Shown: positions 1 through 64,000 of the stretch, in pieces
How the letters are laid out: the number at the start of each line of letters is the position of its first letter
How positions within the stretch are numbered: position 1 is the stretch's first letter
Assembly: GCF_000315625.1 (NCBI RefSeq)
Contig: NW_005434632.1
Location: 281,901-345,900 of the forward strand
Reading direction: 5' to 3'
DNA from: Guillardia theta CCMP2712
Lineage: Eukaryota; Protista; Cryptophyta
Length of the DNA: 64,000 nt
Notes under the pieces: model-generated
Told to the model about the DNA's origin: nothing
Seen by the model: only the letters and a program-made list of their open reading frames with translations
Database searches by the model: none
Translations under genes and position numbers: made by a program

Positions 1-302
1 CGCAGTGCACGTCAACTACCTCAACATTCAAGGCCCCTCTGTGCTGCAGCTACAGGAAGAAATTGTATGGCGAGATGTGCGTGGACGCCAACGGCATGCT
101 AGACACAATGATCGCTAATTCGAAGACAAGCGGTGAATGCAGCGATGCGGCAGGCTGCATCGACTCTCTCAGCGTGGCGAGCACCACGAGCACCACCAGC
201 CCGACTAAGAGCGCAAGCCCTTCAGCATACAGCTTCGCATCCCTGCCCCTGGTTCTCTTGGTTGCAGCTGTGGGTGTGGTGAAGAGCAGCACTGGCATGT
301 AG
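1..302 (+). CDS. 3' end of a secreted/surface protein, possible GPI anchor (partial, 5' end outside window)
   Basis: Frame is open from the window edge to TAG at 300-302. Cys-containing segment, S/T-rich stalk (STTSTTSPTKSASPS), then a hydrophobic C-terminal tail (LPLVLLVAAVGVV). Confidence 0.5.
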   Translation, partial: QCTSTTSTFKAPLCCSYRKKLYGEMCVDANGMLDTMIANSKTSGECSDAAGCIDSLSVASTTSTTSPTKSASPSAYSFASLPLVLLVAAVGVVKSSTGM

Positions 303-1803
303 TAGCAAGAGAAGGTCCGTGGCTGGTTTCCTGCCGGGTTCTGCTTGACCGCTGATGCAACTTCGCGAGGAAGCAGAGGTTGTCTGCATTTGAGCGGGGT
401 AGAATCATCGAGTCATAATAAACCAAGTCCAACTCTGATCGGCAACAAAGCGATTCCTCATAAAACCTGAAAAAGGTAACGGCATGTGTTGTCACACCCC
501 GAGGCTTTACAGGATGAACCTTCAGCGTAGCTCAACAACAGCTTGCGCTGGAATTTCTCTACTAAGAAGAAAGCAGTCTGACAGAAAGAGACCTATCTCT
601 CTTTATTCTGACACAACGAACAAAACAAACACAACAAGCCAACACGCACTGGCGAGGCAGAAACAGACGTGGCACACACACGAAAGGGGAAGATCACCAG
701 CTAGTACTGACTAGGATGACCCTTTAATAGTTTCGAAGGAGACAGAAGTACCGTCTCTTGGCGGCTGAGGGAAGTAGGGGTGTTCTGTCCTTGGAAGTTG
801 ACAAGCTTCTCTCTTTAGATGTTGAACATTCCTTCAGCACTTCGCAGGCCAGCAAGGCTGCTTCCAACGGGTTGAACTCCACAACTTACGGTTAGATTCA
901 TCCCGGTGTCCAGTTCCGCTTGTTACTTAGTAAGCAACCACGGGTACACCGTCACTGTTCCTCAGCGGCAACAAAGACCTCCAGAGGGGTCCTTTTCAGC
1001 AGATTCACACAGAAGTAGAGTATCCAGGTTTATCCTCACAGGAGAAGTGATTTTCGAACACGGCCGCTGAGTGGACCCCCGAGTCCGATCACTGTCACTG
1101 GGCCACGGTCGGAGTACGGTCCGATCACGGGCCCGGGCCCGGGGGCCCGGGCCGGGCCCGGCGGCGTTACTAGTTAGTATTTTGAGGCGGCCCATCACGA
1201 AGGTTACGATAGTTGGAGAGGGGGTAGGGTAATAAGAAAGAGCGGATCTAAGCTTGAAAAAAGTGGGTACACGATGGGAATGTTTGGGGTGGTACATTGT
1301 GGGGTGGGGTTAAATGTTGAGGGGTCGGGAAGAGAGGGGAGAAAATGCTGCAGAAGGGAAAAGCAGGAGTTAGGCAGCAGGAAGAGCAAGGGAGGGATGA
1401 TGGAGGAGGAAAAGGAGAGAGAATGGGTGGATTCTAGGTGATTTCTGGTAGAGAGAGTAGGATGCTGTGTAAGTAGCAAGGAAGGGGAGGACTTGATGTC
1501 GATTCCTGTAGGAGGGAGGGATACCTGTCCCTACCTTGAACCAGACTTCAGTTTTTGTCCCCTTCGACTGTATGCGATTGACGGACAAGGAGGGTGAAGT
1601 AGTCGTCCACTCAATATGTACCGAGAGGCGAAAAGTACTCTTTGAGGGACGGTGGTTGTGGGCAGCATTAGCAAGAATTGTACTAGAGGAGCATTGGTAG
1701 CGCTCTATCGCAAGGAACTTTGCTGACATCTGCCTTTGCCTTTCTATTCTACAGCCTTTGCCGGGCGTTCTGCTTTAGCCTGCTTTCATGATCTTCTTGT
1801 GAA

Positions 1804-4800
1804 ATGGACATCGATGGCCAAAGTTCGCTTTACGCTGACAACTGCAGCCAAATCTGGGAAGTGATCCGGGCAGGGCAACTATCGGCCCTGACTGACAGCG
1901 GTGCGTCTGCGATCCGACACTGGGAAGGGCTTGTGTGCTGACATCAAGGATGTGACGGCAGATGACCTCTACCCGTACCTTCCTCTTCTTTCCCGGATCG
2001 CCCTGGCGCATGAGCTCCGGCCGCAGGTGTAGCGTGCTCGAGTCGCAGTGTCCCAGCGGTGACGCCATGGTGTGTCAGGATGAAGGACCATTTCCTGGGC
2101 TGGTGACGAAGCTCCAGCGATACAAGGACGCGGACAAGTGCCGGTCTTATGCATTGTTGAAGTGGCACGAGCTGCTCCAGCCTGTCAAGTCGCAGATGCT
2201 GGAGGTCAAGAGGGTAAGGCAGGTTAGTTGATGTATGTATGTTGTGATGATGAAGCTAGTTGATCGGCTCGTCGACAACTGAGCAAGCTGCCGAAACAAG
2301 CACCATGGATGTTGAGGAGGAGAATCTGGCACAGACCCTCGGGCATGGTCTAGTCACTGAGTATGAATGCAGCAACGACTCTCGGTCAGTCAAGTCTCGA
2401 TGCTTTCCTGCTTGGGATGTCACTGATTTTCCAACCTGCTTGCTCTCAGGCGCATGCAGATCCTGGTCTCAGAGCTAGCGCGGCTGGTCAAAGAAGACTT
2501 CACACATAAGGCTCCGGATCTTCGAAGTATGCTCCTCTCAAAGGAGGCTATCCAAGAAGACCTCAAGCTCATGCTGCCATTCGCCTTGTACAGGTTCCGC
2601 CTCGCCTGCTGTCTTGAAGTCATTGAATGACTTGATCCTGCAGATGTTCATTATTCTTTAACGTGGAGTCCGTCGTGAAAGCTCTACGGCAGGTGAGCAG
2701 ATTTCTCGGCCGTTCAGCTGTCTTTGATGTTGTCACGTCAGGTTGACGACAGGCTTGTTCTAGTCAAGTCCGTCGTCTCCAACTGTCCTTCAAGTGTGGA
2801 GGGCATCGTTTCGTCGCTTATCGATCAGATCTCTCAAGGGTCCAGCCGTTATTTTGCAAGGAACAGTCAGCCCAAACCGCAGGCTCCACTGTCCAACAAG
2901 CAAGACTCTGCACCCGACCCCGACTCGCAATGGTTCTCAGCCCTCTGGCTGATCTCTGCTTACTAAAGCGCCGCAGGTGGTCCAGGGTGTTGGAGCATGT
3001 GGCCAGCCTATCACTTGCGAATGCGCGGAGAGTACGACAAGAGCTGATGGTGAGCATTTATGACGCAGCGGGAGAAAGCTCCTCATCCGTTTTCACAGAA
3101 TGCCACTGTCCTCCCTGAACTTGTGATGTCGATTACGGTACTCATGGTCAAGGACTCTCTTGCCTTCCTCCTCAGCCACACGCACGGGCACGAGTGGCTA
3201 TGGGAGTACATCCACTCAACTCTTTCCACGGATGCAGTCGCAGTGAAGAGCTCCAACGGCTCCCCAGGCCAGCTTGCGGTCTACAAGGTTCTCCCTGCCT
3301 CCTCCCTTACCTTATCTCCAGCTCCATCCTCTCTTCTATCTCTTCTCTAGGGCTTCCCTCCGCTCCCTTCCCTTCCTCCTGCTTCATCCTCTCTCCCCCT
3401 TCTTCTCCCTGCTTCTCTACCCCTCCCTTTCTCCGCTCCCTTCCCCTCCTCCTGTCCCCTCCTCTTCTTCTCACCTCTGCTACCCTGACTGGGCTTGACT
3501 GGGCTTGGTTCCTGACAGCTTTTGAGCGCAATGTCCAACTCGCTTTCAACGGTTACCAGGTCCTCGTTCCCAGCTGCCCTCAAGCTCCTCACTCTTCTTG
3601 CAGCAGCAGCACGCCCTCTAGCGACCTCGGCATCCACAGCCCGGACCAGAGCTCTGACGGGAGGAAATCTGCGACCGTCATGGCTGACTGCGACGAGGAT
3701 GTTGAGGTTCTGGGGGATCATGGGGCCGCCGGCCTCCTCAAGCTCTACTGCGCCATGGTGGGCGATCCCTCGCTTGCTGCCGCTGCCTCCTGACTAGCGT
3801 CGTCTCAGATCGCTCTTGGCTCCATGCAGCCAAGCTTGCAGGAGGTTCTTGGGAGCTCTGCGCTGCCAGTGCATGGGTAAGGAGGGAAGGAAGGACACTA
3901 GGGTTGCTGACCGTAGTCCTGCAGCAACGTCGCCAAAGCGCAGGCGGGCCTGTTTTACATCCTCTGCCGGGGTCGAGCTGGGGGTTTCCAGGAGGCAGAA
4001 GGAGCAGAGGGCAAGGGAGCGGGGAGGATTTTCAGCGGGGAGGAAAGGCTCCTCGCCTTCTGCGCGCTGATCCTCTGGCCCCGGCTCAAGTCAGTGATCC
4101 CCCAGCACGTGGTGACTGCGTCCATCAAGAGCCTGTGGAACGCTAGCTCGGCTCCAGCTGTGCCCAAGGCAGATTCGTCCACGAGGTCGTCTCCCCTCGC
4201 TTCTCCGACGGCAGCTTCAGCTGGGGAGTCGCTGGGAAGCTCTGGGGGGGTACAGGATGGCAACGAGGCCGTGAACTCCACGCAAATGGCGGTCGAGCCG
4301 GGATCGCAGGGAGGAGGGGGGACAGCAGCAGCACCAACAGCAGCAGCAGGGGTAGGGGTAGGGTTAGGGGGTGCCACAGAGTGTGGAGAGGTCGACGACG
4401 TGACGATCTTGCTAAGCTTGTTCGTGACGAGGGATCTGGTGGCGGTGGGGGAGCTGGTGCGAACTGCGACGGGCCTGTCGTGCCACGTGCAGGGCGAGTC
4501 GTTGAACAAACTTGCGGACATGATTGCGGAGGGGACGGACGTCAAGCAGCTGTCAAGAGCTGTCCTGGGGTACGAGAGCTCGGTGGAGGGGAGCAGCGGA
4601 CCAGGCGGCGTCTCCCCCCTGAAGGAGTCGAGCATGAGGGAGAGCGCGAGGATCCAATGCGTCTACTCGCTTGCGCGCGACGGCAAGTTGATATCCTCAG
4701 TCCAGGTGGGCAGCTGAAAGTCTCCCGTTGATCCCCCTGCTGGTTTTCCTGACTCCTTGCCGTCTGCTGCTGTCGTTTCGTTCCTGCTGCTGTTCCTCCT

Positions 4801-7800
4801 TATCTGCTGCTGTTCTTCCTGTCCCGTTAACCCTCGGCTGCTATTCTTTCTTACCTCTTCCCCTCCAGGACGGGGAAAGGTTCAACCGATGGCTGCTGCA
4901 CGTGATGGGAAACGCGCCGTTCCCCCTTCCCAACGTCCTCCCGCAGGTGAGACGCCGAAAGTCTCTTGCTCCTCCTTCTCATTTCTCCTTCAGCTACTCG
5001 AAGAATCTGCAAAGATGGCATGCATGGAGCGATCCAAGGCAAGGGCCTGCCCTCCTCCTCGTCCTCATCCTTGTCCTCCACTGACCTCGATCTCGACCTC
5101 GACCTCGTCCTCATCCTCGTCCTTGTCCTCGACTGTCCTCGTCCTCGTCCTCGTCCTTGTCCTCGTCCTTGTCCTCGTCCTTGTCCTTGTCCTCGTCCTT
5201 GTCCTCGTCATCCTCCTTTAGCATCTCGTTTCCATTCTTAATGCCCCCTTTGTCGTCCTGCTCCTAGTCCCACTTGTCCTGGTCCTCTTCTTGGATCTAG
5301 ACTTGTATTCTCCCCCCCGTCCTCCCCTCCTCTCCCTCACTTGTTCTCGCTCACCTCCTTTCCTCGCAGGTTGTGGGACTCCCTCTCCCTGCTCTCAAGA
5401 GCCTGCTGGAAGCGCGCGAGTCAGAGTTGCTAGAGGGAAGGGAGATGTCCAGCTCGGACCAGAGCAAGAGCAAGTCCACAGGAGCGATCCTCGCTGCCTA
5501 CTACCTCCTGAGCAGGAGGTCGCAATGGATCTCCAAGCAGGTGGAGTCAGGAACGCGCCGCAGGCAACTTCCTCCTCGATCCATGGCTATTCGAAGGTTT
5601 TACAGCTCTTGCTCCCCCTTTCCCCCCTCTTCCTTCTCTCCCTCCCCTTTTCACCCGTCCTGTTCGTCCTCCTAGCCCTCTTTGTCCTCCTCCCCCAGCT
5701 TTCTTCTTTCTCGTCATCCTCGCCTTCTCGCCTTCTCGCCCCCTTACCAACGTGCGCAGAATGCAAGATGAAAGAGGAGCGATCGGACCGGAGATGGTAG
5801 GGCATGCTTCAGGAGGCGGGGAGGGGAAGGAGAAGCAGAGGAAGAATAAGACTACATATGTTGTTGTTGTTGTTGTTGATGATGATGATGATGAAGAAGA
5901 CGATGATGATGATGATGATGAAGAAGAAGATGATGATGATGATGAGGAGGAGGAGGAGGAAGGATGAGGGAGGAGGAGGAGGAGGAGGAGTGACTTGCCA
6001 ACAGGAAGCGATGGTGGCCATGCTGCCTCTCAAGGTCTACCTGCAAGAGATCGAGCAGGGAGGGTATCAGGCCATCCAGCCGCAGTTCCTGCAGATGGTG
6101 AGGACCCTTCCTGCCGCCTCCTCTCCTCCTCCTTCTCCTCCTTCTCTTCTTTCTCCTCCTTCTTCTCCTCCTGCTCCTTCTCCTTCTCCTCCTCCTTATC
6201 CTCCCCTTCCCTCTCCGCCCTCGCCTCCTCCCGCGTATTCCGCTCTTCTCCACCCCCCCCTCCCCTCCTCCTCTTCTCACCTTTTCCCGCAGGTTGTTGA
6301 GCAGTTCCCCGAGGTCCTCCTCGACTCTCATCGCTCCATCGCCTCTGTGGGAACCGACCCGACGCTTCAGGACGCACTCAAGTCCTGCTCCTCTTCCACC
6401 ACCTCCTCTTCCTCTTCTTCCGCTCCTGCCTCCTCGCTCCTCACTCCTTCTCCCCCCCTTCCCTTCCCTCTCGACCACCGCAGGGCAAGGAACGCCTTCC
6501 TCAACTACTCCAGCAACCCTCAGGCCTGCCTCCTCATCCTCGACGTCCTCTCGCGCCTGCCTGACGGCGAGCTGGAGCAGTTCGCAGGTCGCTCGCGCTC
6601 TTTCCCTGCTCCTCCTCCTGCTGACTCCGAGCTCAGGCCTCCTCCTCATGATCCTCCTCCCTCGCATGCTCGTCCAGCAGGTGTCGGGCAGCACAGACCA
6701 GTCAGCCCAGCCCTCCCCCAGCGTCATCGCTCCCCTCTTCGAGGCCCTGTGGGATCGGCTGCTTGCTCGACATCCCTGCCCCATCGTCGCCAAGACCTCC
6801 TACTCCCTCCTTCACTACAAGTCCCTCGTGGCCTGCGAGGAGGACGCGTCCATCAGCTCGGACAGCCTCTTCATGGGATGGAAGTGCTGGGGTTGGGGGG
6901 CTCCCGAGCTGGGCAGGTTGACAGGGAGGGTGTTCGACATCAACACGAGCGGGCTGAGCGGAGGAGAAGCGTTTGAGTTCTCCCTGCTCTCCTTTCACGA
7001 GTCGCTGTCAAGGTAGGACGAGGGCGAGGAGAAGCAGGAGGAGCAGGGGGCCGGGAAAGGTAGAGGAGAGAAGGGGGAGAAAGGGGATATGATGCGATGC
7101 ATTGAGAAAGGGAGGAGCGGGAGGAGGGAGGGAGAAGGAGGAGGAGGAGGGAGGGAGAGGGGGAGGAGGGAGGAGAACAAGAGGGAGGGGAGCCGCTCAG
7201 TGCTTTCACAGGGATGTATTGACGATCTTGTCGATCGACGACCACATATTCCACGAGCCTTCTCTGCTCCGAATTGTCTTGAGCTGCCTGGCTCTCTATC
7301 AGACGATCAGCGAGGTAGGGGAAGGTGATGATGATGATGATGACGACGACGACGATGATGATGATGATGCGGAGGGGGAGGAGGAGGAAGGAAGAGGAGA
7401 GAGGGAGATATTTGATTTTGCGAGCAGATCAGTTTTGATCATGAAGTCTCCAAGTCGCAGAAGATGGTTGATTTTCTCTCCCTCCCTCCCTCCCNNNNNN
7501 NNNNNNNNNNNNNNNNNNNNNNNNNNNNNNNNNNNNNNNNNNNNNNNNNNNNNNNNNNNNNNNNNNNNNNNNNNNNNNNNNNNNNNNNNNNNNNGTGCGA
7601 GTGCACTACCAAACCCATACGCCCCCATCCTCCCCCGCCACCCCCCTACATCCCCTACCTCCACCCCCACCCCCTCCCTCCCCCCCCCCCTTACCCCCCT
7701 CCCCCTCCCTCCCCCCTCCTCCCTCTCCGCCTTATCCGAATTTGATTCGACAAGCAGGATGAAAAGATGCTAGACGAGCAGCTGAGTGTAATCGTCAACA

Positions 7801-8068
7801 CTCAGAACAGGTGAAGGAGGGAGGGTCTGAGGGAGAGAGAGGAAGCGAACGAGTGAGGGGGAGGGAAGGAGGGAGGGGGAAGGAAGGGAGACAAGGAGGA
7901 GGTGAGGGAGGAGGAAGGCGATTCAGTTAACATTCTTGCAGCGCGATCATTCAGATCTTGTTGGAGATTTGCTTGCCCTTCGTTGAAGATGATTCCTTGC
8001 TTGCTATTGAGGTGCCTGCTGCTGCTCTTTGTCCTCGTCCTCGCCCTCGTTCTCGTCCTCGTTCTCGT

Positions 8069-8111
<43 letters not shown>

Positions 8112-10204
8112 ATCGTTTTCTCCCCTCTTCCTGTTTCTGTTCCTCGCTGCAGGTCAGCTATGTTGTGACGGCTTAGGTCAGAACCGCAAGGCGATCTGTC
8201 AGTACATTCATCGAGTATTTATCAAGAATACCATCCTCGTCAAGCTCGTCCACTTCCAGGTACCTTGCCTCCCCCTCCTCCCCTCTTTCCTCCTCCTCCC
8301 CCTCCTCAACTTCCTCCCCTTTCTCTTTCTCGTCCTCCTCCTTCTCCTCTCTCCTCCTTGTCCTCTATCTCCTCCTGATCGTCCTCCTCCTCTCCTCGTT
8401 ATCCGCCTCCTCGTCCTCCTGGTTCATCCCTTCTCCCTAGGGAATTTCTCCCTCTCTCTTCTCTCAGCTCTCTTTCTCCTCTGACTCTCCGCAGGGTTAC
8501 AATCCGAAACTCATCAAGTGCCTCGTCGACAACGTTCCTGCCATGCATGTACGAGCGAAAATTATTTCCTCCTCCCTCCTCCCTCCTCCCTCCTCCCTCC
8601 TCCCTCCTCCCTCCTCCCTCCTCCCTCCTCCCTCCTCGTTCCCATCCTCCTCTTCTGTTCCTTCCCCCTCCTTCCCTCTTGGCCTCCCTCACATCCTCGA
8701 AGATTTGCAGGGAATGGCTTCCGGAACTGCTCTCGCAGCCTGACCCCAGGACTCGCTCCTTCGCAGGTTTATAGCCCGTGCCTCCCAATCTCCTGTCCTC
8801 CTTCACCCATCTACCTTCTCCTCCCTTCCCCTTCCGTCCTCCCCCTCCCCCTCCTTCCCTCCCCGTCTACCTTCTCCCTTCCTCCTTCCTCTCTCTCCCC
8901 TCCTTCTTCCTCCTGACCCTCTCTCCTCCTCCATTTTCTCCTCCCTGCTCACTTCTCAATTGCTATCACTCCAGCCTCTCCTCTCCTCTTCCTCCTTCTG
9001 ACTTGCTGCAGTGCTGCTCGCTGGGCATGTCGCGCACAAATGGCCTCTCAAGGAGACGGAGAAATTGGTGTGTTTGAAGTCAACGAAGGGGAGGAAGGAG
9101 AAGAAGCGATGATGGGGATGGGAAGCTGGGGGGGAGGAGGGAACTGACAAGGACGGAGGAGGAGGCCTTTATGGCTTGAGGAGGAGCAAAGAGGGAAGGG
9201 GGAAGGAGGGATGGGCAGTGGAGGACACGGAGGAAGAGGAGGCTAACTTCTATGCAGGTGAACCTCGCCCTCCACCGTATCCGAGAAGCTGCAAGCTCTG
9301 ACGACAGGTAAAGTCAGAGGGACCTTGGCAAGAGAGGAGGGGGAGGGTTGGCAGCGTTAGCAGCATCCTTAGCTCCCTCCTCCTCCTCCTCCTCCTCCTC
9401 CTCCTCCTCCTCCTCCTCCTCCTCCTCCTCCTCCTCCTCCTCCTCCTCTGCCTTCTCCTCCTCCGCCTTCTCCTCCTCCGCCTTGTCCTCCTCCGCCTTC
9501 TCCTCCTCCTCCTCCTCAGCAGCAGCAGCAGCAAGTAACTCAGACTTCAGGGCTTCTCTTCGAGAGATGATTCCTATCCTCCCTATTATGGCTGTGACGT
9601 TCCCTCGGACGGGACTAGAAGAGGCTGTCCCAGTTGCTCAGCAAGCCGTCAAGGTGCCTTGAGTTTCCTCTCCCTCCTTGCCCCTCGTTCCTTCCTCTAT
9701 CCCTTCTTCCCTCCCTCCCTCCCTCCCTCCCTCCCTCCCTCCCTCTCTCCCTCGATGCTCTCTTTCCCCTTCCTCAGTCATCTTCCCCTTCCCATCCTTT
9801 GTCATGTTCCTCTTTGCTCTTGCTCTCTCTTGTTCTCTCACTGCTCCGCAGGTTCTCGTACAAGTCAAGTTTGACACCTCGACGGAGGAGGACGAGGTGA
9901 GAGGCTGTGGAAGGGAGGACAGGACAGGACAGGACAGACGAAGCGAGGAGAGGGAGGGGAGGGGAGGGGAGGGGAGGGGAGGGGAGGGGAGGAGGAGGGG
10001 AAAGGATGTACACAAGGGAGGTAGAATGGAGGAGGGAGAAGGAGGAAGGAAAGTGCAAAACTGATCCCATTGTAGGAGGAGAAACTCGACGGTTTGATCG
10101 ACGAGGCCATGACTGGTGAGCAGCTTGTAGCTTCCTCGTCCTCCTCACTCTTTCACGCAGCCATCATGGAGCGCGTGCTGCTGCTGCAAGGAGTCGCCGT
10201 GTGA
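1804..10204 (+). CDS. INTS2: Integrator complex subunit 2, multi-exon (>20 exons; one N-gap at 7495-7594)
   Basis: Spliced segments match INTS2 hallmarks. N-terminal DVTADDLYPYLPLLSRIAL (1949-). C-terminal DVLTILSIDDHIFHEPSLLRIVLSCL (7213-), AICQYIHRVFIKNTILVKLVHFQ|GYNPKLIKCLVDNVPAMH|EWLPELLSQPD...VLLAGHVAHKWPL (8190-9050). The start (MDIDGQ, 1804) and last exon (IMERVLLLQGVAV*, stop 10202-10204) are best guesses. Confidence 0.8.
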
Positions 10205-10357
10205 GGAGTCACAGACACGAACGAGAGCAAAGAGGACGAGCGGTGGGGTATGCGGCAATGGCGCAGAGGTAGGCAGGAGAGGAGGAGGAAGAAGATGAAA
10301 TGAGGGGGAGAGGAGGCGGCAAGGAGTATGTAGCAGGAGCAAGCGTGTAAACTGAGT

Positions 10358-13300
10358 TTACTGTCTCTGTCCCTCGAAACCTCTGCGATATTCTCCTCCT
10401 CTCACTACCCGAGGCCCTCGGTCTCCTCCTCCACGTTCCCCTCTAGGCCCTCGCTGCCAGCCGCCGCCAGCCTTGTTCTGCTGCTTGAACTCGTAGCCGC
10501 CGTAACGCTGATCCCAACCCTGATAGACAAGTCAGAGAAAGGCAGGAGAGGGGGAGGGGGAGGGTTTGATAAGAAATGCTGTGAACCGACAAACATGAAA
10601 CAGAGGACGAGGAAGGAAACTGAAACTTGTGAGCAGGAAATCAGGTGAGAGAGGAGAGAATGACGTGAAGAGGAAGAGGAGGAAGGGAGAGAGAGGAAGA
10701 GGAGGGAGAGCCTGAGGAAGAGGAGGGAGAGCCTGAGGAAGAGGAGAGGCTGAGGGCAGATGGGAGGGAAGACACAGCCACAGCAGCACACACACAAAGG
10801 ATCTCATCCCATCGGACATCACCTTCTCATTGCTTTCTACGAGCTTGCCGAGGAGGTCCGAGTACTGCAAGCCGATATGGTGCAGGCGGCTCCTCTCCTT
10901 TTTGTGCATCACGATGGAGCCAGTGGGCTGGTCCCAGGATGCGAAGAGTTCCTCCGAGATGATCATCTTGCTCACGAGCGTGTTGACGACCTGACGCTCG
11001 AGCTCGAACATGTCGCAAAGCTGCTCCAACGAGAGGGCGTCGTAGAATGCCGAGTAGGCGAACAGAAACGTCCGCAGCGCCTCCTCCTTGATCTTCCTCC
11101 TCAGCATCTCCGTCACCTTCACCACGCTCTCCTCGCTCCCAATCTGGCTCCAGACAGGCAGCGCCAGGATGTGCGCCTCGCACTGCCGCCAGTCTCCCTT
11201 CTCCAGCGCCCGGGCGCCCGCCATGATGACGTCACGGGTCGTCTCGGGAGGGCCCGAGAGGGGGTTGCGGTCCGAGTTGTCGAAGACTCGCTTGAGAGCA
11301 CGGGAGGTCCACTTCCTCTTGGAGTCGTAGGCCATGGCCACCATCTTGGGGATCTCGAGCAGGAAAGCGCCGACGAGGTGGCAGCACTCGATGAGCTCCA
11401 AGTTGATGTGCATGTGGTAGGGAGTCTGGCGCTTTCGCTCCGCCCGCTCCTGCGTCTCGTTCCTGTCGTTGTAGCGCTGGGAGGAGATGCCCTGGGCCAG
11501 GAGCTCCTTGAGGCGATTGTTGCAGCAGAGCTCGTCGAAGCAGTTGTGCGCGTCCATGATCAGACCGCAGCGGAAGGCGGAGAGGCCCAATTGTGCCATG
11601 GTGCGGTTGAAGAGGATCTGAGTGGGGATGGTGTAGGACTGGTGGATGTTGTCTTGCAGGTGGCTCATCAGCATCATATCCCGCGCTTGATAGAAGCGAT
11701 CGTGCAGCGCGTGGTAGTAGATCTGACAGAGCATCGCCTTGGTGCGGATGGTGTCGTCACCGTACTGGTACACCAGCATCGCCATCTCCTCGATGAAGGC
11801 CGCTCTGTTCTCCACTCTGTCCCCATGCTGCTGGACGATGGTTCCAGCCTTGGCCACGAGCGAGTCGTGCTTGTAGTAGAGATGCTCGAGGCGGCGCATG
11901 GCGAGCCTGGCGGCCACGTCCTTCTTCCCCATCTTGAGGTAATACGTCTGCACATCCTCAGCAAGCTGGAGGAAGGGAGCGATGTCCAGCAGGCGCTTCA
12001 GGAACTCCGGAGCATGGTTGTCGAGAAGCCGCAGGGAGAGGTAGAGGTCGTCGTCGAGCCGCTCGACAAAGGAGACCAAGTTGCTCGCCACCTGCAGAGG
12101 CTCGTCGTCCTCGAACATGTCGTCGGGGACCTGAGCCCGGGAGACCGTGGCAGCAGACTGCCCGGTGTTCTCCTCGTTCAGCTCCGGGTTCTCACTGAGC
12201 ACCTCGAGGAGGCGGCGGATGTTCCTCATCGTCTTGGTCCACAGGCACTGGTCCCTGGAGGACACCTTGCTGCCGTTCTGGTTCTCGATCTCGAAGCTGA
12301 TCGGGAGGAGGCCCAGCCCAGCTCGGTCACGCTGCTGCGCCTGATGGTGGAGGAATTGGGCAGTGATGAGATCGAACTGGGAGGAGATCAAGTGCACGAG
12401 AACTTGCGCGGTCATCATGGGGGAGATGTTGGCAGTAGCAAGGACCTCGAGCTGAGGTTCAAGTAAGCAGAGGAACAGCAAGAGCTCGGGAGTGAACCTG
12501 AGCAATCTGGTCCTTCTTGGAGGTTCCCTTCTTTCCACGGACGGCCAGAGTCTCCTCCAACTTCTTCTTTACGTTCTCCTCGGTCAAGACCATCTGCTCC
12601 TCTTTCTTGCCAGAGTCCTGTTGAGGACGTCAGCACCAACAGGCAGCCTCATGCCGCTGTCAACCTTGGGCTTGTCTTCGTCCTCCTTCCTTGCCTTGGT
12701 TTCTCTGACCTGCAAGAATAGTCAGCCCCTTGCGCCTTGTACGATGACTTCTGTCTCACCTTTGGCTCCTTCTTCTTCTTCACTTTCTCGAAGCCGTCGT
12801 CGTCAGAGGAGTCCGACCCATCGCCAGTCTTCATCCACTTGCTGATGCCGGTGGCGCCGCTTCTACCAGCATCATCGCTGGAGGACGAGTCGTCTGCGGA
12901 AAGCGAGTGAACTATGGTTGAACAACAGGTCAAGTCAGCACCTGACGACGAGGACGACCACTCATCTTCATCGTCGTCATCGTCCTCCTCCTCATCGTCT
13001 GCATGGAACGTATGAGTTTCACACTTCAAGGAGTAATCTGTAGCACCGTCATCTTTCTTCTTCTTGGGCTTCTCGTCTTCACTTTCGCTCTCCTGGAGGA
13101 CACAACTATGAGCCACCATGGCGGAGGCCTTCAGCGGTTACTCACAGATTCGCTCTCGGACTCGCTCTCGGACTCGCTACTCTCATCTTCCTCTTCGTCC
13201 TCGTCCTCACCCTTGAGACGATCAAATTTAGCCACTCCCCTTCTTATATGAAACATCCAAACCTCGTCTTCCACGGGGTTTTCAAGGAACTTGGCGATCT

Positions 13301-13993
13301 CATTCTCATACTACACAGCAGAGAGTTGTCAGCATTACAGACTGCGACAATCTGCATTCCATTCTACCTGAGCATTGTTCTTCTTGATGTTCTGCTTCAT
13401 GGCATTCAAAGACTTCGCATTCGTCTTGCTCATCTTCTTGACCTGGAAGAGCGTGCGAGTCAGTTCTCCGCACATGCATCAGCCTCATCGCAAGAACCTT
13501 GTCCTTGTCCTTGGTAGTCTCTTCGACAACCTGTGCCAACTTGGCGATGATGGAGATGTAAAACTTGGGGACTCCGGACTCAGAGATTAGGTTGGACGCC
13601 TTGGAAATCTGTTGGTTGAGCTTCTGAAAGTCTACCAGCGTATCAGCAGGGAGCAAAGTCTGATCACTGTCACAGTACCGCTTGCAATGGCATTCCAATC
13701 ATTGATCTTCATAGCATTTTGCAGCGCTAAAGCAGATATCAGCAACACGATGTCAACGTCCTTCAATTCCCACCTTTGACCGTCTGCCTCATTTCATCGT
13801 ATCTCTTGTCCTTTTGCGAGACCACCTTCCTTGGTCCTTTGCGGACGGGAGCGTCCTTGGTGAAGGATGAGGACTTCTTGAGCTGCTGCTGCGGTTTCTC
13901 ATCCTCAGACGATTCCTCTTCGGAAGTCTCCTCCTCCGACTCGGTCTCCTCCTCGGACGATGAATCACCAGGTTTGGCAAAGAACCGAGACAT
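10358..13993 (-). CDS. EIF3C: Eukaryotic translation initiation factor 3 subunit C (NIP1), multi-exon
   Basis: MSRFFAKPGDSSSEEE start, [78 protein letters not shown], and PCI domain SKMIISEELFASWDQPT. RG-rich last exon ends at TAA 10358-10360. Confidence 0.96.
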
Positions 13994-14451
13994 CTGCTCA
14001 AGCACAGGGCAAAGCAAACGTCACAAGGGGACACAATGGATGGAAGTCTACATATCAGACAGTATGTGTGCCATTTTTCACCTAAGAATGACTGTTCGTG
14101 CAACATGCACATCTATCTACGTCATCGCCAACACAATGGTGTTGTCCAGTACAAGCAAAGGCCGAGACTGCACTATCCGTCCTCCTCCCACATTCAATCT
14201 ATGAATCAGTGCATATCCTTGCTTCCTCATCCCAGGCCGACATCACCATCGTGCCCTCTACCATCGTCCCTCCCGCCATCCCGCTCTGCCATACCTGCAG
14301 CTGCGTCGGCACTTGATTTCAGGCTCGATCACCCAATTTTTCAAAATGCACAATATTTCGATCAAAAATAGATGAAATAATTCAATTTGCTGTATGGCTT
14401 TTAAACCTGTATCAAAGCATGTTATGCAAGGACCCCCTTCGGAAAGGTCCC

Positions 14452-14545
14452 GATGACGTGGGCGCCTCGTGCAATTCGGGCGAAAGAAAGACCCACGTGA
14501 CCATAGCAGTTGTCACGTGACACAACCCGTTTAGTCACGTGATCA
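14452..14545. promoter_or_regulatory. Cluster of E-box/G-box palindromes in the divergent eIF3c / ankyrin intergenic region
   Basis: TGACGTGG (~14454), CACGTGAC (14494), 12-bp palindrome TGTCACGTGACA (14511-14522) and GTCACGTGAT (14534) within ~90 bp, midway between two divergent ATGs. Confidence 0.5.
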
Positions 14546-15009
14546 GTGGGATCCAGAAAGATGGTAGACCATTTCTTACCTACCCACCCCCACCTAAAAT
14601 CCTTGTATCAGCCTTGGACACACACCCCTCGTGTACCACAACCCCTTATTTGCTATATGACTGAAGGGGTCTGGGTGGTTGATGAAAATGCGTTGAAGAA
14701 ATCGGGTGGTCACTGAGGAGGGGTAGTCAGTATGAATCAGAGGGTACTCGATTAGTAAATGGTGGGTAGTGGATTGTTCCAAGGTGGGTCAGGGTGGGTG
14801 ATGGTAGGGTGGGGTGCAAAAGGAAACGGGGTGGGGCCTTGAAAAGGAGTTGCCGTTGCAAGGAGTCGGAGAGAAACGCGAAGTTGGCAGCGAACAACAG
14901 GGTGAAGAAGGAACAAGAGGAGAAGCTCGAGAAGCTGCCTTGTGTGCAAACAGTGGAGATTGAGCCATCGAGTGTTGAGATCGGAGATTGATCGAGAAGC
15001 AACGAAGGA

Positions 15010-16197
15010 ATGGGCGCCCAAGACGAAAACGCATGTCCTAACCTCCTTTCGGCGGATCCTACCGCATTGCTCCTGAGTGCCAAGAGGGAAGTCTATGAGG
15101 CTGCCGAATCAAAGGCGGCCATGCTATTGCAGCAGAAGATCGAGCAAACTGAACAGATAGAAAGGGAAGAGATTCGATACGTGCTTGCTCTTCAGAGTGA
15201 AGAAGACGAGAAGCTTTTGCAGCTCGCCAAGCAGGAGGAGGAGGACCTTGCTATGGCGCAGAAGGCACAGGAGGAGGAAGAGGCGGAAGCGCAGAAGATT
15301 GAAGACACGAAGAAGGTCCAGGTGTCTGATGACGAGAAGCTTGCCTTCGAGATGCACAAAGAGCTCGTGGATGAGCTTCACAGCGCTGTGCACAAGGACG
15401 ATAGGAGCAAAGTGATCGCCCTGCTCAAACAGGGAGCGAATGCAAGCCTCGTCCTCCAAGAGGGAGTGACCAACTCACCTCTGCAGATCGCTGTGCTCAG
15501 GAACCTCCCGGAGATGGTGAGGATACTTGTCAACGGTCAGGCGGACATCAACTACACCAATTCGCGCAAGGAAACGGCTCTTCACTTCGCAGCTCAGAAG
15601 AACAGGATGGAATGCCTGAAGATCCTGATGAAGGAGAGACCGAACCTCGACATCCAGAACGTGGACGGGCACACTCCCCTGATGGTGGCAGCCAAGGCCG
15701 GATACTCCGAGCCAGTGAAGTATCTGGTCGACAACGGAGCAGACCCTTACTTGAAGGACCTGAGGAATAGGATGGCGCTACATCTCGTTCCCTTCCTCTG
15801 TCGATCGCTCAGAACACTCCTCGAAGGCATGTGTGGCTGGAGCTTGCTTGAAGCCTCTTCCAAGGGCCGTGGGAATGACGTCGTTGACCTCGTCAGGCGG
15901 GGGGCGAGTACTCAGATATCTGACGAGCACCTGAGAACCCCGTTGCACTTAGCAGCTCAGGGAGGGCATGGAATCATCGTGGAATACCTTCTTCAGCACC
16001 ATTGCAAGATCGATGCCGCAGACGACCAGGGTCAAACTGCCCTGCACAAGGCAGCGTATGCAGACAAGAACCTTGTCGTGCGGATCCTGCTCAACGCCGG
16101 GGCAGACACAACGGTCAAGGACCAGAATGGAAAGACAGCGATTGATATTGCTGGAGCGCTATCGAAGAAAGTTCTGCAGCAAGAAAAGTCGGCATGA
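15010..16197 (+). CDS. Ankyrin-repeat protein with N-terminal acidic coiled coil / MIU-like motifs, single exon, 395 aa
   Basis: About 7 ankyrin repeats (ETALHFAAQKN, GHTPLMVAAKAG, RTPLHLAAQGGH, GQTALHKAAYAD). N-terminal EEDLAMAQKAQEEE and DDEKLAFEMHKE. Confidence 0.9.
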   Translation: MGAQDENACPNLLSADPTALLLSAKREVYEAAESKAAMLLQQKIEQTEQIEREEIRYVLALQSEEDEKLLQLAKQEEEDLAMAQKAQEEEEAEAQKIEDTKKVQVSDDEKLAFEMHKELVDELHSAVHKDDRSKVIALLKQGANASLVLQEGVTNSPLQIAVLRNLPEMVRILVNGQADINYTNSRKETALHFAAQKNRMECLKILMKERPNLDIQNVDGHTPLMVAAKAGYSEPVKYLVDNGADPYLKDLRNRMALHLVPFLCRSLRTLLEGMCGWSLLEASSKGRGNDVVDLVRRGASTQISDEHLRTPLHLAAQGGHGIIVEYLLQHHCKIDAADDQGQTALHKAAYADKNLVVRILLNAGADTTVKDQNGKTAIDIAGALSKKVLQQEKSA

Positions 16198-16688
16198 ATT
16201 TTTTTTTATTCTTTATCTAACCTACTAATCACGGTCACCAAGTTTCAATCTGCTGTCAATGGCGATCATAGTACTACGTTATCTTCTGTAGTAAATTGTT
16301 TGTATTCGCCAAAGTTTTCAGTTTGTCCAAGTTGTTCCCGGCGAACTTCAGAACAGTTTTAAGTTCGCTAGCCCGGGCCGACTCCGGGCGACCGTCCGGG
16401 AGTCCGGGCAGGGCCGCGGATAACTTCCAACAATCGGACCTCTAATACTTGAACTCCCAAAGAACTTTGGAACACCGCGGCCCGGCCCACTGCCGCACTG
16501 CCCCCGCCCGCCGCCGCCGCCGCCCGGCGGCCCGGCGGTGCGGTCGCTGAGTGCCCGGCGCGGCCCGTCGGCCGCGGCGTGCGGCGGGCGGCCCGGCGGC
16601 CGGATCCTCCGGGCCCGCTGCCGGGCCCTGGCCGGGCCCGGTTCTTCAGAAGGTGAGGCGGGTTTGATCCATGGCAGGAGCGATCGGC

Positions 16689-17783
16689 ATGAAGCGAGGG
16701 AGAAGGGACATAACGGTTGCAGAGAGCGACGACATGGCGACGACAGCGCTGGGAGGACACGTGGTTGCGTCAGATGTCAGTGAGGAAGCGAGGAAAGATA
16801 GGCCACACTCCAAGCTGTGGATGGAGAGAACGGGGGCATTCGAGTGTAGCGAGGACGAGCAGATTTCGGAGGACATGGTGCTCAAGGGGAAGGTCGTTGC
16901 AAGAGGAGTAGAGAACTTGGTTGAGATTTCTTTCACAGAAGTACTACTCCAATGGGAACAGGGGTGTTGTCTACATCGCTACATGTGTGATGAAAGGAGG
17001 AGAGGTTAAGGTTAGTTTGCTTTGACTGTTTGACCTGTGATATCATGCACAACATTTTTTCGCAGGTTGCGGTGAAAGAAATTTTGCATGAGAAGCACAT
17101 CAAGCCTGGGAGGTGCTACATTGGAGAAGAAGCATTGGAGAAGGAGGCGGGGTGGCTGCAGCGAGCAAACGAGCATGGCATCGGACCAAGATTCCTCTAC
17201 GGGGATTCGAGGAAAGTCATAATGGAGTTTGTTGAAGGAAAGAGGATTTTGGCATTCATTACCGAGGAACACGACGAGGAACGGTACCTTCATCAACCGA
17301 ATGTTTTGCGTCGTGATACATTTGTCTCAGCTGCAAGAAAGCACTCTGCGAAGTTTTGACTCAGTTGCGGAAACTTGATTCATTGCACATTCACAAAGGA
17401 GAGTTTGTCAGACCGGACCGACACATTCTCATCAGAGATGATGGAACGCCTGTACTGATTGACTTCGAGCGATGTAAAGAATCGTCTACTCCTCAGAATA
17501 TCACTCAGTTCGTCCAATTTCTGGCAGGTATCAAGGTAATCCTAGCTTGCTCCTGTTACCATGAAAATCCACCGAACTGATCACAAACTAGCTGGATGCA
17601 GCTCTGCATTCAAACGGCAAGAACGTGAAGATCAATGGAGAACGTCTCCGCGAATTGTCGCGAGATTACAAATCCCAAGGGTCTTCGACGCTTCTGTGCC
17701 CTCAAGGAGATGCTGACACTGTCGGATTCAGGTACAGGGAGCAAGAGTTCGAGCTTATGTTGAATCTGATTAGAAATTCATGA
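16689..17783 (+). CDS. Small atypical Ser/Thr protein kinase, archaeal COG2112-like (RIO/Bud32 clan), ~5 short introns
   Basis: Spliced product KYYSNGNRGVVYIATC..GEVAVKEIL..ALEKEAGWLQRANEHGIGPRFL..VIMEFVEG..LRKLDSLHIHKGEFVRPDRHILI..PVLIDFERC..PQNITQFVQFL..YREQEFELMLNLIRNS*. The start could be 16671 or 16689. Confidence 0.8.
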
Positions 17784-18070
17784 AACGCTTGAAAGCGTCT
17801 TTCTTCCCTCCCCTACTAAGTCGGTCACTGGGCCGCGGCTGCGCGCCGCCGGGGCCGCCGGCGGCCCGCCGGGCCGGGCCGGGCGTAGTAGGGCCTTCAC
17901 CGTAGGCTAGGCGGCTATCATGCCGCGTGGACGGCTGGCCGTCGGACGGCGGGCCGGGCACCGCAAGACCGGGCCCGGCGGGGCGGGAGGCCTGCCAAGC
18001 CTCCGGCCGGGCCTTGAAGTTGTCGGACTCGTTCAACGGTTTGAAACCGTCCAGGCTTAAAGTTTTGTTC

Positions 18071-19367
18071 ATGAAAACTTTGTAAGTTCCAAACTTTGGG
18101 CGGCCACCATGACGTGAGTCCGCTGCGAGGGAGAGGGCAGCAGGGGAAAATCAGAAGGAGCAACAACAAGACAGCAAGACAAGCAAGACAACAAGAGCCT
18201 GCCACGACATCTCATCCAGCGAATGACAATGTCGAGGCTCTTCTTCATCGCCTTCTTTACCGCCATGGCTGTAGCACCTGTACATAATTTCGTCTTGTCA
18301 CCTGTAACGCCACAGCCCTTACTCAGCAAGAACAGCTGCGGTAAGCTCTCCCCCCTGTATCCCTCTTGACGCCTTGAACCTCTCTTGCTCCTCCCGATAG
18401 CCTTGCTACCCGATGCCGAATGAATCGGATGCACTGCAGGCCTCAGATCAAGAGCATCTGTTCACTCGGGACACGTCAGAGGAAACCAACCCCTCGCCAT
18501 GTCCCTGGGGTCGGAGGTCGTGGAGATCATGGTCGACCTCGCCTCCTCCACATCCACCTGGCTGGTTGATGAGGCTGAGCATCCCGTGAGGGCCTTGGGG
18601 GAGTTCTCTGCCATGGAACAGAAAAGAATCCTGAGCTTCGAGAGCCTTGCTCTAGCTCCTTTGTACCTCCTCATGGCAGCGTAAGCGATCTCATTCCTTG
18701 TGCTCTCCCGCTCTTTTCCGACCCATTGCTCCCCTCCTCTTGCTCCGCTCCCCCAATCCCCCTCCTCCCTGCTTATCGTCTCTTCCCCCGCCGTCTTTCT
18801 GTAACTCTCGTTTCATTCTCCTCCTGCTTCTCCGCCCTGTGCCTTCCTTCAGCCATCCCCTGATCTTTCTTCCTCTCCAGCGAACCGACGTCCCCTCGCT
18901 CCATCGCCGTCCGTAGGAGCTGGTGGACTGTCCTCCTGCTTGCCGTCGTCTTCGGCAGCATCGGCAGGTAAGGAGCCGACCCATCGCCCGCTGCTCCGCC
19001 ATCGTCTCACATCGCCTGCAGCACCTTCGGCTTCTACTTCTTCGACATCTTCATGGCTCGCTGCATTGCGCACGACGCGACGGTCAAGGCGCGTCATGCC
19101 GTGACTCACTCGATCCTGTGAGCTAGCGGACCTGACCGGATCCCGTTGACCCGCGTGCTCTAGGTTATGCTTCTTCCTTGGGGCCCCGTACGGGTGGGTG
19201 TCGAACAAGCTGACGGGGCTCGTGTCGAGGATCTCAACGTACCAGAGAACGTGATGGTTTTCAGGTGTGTTCACTTCGAATGTTCCTCCATGAAAGAATC
19301 TACACGTTCTGCACTCTACCATGAGTATGATTGCTCCATCCCCATCATTTCATGCACATTCTCCTAA
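18071..19367 (+). CDS. Hypothetical multi-exon membrane protein
   Basis: GT-AG bounded coding-like segments (SLGSEVVEIMVDLASS..LALAPLYLLMAA; RRSWWTVLLLAVVFGSIG|TFGFYFFDIF; PWGPVRVGVEQ). No family recognised and boundaries are approximate. Confidence 0.45.
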
Positions 19368-19466
19368 CATTCGTCTGATTTCTCCTCCAACCTTCCTTCA
19401 CGTTCTGCTGTTAAGAACGCATCGAAAGTTTCCTTTACTATCATCTCACCGTCGCTTGCTTTCTCC

Positions 19467-19636
19467 TCAGCTCTTGTCTAGAGTGGGAGATACTCTACAA
19501 TTCCCTGACTGTCCTCGTTCACTCGCCGCGGGCAGGGGCGAGACGTCATGCTCAGCCTTCTCAGCTGCCAGCGCCTTCATCTTGGCCTCGAACCTCTTGT
19601 TCTCCCTGTGGCTTTGATTGGACCTGCACGGAACAG

Positions 19637-19714
<78 letters not shown>

Positions 19715-22132
19715 AATAGCCTCATCTTCGCGCCCTGCTCATTCTCTCCACTCGGTCTTCCTCCTCACAACCCAAACCACCGATCTCTTCCTTCCTGATC
19801 CCCTGTCCGACTCTCTCTCCTTCCTCCTGCTGCTCCCTCCCGCCCCCTCCCGTCTACCTGTAGGTCATCCAGACTCCAACAGCGTTCAGACACACAAAGG
19901 TAAAGCAAAGGCTCGCAAAGACAGCAGTCGTCAGCTGGTATTCAAAAACGCACAAGAAAAACGTCAGAACTCTTGAAGAGATCGTTCAGCAACTTTTTCA
20001 CCTGCGACTGAGCGCCGACGTTGAGGTCGGACACCGGCATGTCCCAAGGAGACATTCCGTGTCCTCGCTCCCGCTGCCACTGTTGTTGCGATCAGATGCT
20101 GATGGGCAGATAGAGCGGGGGGAGGAGGGAGGGAGGGAGGGAGGGAGGGAGGCAGGGAGGCAGGGAGGCAGGGAGGCAGGGAGGGAGGCAGGGAGGGAGG
20201 GAGGGAGAGAAAGTGTGAATGAGGAGGTGGAGGAATGCGAGGGGCGAACAGCAGGAGGATAGAAAGGAAGGAGACAGGAAGGGGATAAAAGTAGGAAGCG
20301 GTAGGAATTTGTGAAAGGTCGGTGGGGGGAGGGGAGAAAGGGTCGGGTCGGAGGCCAGCGGGGACAGGAGGGAGACAGGAGGGGGAGGGGGAGTGGTAGT
20401 GAGGAGGGGGAGACCATCTCTCCCCCGGAGAAGATTGCATCTCCTCCGGAGAAGATTGCATCTCCTCCGGAGAAGATTGCATCTCCTCCGGAGAAGATTG
20501 CAGAGGAGATCGAAGAGGAGGGGGAGGAGGAGGAGGAGGTGGTGGTGGTGGTGGTGGTGGTGGTGGAGAGTGTACAACCTTGCCGTTCAGGCATATCTGT
20601 GGTTCCCCTCCATCGGTAGGGGCTTGACAGCGTTTGGATCCCTCTTGACATCTGAGGAATTTGAGTTCGATCAACCGAGTCGAGAGGTCGAGAGGAACGA
20701 GGAGGAGGGAGGAAAAGAGGAAAGGGCGAAGGAGAGGTGAGTTGGAAGGAGGAAGGGAGGAAGGGACAGTGAAGGGACGCAAAGGACGAGCTGCAGAACT
20801 TACATCTGGCACTTCCCCCGATTACAATATCCACTCCAGTCTACACTCGGAGAAACGAAATTGTACCTGTCGATTAGTTACAAGGAGTGAAACTCGTTCA
20901 CGAGTTTAGATTGGATCATCCCTCTTCTATCAAGCAGCACGAGACAACATCGCTTAAACCTGTCCCCCCCCAGTCCCCCTTACTTCTTTCAAGTCCTATC
21001 CCCTCCTCCTCCCCCTCCCTCTCCCCCTCTATCGCCATCCTACTCCCTAGCCTCCTACTCCCTCTCCTCCTCCTCCTTCACCACTCCCTGCCTTTCTCTT
21101 TCTCTTTCTCGCCCTCCCTCACCCTGCAGACGCGAACGTCGCGTCGTTAGCCTGACATGCTGGGTCAGCAAAAACTTCCCCGATTGTGCTATCGCGATAA
21201 CCCGCCCACTGCCATGACCGTCAGGAGAGACAAATCGACTGAGTCACAATCTTCACCCGAGGGCAGACGGCAGCCATGTTGGCAAAGTTCTTGGTGCTGA
21301 GGTCGGAATCTGTTTCTCCCTCACTGCACCTGGTGATGTCCTGTGACAGGCTGCGACAAAGTCATTCATCTGCCAGGACGAGGAGGAGAGGAAGGAGGAG
21401 GAGGAGGAGGGGAAGGAGTAGTAGTAGTAGGAGGTGGTGGTGGTGGAGGAAGAGGGTTCTTACCCGCCAGCAACGGAGCAGGGGTAGAAGTCGGGAGCCC
21501 AGGAGTTCACTCGACCGCAGAAGCTACTGGCTAGAGGCTTTGACAGCACGTTGAGGGCAACCCGAGCAACGCTGACAGCTTTCCCGTCGCTCCTGACCCG
21601 CCATGAGCATCACAAGAAGCCAAGAGGAAATGTTGCTGCCTCACCTCTTCTCAGAAACGACAGTTGACGTGATGGTGTCGGCGAAGTGGACAGAGCATGG
21701 CGTGCTGGGAACGTCGTACTTCTTGCACCTGCTGCTGATGTTGAGGCCCTCGAAGGCAAGCCCATACAGTTCATATTGTTTCATCAAGCGCGTGTAGTCT
21801 TCGTTCGAGCTCGTCCCTGCCGTCCCAGAGTTGGTGGAGGTCACTCGGGGTATCTTGAACTCTCCTACACCGCAGTACTCGTTGACAGGACAGTCACAGT
21901 CCGTCACGCACTCCACACAAACACCCTTCACTTGCGCGGTCCCAGCCGATGGCGTTGGGTCGGAGTAGGAGATGGTGTTGAGGGTAGGAGTGGTGTCCTT
22001 CCAGTAGACGTAGCAGTGGGGATACCGCGCGTCCTTGCAGTCAGCAGCTGAAGCGCAGAAGTCGCCATAGAGGGCGGAGGAGGGGAGGACTAGGAGCGCG
22101 GCTAACGCATAAAGTATCCACACTCTTGCCAT
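19467..22132 (-). CDS. Cys-rich type I membrane protein (signal peptide, Cys-rich ectodomain, one TM, short tail), multi-exon
   Basis: Signal peptide MARVWILYALAALLVLPSSA. Cys modules CASAADCKDARYPHC, CVECVTDCDCPVNEYC, WSGYCNRGKC, CQEGSKRC..QICLNG. TM TAVFASLCFTFVCLNAVGVWMTY (~19860-19930). Tail ENKRFEAKMKALAAEK..PTLDKS* (stop 19467-19469). Confidence 0.7.
20422..20502. repeat. 21-bp minisatellite x~4 (CTCCGGAGAAGATTGCATCTC), intronic
   Basis: Direct tandem copies visible in the sequence. Confidence 0.9.
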
Positions 22133-22699
22133 TCGACGAGGTCGGTTAAGGGTAGGGGGTAATTCAGTACGGGTATATTTGTAAACATTTGGGTGATGAG
22201 GAATAGGTGGGGTAGGAAAGAGATGAAGGGGGTGGGTGTTTTGACTAGGATGGTCAAATGTGGGGTCAAACATGAAGGGAAGGGAAGTAGAAGGGAAGTA
22301 GAAGACGAGGGAGGGAGAGAGGGAAGGGAGGGAGAGAGGGAAGGGAAGGGGAAACGCTAGATAGGAAGAGGAGAGAAACTTAGAAGAAGAGGACATGATA
22401 GTGTTAAGATTTGTTCTACTTGTCGTTCAATAGTTATCATAGTACTTGCTTTCTAGACAGAAAGTCGTCTCCATCGCTAGTGACGACTAGGAAGGAGAGG
22501 GACTGAAAGGAGTTCTCCTCCTCCCACCTATCGCAACTTCCTCGCCTCCCTCGTCCAGTAGGAGTGGATGGTGTACTGCAATTGAAGCCTCACCCCCTCT
22601 ACCCCCTCAAACTCCCTCACCTTTGCGATTTCTTCTCTCTTCCTCCACCTACACACCATCTTGTCAGCCTTTTGACCTCCTTTTGACCGTCTCCTCCTC

Positions 22700-23838
22700 T
22701 CACCAGAGCCCCGAGATGCGATCGAGGGGGTCGAAGTTGAAGATGCCGGGCTCGGCGATGCCTCTTGCTTCCGCTGCTAGCGAAAAGCGACGAGACCTCA
22801 AGTACGTGCCTGTCACTTGGATGTGAGTAGCAGAAGGAGGGAGGAGAGAGAAAGCAGGATGGGAAGCAGCAGGGAAGACAGGAGTAGAGCAGGAGCAGGG
22901 GCAGGGGCAGGGGCAGGGGCAGGAGCAGAAGTGAAGGGACCCAGCATGAGGTCGGAGTAGAGGTGATGAGCGACTCGTGGGGGTGGCTCCTTGCCAAGAA
23001 CCTGACGCAGTGATGAGATGAAGCAGAGAGGAAGGAGGAGGGAAAGCAAGGGGAGGAGGAGGGAGCGCAGGAGAGGAAAATAGGGAAGCAAAATGGAGGG
23101 GAGAAAGAAACAATCGGAGGCTGAGGGGAGAACAGGGCGAGGAGGTACAAGGTTTCACCTCTGTAAACGCCTTGCGAAAGCGGTTGTGAGGGGAGTAGGA
23201 GATTTCGTAGAAGAAAACGTGATCGACTTCGTTCAAGGGAGAACTTCCTGGTTGTTCTCCAGTCAGTTGGATCAAGGAGGAGCTATCTTCACGAAGTCTG
23301 CCGACGCTCTTCCCTCCCTTGAGCAAGCGATTCATCCTAAGCTTCTGCATGACAGCAGATCAACCAAGTGTTGTAACAAAACGATCGGGTCCACCTTCCC
23401 CTCCTGTTTTTTTCGCTCCACCTTTCCCTCTCTCCCCTTCCCCCTTTCTCCCTCTCCCTCTCCCTCTCCCTCTCCCTCTCCATCTGTTTCCCTCCCTCTC
23501 CATCTGTTTCCCTTCCTCCCGCCCCTCTCTTTCCCTCCTCTCCTCTTCCCACCTCATGGTGCATGTACTGGTCATCGCGATGAATGCCGTTGTACCACTC
23601 CTGGTAACTTCAAAATTTTCACCTCCAACATCGCCCGACTCGTTGACGCACGTGTAAGAGCCGGTAGACGGAGCGACGTCGATGAGAGCAGAAGCGCCTT
23701 TGCCCTCAAACCTCTTGTAGGTCACGTTGGTGTAGCCGGGGAAAAAGTCCTCGTAGATGCACTGAACAAGTCAGGAGGAGTGAGTTGAAGGATGAGCTGA
23801 GTTGAGGTGGAGATGGAGAGCAGCGAGAGAGGAAGGGA

Positions 23839-23888
<50 letters not shown>

Positions 23889-25967
23889 AGGACAAGTGGA
23901 GCAGGTGGTGGAGGAAGGAGGGAGAGTGCAGGAGCAGGCGAGAAAGGGATGAGAGAAGGGGGCGTGTCAAGGTTTGATGGAGTAGACAGAGAGCAGGTTC
24001 GAGAGGCAGGGGGGAGAGGAGAGGGAGCAAGCCAGGAGGGAGCTTACAGTGAAGTAGGATACTTCACAAGCTTCTGGTAGCAGCCAGGAGCACCAAGGAA
24101 AGGTGCAAAGACAGGTGGAATGCAGACGCTGGTCAGAGACTGCTTGCTTCATCTTCATCTCTGAAAAGAATGTCATGAGAGGTTGGAGTTGAGTCCTGAA
24201 ACAACCTGACAGTTTGGAGAACTCCGCATGGGGGGAGTAGACCACCATCTGGAAGGACGAGGATGGGGACGAAGGCGAAAAAGGGAGGAGGAGGGGGAAG
24301 GTGTCGGTTGAGGAGGAAGGAGAAAGGAATCGGGAATCGCGGGGGGGGGGGGGGGAAGAAATGGGAAGGAGAGGCGAAATGAGAGAAAGAGTGGGGAGGA
24401 AGGAGTTGAATATAGAGATCGAGAGAAGGGAAGAAGAGCGAGGGGCAAACAGAGTGAAACGAGGGAATGGTGAGATAAGCTGTCACGAAAACAAAACTTC
24501 TTACTTGCAAACAAACGAGGCTGACCCCGCTGAAAATGTGAACCGACAGGAGAAATTTCCACAACACTGACTTGAAAGCTTTCCTGACCATGGTGCAGTC
24601 TCTCAGCACGTGTATAGGTAGGAGAATAAACATGAGAACAACAGGAAATTTGTTTTGGCGATCACCATGATGGGAGTGATTGAGGCATTTTGTCGGATTC
24701 AGATGTTTTGCTCGCAGACTTCTCACTGGCCTTGTTTCCCACCTTCATCAGATCTGTCAGGTGTTGTTGTGTACAAGCACATGCGAACATCCAGATCTAT
24801 CTTTTCATGATCATCATCACCACCACCACCACCACCACCATCATCTGCTTCATTATCATCATCGTCGTCGTGGTCGTCGTCATCATCATCATCATCATCA
24901 TCATCATTTTACTTGTCTCATGATGTTGAAGTGCAAGAAGTTGAACCACGAAAATGTCAGTCTTCCATACCTGCCCATTCTTTGAGTGAGATTTCTACAC
25001 ACAGCAACGTAAACTTTTATCACCACAAGCTGTCCGTAAGAAAGATCATCATTCCCACAGTCGCCATTGCCAAAATCTTCCAAAGTGTCGGCAACAAGTG
25101 AGATCTTGATAGGAAACAAGACCGTATGACGAGCCAGGTACGAGGCCCAAGACACAGCACTTGAGAACTTCTAGCGATTATGATGGTGAGAGGATACCAT
25201 TGCAGTTTGAAGTTTTACTCCTTACCTTCTCCCGATGGAACAAGAAGATATCGACAGCGAGGCAAGAGGCCACGACGACGAAGTTCAATCGCAGATATAC
25301 CGTGATAGCGCACAGCTTGAAAGCTCACATCAGAGATTGAAAAGTGCATGTCATCTATCAACATTTCTCTCTCTCTCCCCCTTCCTCCCCTTCCTCGCTC
25401 TCGCGAGCCCTCTTTCCTTTCCTTCCTTCCTTCCTTCCTTCCTTCCTGCTCCTCCTCCTCCTCCCCACCCCCCCCCCCCTATCACGCATACTCTTCTTCT
25501 ATGAGGAAAGAGGCAAAGAATAATCATGTGGAGGATGAGGAAGTTTTGGACGCCAGTGCCGTAGAGCATGTAGTGGAGGGCCTCCCAGTAGTTGCCTGCC
25601 GGCCATGGTTGGACTTGCAGCATGCAGGCAGGGGAGGGGGTACCGGCTTCTCCTTGCTCCACTGAGAACTCAGCATTCCAGCATGCAAGGACCTGTGTGG
25701 AAGGAATTTCAACAGAGGTTGTAGAGTAGTTGTATCGTACCTGGAAAGCAACGCAGACAACAAGGCAGGAAGACAGCAGGATGTCAGTGTGCTTGTCGTC
25801 GAGCGACCTGTTTGAAGAATTAGGAACCATGGGCTCCTTCCACCATTGAGAAAAAAGATTGACCGGCCGTCGAAGAAAGCTTTCCAGGCCGGAACAAGAT
25901 CTTGGTTTTCATCGTAGTCAGGATGATGAGCAGGATGATGAGAAGGAGGAGGGAGGAGGAGGAGATC

Positions 25968-26040
<73 letters not shown>

Positions 26041-26215
26041 GGATCGAGGAAGAAGAGATAGTTTCTCACCATAGAGCTTCATTCTCTCCCTCTCTCTTAT
26101 TCTCTTGCTCTGCTCTCCTTGTCTTACTCGTCCTGACCTGCCATGTCGCCGCCCAGTCGGGGGGGCTCAAGACGGATATTTTACTCAACTTATGAAGTTC
26201 GCAATGGCGAACATG
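22700..26215 (-). CDS. Hypothetical multi-pass membrane protein, multi-exon (5' end uncertain, may extend to ~26500)
   Basis: Splice-bounded exons include hydrophobic segments (VQNFLILHMIILCLF; CAITVYLRLNFVVVASCLAVDIFLF; VLWKFLLSVHIFSGVSLVCL) and soluble C-terminal exons ending ...NFDPLDRISGLW* at 22700. No family recognised. Confidence 0.5.
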
Positions 26216-27045
26216 CGAAGGAGGGAAGGAGGGAAGGAGGGAAGGAGGGAAGGAGGAGGGAGGGGGAGAGAGTAGATGGGGGGAGGGAGGATGAGACGAG
26301 AGCAGGTCATGGAGGGAGGAGATGGCAGCAAGGGAAGAGAGGGAGAGTAACGAGGGAGAAGGAGGAAGGGAACGTTGATCGACGGATGGAGAGAGGAGAG
26401 CAAGAAGACGGATCGGGCGGGATGATTCTAGGAGGAGGGGGCTACCTCGCAGGAGAGGGCGGAGCCGCGATGACCATAGTCGACGCCTCCTCCGAGGGCG
26501 CTGAGGGGGTTTGAATGGCTATCTATCCTCTATTCTTCCTCGCTCCCTTGCTCCCTCCCTCACTCATAACCGCCCTCTCCCTTCTCCTTCTGCTTGCTCT
26601 TTGTCTTGTTGAAACTTGTTTATATTTGCGCCATATATCCTATCCTCTGGCTGCTGAAATCATCCATGATAATATTTACGCGCAGAATCTCGTTTCCCTA
26701 TTCCATGTTTGTTGTGAAGCATAACATTCAACATCTCTTTCATCTTTTGTTGAGCATCAACTTGTTCTTCACTACAACACCGGTCGCCTGAATTGTATCT
26801 TTATCTTTCCTTTCTTAGACTGTTCCCACTCGAACATGTCCAGATGGTTTGCAAAGACATCGAAATAAGGATCTCACACCGATCGTATACATACAAAATT
26901 CATTATGAACTAAGATCGACAAAATGAACAAGATGAGAAACAGGGGAAAAGAAAACTAGGAAAAAAACTTTCAGTGCCAGAGGGAAAATAAAACAAAACA
27001 AACAAGGTTGTGAATTGAAAGTCATCTTGGAAACAGTGACAATCA

Positions 27046-30000
27046 TCACTCAGCTTCCATCACGTGGAGATCATCCACAGCAGGCGCGCCGTTGCCGTTG
27101 GAGCCGTTAGCGTGAACCGCATGCGACGAGGCTGCATCGTGCCGCTCTATGGAGATCCTGACTTGGAGCTTAGAGTTTCTGATCTTCTTGGCCTTCCGGG
27201 CGTTGACGAGGCTGAGTGACATCTCAGTCCCGCTCTTGGAAGCATCCAGCTCCTTGAGATCGATGATGGCAGTGCCGATCAAGTCGTCCTTGGTGATCTG
27301 GAGAACAAGACGTCAGCAGGGGCAGGGGAGGGCAGCCAGAAGGGTCGCAGGGGCTACTCACGTTGTCTCGGTCCCAGACGGAGATGGTGAGGAAGTTTGT
27401 ATCGCTGTACATGTCCCATGAGAACTCTTGGTTCCACTTGGGGTTCGGCTCCTTGGAGAACGTCTCCGTGACGTACGTCTCCGGCTCCCCGGACCCATCG
27501 ACGTAGGTGACACAGTAGGGGTCGCAGCTCCTGATCAGATCCATCCGGGGGAGGTCGGAGGCTCCAATGATGGTCAGGTTGATCACCCCTACCTTCCTCA
27601 GGAACTCCTCCAGCCGCTTCATCATGCTCTTCTCCACCGCCGGCAGCTGCCCGAGCGACTTCACCGCCAGGGACTCAAGAACTTGCGCCATGCGCTTCTG
27701 CTCGTCCAGAACCCCGATCTGAAGCATGTTCATCACCAGCAGACGCCTGGCAGGAGCAGCAGGGTCAGCGCACGTCAGCGACGGATGGAGGAGACGGGGA
27801 AAGGAGGGAGGAAGGGAGCTGGGTGAGAGAGGAGGGAGGGACTGAGCTGGTGGAGCCAACCTCATATTCTCGATGCCGACGACCTCCTTGAACTCTTGGT
27901 TCCTCCTATCTCTCTGCTCCAGCACGTTGCTCCCGTACCTCTCCATCACATCGAGCACCATGTCGTTGCCGTAGCCGTCCACCATCCCGGCAGTCCTGTC
28001 GTGCTGCCCGTCCTCAGTCTCCGGGGTCACTTGCTTGGAGCCCTTGGACGACTTGGTGTCGAGGAGTCTCTGAAGGCCGTTGATGTCGAGTCTCACCCCG
28101 CCGTGCAGGAGAATCTCCTTCTTGTCCTCGAGCTTGCGATTGATCTCTGACTGGACCTTGGACGTCTTGCCGATCTTGGCCTTCTCCTCCTTCAGCAGCT
28201 TGTGGAACTCTTCGTCCGACATGAAGCGTGACCCCAGGGGCAGGACTTTCCTCACCGCATGCCACACCACATCCGCTATCTCCTCGACAAGACCCGTCGC
28301 TCCCTCCGTCGCCTGCTTGACCGTAGCGTACGCATCGACGAGGATGGCAAGGAAGATGTTGAAGAGGATGAAGAAGACGATGAACATGTAGGACCACAGG
28401 AAGATGTAGAAGGCGAGCGGAGTAGCCGCATGGGACATCTGGACAGGCTCTTGTCAGATCAAGGCAAGCGCAAGTCAGACATCACCGAAGCATAGAACTG
28501 AGTTGCGTCTAAACTCAACAGCACGATGGTCAGCGTGATACAACAGTGAGAAAGATCTTGCATGCCCTGACACACACAGAGGCTTCAGACCCTGCTCGCG
28601 CCCGTGAAGCTTCACCCTCACTTACCTCGTATTGGTGCCCAAACAGCAGCACACCGACAATGGCGTATCCCAAGAACACGATGATGAAGAGGAGGACAAA
28701 GTGCCACAAGTCACTGGCGGCCTTTGCGATCGTCCTCGTCACCATCCCCATCCTCTCCTGGAAGTCGAGGGACTTGAGCATTCTGAACACAAAGAGAACG
28801 ACCGACACGCCCGAGAAGAAGGAGAAAGTCTCCATCCAGCCGGTGATCTCCCTCATCGCGTTGGTCAGCTGCAGGAAGTCATACTCGGCAGCGTTGTTGG
28901 TGCGGAACATGCGCGCCATGGCAAAGTTGGTCACGCTGATGGGAACTTGGAAGGGAGTTGGCGCAGTTGCGGCAGACCTCCGAAGTGCGGAAGTCGACCT
29001 CCTCGAGGAGGTGGAGTTGCCGTACTCAGGGCCATAGAAGAGGATCGGGTAGTTAGTGTGGAGCTTGAAGGTGAAAGCGGAATCCCTGTACATGAGCCAC
29101 GAAATCACTGAGCCCCACATGAAGAAGAAGTGGAAGAGGTCGACCCAGTTGAAGGGATCGGAGAGGTACTCGTAGAGCGCAAAGCGCTTGACATGCAGGA
29201 AGAGGTCTCGCAGCTCGATGAGGCAGTTGATCGAGAGGAAGAGGACGACGATCACCATCAGGACGATCTGCACGCGTGTGGGGTAGAGGATCCTGTCGAT
29301 GGAGATGGTGTTGATCTTGTAGTTCCACGGGATGTTCCCTCCTGATTCCCAGTTGAAGGTGAACTCGGAGTACATGAAGATGTTCTTGACAGCATTGAAG
29401 GTCACAATCTCAACGGAGATCTCCTTGGTCTGAGAGTCGATGAACTTGCCATCCTTGGCAAAAGTGACCATCTTGAGGGCCTGCTTCTGCGTGAGCCTCT
29501 CATCGAAGTAGAGCTTGAAAAAGTCCTGAGAGTTCGCATCGATGTACTCAGAGGGCTTCCTGAAGAAAGATCGAGACCCCCCCGCCGCAAGCTCCTCTGT
29601 GCTCAACATCCCGTTCATGTTGGTGTCCAGCGCGTTCTGGTTGTATTTCTGAGGGAAAAAGCCCTTGGGAAAGCCATACACCACGTTGCCGCTGGCGTCG
29701 GTGGAGTTGTACCGCTCGCCGTAGCCGTAGAAGGTCTCGGGCCGGAGCTTGCCGTCATAGATGGAGCTGAAGGTCATGAACGTTGGGTCGTAGCCGAACG
29801 GCTCCGAGTCATACTCGTTGAGGATCGGGCAGCTGATCCCTGAGCCAGCCGACGAGGTGAAGCTCTTGACCTGGCCGTCTCGGATGTTATCGAGGCAAGA
29901 GTTCTGCTTCAGTCGCTTCTGAGTGACCATGACCGCCCCGACCAGTCGGTTGTAGGGCGTCAGCTCCCTCACCTTGGGGGTGAAGGATGGGATGACCTGT

Positions 30001-33000
30001 GGGCTACCCTGGCTCGCGCTGAAGTACTCCCAGACTGAGAAGTCGTGGTGATCGGTACAGGTCAGAGGAAGGCTCTCAAGGAAGGTGGCTGCGTTGACGC
30101 AGGAAGGATACCCTCCATACCCGGGGCACTTGTCTTGCGGGCAGAGGTTGTCGTAAGAGTCTCTGGTCCCGATGACGCAGGACGTGCAAGGCATGCACTG
30201 AAATGTCTTGGAGGTGCTTTTCTTGGCGCAGTAAGAGCCACTCTGACAGTCATAGTGAGTCGTGCACGTCTGATAGTTCCTCGTTTCCGAGAGCTCGGAA
30301 GTGATCGATGACAGCTTCAACGACATGGAGAGCTTGCCGATGCCAGCAAGCTTCTCGAATGAGGCTAAGACGGAAGCGTTCTTTGACAAGATGGTGTTGT
30401 ACGCGTCCACAAGATCGTAGTTAGACCCTGCCAAGACAGAGACCTTGATCGAATACCCAGTAGCGTTGGTGTAGTTGTACGTCAACTCGGTGGCTGTTAC
30501 GGACAATCCGATTTTCAGTTTGGCTGGGTTCGGCACGAAGTTCTGCAATGACTGTAGCAAGTGCTGCTGGTATGTCTCGTTGAAACTCGACAAGCTCCAT
30601 TCATCGATCTGGACCTCGACGTAGAAGGATGGGGCGGGATACACAGTGAAGGTCTTCTGCGAGATATCGCTCATGATGTTACCACCCTTACATGCGACGG
30701 CATAGAGCGTAACGGGAGAGGCGCGCATAACAGTCGTGGAGAAATTGTAGATCTCTAACACGGTCGATGCTGCGGAAGCGTTAGAACATGACAGTGAGTC
30801 CTTGGAGTAGGAGTATGCGTAGTCGTTTGATCCTGAGGTGATGTTCAACTTCGCATACGTCACTCCGTTGGAATTGGGTCCAAGGTTGTAGTTCAAGATT
30901 TGTACAGGGAGAGTGAACACCTGAGAGATAATCGGTTGAGGTAAAACACAGTCACTCTCGGTGAAACTCATGCACAACGAATCCTTGCTGCCAAGACTGT
31001 AGACAGCATGAACAGTTGATCCTGACGGCACTGGGTAGGTGAAATGATAGAACTGAACTGATGTCGTGGAAGTGCTAGATTGAGTTGAAGTTGTTGGTGC
31101 TGCCGGGCCCGATCCCTGAGCAGACCCAGGCGGACCGGAAGGACCGCTCAAGACAGAAGGAAACTCAAGGCAATTGGACGATGGATCAGGAGGAAACCCT
31201 ATCGCCTGGGTTGACAAAATGACGCCATTTTGACTACTACCAGTAGCGAGATTCTTCAGAGTCAAGCATGCTTGTTTGTCGAAGGTCAATGGACTTGTTG
31301 ACGTCGTGCTCAAATAAATCGTGTTCTGAGCTTGTGTCGCCGTCTGCTGGCATACCGTCCGCGAGTTTCTACCGTTGAGACTAAGAGGAAAAGAACACGA
31401 AGAGGAAGACGTCGGCGGTGATGGTGGAGAAGGAGGCGAAGACGGAGGAGAAGGGGGCCCGGACGGCGTCGGTGTAACCGTTTGTTGAGACGTCGTCAAA
31501 CCCGATTGGGAGGAGTTTGCTGTCGCCGTGGTCTGACCTTGAGATGCGGTCTGACCGGGTCCGGAGTTCGATGACGTGGTAGTTTGGATCGAATGAAGTT
31601 GACCTCCTGATCTTGTAGTTCCACGCAGGTACTGAATCGTGTCTCCTTGTGTCTGCTGTTTTGAAAGCAGCTTCCGTGCTGTAGAAGAGCGAGGTTCACC
31701 CGAGCCTCTGTTTGAGATGCCTCTGCGACCGATCGATCTGATTCTATCCCCCACATCCCGAGTTGGTACAAGTGAACGTCGTCGGGACTGACAGTTTCCT
31801 TGAGCCTTCTGAAAGAACAACTTGTTCTGAGAAGAGTACGCTCCCCCAGTTGTATTCGGCAACACAGAGCAAAACCCAACCTGGAGGTAGGCAGTGAGTC
31901 TCGTGACGTACAGATCTGACAAGGTTGCATACCTGAACCAAGTTCTCGGTGAGCTGTGAACTGCTCGGTTTCATAGTGATGGTGCCATTCAGTCCATAAC
32001 TTGACAGAACCCGAAGAAACGTGTCTAGCAGGAAGAAGATCGACAATCAGTCCCAAGATCATGGAAACAAGCAAACATCACCGAACGAATACAGGCTCTG
32101 ACAGTGGGGATCTGATGCGCCTTGCTGGGTAGAACAGTAGTTTGTAATTCCTTGTGAGATCAGGAAGGATGAAGTAAGATACTCTCTCTCATCGCCATAT
32201 TCATAATCACTGAGGGAGCTCCGCGTAGGAACAGTACTGGTACATGTGTCAATTCAAACTTAAGAGCGTTTCAGCACGTACTTGGGATCGAAGGGATAGA
32301 AGTTCTGTATGGTCGTGAGGTCGACGAGTGAGCTCGTTTGGCTGGTTTGGTAGAAGACAAGGGTCAGATTGCCGTCAGGGACATCTACAGATATTGACGC
32401 CGATGTTGTCGGGGACTGATCATCAGCAAACAAGAAGTCTCCCATTGTCTCGCTGTAGATGTTGAACTTGAACCCAGCCTGTGCAGAGTTGGCAATGCTG
32501 TTGATGCTCTTCACATTCCAGCCAAGGGACGTCGCGCTGGTACCGATCACATCCTCGAGGTCGATGGTAAGGGTGGTTACTTGAAGGTAGTTGCCGCAGT
32601 CTGCAGCGCAACCAAACCTGCCGAATCCCGGATACTCATCCGGCGCATCGCATGTGCCGTCGCCACAGACGGGGTCAGTGAAGACATTGGATATGACAGC
32701 TGTTGACAACCACTTGTAGAAATCATCTGAGCTTGTCAACATTCCTGCTGCTCCTACATTTGAATTGGTGTATCCCCCTGTGCCGAGCGTTGGGAGCTGC
32801 CCAATGATCAGGTTGATGATCGAACTCTCCATGGCGAATGAGTCTGTAACATTGCGCTGCGTGAAGAGAAGTATGGCGAACAAGATGAAAAAGAGTGCAG
32901 TTGCAGATAACTTGAAGTAAGCATGAGATCTATGTAGTTTGTCTTGAACTTTCTCCAGAAGGCCATCAACTGCAACGTGGTGAGATTGATCTGGCTTTCC

Positions 33001-33174
33001 CGAAGAGGGCCCGAAGATCGAACTTGACTCCAGGTCTTCGAGGACAACTTCGACGGCTTCCATCCTGTCCTTGTAGACATGCGGAGGTTCGAGCAGAGAA
33101 GAGAAATCCTCTTCTTCGTTCTGCCTCCTCCTTCTGCCATGAATCGCCGCAATGAGCCCCCCCCGCGGCAGCAT
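27046..33174 (-). CDS. PKD2: Polycystin-2 / TRPP-like cation channel with very large S1-S2 extracellular region and C-terminal C2 domain, multi-exon
   Basis: TM1 (YFKLSATALFFILFAILLF). DPVCGDGTCDAPDEYPGFGRFGCAADCG motif. Polycystin-domain motifs NRLVGAVMVTQKR and FIDSQTKEISVEIVTFNA. S2-S6 (YLSDPFNWVD; FRMLKSLDFQERMGMVTRTI; LFGHQYE; FFILFNIFLAILVDAY). C2 domain (NLTIIGASDLPRMDLIRSCDPYC..PNPKWNQEFSWD..TISVWDRD). Confidence 0.9.
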
Positions 33175-34512
33175 TGTCAACGACCTGAATCTACTACCGC
33201 CCCTCACTACTCTTCAAAGCTTGCTATAACCCCTTTCTGATCACCCCTACCCCTCTCAAATTTACCCTACCCTACATTCGAGCAAAGCTACCCGTACCTA
33301 TCATACTACCCCTATTTCACCTCCGTCATTTCTTGGATTTGGACCCTTGCGAATGTCATCATACTGGGTTCACAGAGCGGCTCTTTCAACCTTAGGTGAA
33401 ATTCACTATTCTACACCTATAAATTCAGCAGTGTCTACCCAGGCGCCTTCTCGAGAGTCCCCAGACAATGATCACCCTTCCTTCAAGAGACATTCATAAC
33501 CCCTACCCACTCTACGTTTGTCCCAAAGTTCTGAAAATGCTCCACCACCACCCCCATGTCGTAGCCTAGACCACCCTCATATTTACTACCCCCTCCCTAG
33601 CGACATATTCATCACAAAGTCACGTGGTATGATAAAATCGAAATCAAGTGGTTTCGATCAGACACCCCTACCCCCTATCATACATACCCCCATGAGAAGT
33701 TCTGGACCCAATGGAAAGAAACTTCCTCTTTCATAGGACCCAGAGTAAACTGATTTCCTATTTGAACAAAGTAAAGGAATAGATAGGGCCTATGCCCCTA
33801 CTCCTTCTTTAACGCCTACCCATGTCAAATTTCTCCCTACCCCCACCACCTACCTCTACCACATTCTCACCTGGTGCTGACAGGCCCCCACTCACTCAAG
33901 TAATAAAATGCCACTCTTTCTGCTTCAGGTACCCCACCTTATTACGTACCTTCTGGCTATAAATGAGGGGTGATTCAAGTAGGGGTGTGCTCGCGCTTTC
34001 CGGAGACCTCTAGACTGGTGGAGTGACCAACATGGTGGGGGGGTGGCATGTGGGCGTTTGCTAAGTTACAAGGGTTTTATAAGAATACTGAAAACTTTAG
34101 TCAAACAGCAATAATGAACTCGCCCCCTTGAAAGTTGTCGGTCCATCACTACCCCCACCATGAGCTCCTATGAAAATTGAAAGGGTACATAGTGATTGTC
34201 ACTAGAGGACCACCCCTACTACGACCGGCCGGGACGGTACGGCACCGGGTGTGGACCCCCCTTTTCATTGTACCACGGTAAAAGATAAGGCAATAATAAT
34301 GTAGGGCTGTCCGATCAAGTCACCTGTCACGGCCGCGTGACCTCGCCGGTTCAGTGCCCAGGGTGACTTTCACATTCAAGTTCATAGTACTAGTGTCTAG
34401 TGTCGATGATCAAAGTTTTTTAAAAGTCACCGTCCGTCCCGAGTCCGATCATCCGATCACTTCGAGGGGAACTCAAACGGTCAAGTTAAAAATCAGTCAG
34501 CCTGCCAGGTCT

Positions 34513-34614
34513 CGCCGTTTGGCCCGGCTGTGCGACAGTAGTAGTGTCAGGGTCAAGCCTCCTCGACTTTCATTATTGTCCTCGTACTGATTTTTAACTT
34601 CACTTTGAGTAAAG
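34513..34614 (+). repeat. Dispersed ~95-bp repeat, copy A
   Basis: CGCCGTTTGGC..TGTCAGGGTCAAGCCTCCTCGACT..ATTGTCCTCGTACTGATTTTT..ACTTCACTTTGAGTAAAG, shared with 56929-57020. A short end-like match also occurs at ~35841-35863. Confidence 0.85.
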
Positions 34615-34949
34615 GGGACCGTCGGACAAGGGACGGTCCGATCGCTGGCACCGTGGCTTTTCCTCCGAGTCGACTCGGCGAGCCTCGGACTCGGGTACTA
34701 TTCCTCGGAGGAATACTCCAGACTCACCGGGGGGGCCGGGACTCAGTGACTTGGACTGGTACTATCATAGTATCGGATTCGAGTCCCGGAGTCTGAGTGC
34801 TGCCGCCAAATCAGCGGAACTTGAAGACTGGTGGACCGGGAACCTTTGGCGGACTCATCCGGCCCGGATTAAAGACTGTACGGTCACGGTCACGGTGTCA
34901 CGAGTCTAGCCATCCGAAATCGGTTCATGCACTTGAATTTTGCGTGCAG

Positions 34950-35680
34950 TGCCATGACCGACCGTGCCACCCGGTGTACCGTACGGTCACTGCGGCTGTG
35001 ACTCCCGGCGGAGTCCGACTCCCGCCCGGCCGGGGGGGGGCGGCGCGGCCCGGGCCCGGGGCCGGGCCCGCCCGCCCGCCCACCTTCCTTCACCTGACCG
35101 GTTCATCGGACACAGTACTGTCCGGGACGGGGAGCGGCGGAAGGATTTCACACCGGCGCCGGGTAACGGTACCGGAAGTATGCCATGATGGGGGCCGCCG
35201 GGCCCCGCCGGGCCGGCCGCGGAAAATCAGAAGCCGCGGCGGCTGCCCCCGCTGACTCGGCGGGTCGGGTCGCGCCGCCCGGCCGCGCCGCGCCGTGTGA
35301 CAGGCCGCCGGGGGTGAGTCCGGTCAGCCCGGCTGTGCCCCGCCGCCGGGCGGCGGCGAGCGCGGCGCTGCCGCTGCGGCTGAGCGCGGCGCTGCCGCTG
35401 CGGCTGAGCGCGGCCCCGGCGTGTCAGTGACCGAGTCCCGGGCCGGGCCCGGCCTCTCCGGGCCCGCGCCGGGCCGCCGGGCCGCGCCGCCGCCGGGCCG
35501 TGCAGCCTGCCGGGCCCAGGCTCAGGCACTGCCCGGCCTGGGCGCCCGGGCCGGCCCCCCCGCCGGCCGCCGCAGACGCGCGGCCCGGCCGGTGGCATTG
35601 AGTCACTGAGTCACTCAGCCTCCGCGGCACCCTCGGACCACCACTGTGACTCGTGACTACTACTGGCACGGGCCGTCATG
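34950..35680. other. Extremely GC-rich non-coding island (GGCC/CCGG/GGGCCC words, 24-bp tandem duplication at ~35358-35415)
   Basis: Low-complexity R/P/G/A ORFs in all frames. Same sequence type as 1090-1170, 16370-16640, 17825-18015, 37285-37305, 56780-57112 and 59230-59280. Confidence 0.7.
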
Positions 35681-35989
35681 ATGATTCCGCGTGCAGTGCC
35701 TGAATCTTCGGAATTAAATGATGGCAGGCTTTCAAGTTTCGGAACTTACTCCGATCGGATCGGACGGGGCACTGAGGGAACTCCCGCGGCGCGGCTGACT
35801 TTCACAACACTGCGTGCCCGCTTGGTGCATGTCACATGGTTTCAACTTAACTTTGAGTAAAGGAGGTTACCTGCAACACTGTGACAGAACTGGTAACACC
35901 GAAATTTGAAACTGTGACTCGCTAGTCATTGTGGAATGTGGCTGATGTTCAAATTGTCCGTCCTCCATGCCCGCATCATTTGAGCACAT

Positions 35990-36700
35990 CAACTTCTGAA
36001 ATTGACTTAATCCGTCTTGTTGTGAGCTTTCACTTTGCAACCTGAAACATCTCCCTGATAGGTGAGAAGTCGATAAGCATGCTGAACGCCATCCCCAGCT
36101 CATATATACCATCATCAGGGCAATGTCAAGTTTCGAAGCCTGATGACCACGCTGTCCTCGACGTCCTAACATTTTCAACTCCCGTAACAAAGGTACCAAA
36201 TCGCGTTGAAAACGCGATTATCTCATCTTGTACATCCTAGATACTATCTTGCCGCAATTTATTGTGAAACAAACAAGCATTCGCAGCTTGGCTCGCGTAT
36301 GACTGGGAGTCAACTATTGGTTTCAGCCACACACACACTTTAGTGATGGTGAGGCTTGTAGGTTCCGTCGCAACGTTGCTGACGGAAACGTTACTGTTCA
36401 GAGGATAGGCATGAAGTCTCAAATCACCTGGAAAGTAGAATGCTTGGCATACTCCGACTTGGAAGAGGGGGTCATTTTCCACACGATGATGCCAGTAATC
36501 ACACCACCAGCTGCAGCATCAGGCTCAGTCTACCCACGATGCCGGGTGCAAACCGAGTGCATCACCAAGAAAGGGCCAGACTTCCTCACGGCTCAACTCC
36601 TTGATCGACTTCTGCCAGAGGCTCATGGATCGGGAAGAGGCGGGCTGGCACCAGCTGCAGTAAGAGGGCAGAACGGAATGGGATTAAAGTGAACCTTGGA
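35990..36700 (+). pseudogene. Possible degraded spliced gene fragment of unknown identity
   Basis: Several intron-sized GT-AG segments (36193-36240, 36349-36401) separate coding-like pieces, but no consistent open frame could be built. Confidence 0.25.
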
Positions 36701-37393
36701 TACAACACGCTGGGTGAGAGAACGGAGACCTTGAGCGATCATCTGTTGATCAAAGTCACGCGGATGTCAAAGATCGAGCTGGCGACGTCGACATGCTTGA
36801 AAACAACATGTACTTCGACTAGAAGCTGTATTTCTTGTCCACTACACATTGCAACTATTCTTCAGCATCACAACTCTAGCTTGATTTCCCGAGAAATGCT
36901 CCTCAGTCCCTTCAAGTACAAGGAGCAAATCATTACACGTCCTTGACAAACTCCTGTTCACCCCAACATCCCCCACTCCCCTCTGCCGCCTATCCTCTCC
37001 CGCATGCTGCGGCAAGACTTTTAAAATAATGTTGAGGCCGTAGTTGTTTTCATATTACTGATTCTACGTAAATATGTAAAAACAATTTTGAAATTATGTA
37101 CTTCTCATACAAAAATCATTTTTATCATGCCATTACAGCAATTTTTTTCTATTGTATAAGAAGGAAATACCGCAACACATATTATAAATTTGTATAGTAT
37201 CTTATTGTTTCCTTAAAAAGATCCCCCGTACTATTACAGCTCTGTGGTACTGATCCAGGCTGGTCTATCGGCGTAGTAGTCCAAGGCCCGGGCGGGCCCC
37301 GGGCAGCGTTCAGGTATGACTGAAGCGGTTATTTTGGTCGTTTCAAAGCGGTTATTTGTAACCGCGGTGTCGGAAATGCTGATGCAGCACGAT

Positions 37394-40300
37394 CACGGGG
37401 GTGGAACTCCTCTTTTACCGGTATTAGGACGGGTACTTTTCCAATCCTTTTTACAGGGGTGGGGTAGTAGAATTTGTTGGGAATCGCAATGGCGATCCCG
37501 CGACAAACTGTTTCGAGGATGAATATCTCAAGAATGAAAATCTGTACAATGCAAAACAAACATTTTGTATTTAGAGATACATACAAATTGTCATTCTCTA
37601 TACTTGTTCGCTTTGTACACGTCTTAATTTTTGACATTTTGTCCTTTCTATCTCTTCTTCCGTAGACTTACAACCAGACAAAGTTCGTAAACCCTGAAAT
37701 CTAGGCATTTGTCCTGTGAATCCTCCTCGTGTATCCAAAGATTGAGTATGTATACGTTTCCGAGATCGAGGTTGGGACCTGCACTCATTCTCTTTGTCCC
37801 GTGTTCCTTCCTCTGCGTTGAAAAGCGTCTTCTCCCCGCGTGGTCTGCTAAGAATGATTCGCTTTTTTGAGTGGTCATACACAAAAGGCAGATTGGGATC
37901 GAATTTTTTTGAGAGCTCAGTGCATGCTTTGTTGAATTTCCTCAAGAAATCTTTCTTGTTCAAATGACCTATCAAAGACCAGAGGTTTTCAACGCTGTCT
38001 GTGCAGAGCGTCCGTGCATTGAAGTCATACTCCTTTTCACCCAACACACCTTTGTTGTTGCTCAAATAACTCTGTATCTGTAGATGTGTGTCCATGGCTA
38101 CAATCAGTCCTTCGAAGGTTACAGATGACAACCCCCTCATGTGCCTCTTGCCCACCCTCATCCAATCCACATCTCTTAGAAGCCAGGTTCGAGCTCTAAG
38201 AATGAGATTTCTTCTTTCAGACTTGGTGAGGCCTCTCTCGTCGAAAGCTCTGTGAAGGCCGTTCATTGCTTCTGCCATTCTTGCTGTTTCAATGTGTCCC
38301 TCTGCATTCAGAAGCGATATGGCCTTGCTGCTGAACATTTTTAACATGATATCCACTGATTGAGGGTCCGTGCACCCATCGACTTCCAGCTGCGTTAGCC
38401 ATGACGAATTCTTCTTGGAAATATCAGTGTACGCAGCATGCCATGTTTTAGCCTCTTGCTGTGCAGTCGGGTTTCTCCCCGAGCCAACCGTGTGCCTGAC
38501 ATTCTTCAGTAAATGATTGATACATGGCGCAAAGAAAAGTAGCTTCTTCGTGGTTGGAGAGATAACAGGGTTTGACAGGTACTCGTTGAATTGAAACCTA
38601 ATCTTGTTTGGATCAAATTCTTCCAATCCATCTGTGATCAATCGTTCGAGCTCCCAAGGCGTGAATTTGGCTGTTTCATTCTCTGCAACCCCTTGTTGTA
38701 TAATGCTATCATATCCATACCGTCGGCAGAAGATGTGGATTCTGCTGTACATCTCGTTCAAACAGGCCTTAGTTCTGGTGGCAGGAGAACACTGCAATTT
38801 CTTTTCTCTCTGGACCTGCCATATCAATTGGTTCCTCCTCAAACTCAAGACGAATTTCTCTATTTGGGCAAACTCTGCAGTGTTCATGTGCATTATTCCA
38901 GATCGAGTTCGAATTGTCACTTGGGACAAGTCAGGTCCATCATATTGGTTCATATTCAGCAAATTGCATTCTCTCTCTACTTCCTGTGCAGTAATGGCTG
39001 GTTCAAAGTCGAATACGCATGAAATGTATGATGCGATCTCTGAGCATATCTGTGATATGCTCAGCTTCTGGGCCTCTTGTTTGATAGCCTTCACCTCCGT
39101 TATGAATGTGCTTGGATTGTTCACGTAGTAATTCCTGTATATGCAAGAAAACTCGCCGTCAAAAGACCAGACATTGAAAATAATTCCACGCTCGTGAGCC
39201 TCCTTTGTAACGGCTTCCAATATTCGAAGACCTTCAGAGGCACTTAAACTTTTGGTTGAAAAACCAATGTACATGGGGACAGGGGGTGTGCTCGCACATC
39301 CATCTTGTGCAACCACACTGATGGCATCTTCAGCCAGTTCAGCAACTGTATGCTTGTAAAATTTCTCATTGTACTTGTACAACTCGTTTTGAAGTTCTGA
39401 TTCGTTGACAGGCAGATCGCCATTCGCCATTCCCTCCAGTTTTCCTATCAATCGAGGAATTTCTACATCCATCTGTTCACAGCCTTCAATTACTGTCTTG
39501 AGGTAACGTTGATGTGGTGTGAACCTGACATCCTCTGGAGATTCGCCTCCGGTTCTATGCTTGGCAACAAATGCATTTCGAACCTTCTTGTATGCTTGCT
39601 CCATATCACTCTTCCTCTGATGCACACTCTGTTGATCGGATCTCAACATGCCAACCAGCTGTTCGCTGATATAGTGTTCTGTCTTTCCTGTCAAACAAAA
39701 CTTTTCCTTGCGATCTTCAAGCAGGTCAAGTCGCTGAGCCAAGTCAGGTTCATGACTTGTTATACCCCCCAGATCTGCTTCACATTCCTCAAACACAGAA
39801 CAAAATCCTGCATTTATCATTGTTTTGTCGATCGCACAACAGTTCACTCCAGTCTGACAATGCTCAGGATTCATTCGACGGAATTCATCCATCATAAATG
39901 TGCACACTCTGGACCTATCATTGCCATGCAGTTTCATGAGATGCCTATCTCGTTTCTGAAGAGTGGATGTGGATGGCAGAGGTAAGTTGTGTAACATCTG
40001 GTCCGCATCAAAAGTTCCAGTATTTTTGTTCCCCGGCCCTGTGAGCAAGCGATATAGACCTGAGGTGCCGACATTCCAAATTGATGCAGCGAAACTCATG
40101 ACTTGCTCAGAGTATCGCATGCCTCTAGTGTCCTTTGTTCGAAAGCCTTGTCGTATCCAGTCGCTCACTATGAATGGCATGATGGGGTGTTTGCTCTTCA
40201 TGCCATCTCCTTCCTGACTGGCGAACATTACGACATCTGAAACTATGTCGGGAAGCTCAGCAGAACGGAGGTTATCCATCGCCCTTTCAACATGGCAGAT

Positions 40301-41365
40301 GGTGAGAAAGCACTTGGCAGTAGGACTTTCGTCATTGGATTCTTCAAGAGACTCATGCTCTTCAAGAATGCTTCGGATGAAATCACGTCTATCCTCCAAT
40401 GGCATTGACTTGAAGTTCTCGCACATTGTATGTGCGAGGAGAGCGAATGCTGTTTTGATATTGCTGTTCTGGTCTTGGCCAATATGTTCAGGCCTTACAT
40501 ACCTGCATGTGGCATGTCAGTGCTCTGGTGCATTCCAGCTCGCTGGTTACCTTGAGTGATAATCGTGTATTTGCTTTTGTAGCTCGTCAACAGTGTCATA
40601 GTGCGAAGTGGCCCAATGTCTGATTTTCTTACACAATGCCTTTTGCTTTTGCCGATGATTCTTTACTTGAATTCGAAGCTTTTGCGCGTCTATGTGCAGC
40701 TGGAATTGATCATGATGCATTTTGGCATCTGCTCCTTGTTGAAACGAGGTGAAGTAATGAAGGAAACAATTTTTGAAGCCCTCTGCATTCTGTCCAAAGA
40801 GGTCACCTAGAAGCGTCAACTTTGCTCGCACATGAGAAGTGTTGATGGTGTGCTGGCTCAGCTTGAGATAACTAGCCGCTACTTGTAGCAAGCTATCATC
40901 CGCGTCGCTTATCTTCAACGTTGCGTGCCCGATGTTTTGCAGAAAATGTAACAATTTCAGCACCAATGCGTCAGTGAACACTGCATAATCCTGTACAGTT
41001 TTCAAGTCGATGTCTTTGAAAGCCCGTCGACAACGTGAACAAGCTTTGATGCAGTGTTGAGGGATCGTCCGAATACTGTTCGTACTGTATCTCGTCTTAC
41101 AAATAGGGCATTCCTCTCTGTCTGCTGTCGTCTTGCTCATGGCAAGGATGCAGTGCAGATTGCCCGCCAAAATTCGGATTTGAATTTCTCCCCATGGCGC
41201 GTCATAGATCTTGCATCGTTGCCTTATACCCCCTGCATGACCACCGCCCTCGATGTGCATCGCGGTCGATGGGAGGGGTATTTAACTGAAAATTAGTACC
41301 AGGTATGGGCTAGAGGCAGTGGTTGGCCCGCGGATGAGATCGAATATAGTAGTTCCACCCCCGTG
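37394..41365 (-). mobile_element. Complete autonomous DDE cut-and-paste DNA transposon, 3,972 bp, P-element-related
   Basis: Perfect 15-bp terminal inverted repeats CACGGGGGTGGAACT (37394-37408) / AGTTCCACCCCCGTG (41351-41365) with CA...TG ends. Identical 9-bp flanks CAGCACGAT at 37385-37393 and 41366-41374. Encloses one intact transposase gene. Confidence 0.93.
37598..41140 (-). CDS. P-element/THAP9-related transposase, two exons (41140-40551 and 40502-37598), ~1,164 aa
   Basis: Removing the 48-nt GTAACC...CTGAC...GCAG intron (40503-40550) joins the 237-aa and 942-aa ORFs in frame (..HDYHSR|YVRPEH..HTMCENF). Motifs RYSEQVMSFAASI..LPLPSTSTL, CCAIDKTMI (D1), WSFDGEF (D2), FFAPCINHLLKNVR, DPQSVDIMLKMFS, LCTDSVENLWS (E). 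N-terminal CPIC..HC..C..C finger. Confidence 0.88.
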
Positions 41366-41433
41366 CAGCACGATGAGAAGGGGCGCATGGGGCGAGGAGT
41401 AGCGGAATGGTGGTGAGAGGAGAAAGAGAGGAG

Positions 41434-44400
41434 ATGGCAGAGGCAGCGATATCAGATGAGGAGGGGAACATGGTCGATCCCCGGAGGTCTAGGAGCTCTA
41501 GAGTTGTTGGAGCACTTGCTGGTCCGTGGCAAGGATATGTGGAGATAGAAATTTGCGTTCTTTTTCGACATCAGAATGATGAATCATGTAAAACGTGGTT
41601 GCAAAGTCCATGATTTACTGCTTATGATCTGTGATGCTGATATGGTCTGACCTTGTTTTCGGAAACCCTGCCATGTTTTCTCTCAGATGGAACGTTGTTC
41701 GTTGTATGGCCTGATCTTCTAGAACAAGAGCTGCTGGAGCATCGAAGCTGATGTTATAACAACACAAGATGTTTGGAGCAGGTTTCGATTGCTTTTCGAT
41801 GTTGCCAGAACTTGATCTTTGTTTCGCAGAAAATCCGTTGGAGGGCTCTTTGTCCTCAAAGGTAGAAAAGTATGTGGAGCAAAAGTATCGTCTTGACAGC
41901 ATTGGTAGCAGCTCAACTACATCAGAGACACCTTTGCAGCTGTTTCCAGCATATCTGGTAATCAAGCTGAATCCTTGAACTTGTATCTGGTCGCATTGTT
42001 GTCCGAGTTTGTGATTTGTGCAATCCTGTGCCTTGGAACATTGGATGGTTGGAGGCCGAGAAGTGAATGAGATACTGAATGTCATAGAACGAGGAGATGA
42101 CTTGGACCTGCGTTCTCGTTTGCTTTTCTGTGACTGTCGCCCCGCAGGTCACATCAACAGAGATCAGTTTGAAGAGGTGTTTCTGAAGCTGGAACTCAAA
42201 CCCACCCTTGAACAGATCGATGAGGTGGTTTTTACCATTGTTCTCAACATTCCAGACATTTTGCTGTCCATTTTGCTGATCCTTTGTGGATCAGTTGTGG
42301 CAAAGTATGGACACGACGAATTGTGGGCAGGTGGACATCAAGGACTTCACCAGAGTCTGCGGAGAACTTTTGATCGCTACGACATTCCCAAGAGAGGTAC
42401 TGCATTTCAATCTGCGAGAAACAGTTACAGATGTATTCTTCTTTGGATGAGGCTTTCATCTTCTCATTCTCAAACTTTCCATCTGCTCCTCCTCGCAATA
42501 CTCCTCTGCCTTTAACTGCCTGCTCCCTCGTGCCTGCCGCTCACAAGCTTGCTTTTCCTTGCTCAGGGGATTGCCAGCTCCAACTCAACAGAAATGGCAG
42601 ATTTCAAGGTACCTTGACTTCATTCGCAATCACAATTGCCTCTCACGTTAGCTTGCAGAGAATTTTCGGCACTCAGATTCCTCCTTGGCTGGAAAACGAT
42701 GGCTGGCCTCTACAGTCCGAGTCCTTGGGGACGCAACTTCGGATCAACTGCTTGCAGACTCGGCTATCAGGGACTGGGGAGCTTTTCAGAATGCTGATTG
42801 AGAAAATCAGCCACCTGGAGGTGACAAGGCTCGAGAGCCTCTGAAAACTTATGCTGAGCATGTGCTGACCTTGAGCTGTGTGTATGAAGGTTTGTAGGAG
42901 CAGCCTGACTCACGAGGTAGAGGCATTGAAACCCTGTCAGGAGAAGCTGGTGGAGGTGGAGACTGAGTGATGCGTCCAGTTCCTCTGCTCCCTCGTCGCT
43001 CACCTGATCTCCAGGCTGAAGAAGGAGCAGGACAAGACCAAGTCCCTGCAGCGCGAGAACGAGTCGTTGACTCGGGACCTGAGTGTGCTAAGGAGGATGG
43101 TCATAGAACTTGGCGGAGACGAGTCCTCGCTGCCTGCGAAGCGTTCGGCTTTCACAAAGGAGCAGGAGCACATCTTGCACGAGCTGCAAGAGCAGGTACG
43201 ATTGTTCCAAGTTCGAAAGCTCACCTCGCCTCGGCCTTGTCTTCCTGTCATCTTGACATCTCCGTTCCTCCTGTCTGCACAGTTGTCAGTGTCGCACCCT
43301 GACGTTGTCTAACCCACGTGCCGACACCCATTGTCGCCCCCCTGACGTCGCTCGTGTAAAGGTTCGAGAGTTGTCAATGCCGGACGAGAGGTACTGCAGG
43401 CTTGAGGAGTGCGTAGAGCAGGTACTGCTGCGTGCTAGCATGACCGTGCATGCCAGTATGACCGTCGTCTATCTTCTCCTCACATTCTGACAGTTGACTC
43501 GCACCAATGCCGAGCTGATCGAGAAGTGCGAGGCCTCTGAGTCTCTCCTGCAGTCCGTCCTGCAGGTTTTCGCCCCCTCCTCCTCTCCTCCCTTTGACGC
43601 AGGTCACCCGGAAGACGCAGTGACGATGGGTCAGGTGAACCAGTACCTTGTGTCTCGCCAAGATGACCATCTCAAGAAGTTACAAGACAATCAGTCAAAA
43701 CTTGTTGATGCAGAGGTGATGTCGCCTCCTCGATGTCCTCCCTGCTTCTTTTCCTTCCTCCCTCCCTCCTCCCTCCTCCCTCCTCCCTCCTCCCTCCCTT
43801 TCCCATCCTCCCTCCTTCTGCCTCTCTCCTTCCCTCCTCCCTCCCTCCCTGTCCCCACCTCCTTTCTCCCTCCTCATTCTTCCATCCTCATTCCTGCCTC
43901 CTTCCCACCTCCTTTATCTCCCTTCCAACCTTCTCTGCCTCGTCTCCCCTTTCCTTGTCCTCTTCTTCTTCCTCTTCTTCTCCTCCCTTGCATGCTGCTC
44001 GCTCACATTCCTGCAGCTCGAGTGCAGCCGCATCCAACATGCGCAGATTCTCTCCAGCAAGATCAGTCAAGAGCTTGCAAGTCGCCTCGACCTCGCTGCT
44101 GTGCTGCTTTCCGCCAAGTTCGGTCCTGTTGAAGGTGAAGGAGGAGGTCGATGAGGAGGAGGCGGAAGGGGATGGGTCGGTGGGCTGGGGAGATGAAAAA
44201 CTCTGATGCTGGTGGAAAGCAGGAAGTGCTGCGGGGGATGTCGAGCGGCAGCAGGACGAAGAGGAGGAGGCGGAGAGTGCCAACGGGGGGGGAGGGGCCG
44301 AGAGGGTCCAAAAGAGTTTGCAGAGGTTCGACGAGGGTGCGGAGAGCTGGCTGGCAGCTCACCAGCAGCTGGGGGAGGAGGAGGAGGTGAAGAAGGCCAG

Positions 44401-44659
44401 GGCACTCCGAGACAAAATCAGCCTTGTGGGCGAAGTGCTGGATGCAAGGAGCGCACTAGAGGTACCCGGCCATGCTACTGCTGCTCTTCCTACCGCTATG
44501 TGACCTCCTCCTTCTCGTTGCCCTGCTCCTCCTCCTCGTCCTCCTGATTATCCTCCTACTTCTCCAGTTGGTTCTCCTGCTGCTGCTGCTGCTGCTGCCC
44601 TCCTCCTGATGTGATGATAACGAGGACCATGGTGGTGGTGGTGGTGGTGGTGGTGGTGC

Positions 44660-44732
<73 letters not shown>

Positions 44733-45486
44733 AATGATGATGATGATGATGATAATGATGATAATGATGATGCTGTCTGACCTTCAAATGCCAGGGTTAT
44801 CTTTACTCCCTGCGTGTCGCTGAGAGGAACGTGGAAAATCTTGCGGATGCCAACAGGTATTCGCTGCTGCTCCTCCCCCTCCCCTCCTCCCTCCTCTCTT
44901 CTCCTCTTCAACGCTCCAAGCTCACACCTACATCTTCGTTCTTTTCGTTGCCATTCATATTGTCTCCTCCTTCACGCAACTCCCTCGTCAAAGTCCTCGT
45001 CCTCTCAATTTTTCATTCTCGTCTCCTGCTCTTTCTCCCTCGCTTATTCTTTCGTTTTTCCTCCATCTGTCTTCCCCATCCTCTCCTCTCCTTTGTCTCT
45101 CCTCCTCGCATCTCTCGCCCGTGCTCGTTCCCTGGTCCTTTGTTCTCAGCTGACCAAACTTCGCAGTCAGATCATGCGGCAACTTCTGCTCCATATGCTC
45201 AACAAGAAGTCAGTGGATATGTCGAGATGTTCGAGCCTGACAGTCAGCGCAGGGAGGCCAAGGAAAGCTCGAGAGAACGAAGTAAGGATAGGATGGACAA
45301 GGGGGATGAGGGGGTAGTGGTTGACGTGAAAGGGGGGGGTCAGGGGGTCAGGGGAGGTGAGGAGGTGGGCAGTGAAGATGCGAGGTAGGATGAAGTGGTG
45401 GAAGGAGAAAAAGAGAATGAAAGAGCAGGAGGACCAGGACCAGGACCAGGACCAGGACCAGGACCAGGACCAGGACAAGGAGCAGG

Positions 45487-45525
<39 letters not shown>

Positions 45526-48500
45526 CAGGAGCAGGAGGCGGAGCAGCAGGAGCCGCAGGAGCAGGAGAACGAGGAGGAAGGAGAGGAGAAAAGGGAGGAG
45601 GTGGAGGAGGAGGGAAGGAAGGAGGATGCTCGGCGGGTTGAGGGCTGATTGTTGACTTAATTTGCAGGTTCAGAAGCTTATACGGTAGCAAGAGAACAAG
45701 CAGAGCTCTACAACTCTCTTCTTACTCCTAAAGTGGTAATTTCTTTTGTTCTCTGCTCCTTTATTCTCTTCTTCCTTTGTCCTCCTCCTCCTCCTCCTCC
45801 TCCTCCTCCTCCCCCTCCTCCTCCTCCTTTTTCTCTTTCCCACCAGCATTATTCAATTGGTCTCCTCAGGGCCCGGGTTCCAGCACTCAGAAGATGCCCC
45901 TGGTGATAGGAAGGAGAGATTTGAGCGGACGATTCTGNNNNNNNNNNNNNNNNNNNNNNNNNNNNNNNNNNNNNNNNNNNNNNNNNNNNNNNNNNNNNNN
46001 NNNNNNNNNNNNNNNNNNNNNNNNNNNNNNNNNNNNNNNNNNNNNNNNNNNNNNNNNNNNNNNNNNNNNNNNNNNNNNNNNNNNNNNNNNNNNNNNNNNN
46101 NNNNNNNNNNNNNNNNNNNNNNNNNNNNNNNNNNNNNNNNNNNNNNNNNNNNNNNNNNNNNNNNNNNNNNNNNNNNNNNNNNNNNNNNNNNNNNNNNNNN
46201 NNNNNNNNNNNNNNNNNNNNNNNNNNNNNNNNNNNNNNNNNNNNNNNNNNNNNNNNNNNNNNNNNNNNNNNNNNNNNNNNNNNNNNNNNNNNNNNNNNNN
46301 NNNNNNNNNNNNNNNNNNNNNNNNNNNNNNNNNNNNNNNNNNNNNNNNNNNNNNNNNNNNNNNNNNNNNNNNNNNNNNNNNNNNNNNNNNNNNNNNNNNN
46401 NNNNNNNNNNNNNNNNNNNNNNNNNNNNNNNNNNNNNNNNNNNNNNNNNNNNNNNNNNNNNNNNNNNNNNNNNNNNNNNNNNNNNNNNNNCCCTCCCCTC
46501 CCTCCCTCCCTCTCCTCTCCTCTCCTCTCCTCTCCTCTCCTCCCTCCCTCTCCTCTCCTCGCCTTCCTTCCTCTACTCCTCCTCCCCTCCCCTCCTCTCC
46601 TCTCCCCTCCCCTCCCCTCCCCTCCTCTCCTTCACTTTCCTCTCATTTTCCTCTCAGGCTTCGGTAAGATTCCTCGCTGCGCAAGACAGTACCGTCCTTG
46701 GGGCAGAACTTTACACGAAGGTAAACTCTCTGGTCCCGCCCCAAGTTCTCCTTCCCATCCTTCTCCTCCTCTCCTACCCTCCCCACCGCACCTTTCCAAG
46801 TTGTTCCCTCCACTACCCCTATCCTCTCCCTTCCTCCTCGCTCTTTGCTCCTGCTCCCACTCCTCCTCCTACTACTACTACCAGCACTCCTCCTCCTACT
46901 AAGAGCCTCCTACTCCTACTACCAGCACTCCTACTACCAGCACTCCTACCACTACTACCAGCACTCCTACTACCAGCACTCCTACCACTACTACCAGCAC
47001 TCCTACTACCATCACTCCTACCACTACTACCAGCACTCCTCCTACTACTACCAGCACTCCTACTACTACCAGCACTCCTCCTCCTCCTACCAGCACTCCT
47101 ACTACTACACCAGCACTCCTCCTCCTACTACTACGAGCCTCCTACTACTCTCCTGGTCTGATTTATGAGTTCAGATCGCCTTCGAGAAGCTTATGAAGCG
47201 AGCCAATGCAATCACTGAAGACATGATCCGAGAGGTGAGAGGAGGAGAAGAGGACGAGGAGAGGACGAGGACGAGGACGAGATAAGGACGATGACGATGA
47301 CGAGAGGACGAGGACGAGGGCGAGATCAGGACGAGGGCGAGGACGAGGACGAGGGCGAGGGCGAGGACGAGGGCGAGGACGAGGACGAGGGCGAGGGCGA
47401 GGACGAGGACGAGGGCGAGGACGAGGGCGAGGGCGAGGGCGAGGACGAGGGCGAGGACGAGGACGAGGGCGAGGGCGAGGACGAGGGCGAGGGCGAGGAC
47501 GAGGACGAGGAGGAGAGGACGAGGACAAGGACAAGGACGCTTCAGGGGTGACTAACGGAGGAGCAGGCTGCCATGCTGAGGAGCGGAGAGAATCAAGTAG
47601 GAAAACTCTCGAGCGCCTCCTCCCGCACTAACGGATGAGCGCAGAACAACGAGCTCGCATACCAGCTCTCCCTCCTCCTTGAGGAGACGGTAATTTCCCC
47701 ATCCTTCCTTCTCCTCCTCCTCTCCTCCATGTCCTCTAACACCCTCGTCCGTGCTCTTGCTCCCCCTCTGCTCCCCCCCCCCCGTTCACTGTCCTTAACT
47801 GCGTTGCACCAGTCTCTCCTCCTCCTCCTCCTCCTCCTCCTCCTCCTCCTCCTCCTCCTCCTCCTCCTGCTCGCTTCGTCTCCGCTCATCTCTATTCCTC
47901 CTCCCTTGATTCTCCTCCCCTCCCTCTCCTCTACTCTCCTCTGCATTCACCTTGGCCCCCTGCTCATCCTGCCTTTTCTCACTTCTTCCTCGCCTCTATT
48001 CCCATTTGCCTCCCACACTTCCGAGCTCCTCCATTTACTATCCTCCTCCTCTTCCTCTACCTCTACCTCTACCTCTACCTCTTCCTCTTCNNNNNNNNNN
48101 NNNNNNNNNNNNNNNNNNNNNNNNNNNNNNNNNNNNNNNNNNNNNNNNNNNNNNNNNNNNNNNNNNNNNNNNNNNNNNNNNNNNNNNNNNCTCCTGACTA
48201 GCGCAGGCTGCTGTCGTTCACGATATCATGTTCAAGCGCATCATCAAGCTACAGGTCCTCCCCCTCCCCTTCCTCCCTGCCTCCTCCTCCTCCCTCCCCC
48301 CCCCCCTCCTCCTCCTCCTCCTCCTCTTCACTCATTTCATTCCTCATCTGCGTCCTCCTCATTCTCCTCACTTATCTCAGGAGTCTTCCGAGCTTGAATC
48401 CAACGGCCTCTCGAAGGTCAGTTGCCCTCCACCACCAGCAGCACCACTACCTCCTCCTCCACCTCCTCCTACGCCTCCTCCTCCTCCTCCGCTTTGCTGC

Positions 48501-49647
48501 CTCTTCTGCCTTTGACATGGTTCTGGTTGGCGCAGGATGAGAGCCTGGTGTCCCTCGCATCTCTCTCCGGCATACTCGGTCCGTCTATGAGTAGGAGAGA
48601 GAGGAGGAGCGAGGAGGAGAGAGGAGGAGAGAGGAGGAGGGAGAGAGTAGTGAAGAGAAGCAGAGCGTGCGAAGTACAGAGCACAAGTCAAAGGGGATCA
48701 GGCGAGAAGTTAAGGAATGGAGGGAGAGGAGGGGAACAAGTTTGAGCATCTGACGCCTGGCAGGAGAGATCACGACTAGCAACGTCGAGGCCGAGCGGAT
48801 GCGGGTCATGTTGGCAGGTGAGGAGGGAGGAACGAGGATCACAGAGGGATCAAGATCAGGAGAGAAGGGAGAGTGAGAGGAGGGCAGAGGAGGGAGAGAA
48901 AGAGGCAGAGAGAGAGATAAGTGGAGAAGAGGAAAGGAGAAGAGGAAAACAGAGGAGGGGAAGGGAGGGGAGGGCACAGAGGCAAGGAATGAGGAGGGAT
49001 AGCGTGTGCATACAAGAGGACAAGGAGGGGTGAAGGAGGGGAGGCAGGGCAGAGGAAGAGAGGAGCTGAAGCTTCAGCAGACATCGAGAAGGCGATAGTG
49101 GATCACAAGCTCGGTATCGATCATCGTGCCAACGGATTTCTCAATTCTCGGAACGCAGGTGAAAACTCCGCCCTCTCCCTCCCTTTCCCCTCCCTTCCCT
49201 CCCTCTTTCCATTCCTCTGATTTCTGCCTTGTATGATTTCCTACATCCTCTCCCCATGTCCTCTTCGTTCCTCCTCTCTCCTCTCTCCTCTCTCCTCACT
49301 TCGCACAGGGTCTCAGCTTGCCCGCGTCCAGCGGCAGGTGCAGCACAATACTCTCTTCGGGTTGATGACGAGGTGAGATGTACTCCTCTCTCTCCCTCTT
49401 CCCTCTTCCCTCCTCTCTCTCCTTCTCCCCTCCTCTTTCTCGCCTCTCCGTCTCTTCGTTCTCTCCTTCTTGCAATCCTCTCCGTGTTTCCTTCCTCCCC
49501 TCATTCCTTTCCTTTTGTTCCCTTTCCTCTTCCTCTCCCTCTCCCGCTCCCTTTCCTCGCCTCTCCTCCGCTCCTCTTCCTCTCATCCAAGTCTGCTCCG
49601 TCCTCATAAACCTGAAGTCTGCGACTCAGCCGTCTGTCCGACGCTAA
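41434..49647 (+). CDS. EF-hand and long coiled-coil protein, multi-exon (two N-gaps; ends approximate)
   Basis: EF-hand pair GHINRDQFEEVFLKLELKPTLEQIDE|LWQSMDTTNCGQVDIKDF (42148-42350). Heptad-rich exons (SRLKKEQDKTKSLQRENESLTRDL; LTRTNAELIEKCEASE; AMLRAERIK..AQNNELAYQL). Confidence 0.6.
46855..47150. repeat. Intronic minisatellite (CTACTACCAGCACTC)n
   Basis: Degenerate 15-18 bp tandem unit repeated more than 10 times. Confidence 0.85.
47250..47540. repeat. Intronic hexamer microsatellite (GAGGAC/GAGGGC)n
   Basis: Direct observation. The same hexamer family occurs at 5055-5210, 8030-8110, 23835-23890 and 61375-61500. Confidence 0.9.
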
Positions 49648-50076
49648 AGCAGCTGTGACCTCGAAAGAATAAAGACGCAACGAGCACGAGCGATGGATAC
49701 AACAGTTCAAGTTCAAGAGGAGGATAGAGGAGGAGGGAGGGAAAATTAGTGAGAGCGAGAACTGGACAGCGAGGGAAGAGGAGAGTAGTTTGAAAGCTGC
49801 CACCTTTGAAAGTGGTAAAGCATCAAGATGCCAGCTCAAAAAAAGGAAGCAACTGCTTCCAGGTTCGTCATTTTCTTTTCTCCTGCAAACATGTTCAGTC
49901 TCCGTCAAGTTCGAAATGACAACTCACCAGTTCTTCTTTCATCGCAACAGCATCCGACAGCTTCTTCTGCTTGTTTCAGTTACACAACGGCAACGACAAC
50001 CTTCGGCAGGGAGATTCAATGCCATCGAGTCCATTGTGCTGATTGTAACGAGACGGTCCAACATAAATGTACGAGA

Positions 50077-53000
50077 CTCCTCTTTCCCCTTCCCGCTTCC
50101 TCCTCTTTCCCCTCCACTTGCCCCATCCCTCTCCCCTCCAGACTTCCCTCTGTTTTTCCCAAAACTGCCCTGACTGCACGAAAGTCACCGGACACATCTG
50201 CAAGTTGCCTTGGCTCCGTCGCGTGATCCCCTCGTTCCTCCTGATCTTCATTCCCTTCGCTATCCTGCCTCCTTTCTCCTTTTCCCGCGTCGGTCGTCGT
50301 CGTCGGTCGGTCGTTGGATGCCCCCGTCTTCCCTCTCGCTGCGTCGACTTGCCGGACGTGACGTGACGTTGCCCGGCGCTTGGGTCTCTCGTCCCATGTT
50401 TGCTCTGCGCACATCCACACTCAGCCTCGACAAGCTCGCAGGAAAACATCCTCACCTTTCACATCATACACGACGTAGTGCGCGACGCCCCCGGACCTGT
50501 CGCACCGAGAAAGACGCTCGTAAGAATCACCTCGTACCTCGCACAATGCATCTCACCTCACGCTGATGCTACTTCGCCTCTGCCTTGGCCACGCCTTCCC
50601 GGTTCCTGAAAGCAGCATCATTCCCTCCCCCTCAAGCAGTCCACTGCCAATCATTACCTCCGTAGGGTACAAAGCTCTCTTTCTGTCTTGGCCCGTCCTC
50701 GTTGCAACCTGCGTGACTTTCAATCACCCTTCCCTCCAAGCAGTCTGCTGTATATCACCCACCTTCAACACTTCCCAGCCTTGTTTCGCTGACGCGCTCT
50801 GAAAACAAAAACAAACCCCGTTGTCCTCTTGACTGTCCTGACCAGCGATACTGCCCATTGCTACATCCCCACATTGTACTATTTCCTCACTGCCAGTTGC
50901 CAACAAACTTGCACGATTCCACATCCCCTTGACTAAGTGCCATTGATATCCTGGACTGACTGATTGTACTGACTGGCTCACTGACCTCGCTTGCTCATTC
51001 CATGATCCTCCTCCAAGTTACCGTACACAACGAAAGCATCGATGAACCTTGACCTCGGCGCTGCACGAAAGTCACCGGACACATCTGCAAGTTGCCTTCT
51101 CCGTCATGTCGAGCCCTGTCGCCTCCTGGTTTGCTTGGTCTTTCCTTTCCCTCCTCTTTCCCCTTCCCGCTTCCTCCTCTTTCCCCTCCACTTGCCCCAT
51201 CCCTCTCCCCTCCAGACTTCCCTCTGTCTCTGCATCGACCTCTCTGCGGTACTGCACGAAAGTCACCGGACACATCTGCAAGTTGCCTTGGCTCCGTCGC
51301 GTGATCCCCTCGTTCCTCCTGATCTTCATTCCCTTCGCTATCCTGCCTCCTTTCTCCTTTTCCCGCGTCGGTCGTCGTCGTCGGTCGGTCGTTGGATGCC
51401 CCCGTCTTCCCTCTCGCTGCGTCGACTTGCCGGACGTGACGTGACGTTGCCCGGCGCTTGGGTCTCTCGTCCCATGTTTGCTCTGCGCACATCCACACTC
51501 AGCCTCGACAAGCTCGCAGCAAAACATCCTCACCTTTCACATCATACACGACGTAGTGCGCGACGCCCCCGGACCTGTCGCACCGAGAAAGACGCTCGTA
51601 AGAATCACCTCGTACCTCGCACAATGCATCTCACCTCACGCTGATGCTACTTCGCCTCTGCCTTGGCCACGCCTTCCCGGTTCCTGAAAGCAGCATCATT
51701 CCCTCCCCCTCAAGCAGTCCACTGCCAATCATTACCTCCGTAGGGTACAAAGCTCTCTTTCTGTCTTGGCCCGTCCTCGTTGCAACCTGCGTGACTTTCA
51801 ATCACCCTTCCCTCCAAGCAGTCTGCTGTATATCACCCACCTTCAACACTTCCCAGCCTTGTTTCGCTGACGCGCTCTGAAAACAAAAACAAACCCCGTT
51901 GTCCTCTTGACTGTCCTGACCAGCGATACTGCCCATTGCTACATTCCCACATTGTACTATTTCCTCACTGCCAGTTGCCAACAAACTTGCACGATTCCAC
52001 ATCCCCTTGACTAAGTGCCATTGATATCCTGGACTGACTGATTGTACTGACTGGCTCACTGACCTCGCTTGCTCATTCCATGATCCTCCTCCAAGTTACC
52101 GTACACAACGAAAGCATCGATGAACCTTGACCTCGGCGCTGCACGAAAGTCACCGGACACATCTGCAAGTTGCCTTCTCCGTCATGTCGAGCCCTGTCGC
52201 CTCCTGGTTTGCTTGGTCTTTCCTTTCCCTCCTCTTTCCCCTTCCCGCTTCCTCCTCTTTCCCCTCCACTTGCCCCATCCCTCTCCCCTCCAGACTTCCC
52301 TCTGTCTCTGCATCGGCCTCTCTGCGGTACTGCACGAAAGTCACCGGACACATCTGCAAGTTGCCTTGGCTCCGTCGCGTGATCCCCTCGTTCCTCCTGA
52401 TCTTCATTCCCTTCGCTATCCTGCCTCCTTTCTCCTTTTCCCGCGTCGGTCGTCGTCGTCGGTCGGTCGTTGGATGCCCCCGTCTTCCCTCTCGCTGCGT
52501 CGACTTGCCGGACGTGACGTGACGTTGCCCGGCGCTTGGGTCTCTCGTCCCATGTTTGCTCTGCGCACATCCACACTCAGCCTCGACAAGCTCGCAGCAA
52601 AACATCCTCACCTTTCACATCATACACGACGTAGTGCGCGACGCCCCCGGACCTGTCGCACCGAGAAAGACGCTCGTAAGAATCACCTCGTACCTCGCAC
52701 AATGCATCTCACCTCACGCTGATGCTACTTCGCCTCTGCCTTGGCCACGCCTTCCCGGTTCCTGAAAGCAGCATCATTCCCTCCCCCTCAAGCAGTCCAC
52801 TGCCAATCATTACCTCCGTAGGGTACAAAGCTCTCTTTCTGTCTTGGCCCGTCCTCGTTGCAACCTGCGTGACTTTCAATCACCCTTCCCTCCAAGCAGT
52901 CTGCTGTATATCACCCACCTTCAACACTTCCCAGCCTTGTTTCGCTGACGCGCTCTGAAAACAAAAACAAACCCCGTTGTCCTCTTGACTGTCCTGACCA

Positions 53001-54793
53001 GCGATACTGCCCATTGCTACATCCCCACATTGTACTATTTCCTCACTGCCAGTTGCCAACAAACTTGCACGATTCCACATCCCCTTGACTAAGTGCCATT
53101 GATATCCTGGACTGACNNNNNNNNNNNNNNNNNNNNNNNNNNNNNNNNNNNNNNNNNNNNNNNNNNNNNNNNNNNNNNNNNNNNNNNNNNNNNNNNNNNN
53201 NNNNNNNNNNNNNNNNNNNNNNNNNNNNNNNNNNNNNNNNNNNNNNNNNNNNNNNNNNNNNNNNNNNNNNNNNNNNNNNNNNNNNNNNNNNNNNNNNNNN
53301 NNNNNNNNNNNNNNNNNNNNNNNNNNNNNNNNNNNNNNNNNNNNNNNNNNNNNNNNNNNNNNNNNNNNNNNNNNNNNNNNNNNNNNNNNNNNNNNNNNNN
53401 NNNNNNNNNNNNNNNNNNNNNNNNNNNNNNNNNNNNNNNNNNNNNNNNNNNNNNGCGTGATCCCCTCGTTCCTCCTGATCTTCATTCCCTTCGCTATCCT
53501 GCCTCCTTTCTCCTTTTCCCGCGTCGGTCGTCGTCGTCGGTCGGTCGTTGGATGCCCCCGTCTTCCCTCTCGCTGCGTCGACTTGCCGGACGTGACGTGA
53601 CGTTGCCCGGCGCTTGGGTCTCTCGTCCCATGTTTGCTCTGCGCACATCCACACTCAGCCTCGACAAGCTCGCAGGAAAACATCCTCACCTTTCACATCA
53701 TACACGACGTAGTGCGCGACGCCCCCGGACCTGTCGCACCGAGAAAGACGCTCGTAAGAATCACCTCGTACCTCGCACAATGCATCTCACCTCACGCTGA
53801 TGCTACTTCGCCTCTGCCTTGGCCACGCCTTCCCGGTTCCTGAAAGCAGCATCATTCCCTCCCCCTCAAGCAGTCCACTGCCAATCATTACCTCCGTAGG
53901 GTACAAAGCTCTCTTTCTGTCTTGGCCCGTCCTCGTTGCAACCTGCGTGACTTTCAATCACCCTTCCCTCCAAGCAGTCTGCTGTATATCACCCACCTTC
54001 AACACTTCCCAGCCTTGTTTCGCTGACGCGCTCTGAAAACAAAAACAAACCCCGTTGTCCTCTTGACTGTCCTGACCAGCGATACTGCCCATTGCTACAT
54101 CCCCACATTGTACTATTTCCTCACTGCCAGTTGCCACCAAACTTGCAAGAATCCACAGTTTGTTGTCTTTCTATTATGTTGGTTCGAACGTATTGCCCTC
54201 TTACATAGTGAAATGCCTTTCGATATTCTTCCTGTTTATGATTGTCTGCGATACCTGTATCCCTCTGTCGCTCGCTCCCGAAGCAATCACATCGGCCCAC
54301 CTCCATTCCATGCACACTCTAAAACTATGCAAACCCACACAGCCCACACATTCTAATCTCTTCACCACTGTCCCTGTCTCGGCCTCTCTGCGGTACTGCA
54401 CGAAAGTCACCGGACACATCTGCAAGTTGCCTTGGCTCCGTCGCGTGATCCCCTCGTTCCTCCTGATCTTCATTCCATTCGCTATCCTGCCTCCTTTCTC
54501 CTTTTCCCGCGTCGGTCGTCGTCGTCGGTCGTCGTCGTCGGTCGGTCGTTGGATGCCCCCGTCTTCCCTCTCGCTGCGTCGACTTGCCGGACGTGACGTG
54601 ACGTTGCTCGGCGCTTGGGTCTCTCGTCCCATGTTTGCTCTGCGCACATCCACACTCAGCCTCGACAAGCTCGCAGGAAAACATCCTCACCTTTCACATC
54701 ATACACGACGTAGTGCGCGACGCCCCCGGACCTGTCGCACCGAGAAAGACGCTCGTAAGAATCACCTCGTACCTCGCACAATGCATCTCACCT
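50077..54793. repeat. Tandem array, 1,078-bp unit, ~4 copies plus a partial fifth (54373-54793)
   Basis: Identical ORFs recur at 50566/51644/52722/53800 (period 1,078). Only isolated substitutions between copies. A 38-bp sub-repeat CTGCACGAAAGTCACCGGACACATCTGCAAGTTGCCTT occurs twice per unit. N-gap 53117-53454 lies inside. Confidence 0.95.
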
Positions 54794-56761
54794 CCCAGCT
54801 GGTATCTTTGAGCTTTTCATCGGAACCTTTGGTCCTGAGAACGCCTCAAAATTTCGGAATGCGTTCGGTCAATGCCATTACTGGTTCGTGTGTGCGTGTG
54901 ACTTGACAAGAACTCCTGGTGTTTTGTAGCCACAAGTTTCGTCCTGTAACTTAGTCCCCTCCTAATTCCTCAATACAAATAGGAAGTGGGAGGTGGGGGA
55001 AGTATAGGAGGTGAGGAAAGAGAGACCGAAGGCAGGGGCAAGAAGAGGGAGAAAGGGGAGGGAAAAGGGAAGGGATAGAGGCATAGAGTGGGAAGAGGAG
55101 GGGGGGGGAGAGGGGGGGGGGGGGTTTAACTCTACAACAAACTTGCATTAAACAAACAGAATGCACCCTTTAAGGTTAAGTTCTTCACTTTTATTCACAT
55201 GACTCACAGCACCATCGTCTCACAATGTGACAATGAAAATGCTAATAATTATAAGTTTCACTACACACAGCTATATGAAATATTAATGTTTTGATGCCCT
55301 ACCAAAGAAAATCTTTCGATTCTCGTAGAAAAAAGAGTTTGAAAGGGATCTTTCATAATTAGGATAAAGTACAGATCTCCATCTGACTCTGCTCCCTTCT
55401 TCAATCCATTTTAAAACACGATACCCCGCTGCATCCTTCCTACCCCATCCGTAACCTCTAGTGCAGTAAACAGCACAGGCTGGGATAATAGGTAATCCAC
55501 ACGCATTTCATCATGGCTTAGAAGAACTCCACTTCCATTGCAGTCTATTTGACGACTTCATTTCCACTCTACACTCGACATGCCTCTGTCTAGCGCATAA
55601 ACCTCAGCGCTTACATGGCAGTGAGATTGAGTTGGGAAGAGGAAGAGAAGGGGGGGAGGGGGGGGGGCAGAGGGGGGAGGGTATCCACACAGGAAGGACG
55701 GTATTTACGTGGAGCGGGGGGGGAGGGAAAAACCAACCTTGACCTGCTATCCCTCCCTTACCTTTTTATACTCCAGCACCCGATTACCACCCCTACCCCC
55801 ACATTTACACTACCCTACCGCGGAAATGAAGTTTCTCGAATGGAGTACCCTACTCTAGGATACTGACGAATTTGAACAGAAAACTAGGGGTGTCGAAGGA
55901 ATACAAGACCACCCACCCCTTCGATGCTTACTTTCATCACCCACCTCCACCTTCCGCAAAGTGCTGCAAGAATGGAGCAAGAGTGGGTCAGCAAGAGGTA
56001 AAGGCAAAGTCCATAAAATAGTTTTAAAAGATGCTTACCCCACCCCCTCAACCACCTGGCAAGGCTTACAATTACCACAGATCACCCCACAATATCCCAC
56101 CAAGTACCCACCCTTCGGATAGGCAAATGAATTTGGATTCGTTTGTGGAGTAGGTTCTCCTCCACCCCCTTCATGCCATCTCAGTACCCTTGTACAAAAA
56201 CTCAGACTACCCCTCTATATTACACCATGACAGTACATTTTTGTATCCACCCCGGGTACATCACCTACCCTACCTATGGATGTGCGACAAACAACTTTTT
56301 GTTCCTGTGCAAACTCAGCAAACTTTTACGTTTCACCACCCACCCTACCTTTTCCCTTTGAAATTATATTAAAATTACCCCTCCCAAGTACCAAAGGTAC
56401 TCTTTTAGTACTTACCACCCTACCCTACGAAATACCTTTGAGCACCCCCTTTTTAGTATGATTGGGGGTGGCCTCCATCTGCCGGGCGTATTGGTGCGGA
56501 GGCCGCGGTCATCAGGATCCAATCGTACCGGCTGTTTTGTATGCAAACAAGGGGGTCCTTTCCCAGGGGTGGCCGAAGTCAGGTACAAATTTAAAATGAC
56601 TAGGAACTTTTTCAAAACCGAAGGAGATACAAACAAGCCCCAAAAATATTGAACATCAATTAAAACATTTGAAAATTACTACACATCTTTCAGCTTTCTC
56701 CTTTTCTTGGTCTGAGCTTGAAGGCCCTCTCAGCCAACTTGGCAAAGTTTGAGCTGTCTGA

Positions 56762-56865
56762 GCTGTCAGTATCGGGAGTGCCCGGGCCCGGGCCCGTCAA
56801 ATCGCCGGCTCTCACTGTCAGTATCGGCGGGCCCGGGCCCGTCAAATCGCCGGCTCTCACTGTGA
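56762..56865. repeat. Local ~50-bp tandem duplication (CTGTCAGTATCGG..GGGCCCGTCAAATCGCCGGCTCTCA x2)
   Basis: Direct observation. Confidence 0.85.
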
Positions 56866-56928
56866 CTCAACGGCTGGGGGACAGCAGTCGGCAGGATTAG
56901 GTTTGGTTCTCGCTGTCTTTTCTCTTCT

Positions 56929-57020
56929 CGCCGTTTGGCCTGTGCGACAGTGTCAGGGTCAAGCCTCCTCGACTCTCCTGATTGTCCTCGTACTGATTTT
57001 TCACTTCACTTTGAGTAAAG
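56929..57020 (+). repeat. Dispersed ~95-bp repeat, copy B
   Basis: Aligns to 34513-34614 with four substitutions and two indels. Confidence 0.85.
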
Positions 57021-57138
57021 CTGAGCCCGGGCCCGCAGTGGCCCGCCCGGGACTGGGTCCGGGTTGGGGGCTAGTGGGGGGGGGGGCCGACTGGCAAGGG
57101 AGGCGGGCCCGGTAAAAAAGAATCGGGCGCAAAAGCAG

Positions 57139-59158
57139 ATGCAGGATGGCGAAGGTTATCGGCGATGCTGGATTGAAGGTGAGGATGAAATTAAGGATAA
57201 GGGTGAGAGACGGAGGCAGATAGCTCCGAATCAACTTGACAACAGCTGGGATCTAGTATGCACTTGCGAAGTAATGAGCTTGCGAAGTAATGAGTGGTAG
57301 GGAGGGAAAGATAAGGAAATGAGACTTAAATGAAGAGAGCATGTGGCAAGTGAAGGAGCGACCTTATCATGAATGATCTTGTTTAGGCAAAGGCATTGGA
57401 CTCCGAGCAGCGAAAGAGGCATGGTTCGGGTTGTTATCCGTGTGGAAAGTGAAGGGTAACCCCCGCAGTTTCAATGCGGCGACACCATTCTCCAAGATGT
57501 TCCGCTTGTGTGCTCGACGATCAAGCACTCCGAATGGTGTATGACTTAACTTGTCGATCTGTCGCTAATGTCCCCCTGCTGCAAAGCCTTGTACTCTGCT
57601 TGGGGTGCATGTCTTGCGTAGCTTTCCCGCCGATCTTATCAGGTCCCGGCGCTTGCTTTCGTCGCCGCGCCTGAGCGCCATGAACAGAGCTGGTCTGCCC
57701 TTGCGATGAAGTTTTTATGTGCCCAAGAGGTGCTGCAGCCCATGTTAGAACCATGAGGAGTTGTTGAGATGCAACTGCCACAAGGTTGCGGGGTAGGATT
57801 CTGCAGTGGGGCATGCCGGACAGCAATGGAGGGTTTGCATCGGGTGTTGTGCACCAGCGCGACCGAGGAGATGAGAGTGCTCCAGCAAAGTGAGTACTGG
57901 GAGATCACGCGCTTCAGGTCTGGTAGGATGTCAGACTTGATACGAGTGAACGGCAACGTCCAGGTTGTACTGCTATGCTGTTGCCCGCATCTTCGCAACG
58001 TACATGGTTTGTCAAGGCTTGTTCCCTTGACGTTGCCTCCACCTTGACCCACGAATCGAGGAGACTCTTAGGAAATGATGCATGCTCTTGGTGTAGACGA
58101 CAGGGAGTGAGGAGGATGCTCAACAAGTTTTCGGAGGCTTCCATTCCCCAGAGGAGGTGAGATGGGTTGCAAGTCATGTTCCAAACCATTCTCATGACCT
58201 CCTAGTTGTATTCATCCGCAGTGATTCAAAGGGAATTCAAGCGCAAGGTCAAGATACGTGTGCAGTCTATCCCGCAGCTCATGGTTGCTTTTAGATGCAA
58301 GAGCCCATGTCGCTACTTTCCTCGCACTTCCTGCGAATCATTCCCGGTTCGTCAAAACCTGTGAATCATCTGTCTCTGAAACGGGTTCCAGATCTTCAGG
58401 AATGGCCACAGAAACTGCAAGAATATTTGCAAACAGAAAGGTCAAATACAATTGTTTGAAACCTCGCCGATGTCGTTGTTGAAGATTAGTATGGTGGTGG
58501 TCATTATGTTCTGCAAATGCTCAACAAATTTCGATTCCTTCTCCGATAGCGGTATCTTCTCCAACGATTCCATTGGACGGTGCACTTGACGAGCGAGCGT
58601 AGGAATGTGTATACCATGTCATGGACTCGGAGCGTCCTGAAAAGGTAGTTCAGACTCTTGAATGTTGTAAAATTTTCACCTCCTGTGAATTCTCCAGACG
58701 AAACTCGTCCAGGAGCTCATAGGAGTTGCCAATTTCGACCTCTCCAACTTTGAAGGCTCGGCCCTTTTCCCAACCATGAGGTGAGCGGTGTTTTGTGCTG
58801 TGAAAACGCCAAGCTGACGCTTCTCTTGTGCAAGTAAATTCAACCACAACTGCAACCCGAATGTTGAAATCCTGGCTGTTCCCGAGACCGGGGATACCCC
58901 CTCCGCAGGATCGAAGCAAGTACTTCAGAATCGATTCATCGCGCGCGCAAGAAGAAAAATCCACGTGAATGAAGAGGTGGCCTTGTCATGTCCCTCGAAC
59001 CGAAGGTTTCAGTGAAACCTATCCGACAGATGTGCATCAGCTACTTGGATCTGCTTGATCCCCAAAGCCGTGATGCAAGGAGGAAAGAGCTGAAAGAACG
59101 ATACGGATTCATATGTCAATGTGTATCATGCTGTGCGGAGGGAATGAGAACAAAGTAG
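57139..59158 (+). CDS. SET and MYND domain (SMYD-family) lysine methyltransferase, many short exons
   Basis: Split SET: GKGIGLRAAKE..FQCGDTILQDVPLV (57386-57510). MYND half PQGCGVGFCSGACRTAMEGLHRVLC (57778-57852). FEGSALFPTM|SKFNHNCNPNVEI (58750-58870). NEE|MCISYLDL..RRKELKERYGFICQCVSC..* (stop 59156-59158). The start is a best guess. Confidence 0.9.
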
Positions 59159-59579
59159 CTAGTAGCCCAACAGCGATCACCAGTCCTTGATAATCCCACA
59201 GCCTCCTAGCCGGTCAACTGAGTGAATCGCTGCCCGGCCCGGCCCGGCGGCTCCCCGGAACCGGAGTCCGGCCCGGCCAATGTCGCTCAGTCACAGCGAT
59301 CAGATAGCGATCGGACTTGCCGATCAGGCTGGTACATGACAGCCGCCAGTAGTCATGAGTCAGGTCAGGAGGACGAGCCATGGGGAATGGCGGCTGCTTG
59401 CTGGCGCTCCTTCCGATTCCTCTCCTCTTCACACTCTTTCCTCATCATCGTCTTGAAGCATCTGCTCCTGTGTTTGCTCGTCCTCTCAGGAAGTGTGAGA
59501 TGAACAAGTCGGGACATCACATGCGTATCATCAACACTTTAACTGACTGATCGCACTCCCCTCCTCCCTCCCTGCCCTC

Positions 59580-60006
59580 TCAGAGACTCCGGGCGCGACG
59601 GGAGCAGGTCAGAGATCTCAGAACCGACTCATGCTCAGCTGTGAAAGCAGCAAAGATTCGCATCAAGGCAGACGGGAGGAGGAAAGGAAAGGATGTCACC
59701 TGCTCTTGTCTGAAGTTGGTGTTCTTCTTGTTTTCCTGCGCACTCCCGTCAACCAGTCGGTGAGTTAGGAAAGCTTCACCTTGACACTCGAGGAGCTGCT
59801 CGTGTTCAGGTCCTGTTGCTGTTTCCTGAATCTTGCGATCGCCGTGTTCTCCAGCCCCTGCCACAGATAGGATCACTATCGCCTCCTCCCTCTCCTCCTC
59901 TTCATCATCATCGTCGTCGTCGTCGTCGTCGTCATCGTCATCGTCATCGTCATCATCATCATCGTCATCATCCTCATCGTTATCATCCTCCTCCTCCTCC
60001 TCCTCC

Positions 60007-60076
<70 letters not shown>

Positions 60077-61421
60077 TCTCTACCTTTTCACTCTTAGTCT
60101 GCATGACGGACGATCCTCCTGACTTGGCCCCGTGCAGCCGCGAGAGGTTCTTGGGCTTCAGCGCCTCCTCATTCCCATCTTCGATACAGCTCAACACCCA
60201 ATTCATGTGGCTGCAAACCATGTGAGCATAGGAGGAGGGGGGAGGAGAAGGGAGAGGGGGAGGGGGAGGGAGAAGATGATCAGGAGAAGGAGCATGAAGC
60301 ATCAGCAGCAGCAGCAGCAGCACCACCACCACCACCAGCACCAGCACCAGCACCAGCACCAGCACCAGCACCAGCAGCAGCAGCAGGATCGAATAGCTGA
60401 AGGGGGAGGAGGAGGGTGGAGTGTTGGAAGAGTTGAGGGAGGGGCGGGGGAGCGCGGGTTGAGGGCGGATGCAAGGTGACTGAGTGACCAGACTGAGATG
60501 CAGAAAGAAACAGCCAGAACAAGAATGGGCTGAGGAAAGAAAATTGCTGGNNNNNNNNNNNNNNNNNNNNNNNNNNNNNNNNNNNNNNNNNNNNNNNNNN
60601 NNNNNNNNNNNNNNNNNNNNNNNNNNNNNNNNNNNNNNNNNNNNNNNNNNCTCTCCGAGAGCAGTCAACTCCGACTTCTCCCCCTCCTGGAATCAGTAGG
60701 AAACACGAAGGCAGAATAACAAAGCGGATCCATCATATCACTCTTTCCTTCCCACTCCCTTGCTCACTCTCCCTCTCTTCTCCTCCTCTCCCCCCTCCCC
60801 TCCTCCCCTCCTCCCTCCCCTCCTCCTTCCTCACCTTGTTTTCTCTAGGACTTATCTTCTGCGTTGTCATCCTGTTGTCTTTGATGCTCAAGGCCTCGAA
60901 GGGTGGAACTCTGCAGGAAAAATCAACAAAGCACGTTCGCCTCCTCCTCCTCCTCCTCCTCCTCCTCCTCCTCCTCCTCCTCCTCCTCCTCCTCCGCGAC
61001 CACAAACTCCTCTTCCTCTGCCAATATCTCCTCCATCATCACCTCTTTCTCTCACTTCCCCTCTACCTCTTCCACTCCCACCTCCAAACATTCCCACCTG
61101 TCTGCAAACGGTTTGGTGTTCTCCTCCGGCTCTCCTTGCAACGAGACTTGCGATTGTCCCCGAATGACCTGCGGACGACCAAGTACCTCACAAAGCAGTG
61201 CGCAGCTGCTCTCGAGATGGCAGGAAGAGATGCAGGAGGAGGAGGAAAAGGGGGGAAGGGGAGGGGGGGGGTTGTGGTGGTGGTGGTGGTGGAGGAGTAG
61301 CAGGAGTAGGAGGAGTAGGAGGAGGTTGGAGTGTTGATGGTGCTGATGGTGGTGGTGCTGATGGTGGTGGTGGAGGACGAGGACGAGGAAGATGGAGAGG
61401 ACGAGGAGGAGAGAGAGGAGA

Positions 61422-61501
<80 letters not shown>

Positions 61502-64000
61502 ATCTTTGCTGAGAGCGACCCCAGTCCACTCACCGCCTTGGATCTTTTTTTGCCCGACAAGGTCCAAACTCTGATGGTCATGTCCCAACTTCCCGTCAGC
61601 AGCTGATTCCTCTCTGCAGGAGATCAGCTGAAGCCCGCACGGGGTGAAGGAGGGAGGGGGGGAAGGTAGAGGCGAGGTTACCCTCACTCCCACCCTGCCT
61701 CGCTCCTCCTTCCCCTCGGAAGGAGGAGGAACACTGAAGGAGTGTTCACAGGAGCAAGGGGAAGGAGGAGCGACGCAAGGTGGGAGTGAGGGTAGACTAG
61801 AAGAGGTAGGAGGGCCCCGGGGGATTACAAGGGGTGGGGGGATAGGAAACACGGGAGAGGGCACAAGGAGGAGGAGGGACAGGGAATGAGGAGGAGTGAT
61901 CGGAAGTGAGCAGGAGAGGAAAGTCGGGCAGGAGAGGAAAGTCGGGAAGGACGGGGGAGCAGGAGGGCTGCTCGTCTCACCCGGGAGGAAGGCGATACTC
62001 CGGACGACATCGTAGTGACCCTTGTACACGCAGAGGATAGACTCCCGAATGATGTCAATGAGCTGGACTGAGTAGTCGGACAGGCCGACGGCCTGCAGGC
62101 CCAGCTCCCCGATGACCTCCAGCGCACTGAAGCCGTCGGTATCAAACCTCATCATGATCGGCTCCTCTGCCGAATGTTCGGATTGAGACTGACGAACAAG
62201 NNNNNNNNNNNNNNNNNNNNNNNNNNNNNNNNNNNNNNNNNNNNNNNNNNNNNNNNNNNNNNNNNNNNNNNNNNNNNNNNNNNNNNNNNNNNNNNNNNNN
62301 GGAGGCAGGGAGGCAGGGAGGGAGGCAGGGAGGGAGGGAGATTCACCCTGATCGAAGATTCCGAGAGGGAATAGGGGTGCCCTGAGGCTTGCCACAACCT
62401 CAAGCTGTTATCATCCGACGCTGTCAGCCAGGCGTCCAGCTCGTCTATCCACCGGATCCTTGTCACCTCGTCCTCGTGCCCCTTCATCACCCCGCAGAGC
62501 TCGCAAGTCTCCAGCTCCCATATGTAGCAGAGCTCGTCCGCCGAGCATGTGGCGAAGGTGTCCATCCTCTCGGAGCTACTCACGTCATAGATCATCGACT
62601 CGTGTGCGTCCTCGATGGTCCTCCACAGCGTCCCTGTGTTGGAGTCCCAAATCTTCACGCTCTTGTCCACACTGACGCTGATGAGGAAGTGCGCTAGCAA
62701 GCACATCGCCGTAATTTTGCCCGTGTGCCCTTCCAAGGTCATCTTCACGGGGTTCAGAAATTCAGACGTCGACTCCCTCTCTCCCTCCTCCTCCTCCTCC
62801 TGCTCCTCCTGCTCCTCCTGCTCCTCCTGCTCCTCTCCCCCGTCTCCCCCTGCTCCCCCTCCCCCTGCTCCTCCTCCGCCTGCTCCTCCCTCTCTCCTTG
62901 CCCCTCCTGATGACGGGATATTATCTTCCAAGGACCAACCCCTTATCACCGCATCGTCACCTCCCGTGAACAAGATCGACGTGTCGGGCCTGAGTACCCC
63001 CGCCACAACCGACCCTTGGTGGTCAGCGAACCCCTCCTTCATGCTGTAGAGCTGTGGGTAGAGCGCATTGGGTATATACCACTTCCTGATAATGCTGTCT
63101 GCTCCGGAGCTCACAAAGTCTCCCGTCCTCGGGTTCCTGACGACCAACTCGACCCAGTCCGTGTGCCCATGGATGATGCTGATGCAGGCGAGCGAGTTGT
63201 AGCGCCAGATGGTGAAGTTCTTGTGATCTGACATGGTCACAACTTCACTGGCAGATGCCATGATCTTCACAGGATACTCGTTGTGCAGCGACTTGAAGTC
63301 CTCCGACTGTGGGAGGAAATCAGTCAAGTTCGTCCCCGTGCGGGGGTCGAACACGAAGGGACGGCAAGATCCCTTGATCCCCACCCACAGCGACTTCGTG
63401 GCAGGGATGCAGCACATTGTCTCCACCGTCTTCTTCAGCTCGATGGTATAGAGCGGCGAGAACTGAGCATGGGCAGTTAGCGCGTCGTAGCTCCAAGTCT
63501 TGACGCTCATGTCGTAGCTCCCCGTGATCAGTGAGTTCCCCTCGTTGTAGTATGCCGCGCACGTGATCGCTCCCTTATGGCACTTGGACTTGGCCCTGTT
63601 GCCTCCTGCGGTCATGACCACGAGCTTGTCCTCCACGTTGAGATCGAAGGCACACACGACACCATCGTACCCGCAGGAGAATATTCTTCCTGATGGCGTG
63701 CAGATAATCTCCGAGATGAACTCGTCGTGCTCCTCAAAGACTGACTGCGTGTTCAGCTCCCACTCGTCCCGCTGATGAAGCAGCTGGAGCACAAACATCT
63801 TCTTCATCCCACCCAGGACCACAATGTCGTGCCGTGAACTGTACCCGGCGCAGTAGATCGCACATGGAAACTTGCTCCTCACCACACACTCCCCCTTCGC
63901 GTTCCAGAGCGCAACAGTTTGATCGAGAGACGTCGAGAGCATCATCCTAACATGGTTCAACCACACCAAGCAGGTGATTCTTCCCTTGTGAGCATTGATG
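59580..64000 (-). CDS. Multi-blade WD40-repeat protein (5' end outside window; 3' end uncertain; two N-gaps)
   Basis: More than 10 GH..WD repeats (HKGAITC..LITGSYDMSVKTW; GHTDWVE..VSSGADSIIRKW; GHTGKIT..SVDKSVKIWD; GHEDEVT..TASDDNSLRLW; GHYDVVRSIAFLP|..LLTGSWDMTIRVW), followed by non-WD exons. Confidence 0.9.

Follow-up and report, generated by a model that had tools for sequence, protein, structure and literature searches.

The window, by which we mean the whole 64-kb stretch of Guillardia theta DNA that was analysed, carries a transposon of 3,972 bp whose two-exon gene lies on the minus strand (Table 1).

Structure of the element and its gene

The terminal inverted repeats (TIRs) are 15 bp long and perfect (CACGG...CCGTG): CACGGGGGTGGAACT stands at one end and its exact reverse complement, AGTTCCACCCCCGTG, at the other, and similarity extends to 23 nt at 87 %. 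The 15-bp sequence occurs without mismatch only twice in the window, at the two element ends, and each is directly adjoined by a copy of the target site duplication (TSD), CAGCACGAT. The ends could be set independently, as other junctions diverge beyond CACGG/CCGTG. At locus L001 the junction reads CCCCCGTG followed directly by AAGTTATAAGG, with a flank unlike that of the window copy, and junctions to other flanks also occur in run X6 (one contig) and run X1 (four contigs). With the ends fixed in this way, the 8-bp flanks are not identical (AGCACGAT vs CAGCACGA) and neither are the 10-bp flanks; therefore, the duplication in the window copy, the one complete copy on which TSD length was measured, is exactly 9 bp. 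The initial annotation had reported perfect 15-bp TIRs with CA...TG ends and an exact 9-bp flanking duplication; on re-reading, both stand at 37385-41374, and the junctions of other copies agree with the element ends. It had also described the element as richer in A+T and free of microsatellites, which matches a G+C content of 45.2 % (window, 53.9 %; flanks, ~53 %) and a search that found no tandem repeats between 35516 and 43429.

Table 1. Features of the transposon and its gene (positions in the window)
Feature	Position	Strand	Basis
Whole transposon, 3,972 bp	37394..41365	minus (gene strand)	ends and junctions to other flanks
Left TSD copy	37385..37393		identical to 41366-41374
TIR, gene 3' end	37394..37408		same end with a different flank in L001 and one X6 contig
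TIR, gene 5' end	41351..41365		four X1 contigs continue from here into other flanks
Right TSD copy	41366..41374		identical to 37385-37393
Exon 1 (first ATG 41260; second ATG 41140)	40551..41260	minus	reading of the open reading frame
Zinc-finger-like motif, N-terminal, CxxC-x13-H-x4-CxxC, not THAP	41015..41110	minus	Cys/His kept in the 54 %-identity family
Intron, 48 nt, GT..AG, in frame	40503..40550	minus	removal confirmed by transcript P0159; skip absent from DNA runs
Exon 2 including stop codon, 967 codons	37598..40502	minus	reading of the open reading frame
Helix-turn-helix region, GMRYS...NLPLPSTSTL	39902..40189	minus	aligned to FPLPSRTTL (P element 184-192); pLDDT 70-90, model 2
First catalytic Asp, D462 (D225 of exon 2), strand 220-228	39827..39829	minus	invariant in A4 and A5; aligned to D230; predicted beta strand
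RNase H insertion 1 (beta2-beta3), long antiparallel helices/coiled coil	39344..39742	minus	predicted model; matches helical bundles only
Second catalytic Asp, D685 (SFDGEF)	39158..39160	minus	nearly invariant in A5; follows strand 444-447
RNase H insertion 2 (beta4-beta5), low-confidence helices	38552..39121	minus	predicted model
C897-I-N-H900 motif after beta5	38513..38524	minus	aligned to P element D339-T-P-H342
All-helical insertion domain, in the position of the GTP-binding domain of the P element	38012..38476	minus	pLDDT ~90 and above over most of it
Catalytic Glu, E1075 (TDSVENLW)	37988..37990	minus	nearly invariant; aligned to P element E531 (QDIVEHFF)

The two-exon product measures 1,204 aa from the first ATG and 1,164 aa from the second. 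The splice is confirmed by the product P0159 of an MMETSP transcript, in which ...DYHSR/YVRPEH... spans the junction (slash), and the intron skip was not found in either DNA run. The uninterrupted two-exon frame of ~1,164 aa described earlier is open, with that length counted from the second ATG. Apart from P0159, which is a sense spliced transcript, RNA-like contigs also cover the element, and these are mostly antisense-spliced. In a related family in locus L003 the exon 1 region is kept, with a stop upstream of the site that corresponds to the second ATG.

The closest proteins are gene models of G. theta CCMP2712. Scaffold JH993082 carries a second copy, with 98.6 % identity over 2,478 bp, the same TIR and a different flank; the frame of this copy is open, and codons differ synonymously in 12 cases and non-synonymously in 16. 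The internal contigs of DNA run X1 have depths of 615-742 compared with 60.6-63.2 for the flanks, a ratio of about ten that, being taken from contig word depths, is a rough guide only to copy number. From the right TIR, four contigs of this run pass into other flanks. One deletion derivative, with the joint 38646>40464, reaches a depth of 189 in run X1 (~3 times that of the flank) and is also present in the reference locus L005. A second family, at 54 % identity, includes copies without recognisable ends; the Guillardia family comprises at least two subfamilies as well as deletion derivatives. The roughly tenfold depth, the 98.6 % identical copy and the deletion derivatives point to recent activity, in line with the earlier description of the insertion as young and possibly active.

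Comparison of the transposase with P element transposase

As read from the sequence and the predicted models, the transposase would consist, in order, of a zinc-finger-like DNA-binding module that is not a THAP domain, a helical region, a helix-turn-helix (HTH) with LPxPSxxTL, and a split RNase H fold (D462, D685, E1075) with CxxH after beta5 and an all-helical insertion domain. D462 is invariant in 23 sequences. The DDE triad is collinear with that of the P element: D462 corresponds to D230 and E1075 to E531, and D685 lies at the end of beta4 as the counterpart of D303. The earlier reading of the motifs (AIDKTM with the first catalytic Asp, CxxH following beta5, TDSVEN with the Glu) agrees with profile alignments to P element transposase and with the predicted structure. 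At the first position of the CxxH motif, 14 rows of the family profile A3 have C and 35 have D. The nearest metagenome relatives carry an HhH motif at the site of the beta4-beta5 insertion. No match to THAP (PF05485) was found in Pfam at E<=1, as the initial annotation had held.

We compared AF2 model 2 (pLDDT 72.3, pTM 0.70) with 48,161 PDB representatives. The best fold match was Drosophila P element transposase (6p5a_A) with Z 17.0 and rmsd 3.2 A over 396 of 442 resolved residues, model range 95..869 being superposed on chain positions 128..569. All other rows of the search had Z <=9.3 and matched the coiled-coil insertion only; among transposases, lower scores were obtained for Transib (Z 8.6), RAG1 (8.2) and Hermes (7.7). 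Foldseek against 6p5a gave E 6.7e-4 and a target-normalised TM of 0.69, and with AF2 model 1 the core reached Z 23.1. P/THAP9 families with PF21787/88/89 supplied the nearest ESM Atlas shapes and feature clusters.

Profile comparison pointed to the same protein. The sole convincing PDB match of A3 was P element transposase 6p5a (E 3.7e-6, residues 321-444), which takes in beta5, D339xxH342 and the GTP-binding domain's first half and, weakly, E531 (496-556). The N-terminal profile A4 matched only the 6p5a chain, with a marginal E of 0.012 (residues 180-246), pairing LPLPSTSTL with FPLPSRTTL and D225 with D230; no transposase other than that of the P element was matched in the PDB by either profile. 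The sequence link to P depends on profiles that include distant relatives: the protein's own three-sequence profile had no PDB match, and a Pfam search of the protein (exon 2) returned no family at E<=1, TNP-like PF21787, PF21788, PF21789 and PF12017 included. PF21787 was reached by 3 of 51 relatives, and hhalign of the Guillardia family with its animal relatives gave a probability of 99.9 % (E 1.2e-35). The transposase had been called P-like from its letters, and fold search and profile comparison both place P element transposase first.

P element transposase binds GTP through K385, K400, V401, S409, F443, D444, N447 and D528 (PMC7776569). In our HMM alignments V401, S409 and D528 are kept in Guillardia, which has S, H and R in place of K400, F443 and D444; K385 aligns into an insert without counterpart, and N447 falls outside the aligned stretch. 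Since only three of the seven placeable contacts are kept, a P-like GTP requirement of the Guillardia transposase appears doubtful from the alignment.

In a tree that contained neither canonical P nor outgroup sequences, the CxxH rows form one group (SH-aLRT 95; 14 C and 1 D) that is separate from the DxxH rows of animals. CxxH marks a clade of Guillardia and otherwise only unnamed metagenome sequences. This agrees with the earlier proposal that the element may be a branch of its own.

Superfamily placement and alternative readings

MULEs usually have TSDs of 9 bp (9-10 bp), the P superfamily has TSDs of 7-8 bp with 9 bp in some lineages, and Kolobok elements duplicate TTAA. The initial annotation took the element to combine signatures of different superfamilies. 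This view did not hold: the 9-bp TSD, the C/D variation and the lack of THAP are all compatible with P, and no MULE or hAT family was detected. Among bona fide P elements, 9-bp TSDs are documented for that of D. buzzatii and for 13 of 17 BuT5 copies (PMC3698922). The CxxH motif is usual in MULEs and hAT, and C and D are alternatives of one motif that hAT, Kolobok, P and MuDR have in common (PMC3706591). As both features are common to other superfamilies, a 9-10 bp TSD together with CxxH is not diagnostic of MULE. THAP has been reported from animals only (PMC7776569); because of this restriction its absence in an alga is expected, and it cannot define P-like elements of protists. Two further candidates were rejected on their target sites. 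For Kolobok, the TSD here is 9 bp long (CAGCACGAT) and not TTAA, and Dada elements have 6-7 bp TSDs and insert into small RNA genes (PMC3706591), whereas the TSD here has 9 bp and the flanks differ among copies.

We conclude that the element is a divergent branch of the known P-type mobile elements and not a mixture of kinds. With a probability of about 85 %, it is a class II (cut-and-paste) transposon of Guillardia theta that is autonomous and has recently been active, and the product of its two-exon gene is a transposase of the P element/THAP9 (TNP-like) type. By analogy with the P element, the transposase would bind the 15-bp inverted ends, pair them and cut the element out. The 3'-OH ends (terminal G) would then join target strands staggered by 9 bp, and repair of the stagger would yield the 9-bp duplication that is observed.

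The TSD length and the CxxH motif could also be those of a MULE-like element, a hAT-like element or a true hybrid, a reading to which we give the least credence of all. The Pfam families MULE, Transposase_mut, SWIM and hAT-dimerisation (PF05699) had no match in the protein or its 51 relatives, and the LPxPSxxTL HTH, KQxV..A..FS and QDxxExFF align to the P element. MULE was rejected on the missing domains and on DNA-binding and catalytic motifs that align to P, not MuDR; the fold matches included no solved eukaryotic MULE structure, so that fold comparison alone cannot exclude MULE. For hAT, the TSD would be 8 bp and not 9 bp, PF05699 is missing, and Hermes reached Z 7.7 compared with 17.0 for P; 9-bp TSDs are moreover known in P elements, as cited above. 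Scarcely more credible is that the window copy has become a relic that no longer moves, or a gene that has been domesticated, and that its 9-bp repeat records only an old event. Neither excision nor an empty site nor a new insertion was seen, most of the RNA-like contigs are spliced in the antisense direction, and the 54 %-identity family has copies without recognisable ends. However, neither the TIRs nor the TSD contain a mismatch and the reading frame is uninterrupted, contigs that match the window copy exactly occur at about tenfold depth, a nearly identical copy lies elsewhere, the deletion derivative exceeds the flank depth about threefold, and several different flanks adjoin the same element ends.

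A placement outside the P superfamily, as the first recognised member of a separate lineage of superfamily rank (a CxxH clade of protist and marine sequences, sister to P, that would need no GTP as cofactor and would stagger its cuts by 9 bp), is unlikely. It would accommodate the protein's lack of a Pfam TNP-like match, the CxxH group apart from the animal DxxH rows, the two extra insertions in the RNase H core, the replacement of K400, F443 and D444, the missing counterpart of K385 and an N-terminal zinc finger that is not THAP. But most resolved residues of P element transposase (396 of 442) superpose at Z 17, the sole PDB sequence matches are to this protein, and the animal DxxH relatives, which are linked to PF21787, are homologous at E 1.2e-35. 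Moreover, a tree without canonical P or outgroup sequences cannot speak to 'sister to P', and rank is a convention. Less improbable, if still tentative, is a deep lineage within the P type: the CxxH clade (Guillardia and marine/other metagenome eukaryotes) may be uncatalogued, GTP-independent and given to 9-bp duplications, with the beta2-beta3 loop, in this clade and in the animal DxxH relatives, as a recurrent docking site for modules (a coiled coil in Guillardia, a YqaJ nuclease in animals) and with a live Guillardia element present in ~10 near-identical copies. If this were true, a secondary-endosymbiotic alga would harbour a live endogenous P-type transposon.

Comparison with known systems

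Animals are the hosts from which P elements are best known, and dependence on GTP and targeting by THAP count as hallmarks of the group. A probably active cryptophyte relative without THAP, with poorly kept GTP contacts and with modules added to the catalytic fold shows the range of P architecture, and makes it possible to test directly if the use of GTP is ancestral or a trait of the animal lineage. If active, the endogenous element could be put to use in Guillardia as a tool for insertional mutagenesis. Current annotations probably leave the family unmasked, with pieces listed as 'hypothetical proteins'.

The element shares with the P element (PDB 6p5a/6pe2) the HTH, the split RNase H fold and the all-helical insertion between beta5 and alpha4, all of which superpose, and the aligned motifs FPLPSxxTL, (A/L)xD(E/K)xM, x(2)H-L-(I/L)-K-x-V-R, KQxV..A..FS and (Q/T)DxVE. 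Internally deleted derivatives occur in both, most BuT5 copies and the P element of D. buzzatii have a 9-bp TSD as well, and the CA...TG ends and terminal 3' G are those of the P superfamily (P, 1360, Galileo, THAP9). The element differs from animal P elements in four respects: its D(2)H motif has C for D, THAP is missing, the RNase H fold has two added insertions and the GTP contacts are poorly conserved. In place of THAP, Guillardia has the CxxC..H..CxxC finger; the insertions amount to ~135 extra coiled-coil residues at beta2-beta3 and ~175 extra residues at beta4-beta5, and the spacing from D303 to D339, 36 residues in the P element, is 212 in its Guillardia counterpart. The TIRs have 15 bp compared with 31 bp in the P element. 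Further differences are the protein's lack of a Pfam TNP-like match and the host, a cryptophyte alga.

With MULE/MuDR the element has in common the 9-bp TSD and CxxH after the second Asp, but no MULE-family domain was detected in it. With hAT (Hermes) it has in common CxxH and an insertion domain between beta5 and alpha4, but it differs in TSD length, in its lack of a hAT dimerisation domain and in the far lower Z of Hermes. Animal proteins with YqaJ and a TNP-like RNase H (Batillaria KAK7507914.1, P0020; Branchiostoma XP_078686954.1, P0035) are homologous to the Guillardia protein in three collinear blocks, HTH-beta1-beta2, beta3-beta4 and beta5-to-alpha4 (the hhalign match given above). In both, the beta2-beta3 site holds an inserted module, a YqaJ nuclease in the animals and a coiled coil in Guillardia, and the motif after beta5 is DxxH in the former and CxxH in the latter.

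Ends, gene and transcripts of the element

The perfect terminal inverted repeats (TIRs) and the exact 9-bp flanking duplication claimed by the initial annotation are both present. The left TIR, CACGGGGGTGGAACT, has its exact reverse complement at the right end, and no further perfect copies of it occur in the window. The target-site duplication (TSD), CAGCACGAT, adjoins both ends. It had been considered that the ninth base of this duplication might match by chance. The ends, however, are set independently by a copy elsewhere in G. theta CCMP2712 (L001, JH993082.1), which terminates ...CCCCCGTG and then passes into unrelated sequence, and by contigs from public sequencing runs, one of which enters the left end from a different flank and four of which exit the right end into different flanks. 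With the ends so fixed, the flanks are identical at a length of 9 bp alone, and a chance ninth base therefore does not apply to the window copy, on which alone the TSD length was measured. The description of the element as AT-richer and free of microsatellites also held: its G+C content is 45.2% compared with 53.9% for the window, and it lies within a region free of tandem repeats that has dense arrays on either side.

Window coordinates of the element, its gene and associated transcript features
Feature	Position	Strand	Details
Region free of tandem repeats	35516-43429
TSD, left	37385-37393
Left TIR	37394-37408
Right TIR	41351-41365
TSD, right	41366-41374
Transposase exon 1	41260-40551	minus	ATG at 41260; second ATG at 41140
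Transposase intron	40550-40503	minus	48 nt; GT..AG; frame kept
Transposase exon 2	40502-37598	minus	stop codon 37598-37600
Deletion joint	38646>40464		L005 and X1 contigs
X6 skip	39356-39411	plus	56 nt; GT..AG
X6 skip	40065-40110	plus	46 nt; GT..AG
Element 5' end in X6 contig	41145-41302	plus	92%-alike version
X6 join	41303-41686	plus	GT..AG skip
Neighbour gene exons in X6 contig	41687-41781, 41830-41861, 41909-41957, 42148-42224, 42295 onwards	plus

The uninterrupted two-exon reading frame was confirmed. Its product has 1,204 aa, or 1,164 aa, the length proposed initially, if the second ATG is used. In L003, a locus of a related G. theta family, exon 1 is kept but a stop lies upstream of the second-ATG position, which favours the 1,164-aa product. 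The 48-nt splice is real, since the MMETSP transcript product P0159 reads across the junction (...DYHSR directly followed by YVRPEH...) and the skip is absent from both DNA runs.

RNA-like contigs of the public run X6 skip two further segments, of 56 and 46 nt, neither of which was seen to be skipped in the DNA runs X1 and X12. Both have GT..AG ends on the plus strand, antisense to the transposase gene. P0159 combines the same 46-nt skip (with a frameshift after GMRYS) with removal of the sense intron, a mix that is probably due to RNA of both strands being assembled without strand information. Over the element, spliced RNA in X6 seems to be mainly antisense. Another X6 contig, at 41145-42380, carries a version of the element 5' end spliced onto a neighbouring plus-strand gene, the join removing 320 bp of flank together with TIR and TSD. 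This gene encodes a product that begins MFGAENPLEG... and is EF-hand-like by eye. The element 5' end in this contig has 12 mismatches in 154 nt, and one X1 contig of single-copy depth shows the same mismatches. The neighbour may use the element end as a promoter or alternative first exon.

Homology, predicted fold and catalytic residues

At E≤1, Pfam gave no match in exon 2 and, as first read, no THAP domain in exon 1. A HMMER scan of 1.84 billion representatives yielded 141 matches, with Guillardia proteins closest, followed by metagenome proteins from marine and other sources, of which some have an HhH motif, and then by long animal proteins that bear a YqaJ nuclease domain; a few of the latter reach PF21787 (TNP-like RNase H N-terminal domain). 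Language-model features led to THAP9/P clusters (score 0.95). The scores of exon 1 in a feature comparison against a protein atlas, at most 0.77 (IS66 transposases), were uninformative. A profile made from Guillardia sequences only had no match among PDB sequences. Profile A3, which combines the Guillardia family with its relatives, matched the P element transposase in PDB (E 3.7e-6). The alignment pairs FFAPCINHLLKNVRH with FVFSDTPHLIKLVRNH and DPQSVDIMLKMFS with AKQKVKLATQLFS and, more weakly around E531, TDSVENLW with QDIVEHFF. Profile A4, built on the N-terminal parts, matched the P element transposase chain only (E 0.012), pairing NLPLPSTSTL with FPLPSRTTL and AIDKTM with AFD230EM.

We compared two AF2 models with known structures. 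The core of model 1 (pLDDT 64.9) was placed on the P element transposase with Z 23.1 over 275 residues. Model 2 (pLDDT 72.3, pTM 0.70), for which the alignment retained the relatives' N-terminal parts, superposed on the Drosophila P element transposase (6p5a chain A) over 396 of its 442 resolved residues, with Z 17.0 and an rmsd of 3.2 A (model 95..869 on chain 128..569). This structure ranked top twice, among re-ranked Foldseek matches and when model 2 was compared exhaustively with 48,161 PDB representatives. In the latter comparison all remaining rows had Z ≤9.3 and matched the helical-bundle insertion only. The Z scores of other transposases against model 2 were 8.6 (Transib), 8.2 (RAG1) and 7.7 (Hermes). 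Foldseek aligned model 2 with the P element transposase at E 6.7e-4 and a target-normalised TM of 0.69, and the nearest ESM Atlas shapes were P transposase clusters. The HMM and structure comparisons called for initially thus bear out a P-like transposase, both A3 and A4 matching that of the P element and model 2 reaching Z 17.0.

D225 (exon-2 numbering) is invariant in 23 of the 23 sequences holding the region, is aligned to D230 of the P element transposase and lies in a confident beta strand of model 2. The catalytic triad is therefore D462, D685 and E1075 (1,204-aa numbering, offset 237), with C897xxH900 after beta5. D400 (exon-2 numbering), which A3 had suggested as first catalytic Asp, was overturned by the aligned N-terminal parts of the relatives and by model 2. 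The profile alignments and model 2 uphold the initial motif reading of first catalytic Asp, CxxH and Glu. The predicted fold is of P type, with a complete and collinear DDE triad.

Copies and relatives

The closest proteins are hypothetical proteins of G. theta CCMP2712 (98% and 54%) and one G. theta transcript. The L001 copy is 98.6% identical across 2,478 bp and 5'-truncated, with an open frame; its codons differ from those of the window copy at 12 synonymous and 16 non-synonymous positions. L005:5059-6795 (JH992977.1) is an internal-deletion derivative that lacks 1,817 bp and both termini and is merely 82% identical in its 5' part. Its deletion joint is common to contigs of the DNA run X1, in which the word depth at the joint is 189 (~3 times the flank). 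Where X1 contigs match the window copy identically, their word depth is 615-742 in the element, compared with 60.6 and 63.2 in the flanks. Contig word depths are a rough guide to copy number; these values are consistent with ~10 near-identical full-length copies and ~3 deleted copies.

L002:5899-8819 (JH993032.1) and L003:6088-7968 (JH993321.1) form a second family with 54% protein identity. Its 3' end, AGTTCCTCCCCCGTG, is nearly identical to the element end, and MMETSP transcriptomes show expression of the family (P0003, P0004, P0155). The fetched copies are truncated or internally deleted: L002 has the 3' TIR only, and the 5' end of L003 is degenerate. Copies with both ends were sought in the reference via annotated proteins, with none among L001, L002, L003 and L005. 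JGI metagenome matches to CACGGGGGWGGAACT (exact scan, at least 120) were rejected as extra copies; blastn and tblastn found nothing shared beyond the 15-mer, and the matches are due to chance.

Run X12, labelled as a freshwater metagenome, contains flank-like contigs (36620-37028 and 41452-41702) that are ~6% diverged from the window at a depth of ~5, and element contigs that are 99.9% identical at a depth of ~14. The simplest reading is low-coverage G. theta, with the element visible only as multi-copy, mixed with a related cryptophyte.

Among metagenome contigs with distant relatives (L126, L127, L128), a search for TIRs and TSDs found a perfect 15-bp inverted repeat only in L128 (k141_7012899). 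This repeat, CACCCTGTGGACAGA / TCTGTCCACAGGGTG at 415-429 / 6328-6342, brackets the gene of P0040, a CxxH-clade relative of 1,285 aa. Like the Guillardia element it has a CAC...GTG start; no direct repeat lies beside it. Several animal proteins (P0020, P0021, P0034, P0035, P0041 and others, from Batillaria, Branchiostoma and further assemblies) are long and hold a YqaJ-like nuclease within their P-like RNase H fold. The nuclease is inserted after the beta1-beta2 block (LSxDGK..GDxDLWG) and ahead of the beta3-beta4 block (EVLVFxLSDxDR..FDGQW). No description of such a YqaJ-bearing P-like transposase was found in the literature searched.

Placement and comparison with animal P elements

The initial annotation had seen a mixture of superfamily signatures in the 9-bp TSD and CxxH. 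This claim fails because both features are also native to P. The D. buzzatii P element has a TSD of 9 bp, and BuT5 of D. mojavensis has 9-bp TSDs in 13 of 17 copies (PMC3698922); C/DxxH is described as a single motif common to hAT, Kolobok, P, MuDR and IS256 (PMC3706591). Searches of the protein and of 51 relatives revealed no MULE or hAT family. As a description of the element, a divergent lineage of P-type transposases fits best. In the literature searched we found no description of its family or of P-like families in cryptophytes.

The analysis shows the ends, the duplication, an open gene with a spliced sense transcript, and several near-identical copies along with derivatives carrying deletions. 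If it works like the P element (PMC7776569), the zinc finger and the helix-turn-helix would bind the element ends, which would pair before the element is excised. The RNase H site would then transfer strands onto target phosphates 9 bp apart, and gap repair of the 9-bp stagger would give rise to the TSD.

Unlike animal P elements, the Guillardia element encodes, as its N-terminal DNA-binding module, a zinc-finger-like CxxC-x13-H-x4-CxxC motif, kept in both Guillardia families, instead of THAP, which is reported as animal-restricted (PMC7776569). Its D(2)H motif has C for D. In a beta5-to-alpha4 tree, which contains neither canonical P nor outgroup sequences, the C rows fall in one starred group with an SH-aLRT of 95 (14 C and 1 D), separate from the D rows of animals, with C and D exchanged at least twice. 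The P element contacts GTP through K385, K400, V401, S409, F443, D444, N447 and D528 (PMC7776569). V401, S409 and D528 are retained in the Guillardia protein, and N447 lies beyond the alignment. K400, F443 and D444 are replaced by S, H and R, respectively, and K385 is without a counterpart, so that, judged from these residues, GTP dependence of the Guillardia enzyme appears doubtful. Besides the usual beta5-alpha4 insertion domain, the RNase H fold has two additional insertions, one of ~135 residues forming antiparallel helices between beta2 and beta3 and one of ~175 residues between beta4 and beta5. At the first of these sites the animal relatives carry the YqaJ nuclease, and at the second the nearest metagenome relatives carry the HhH motif.
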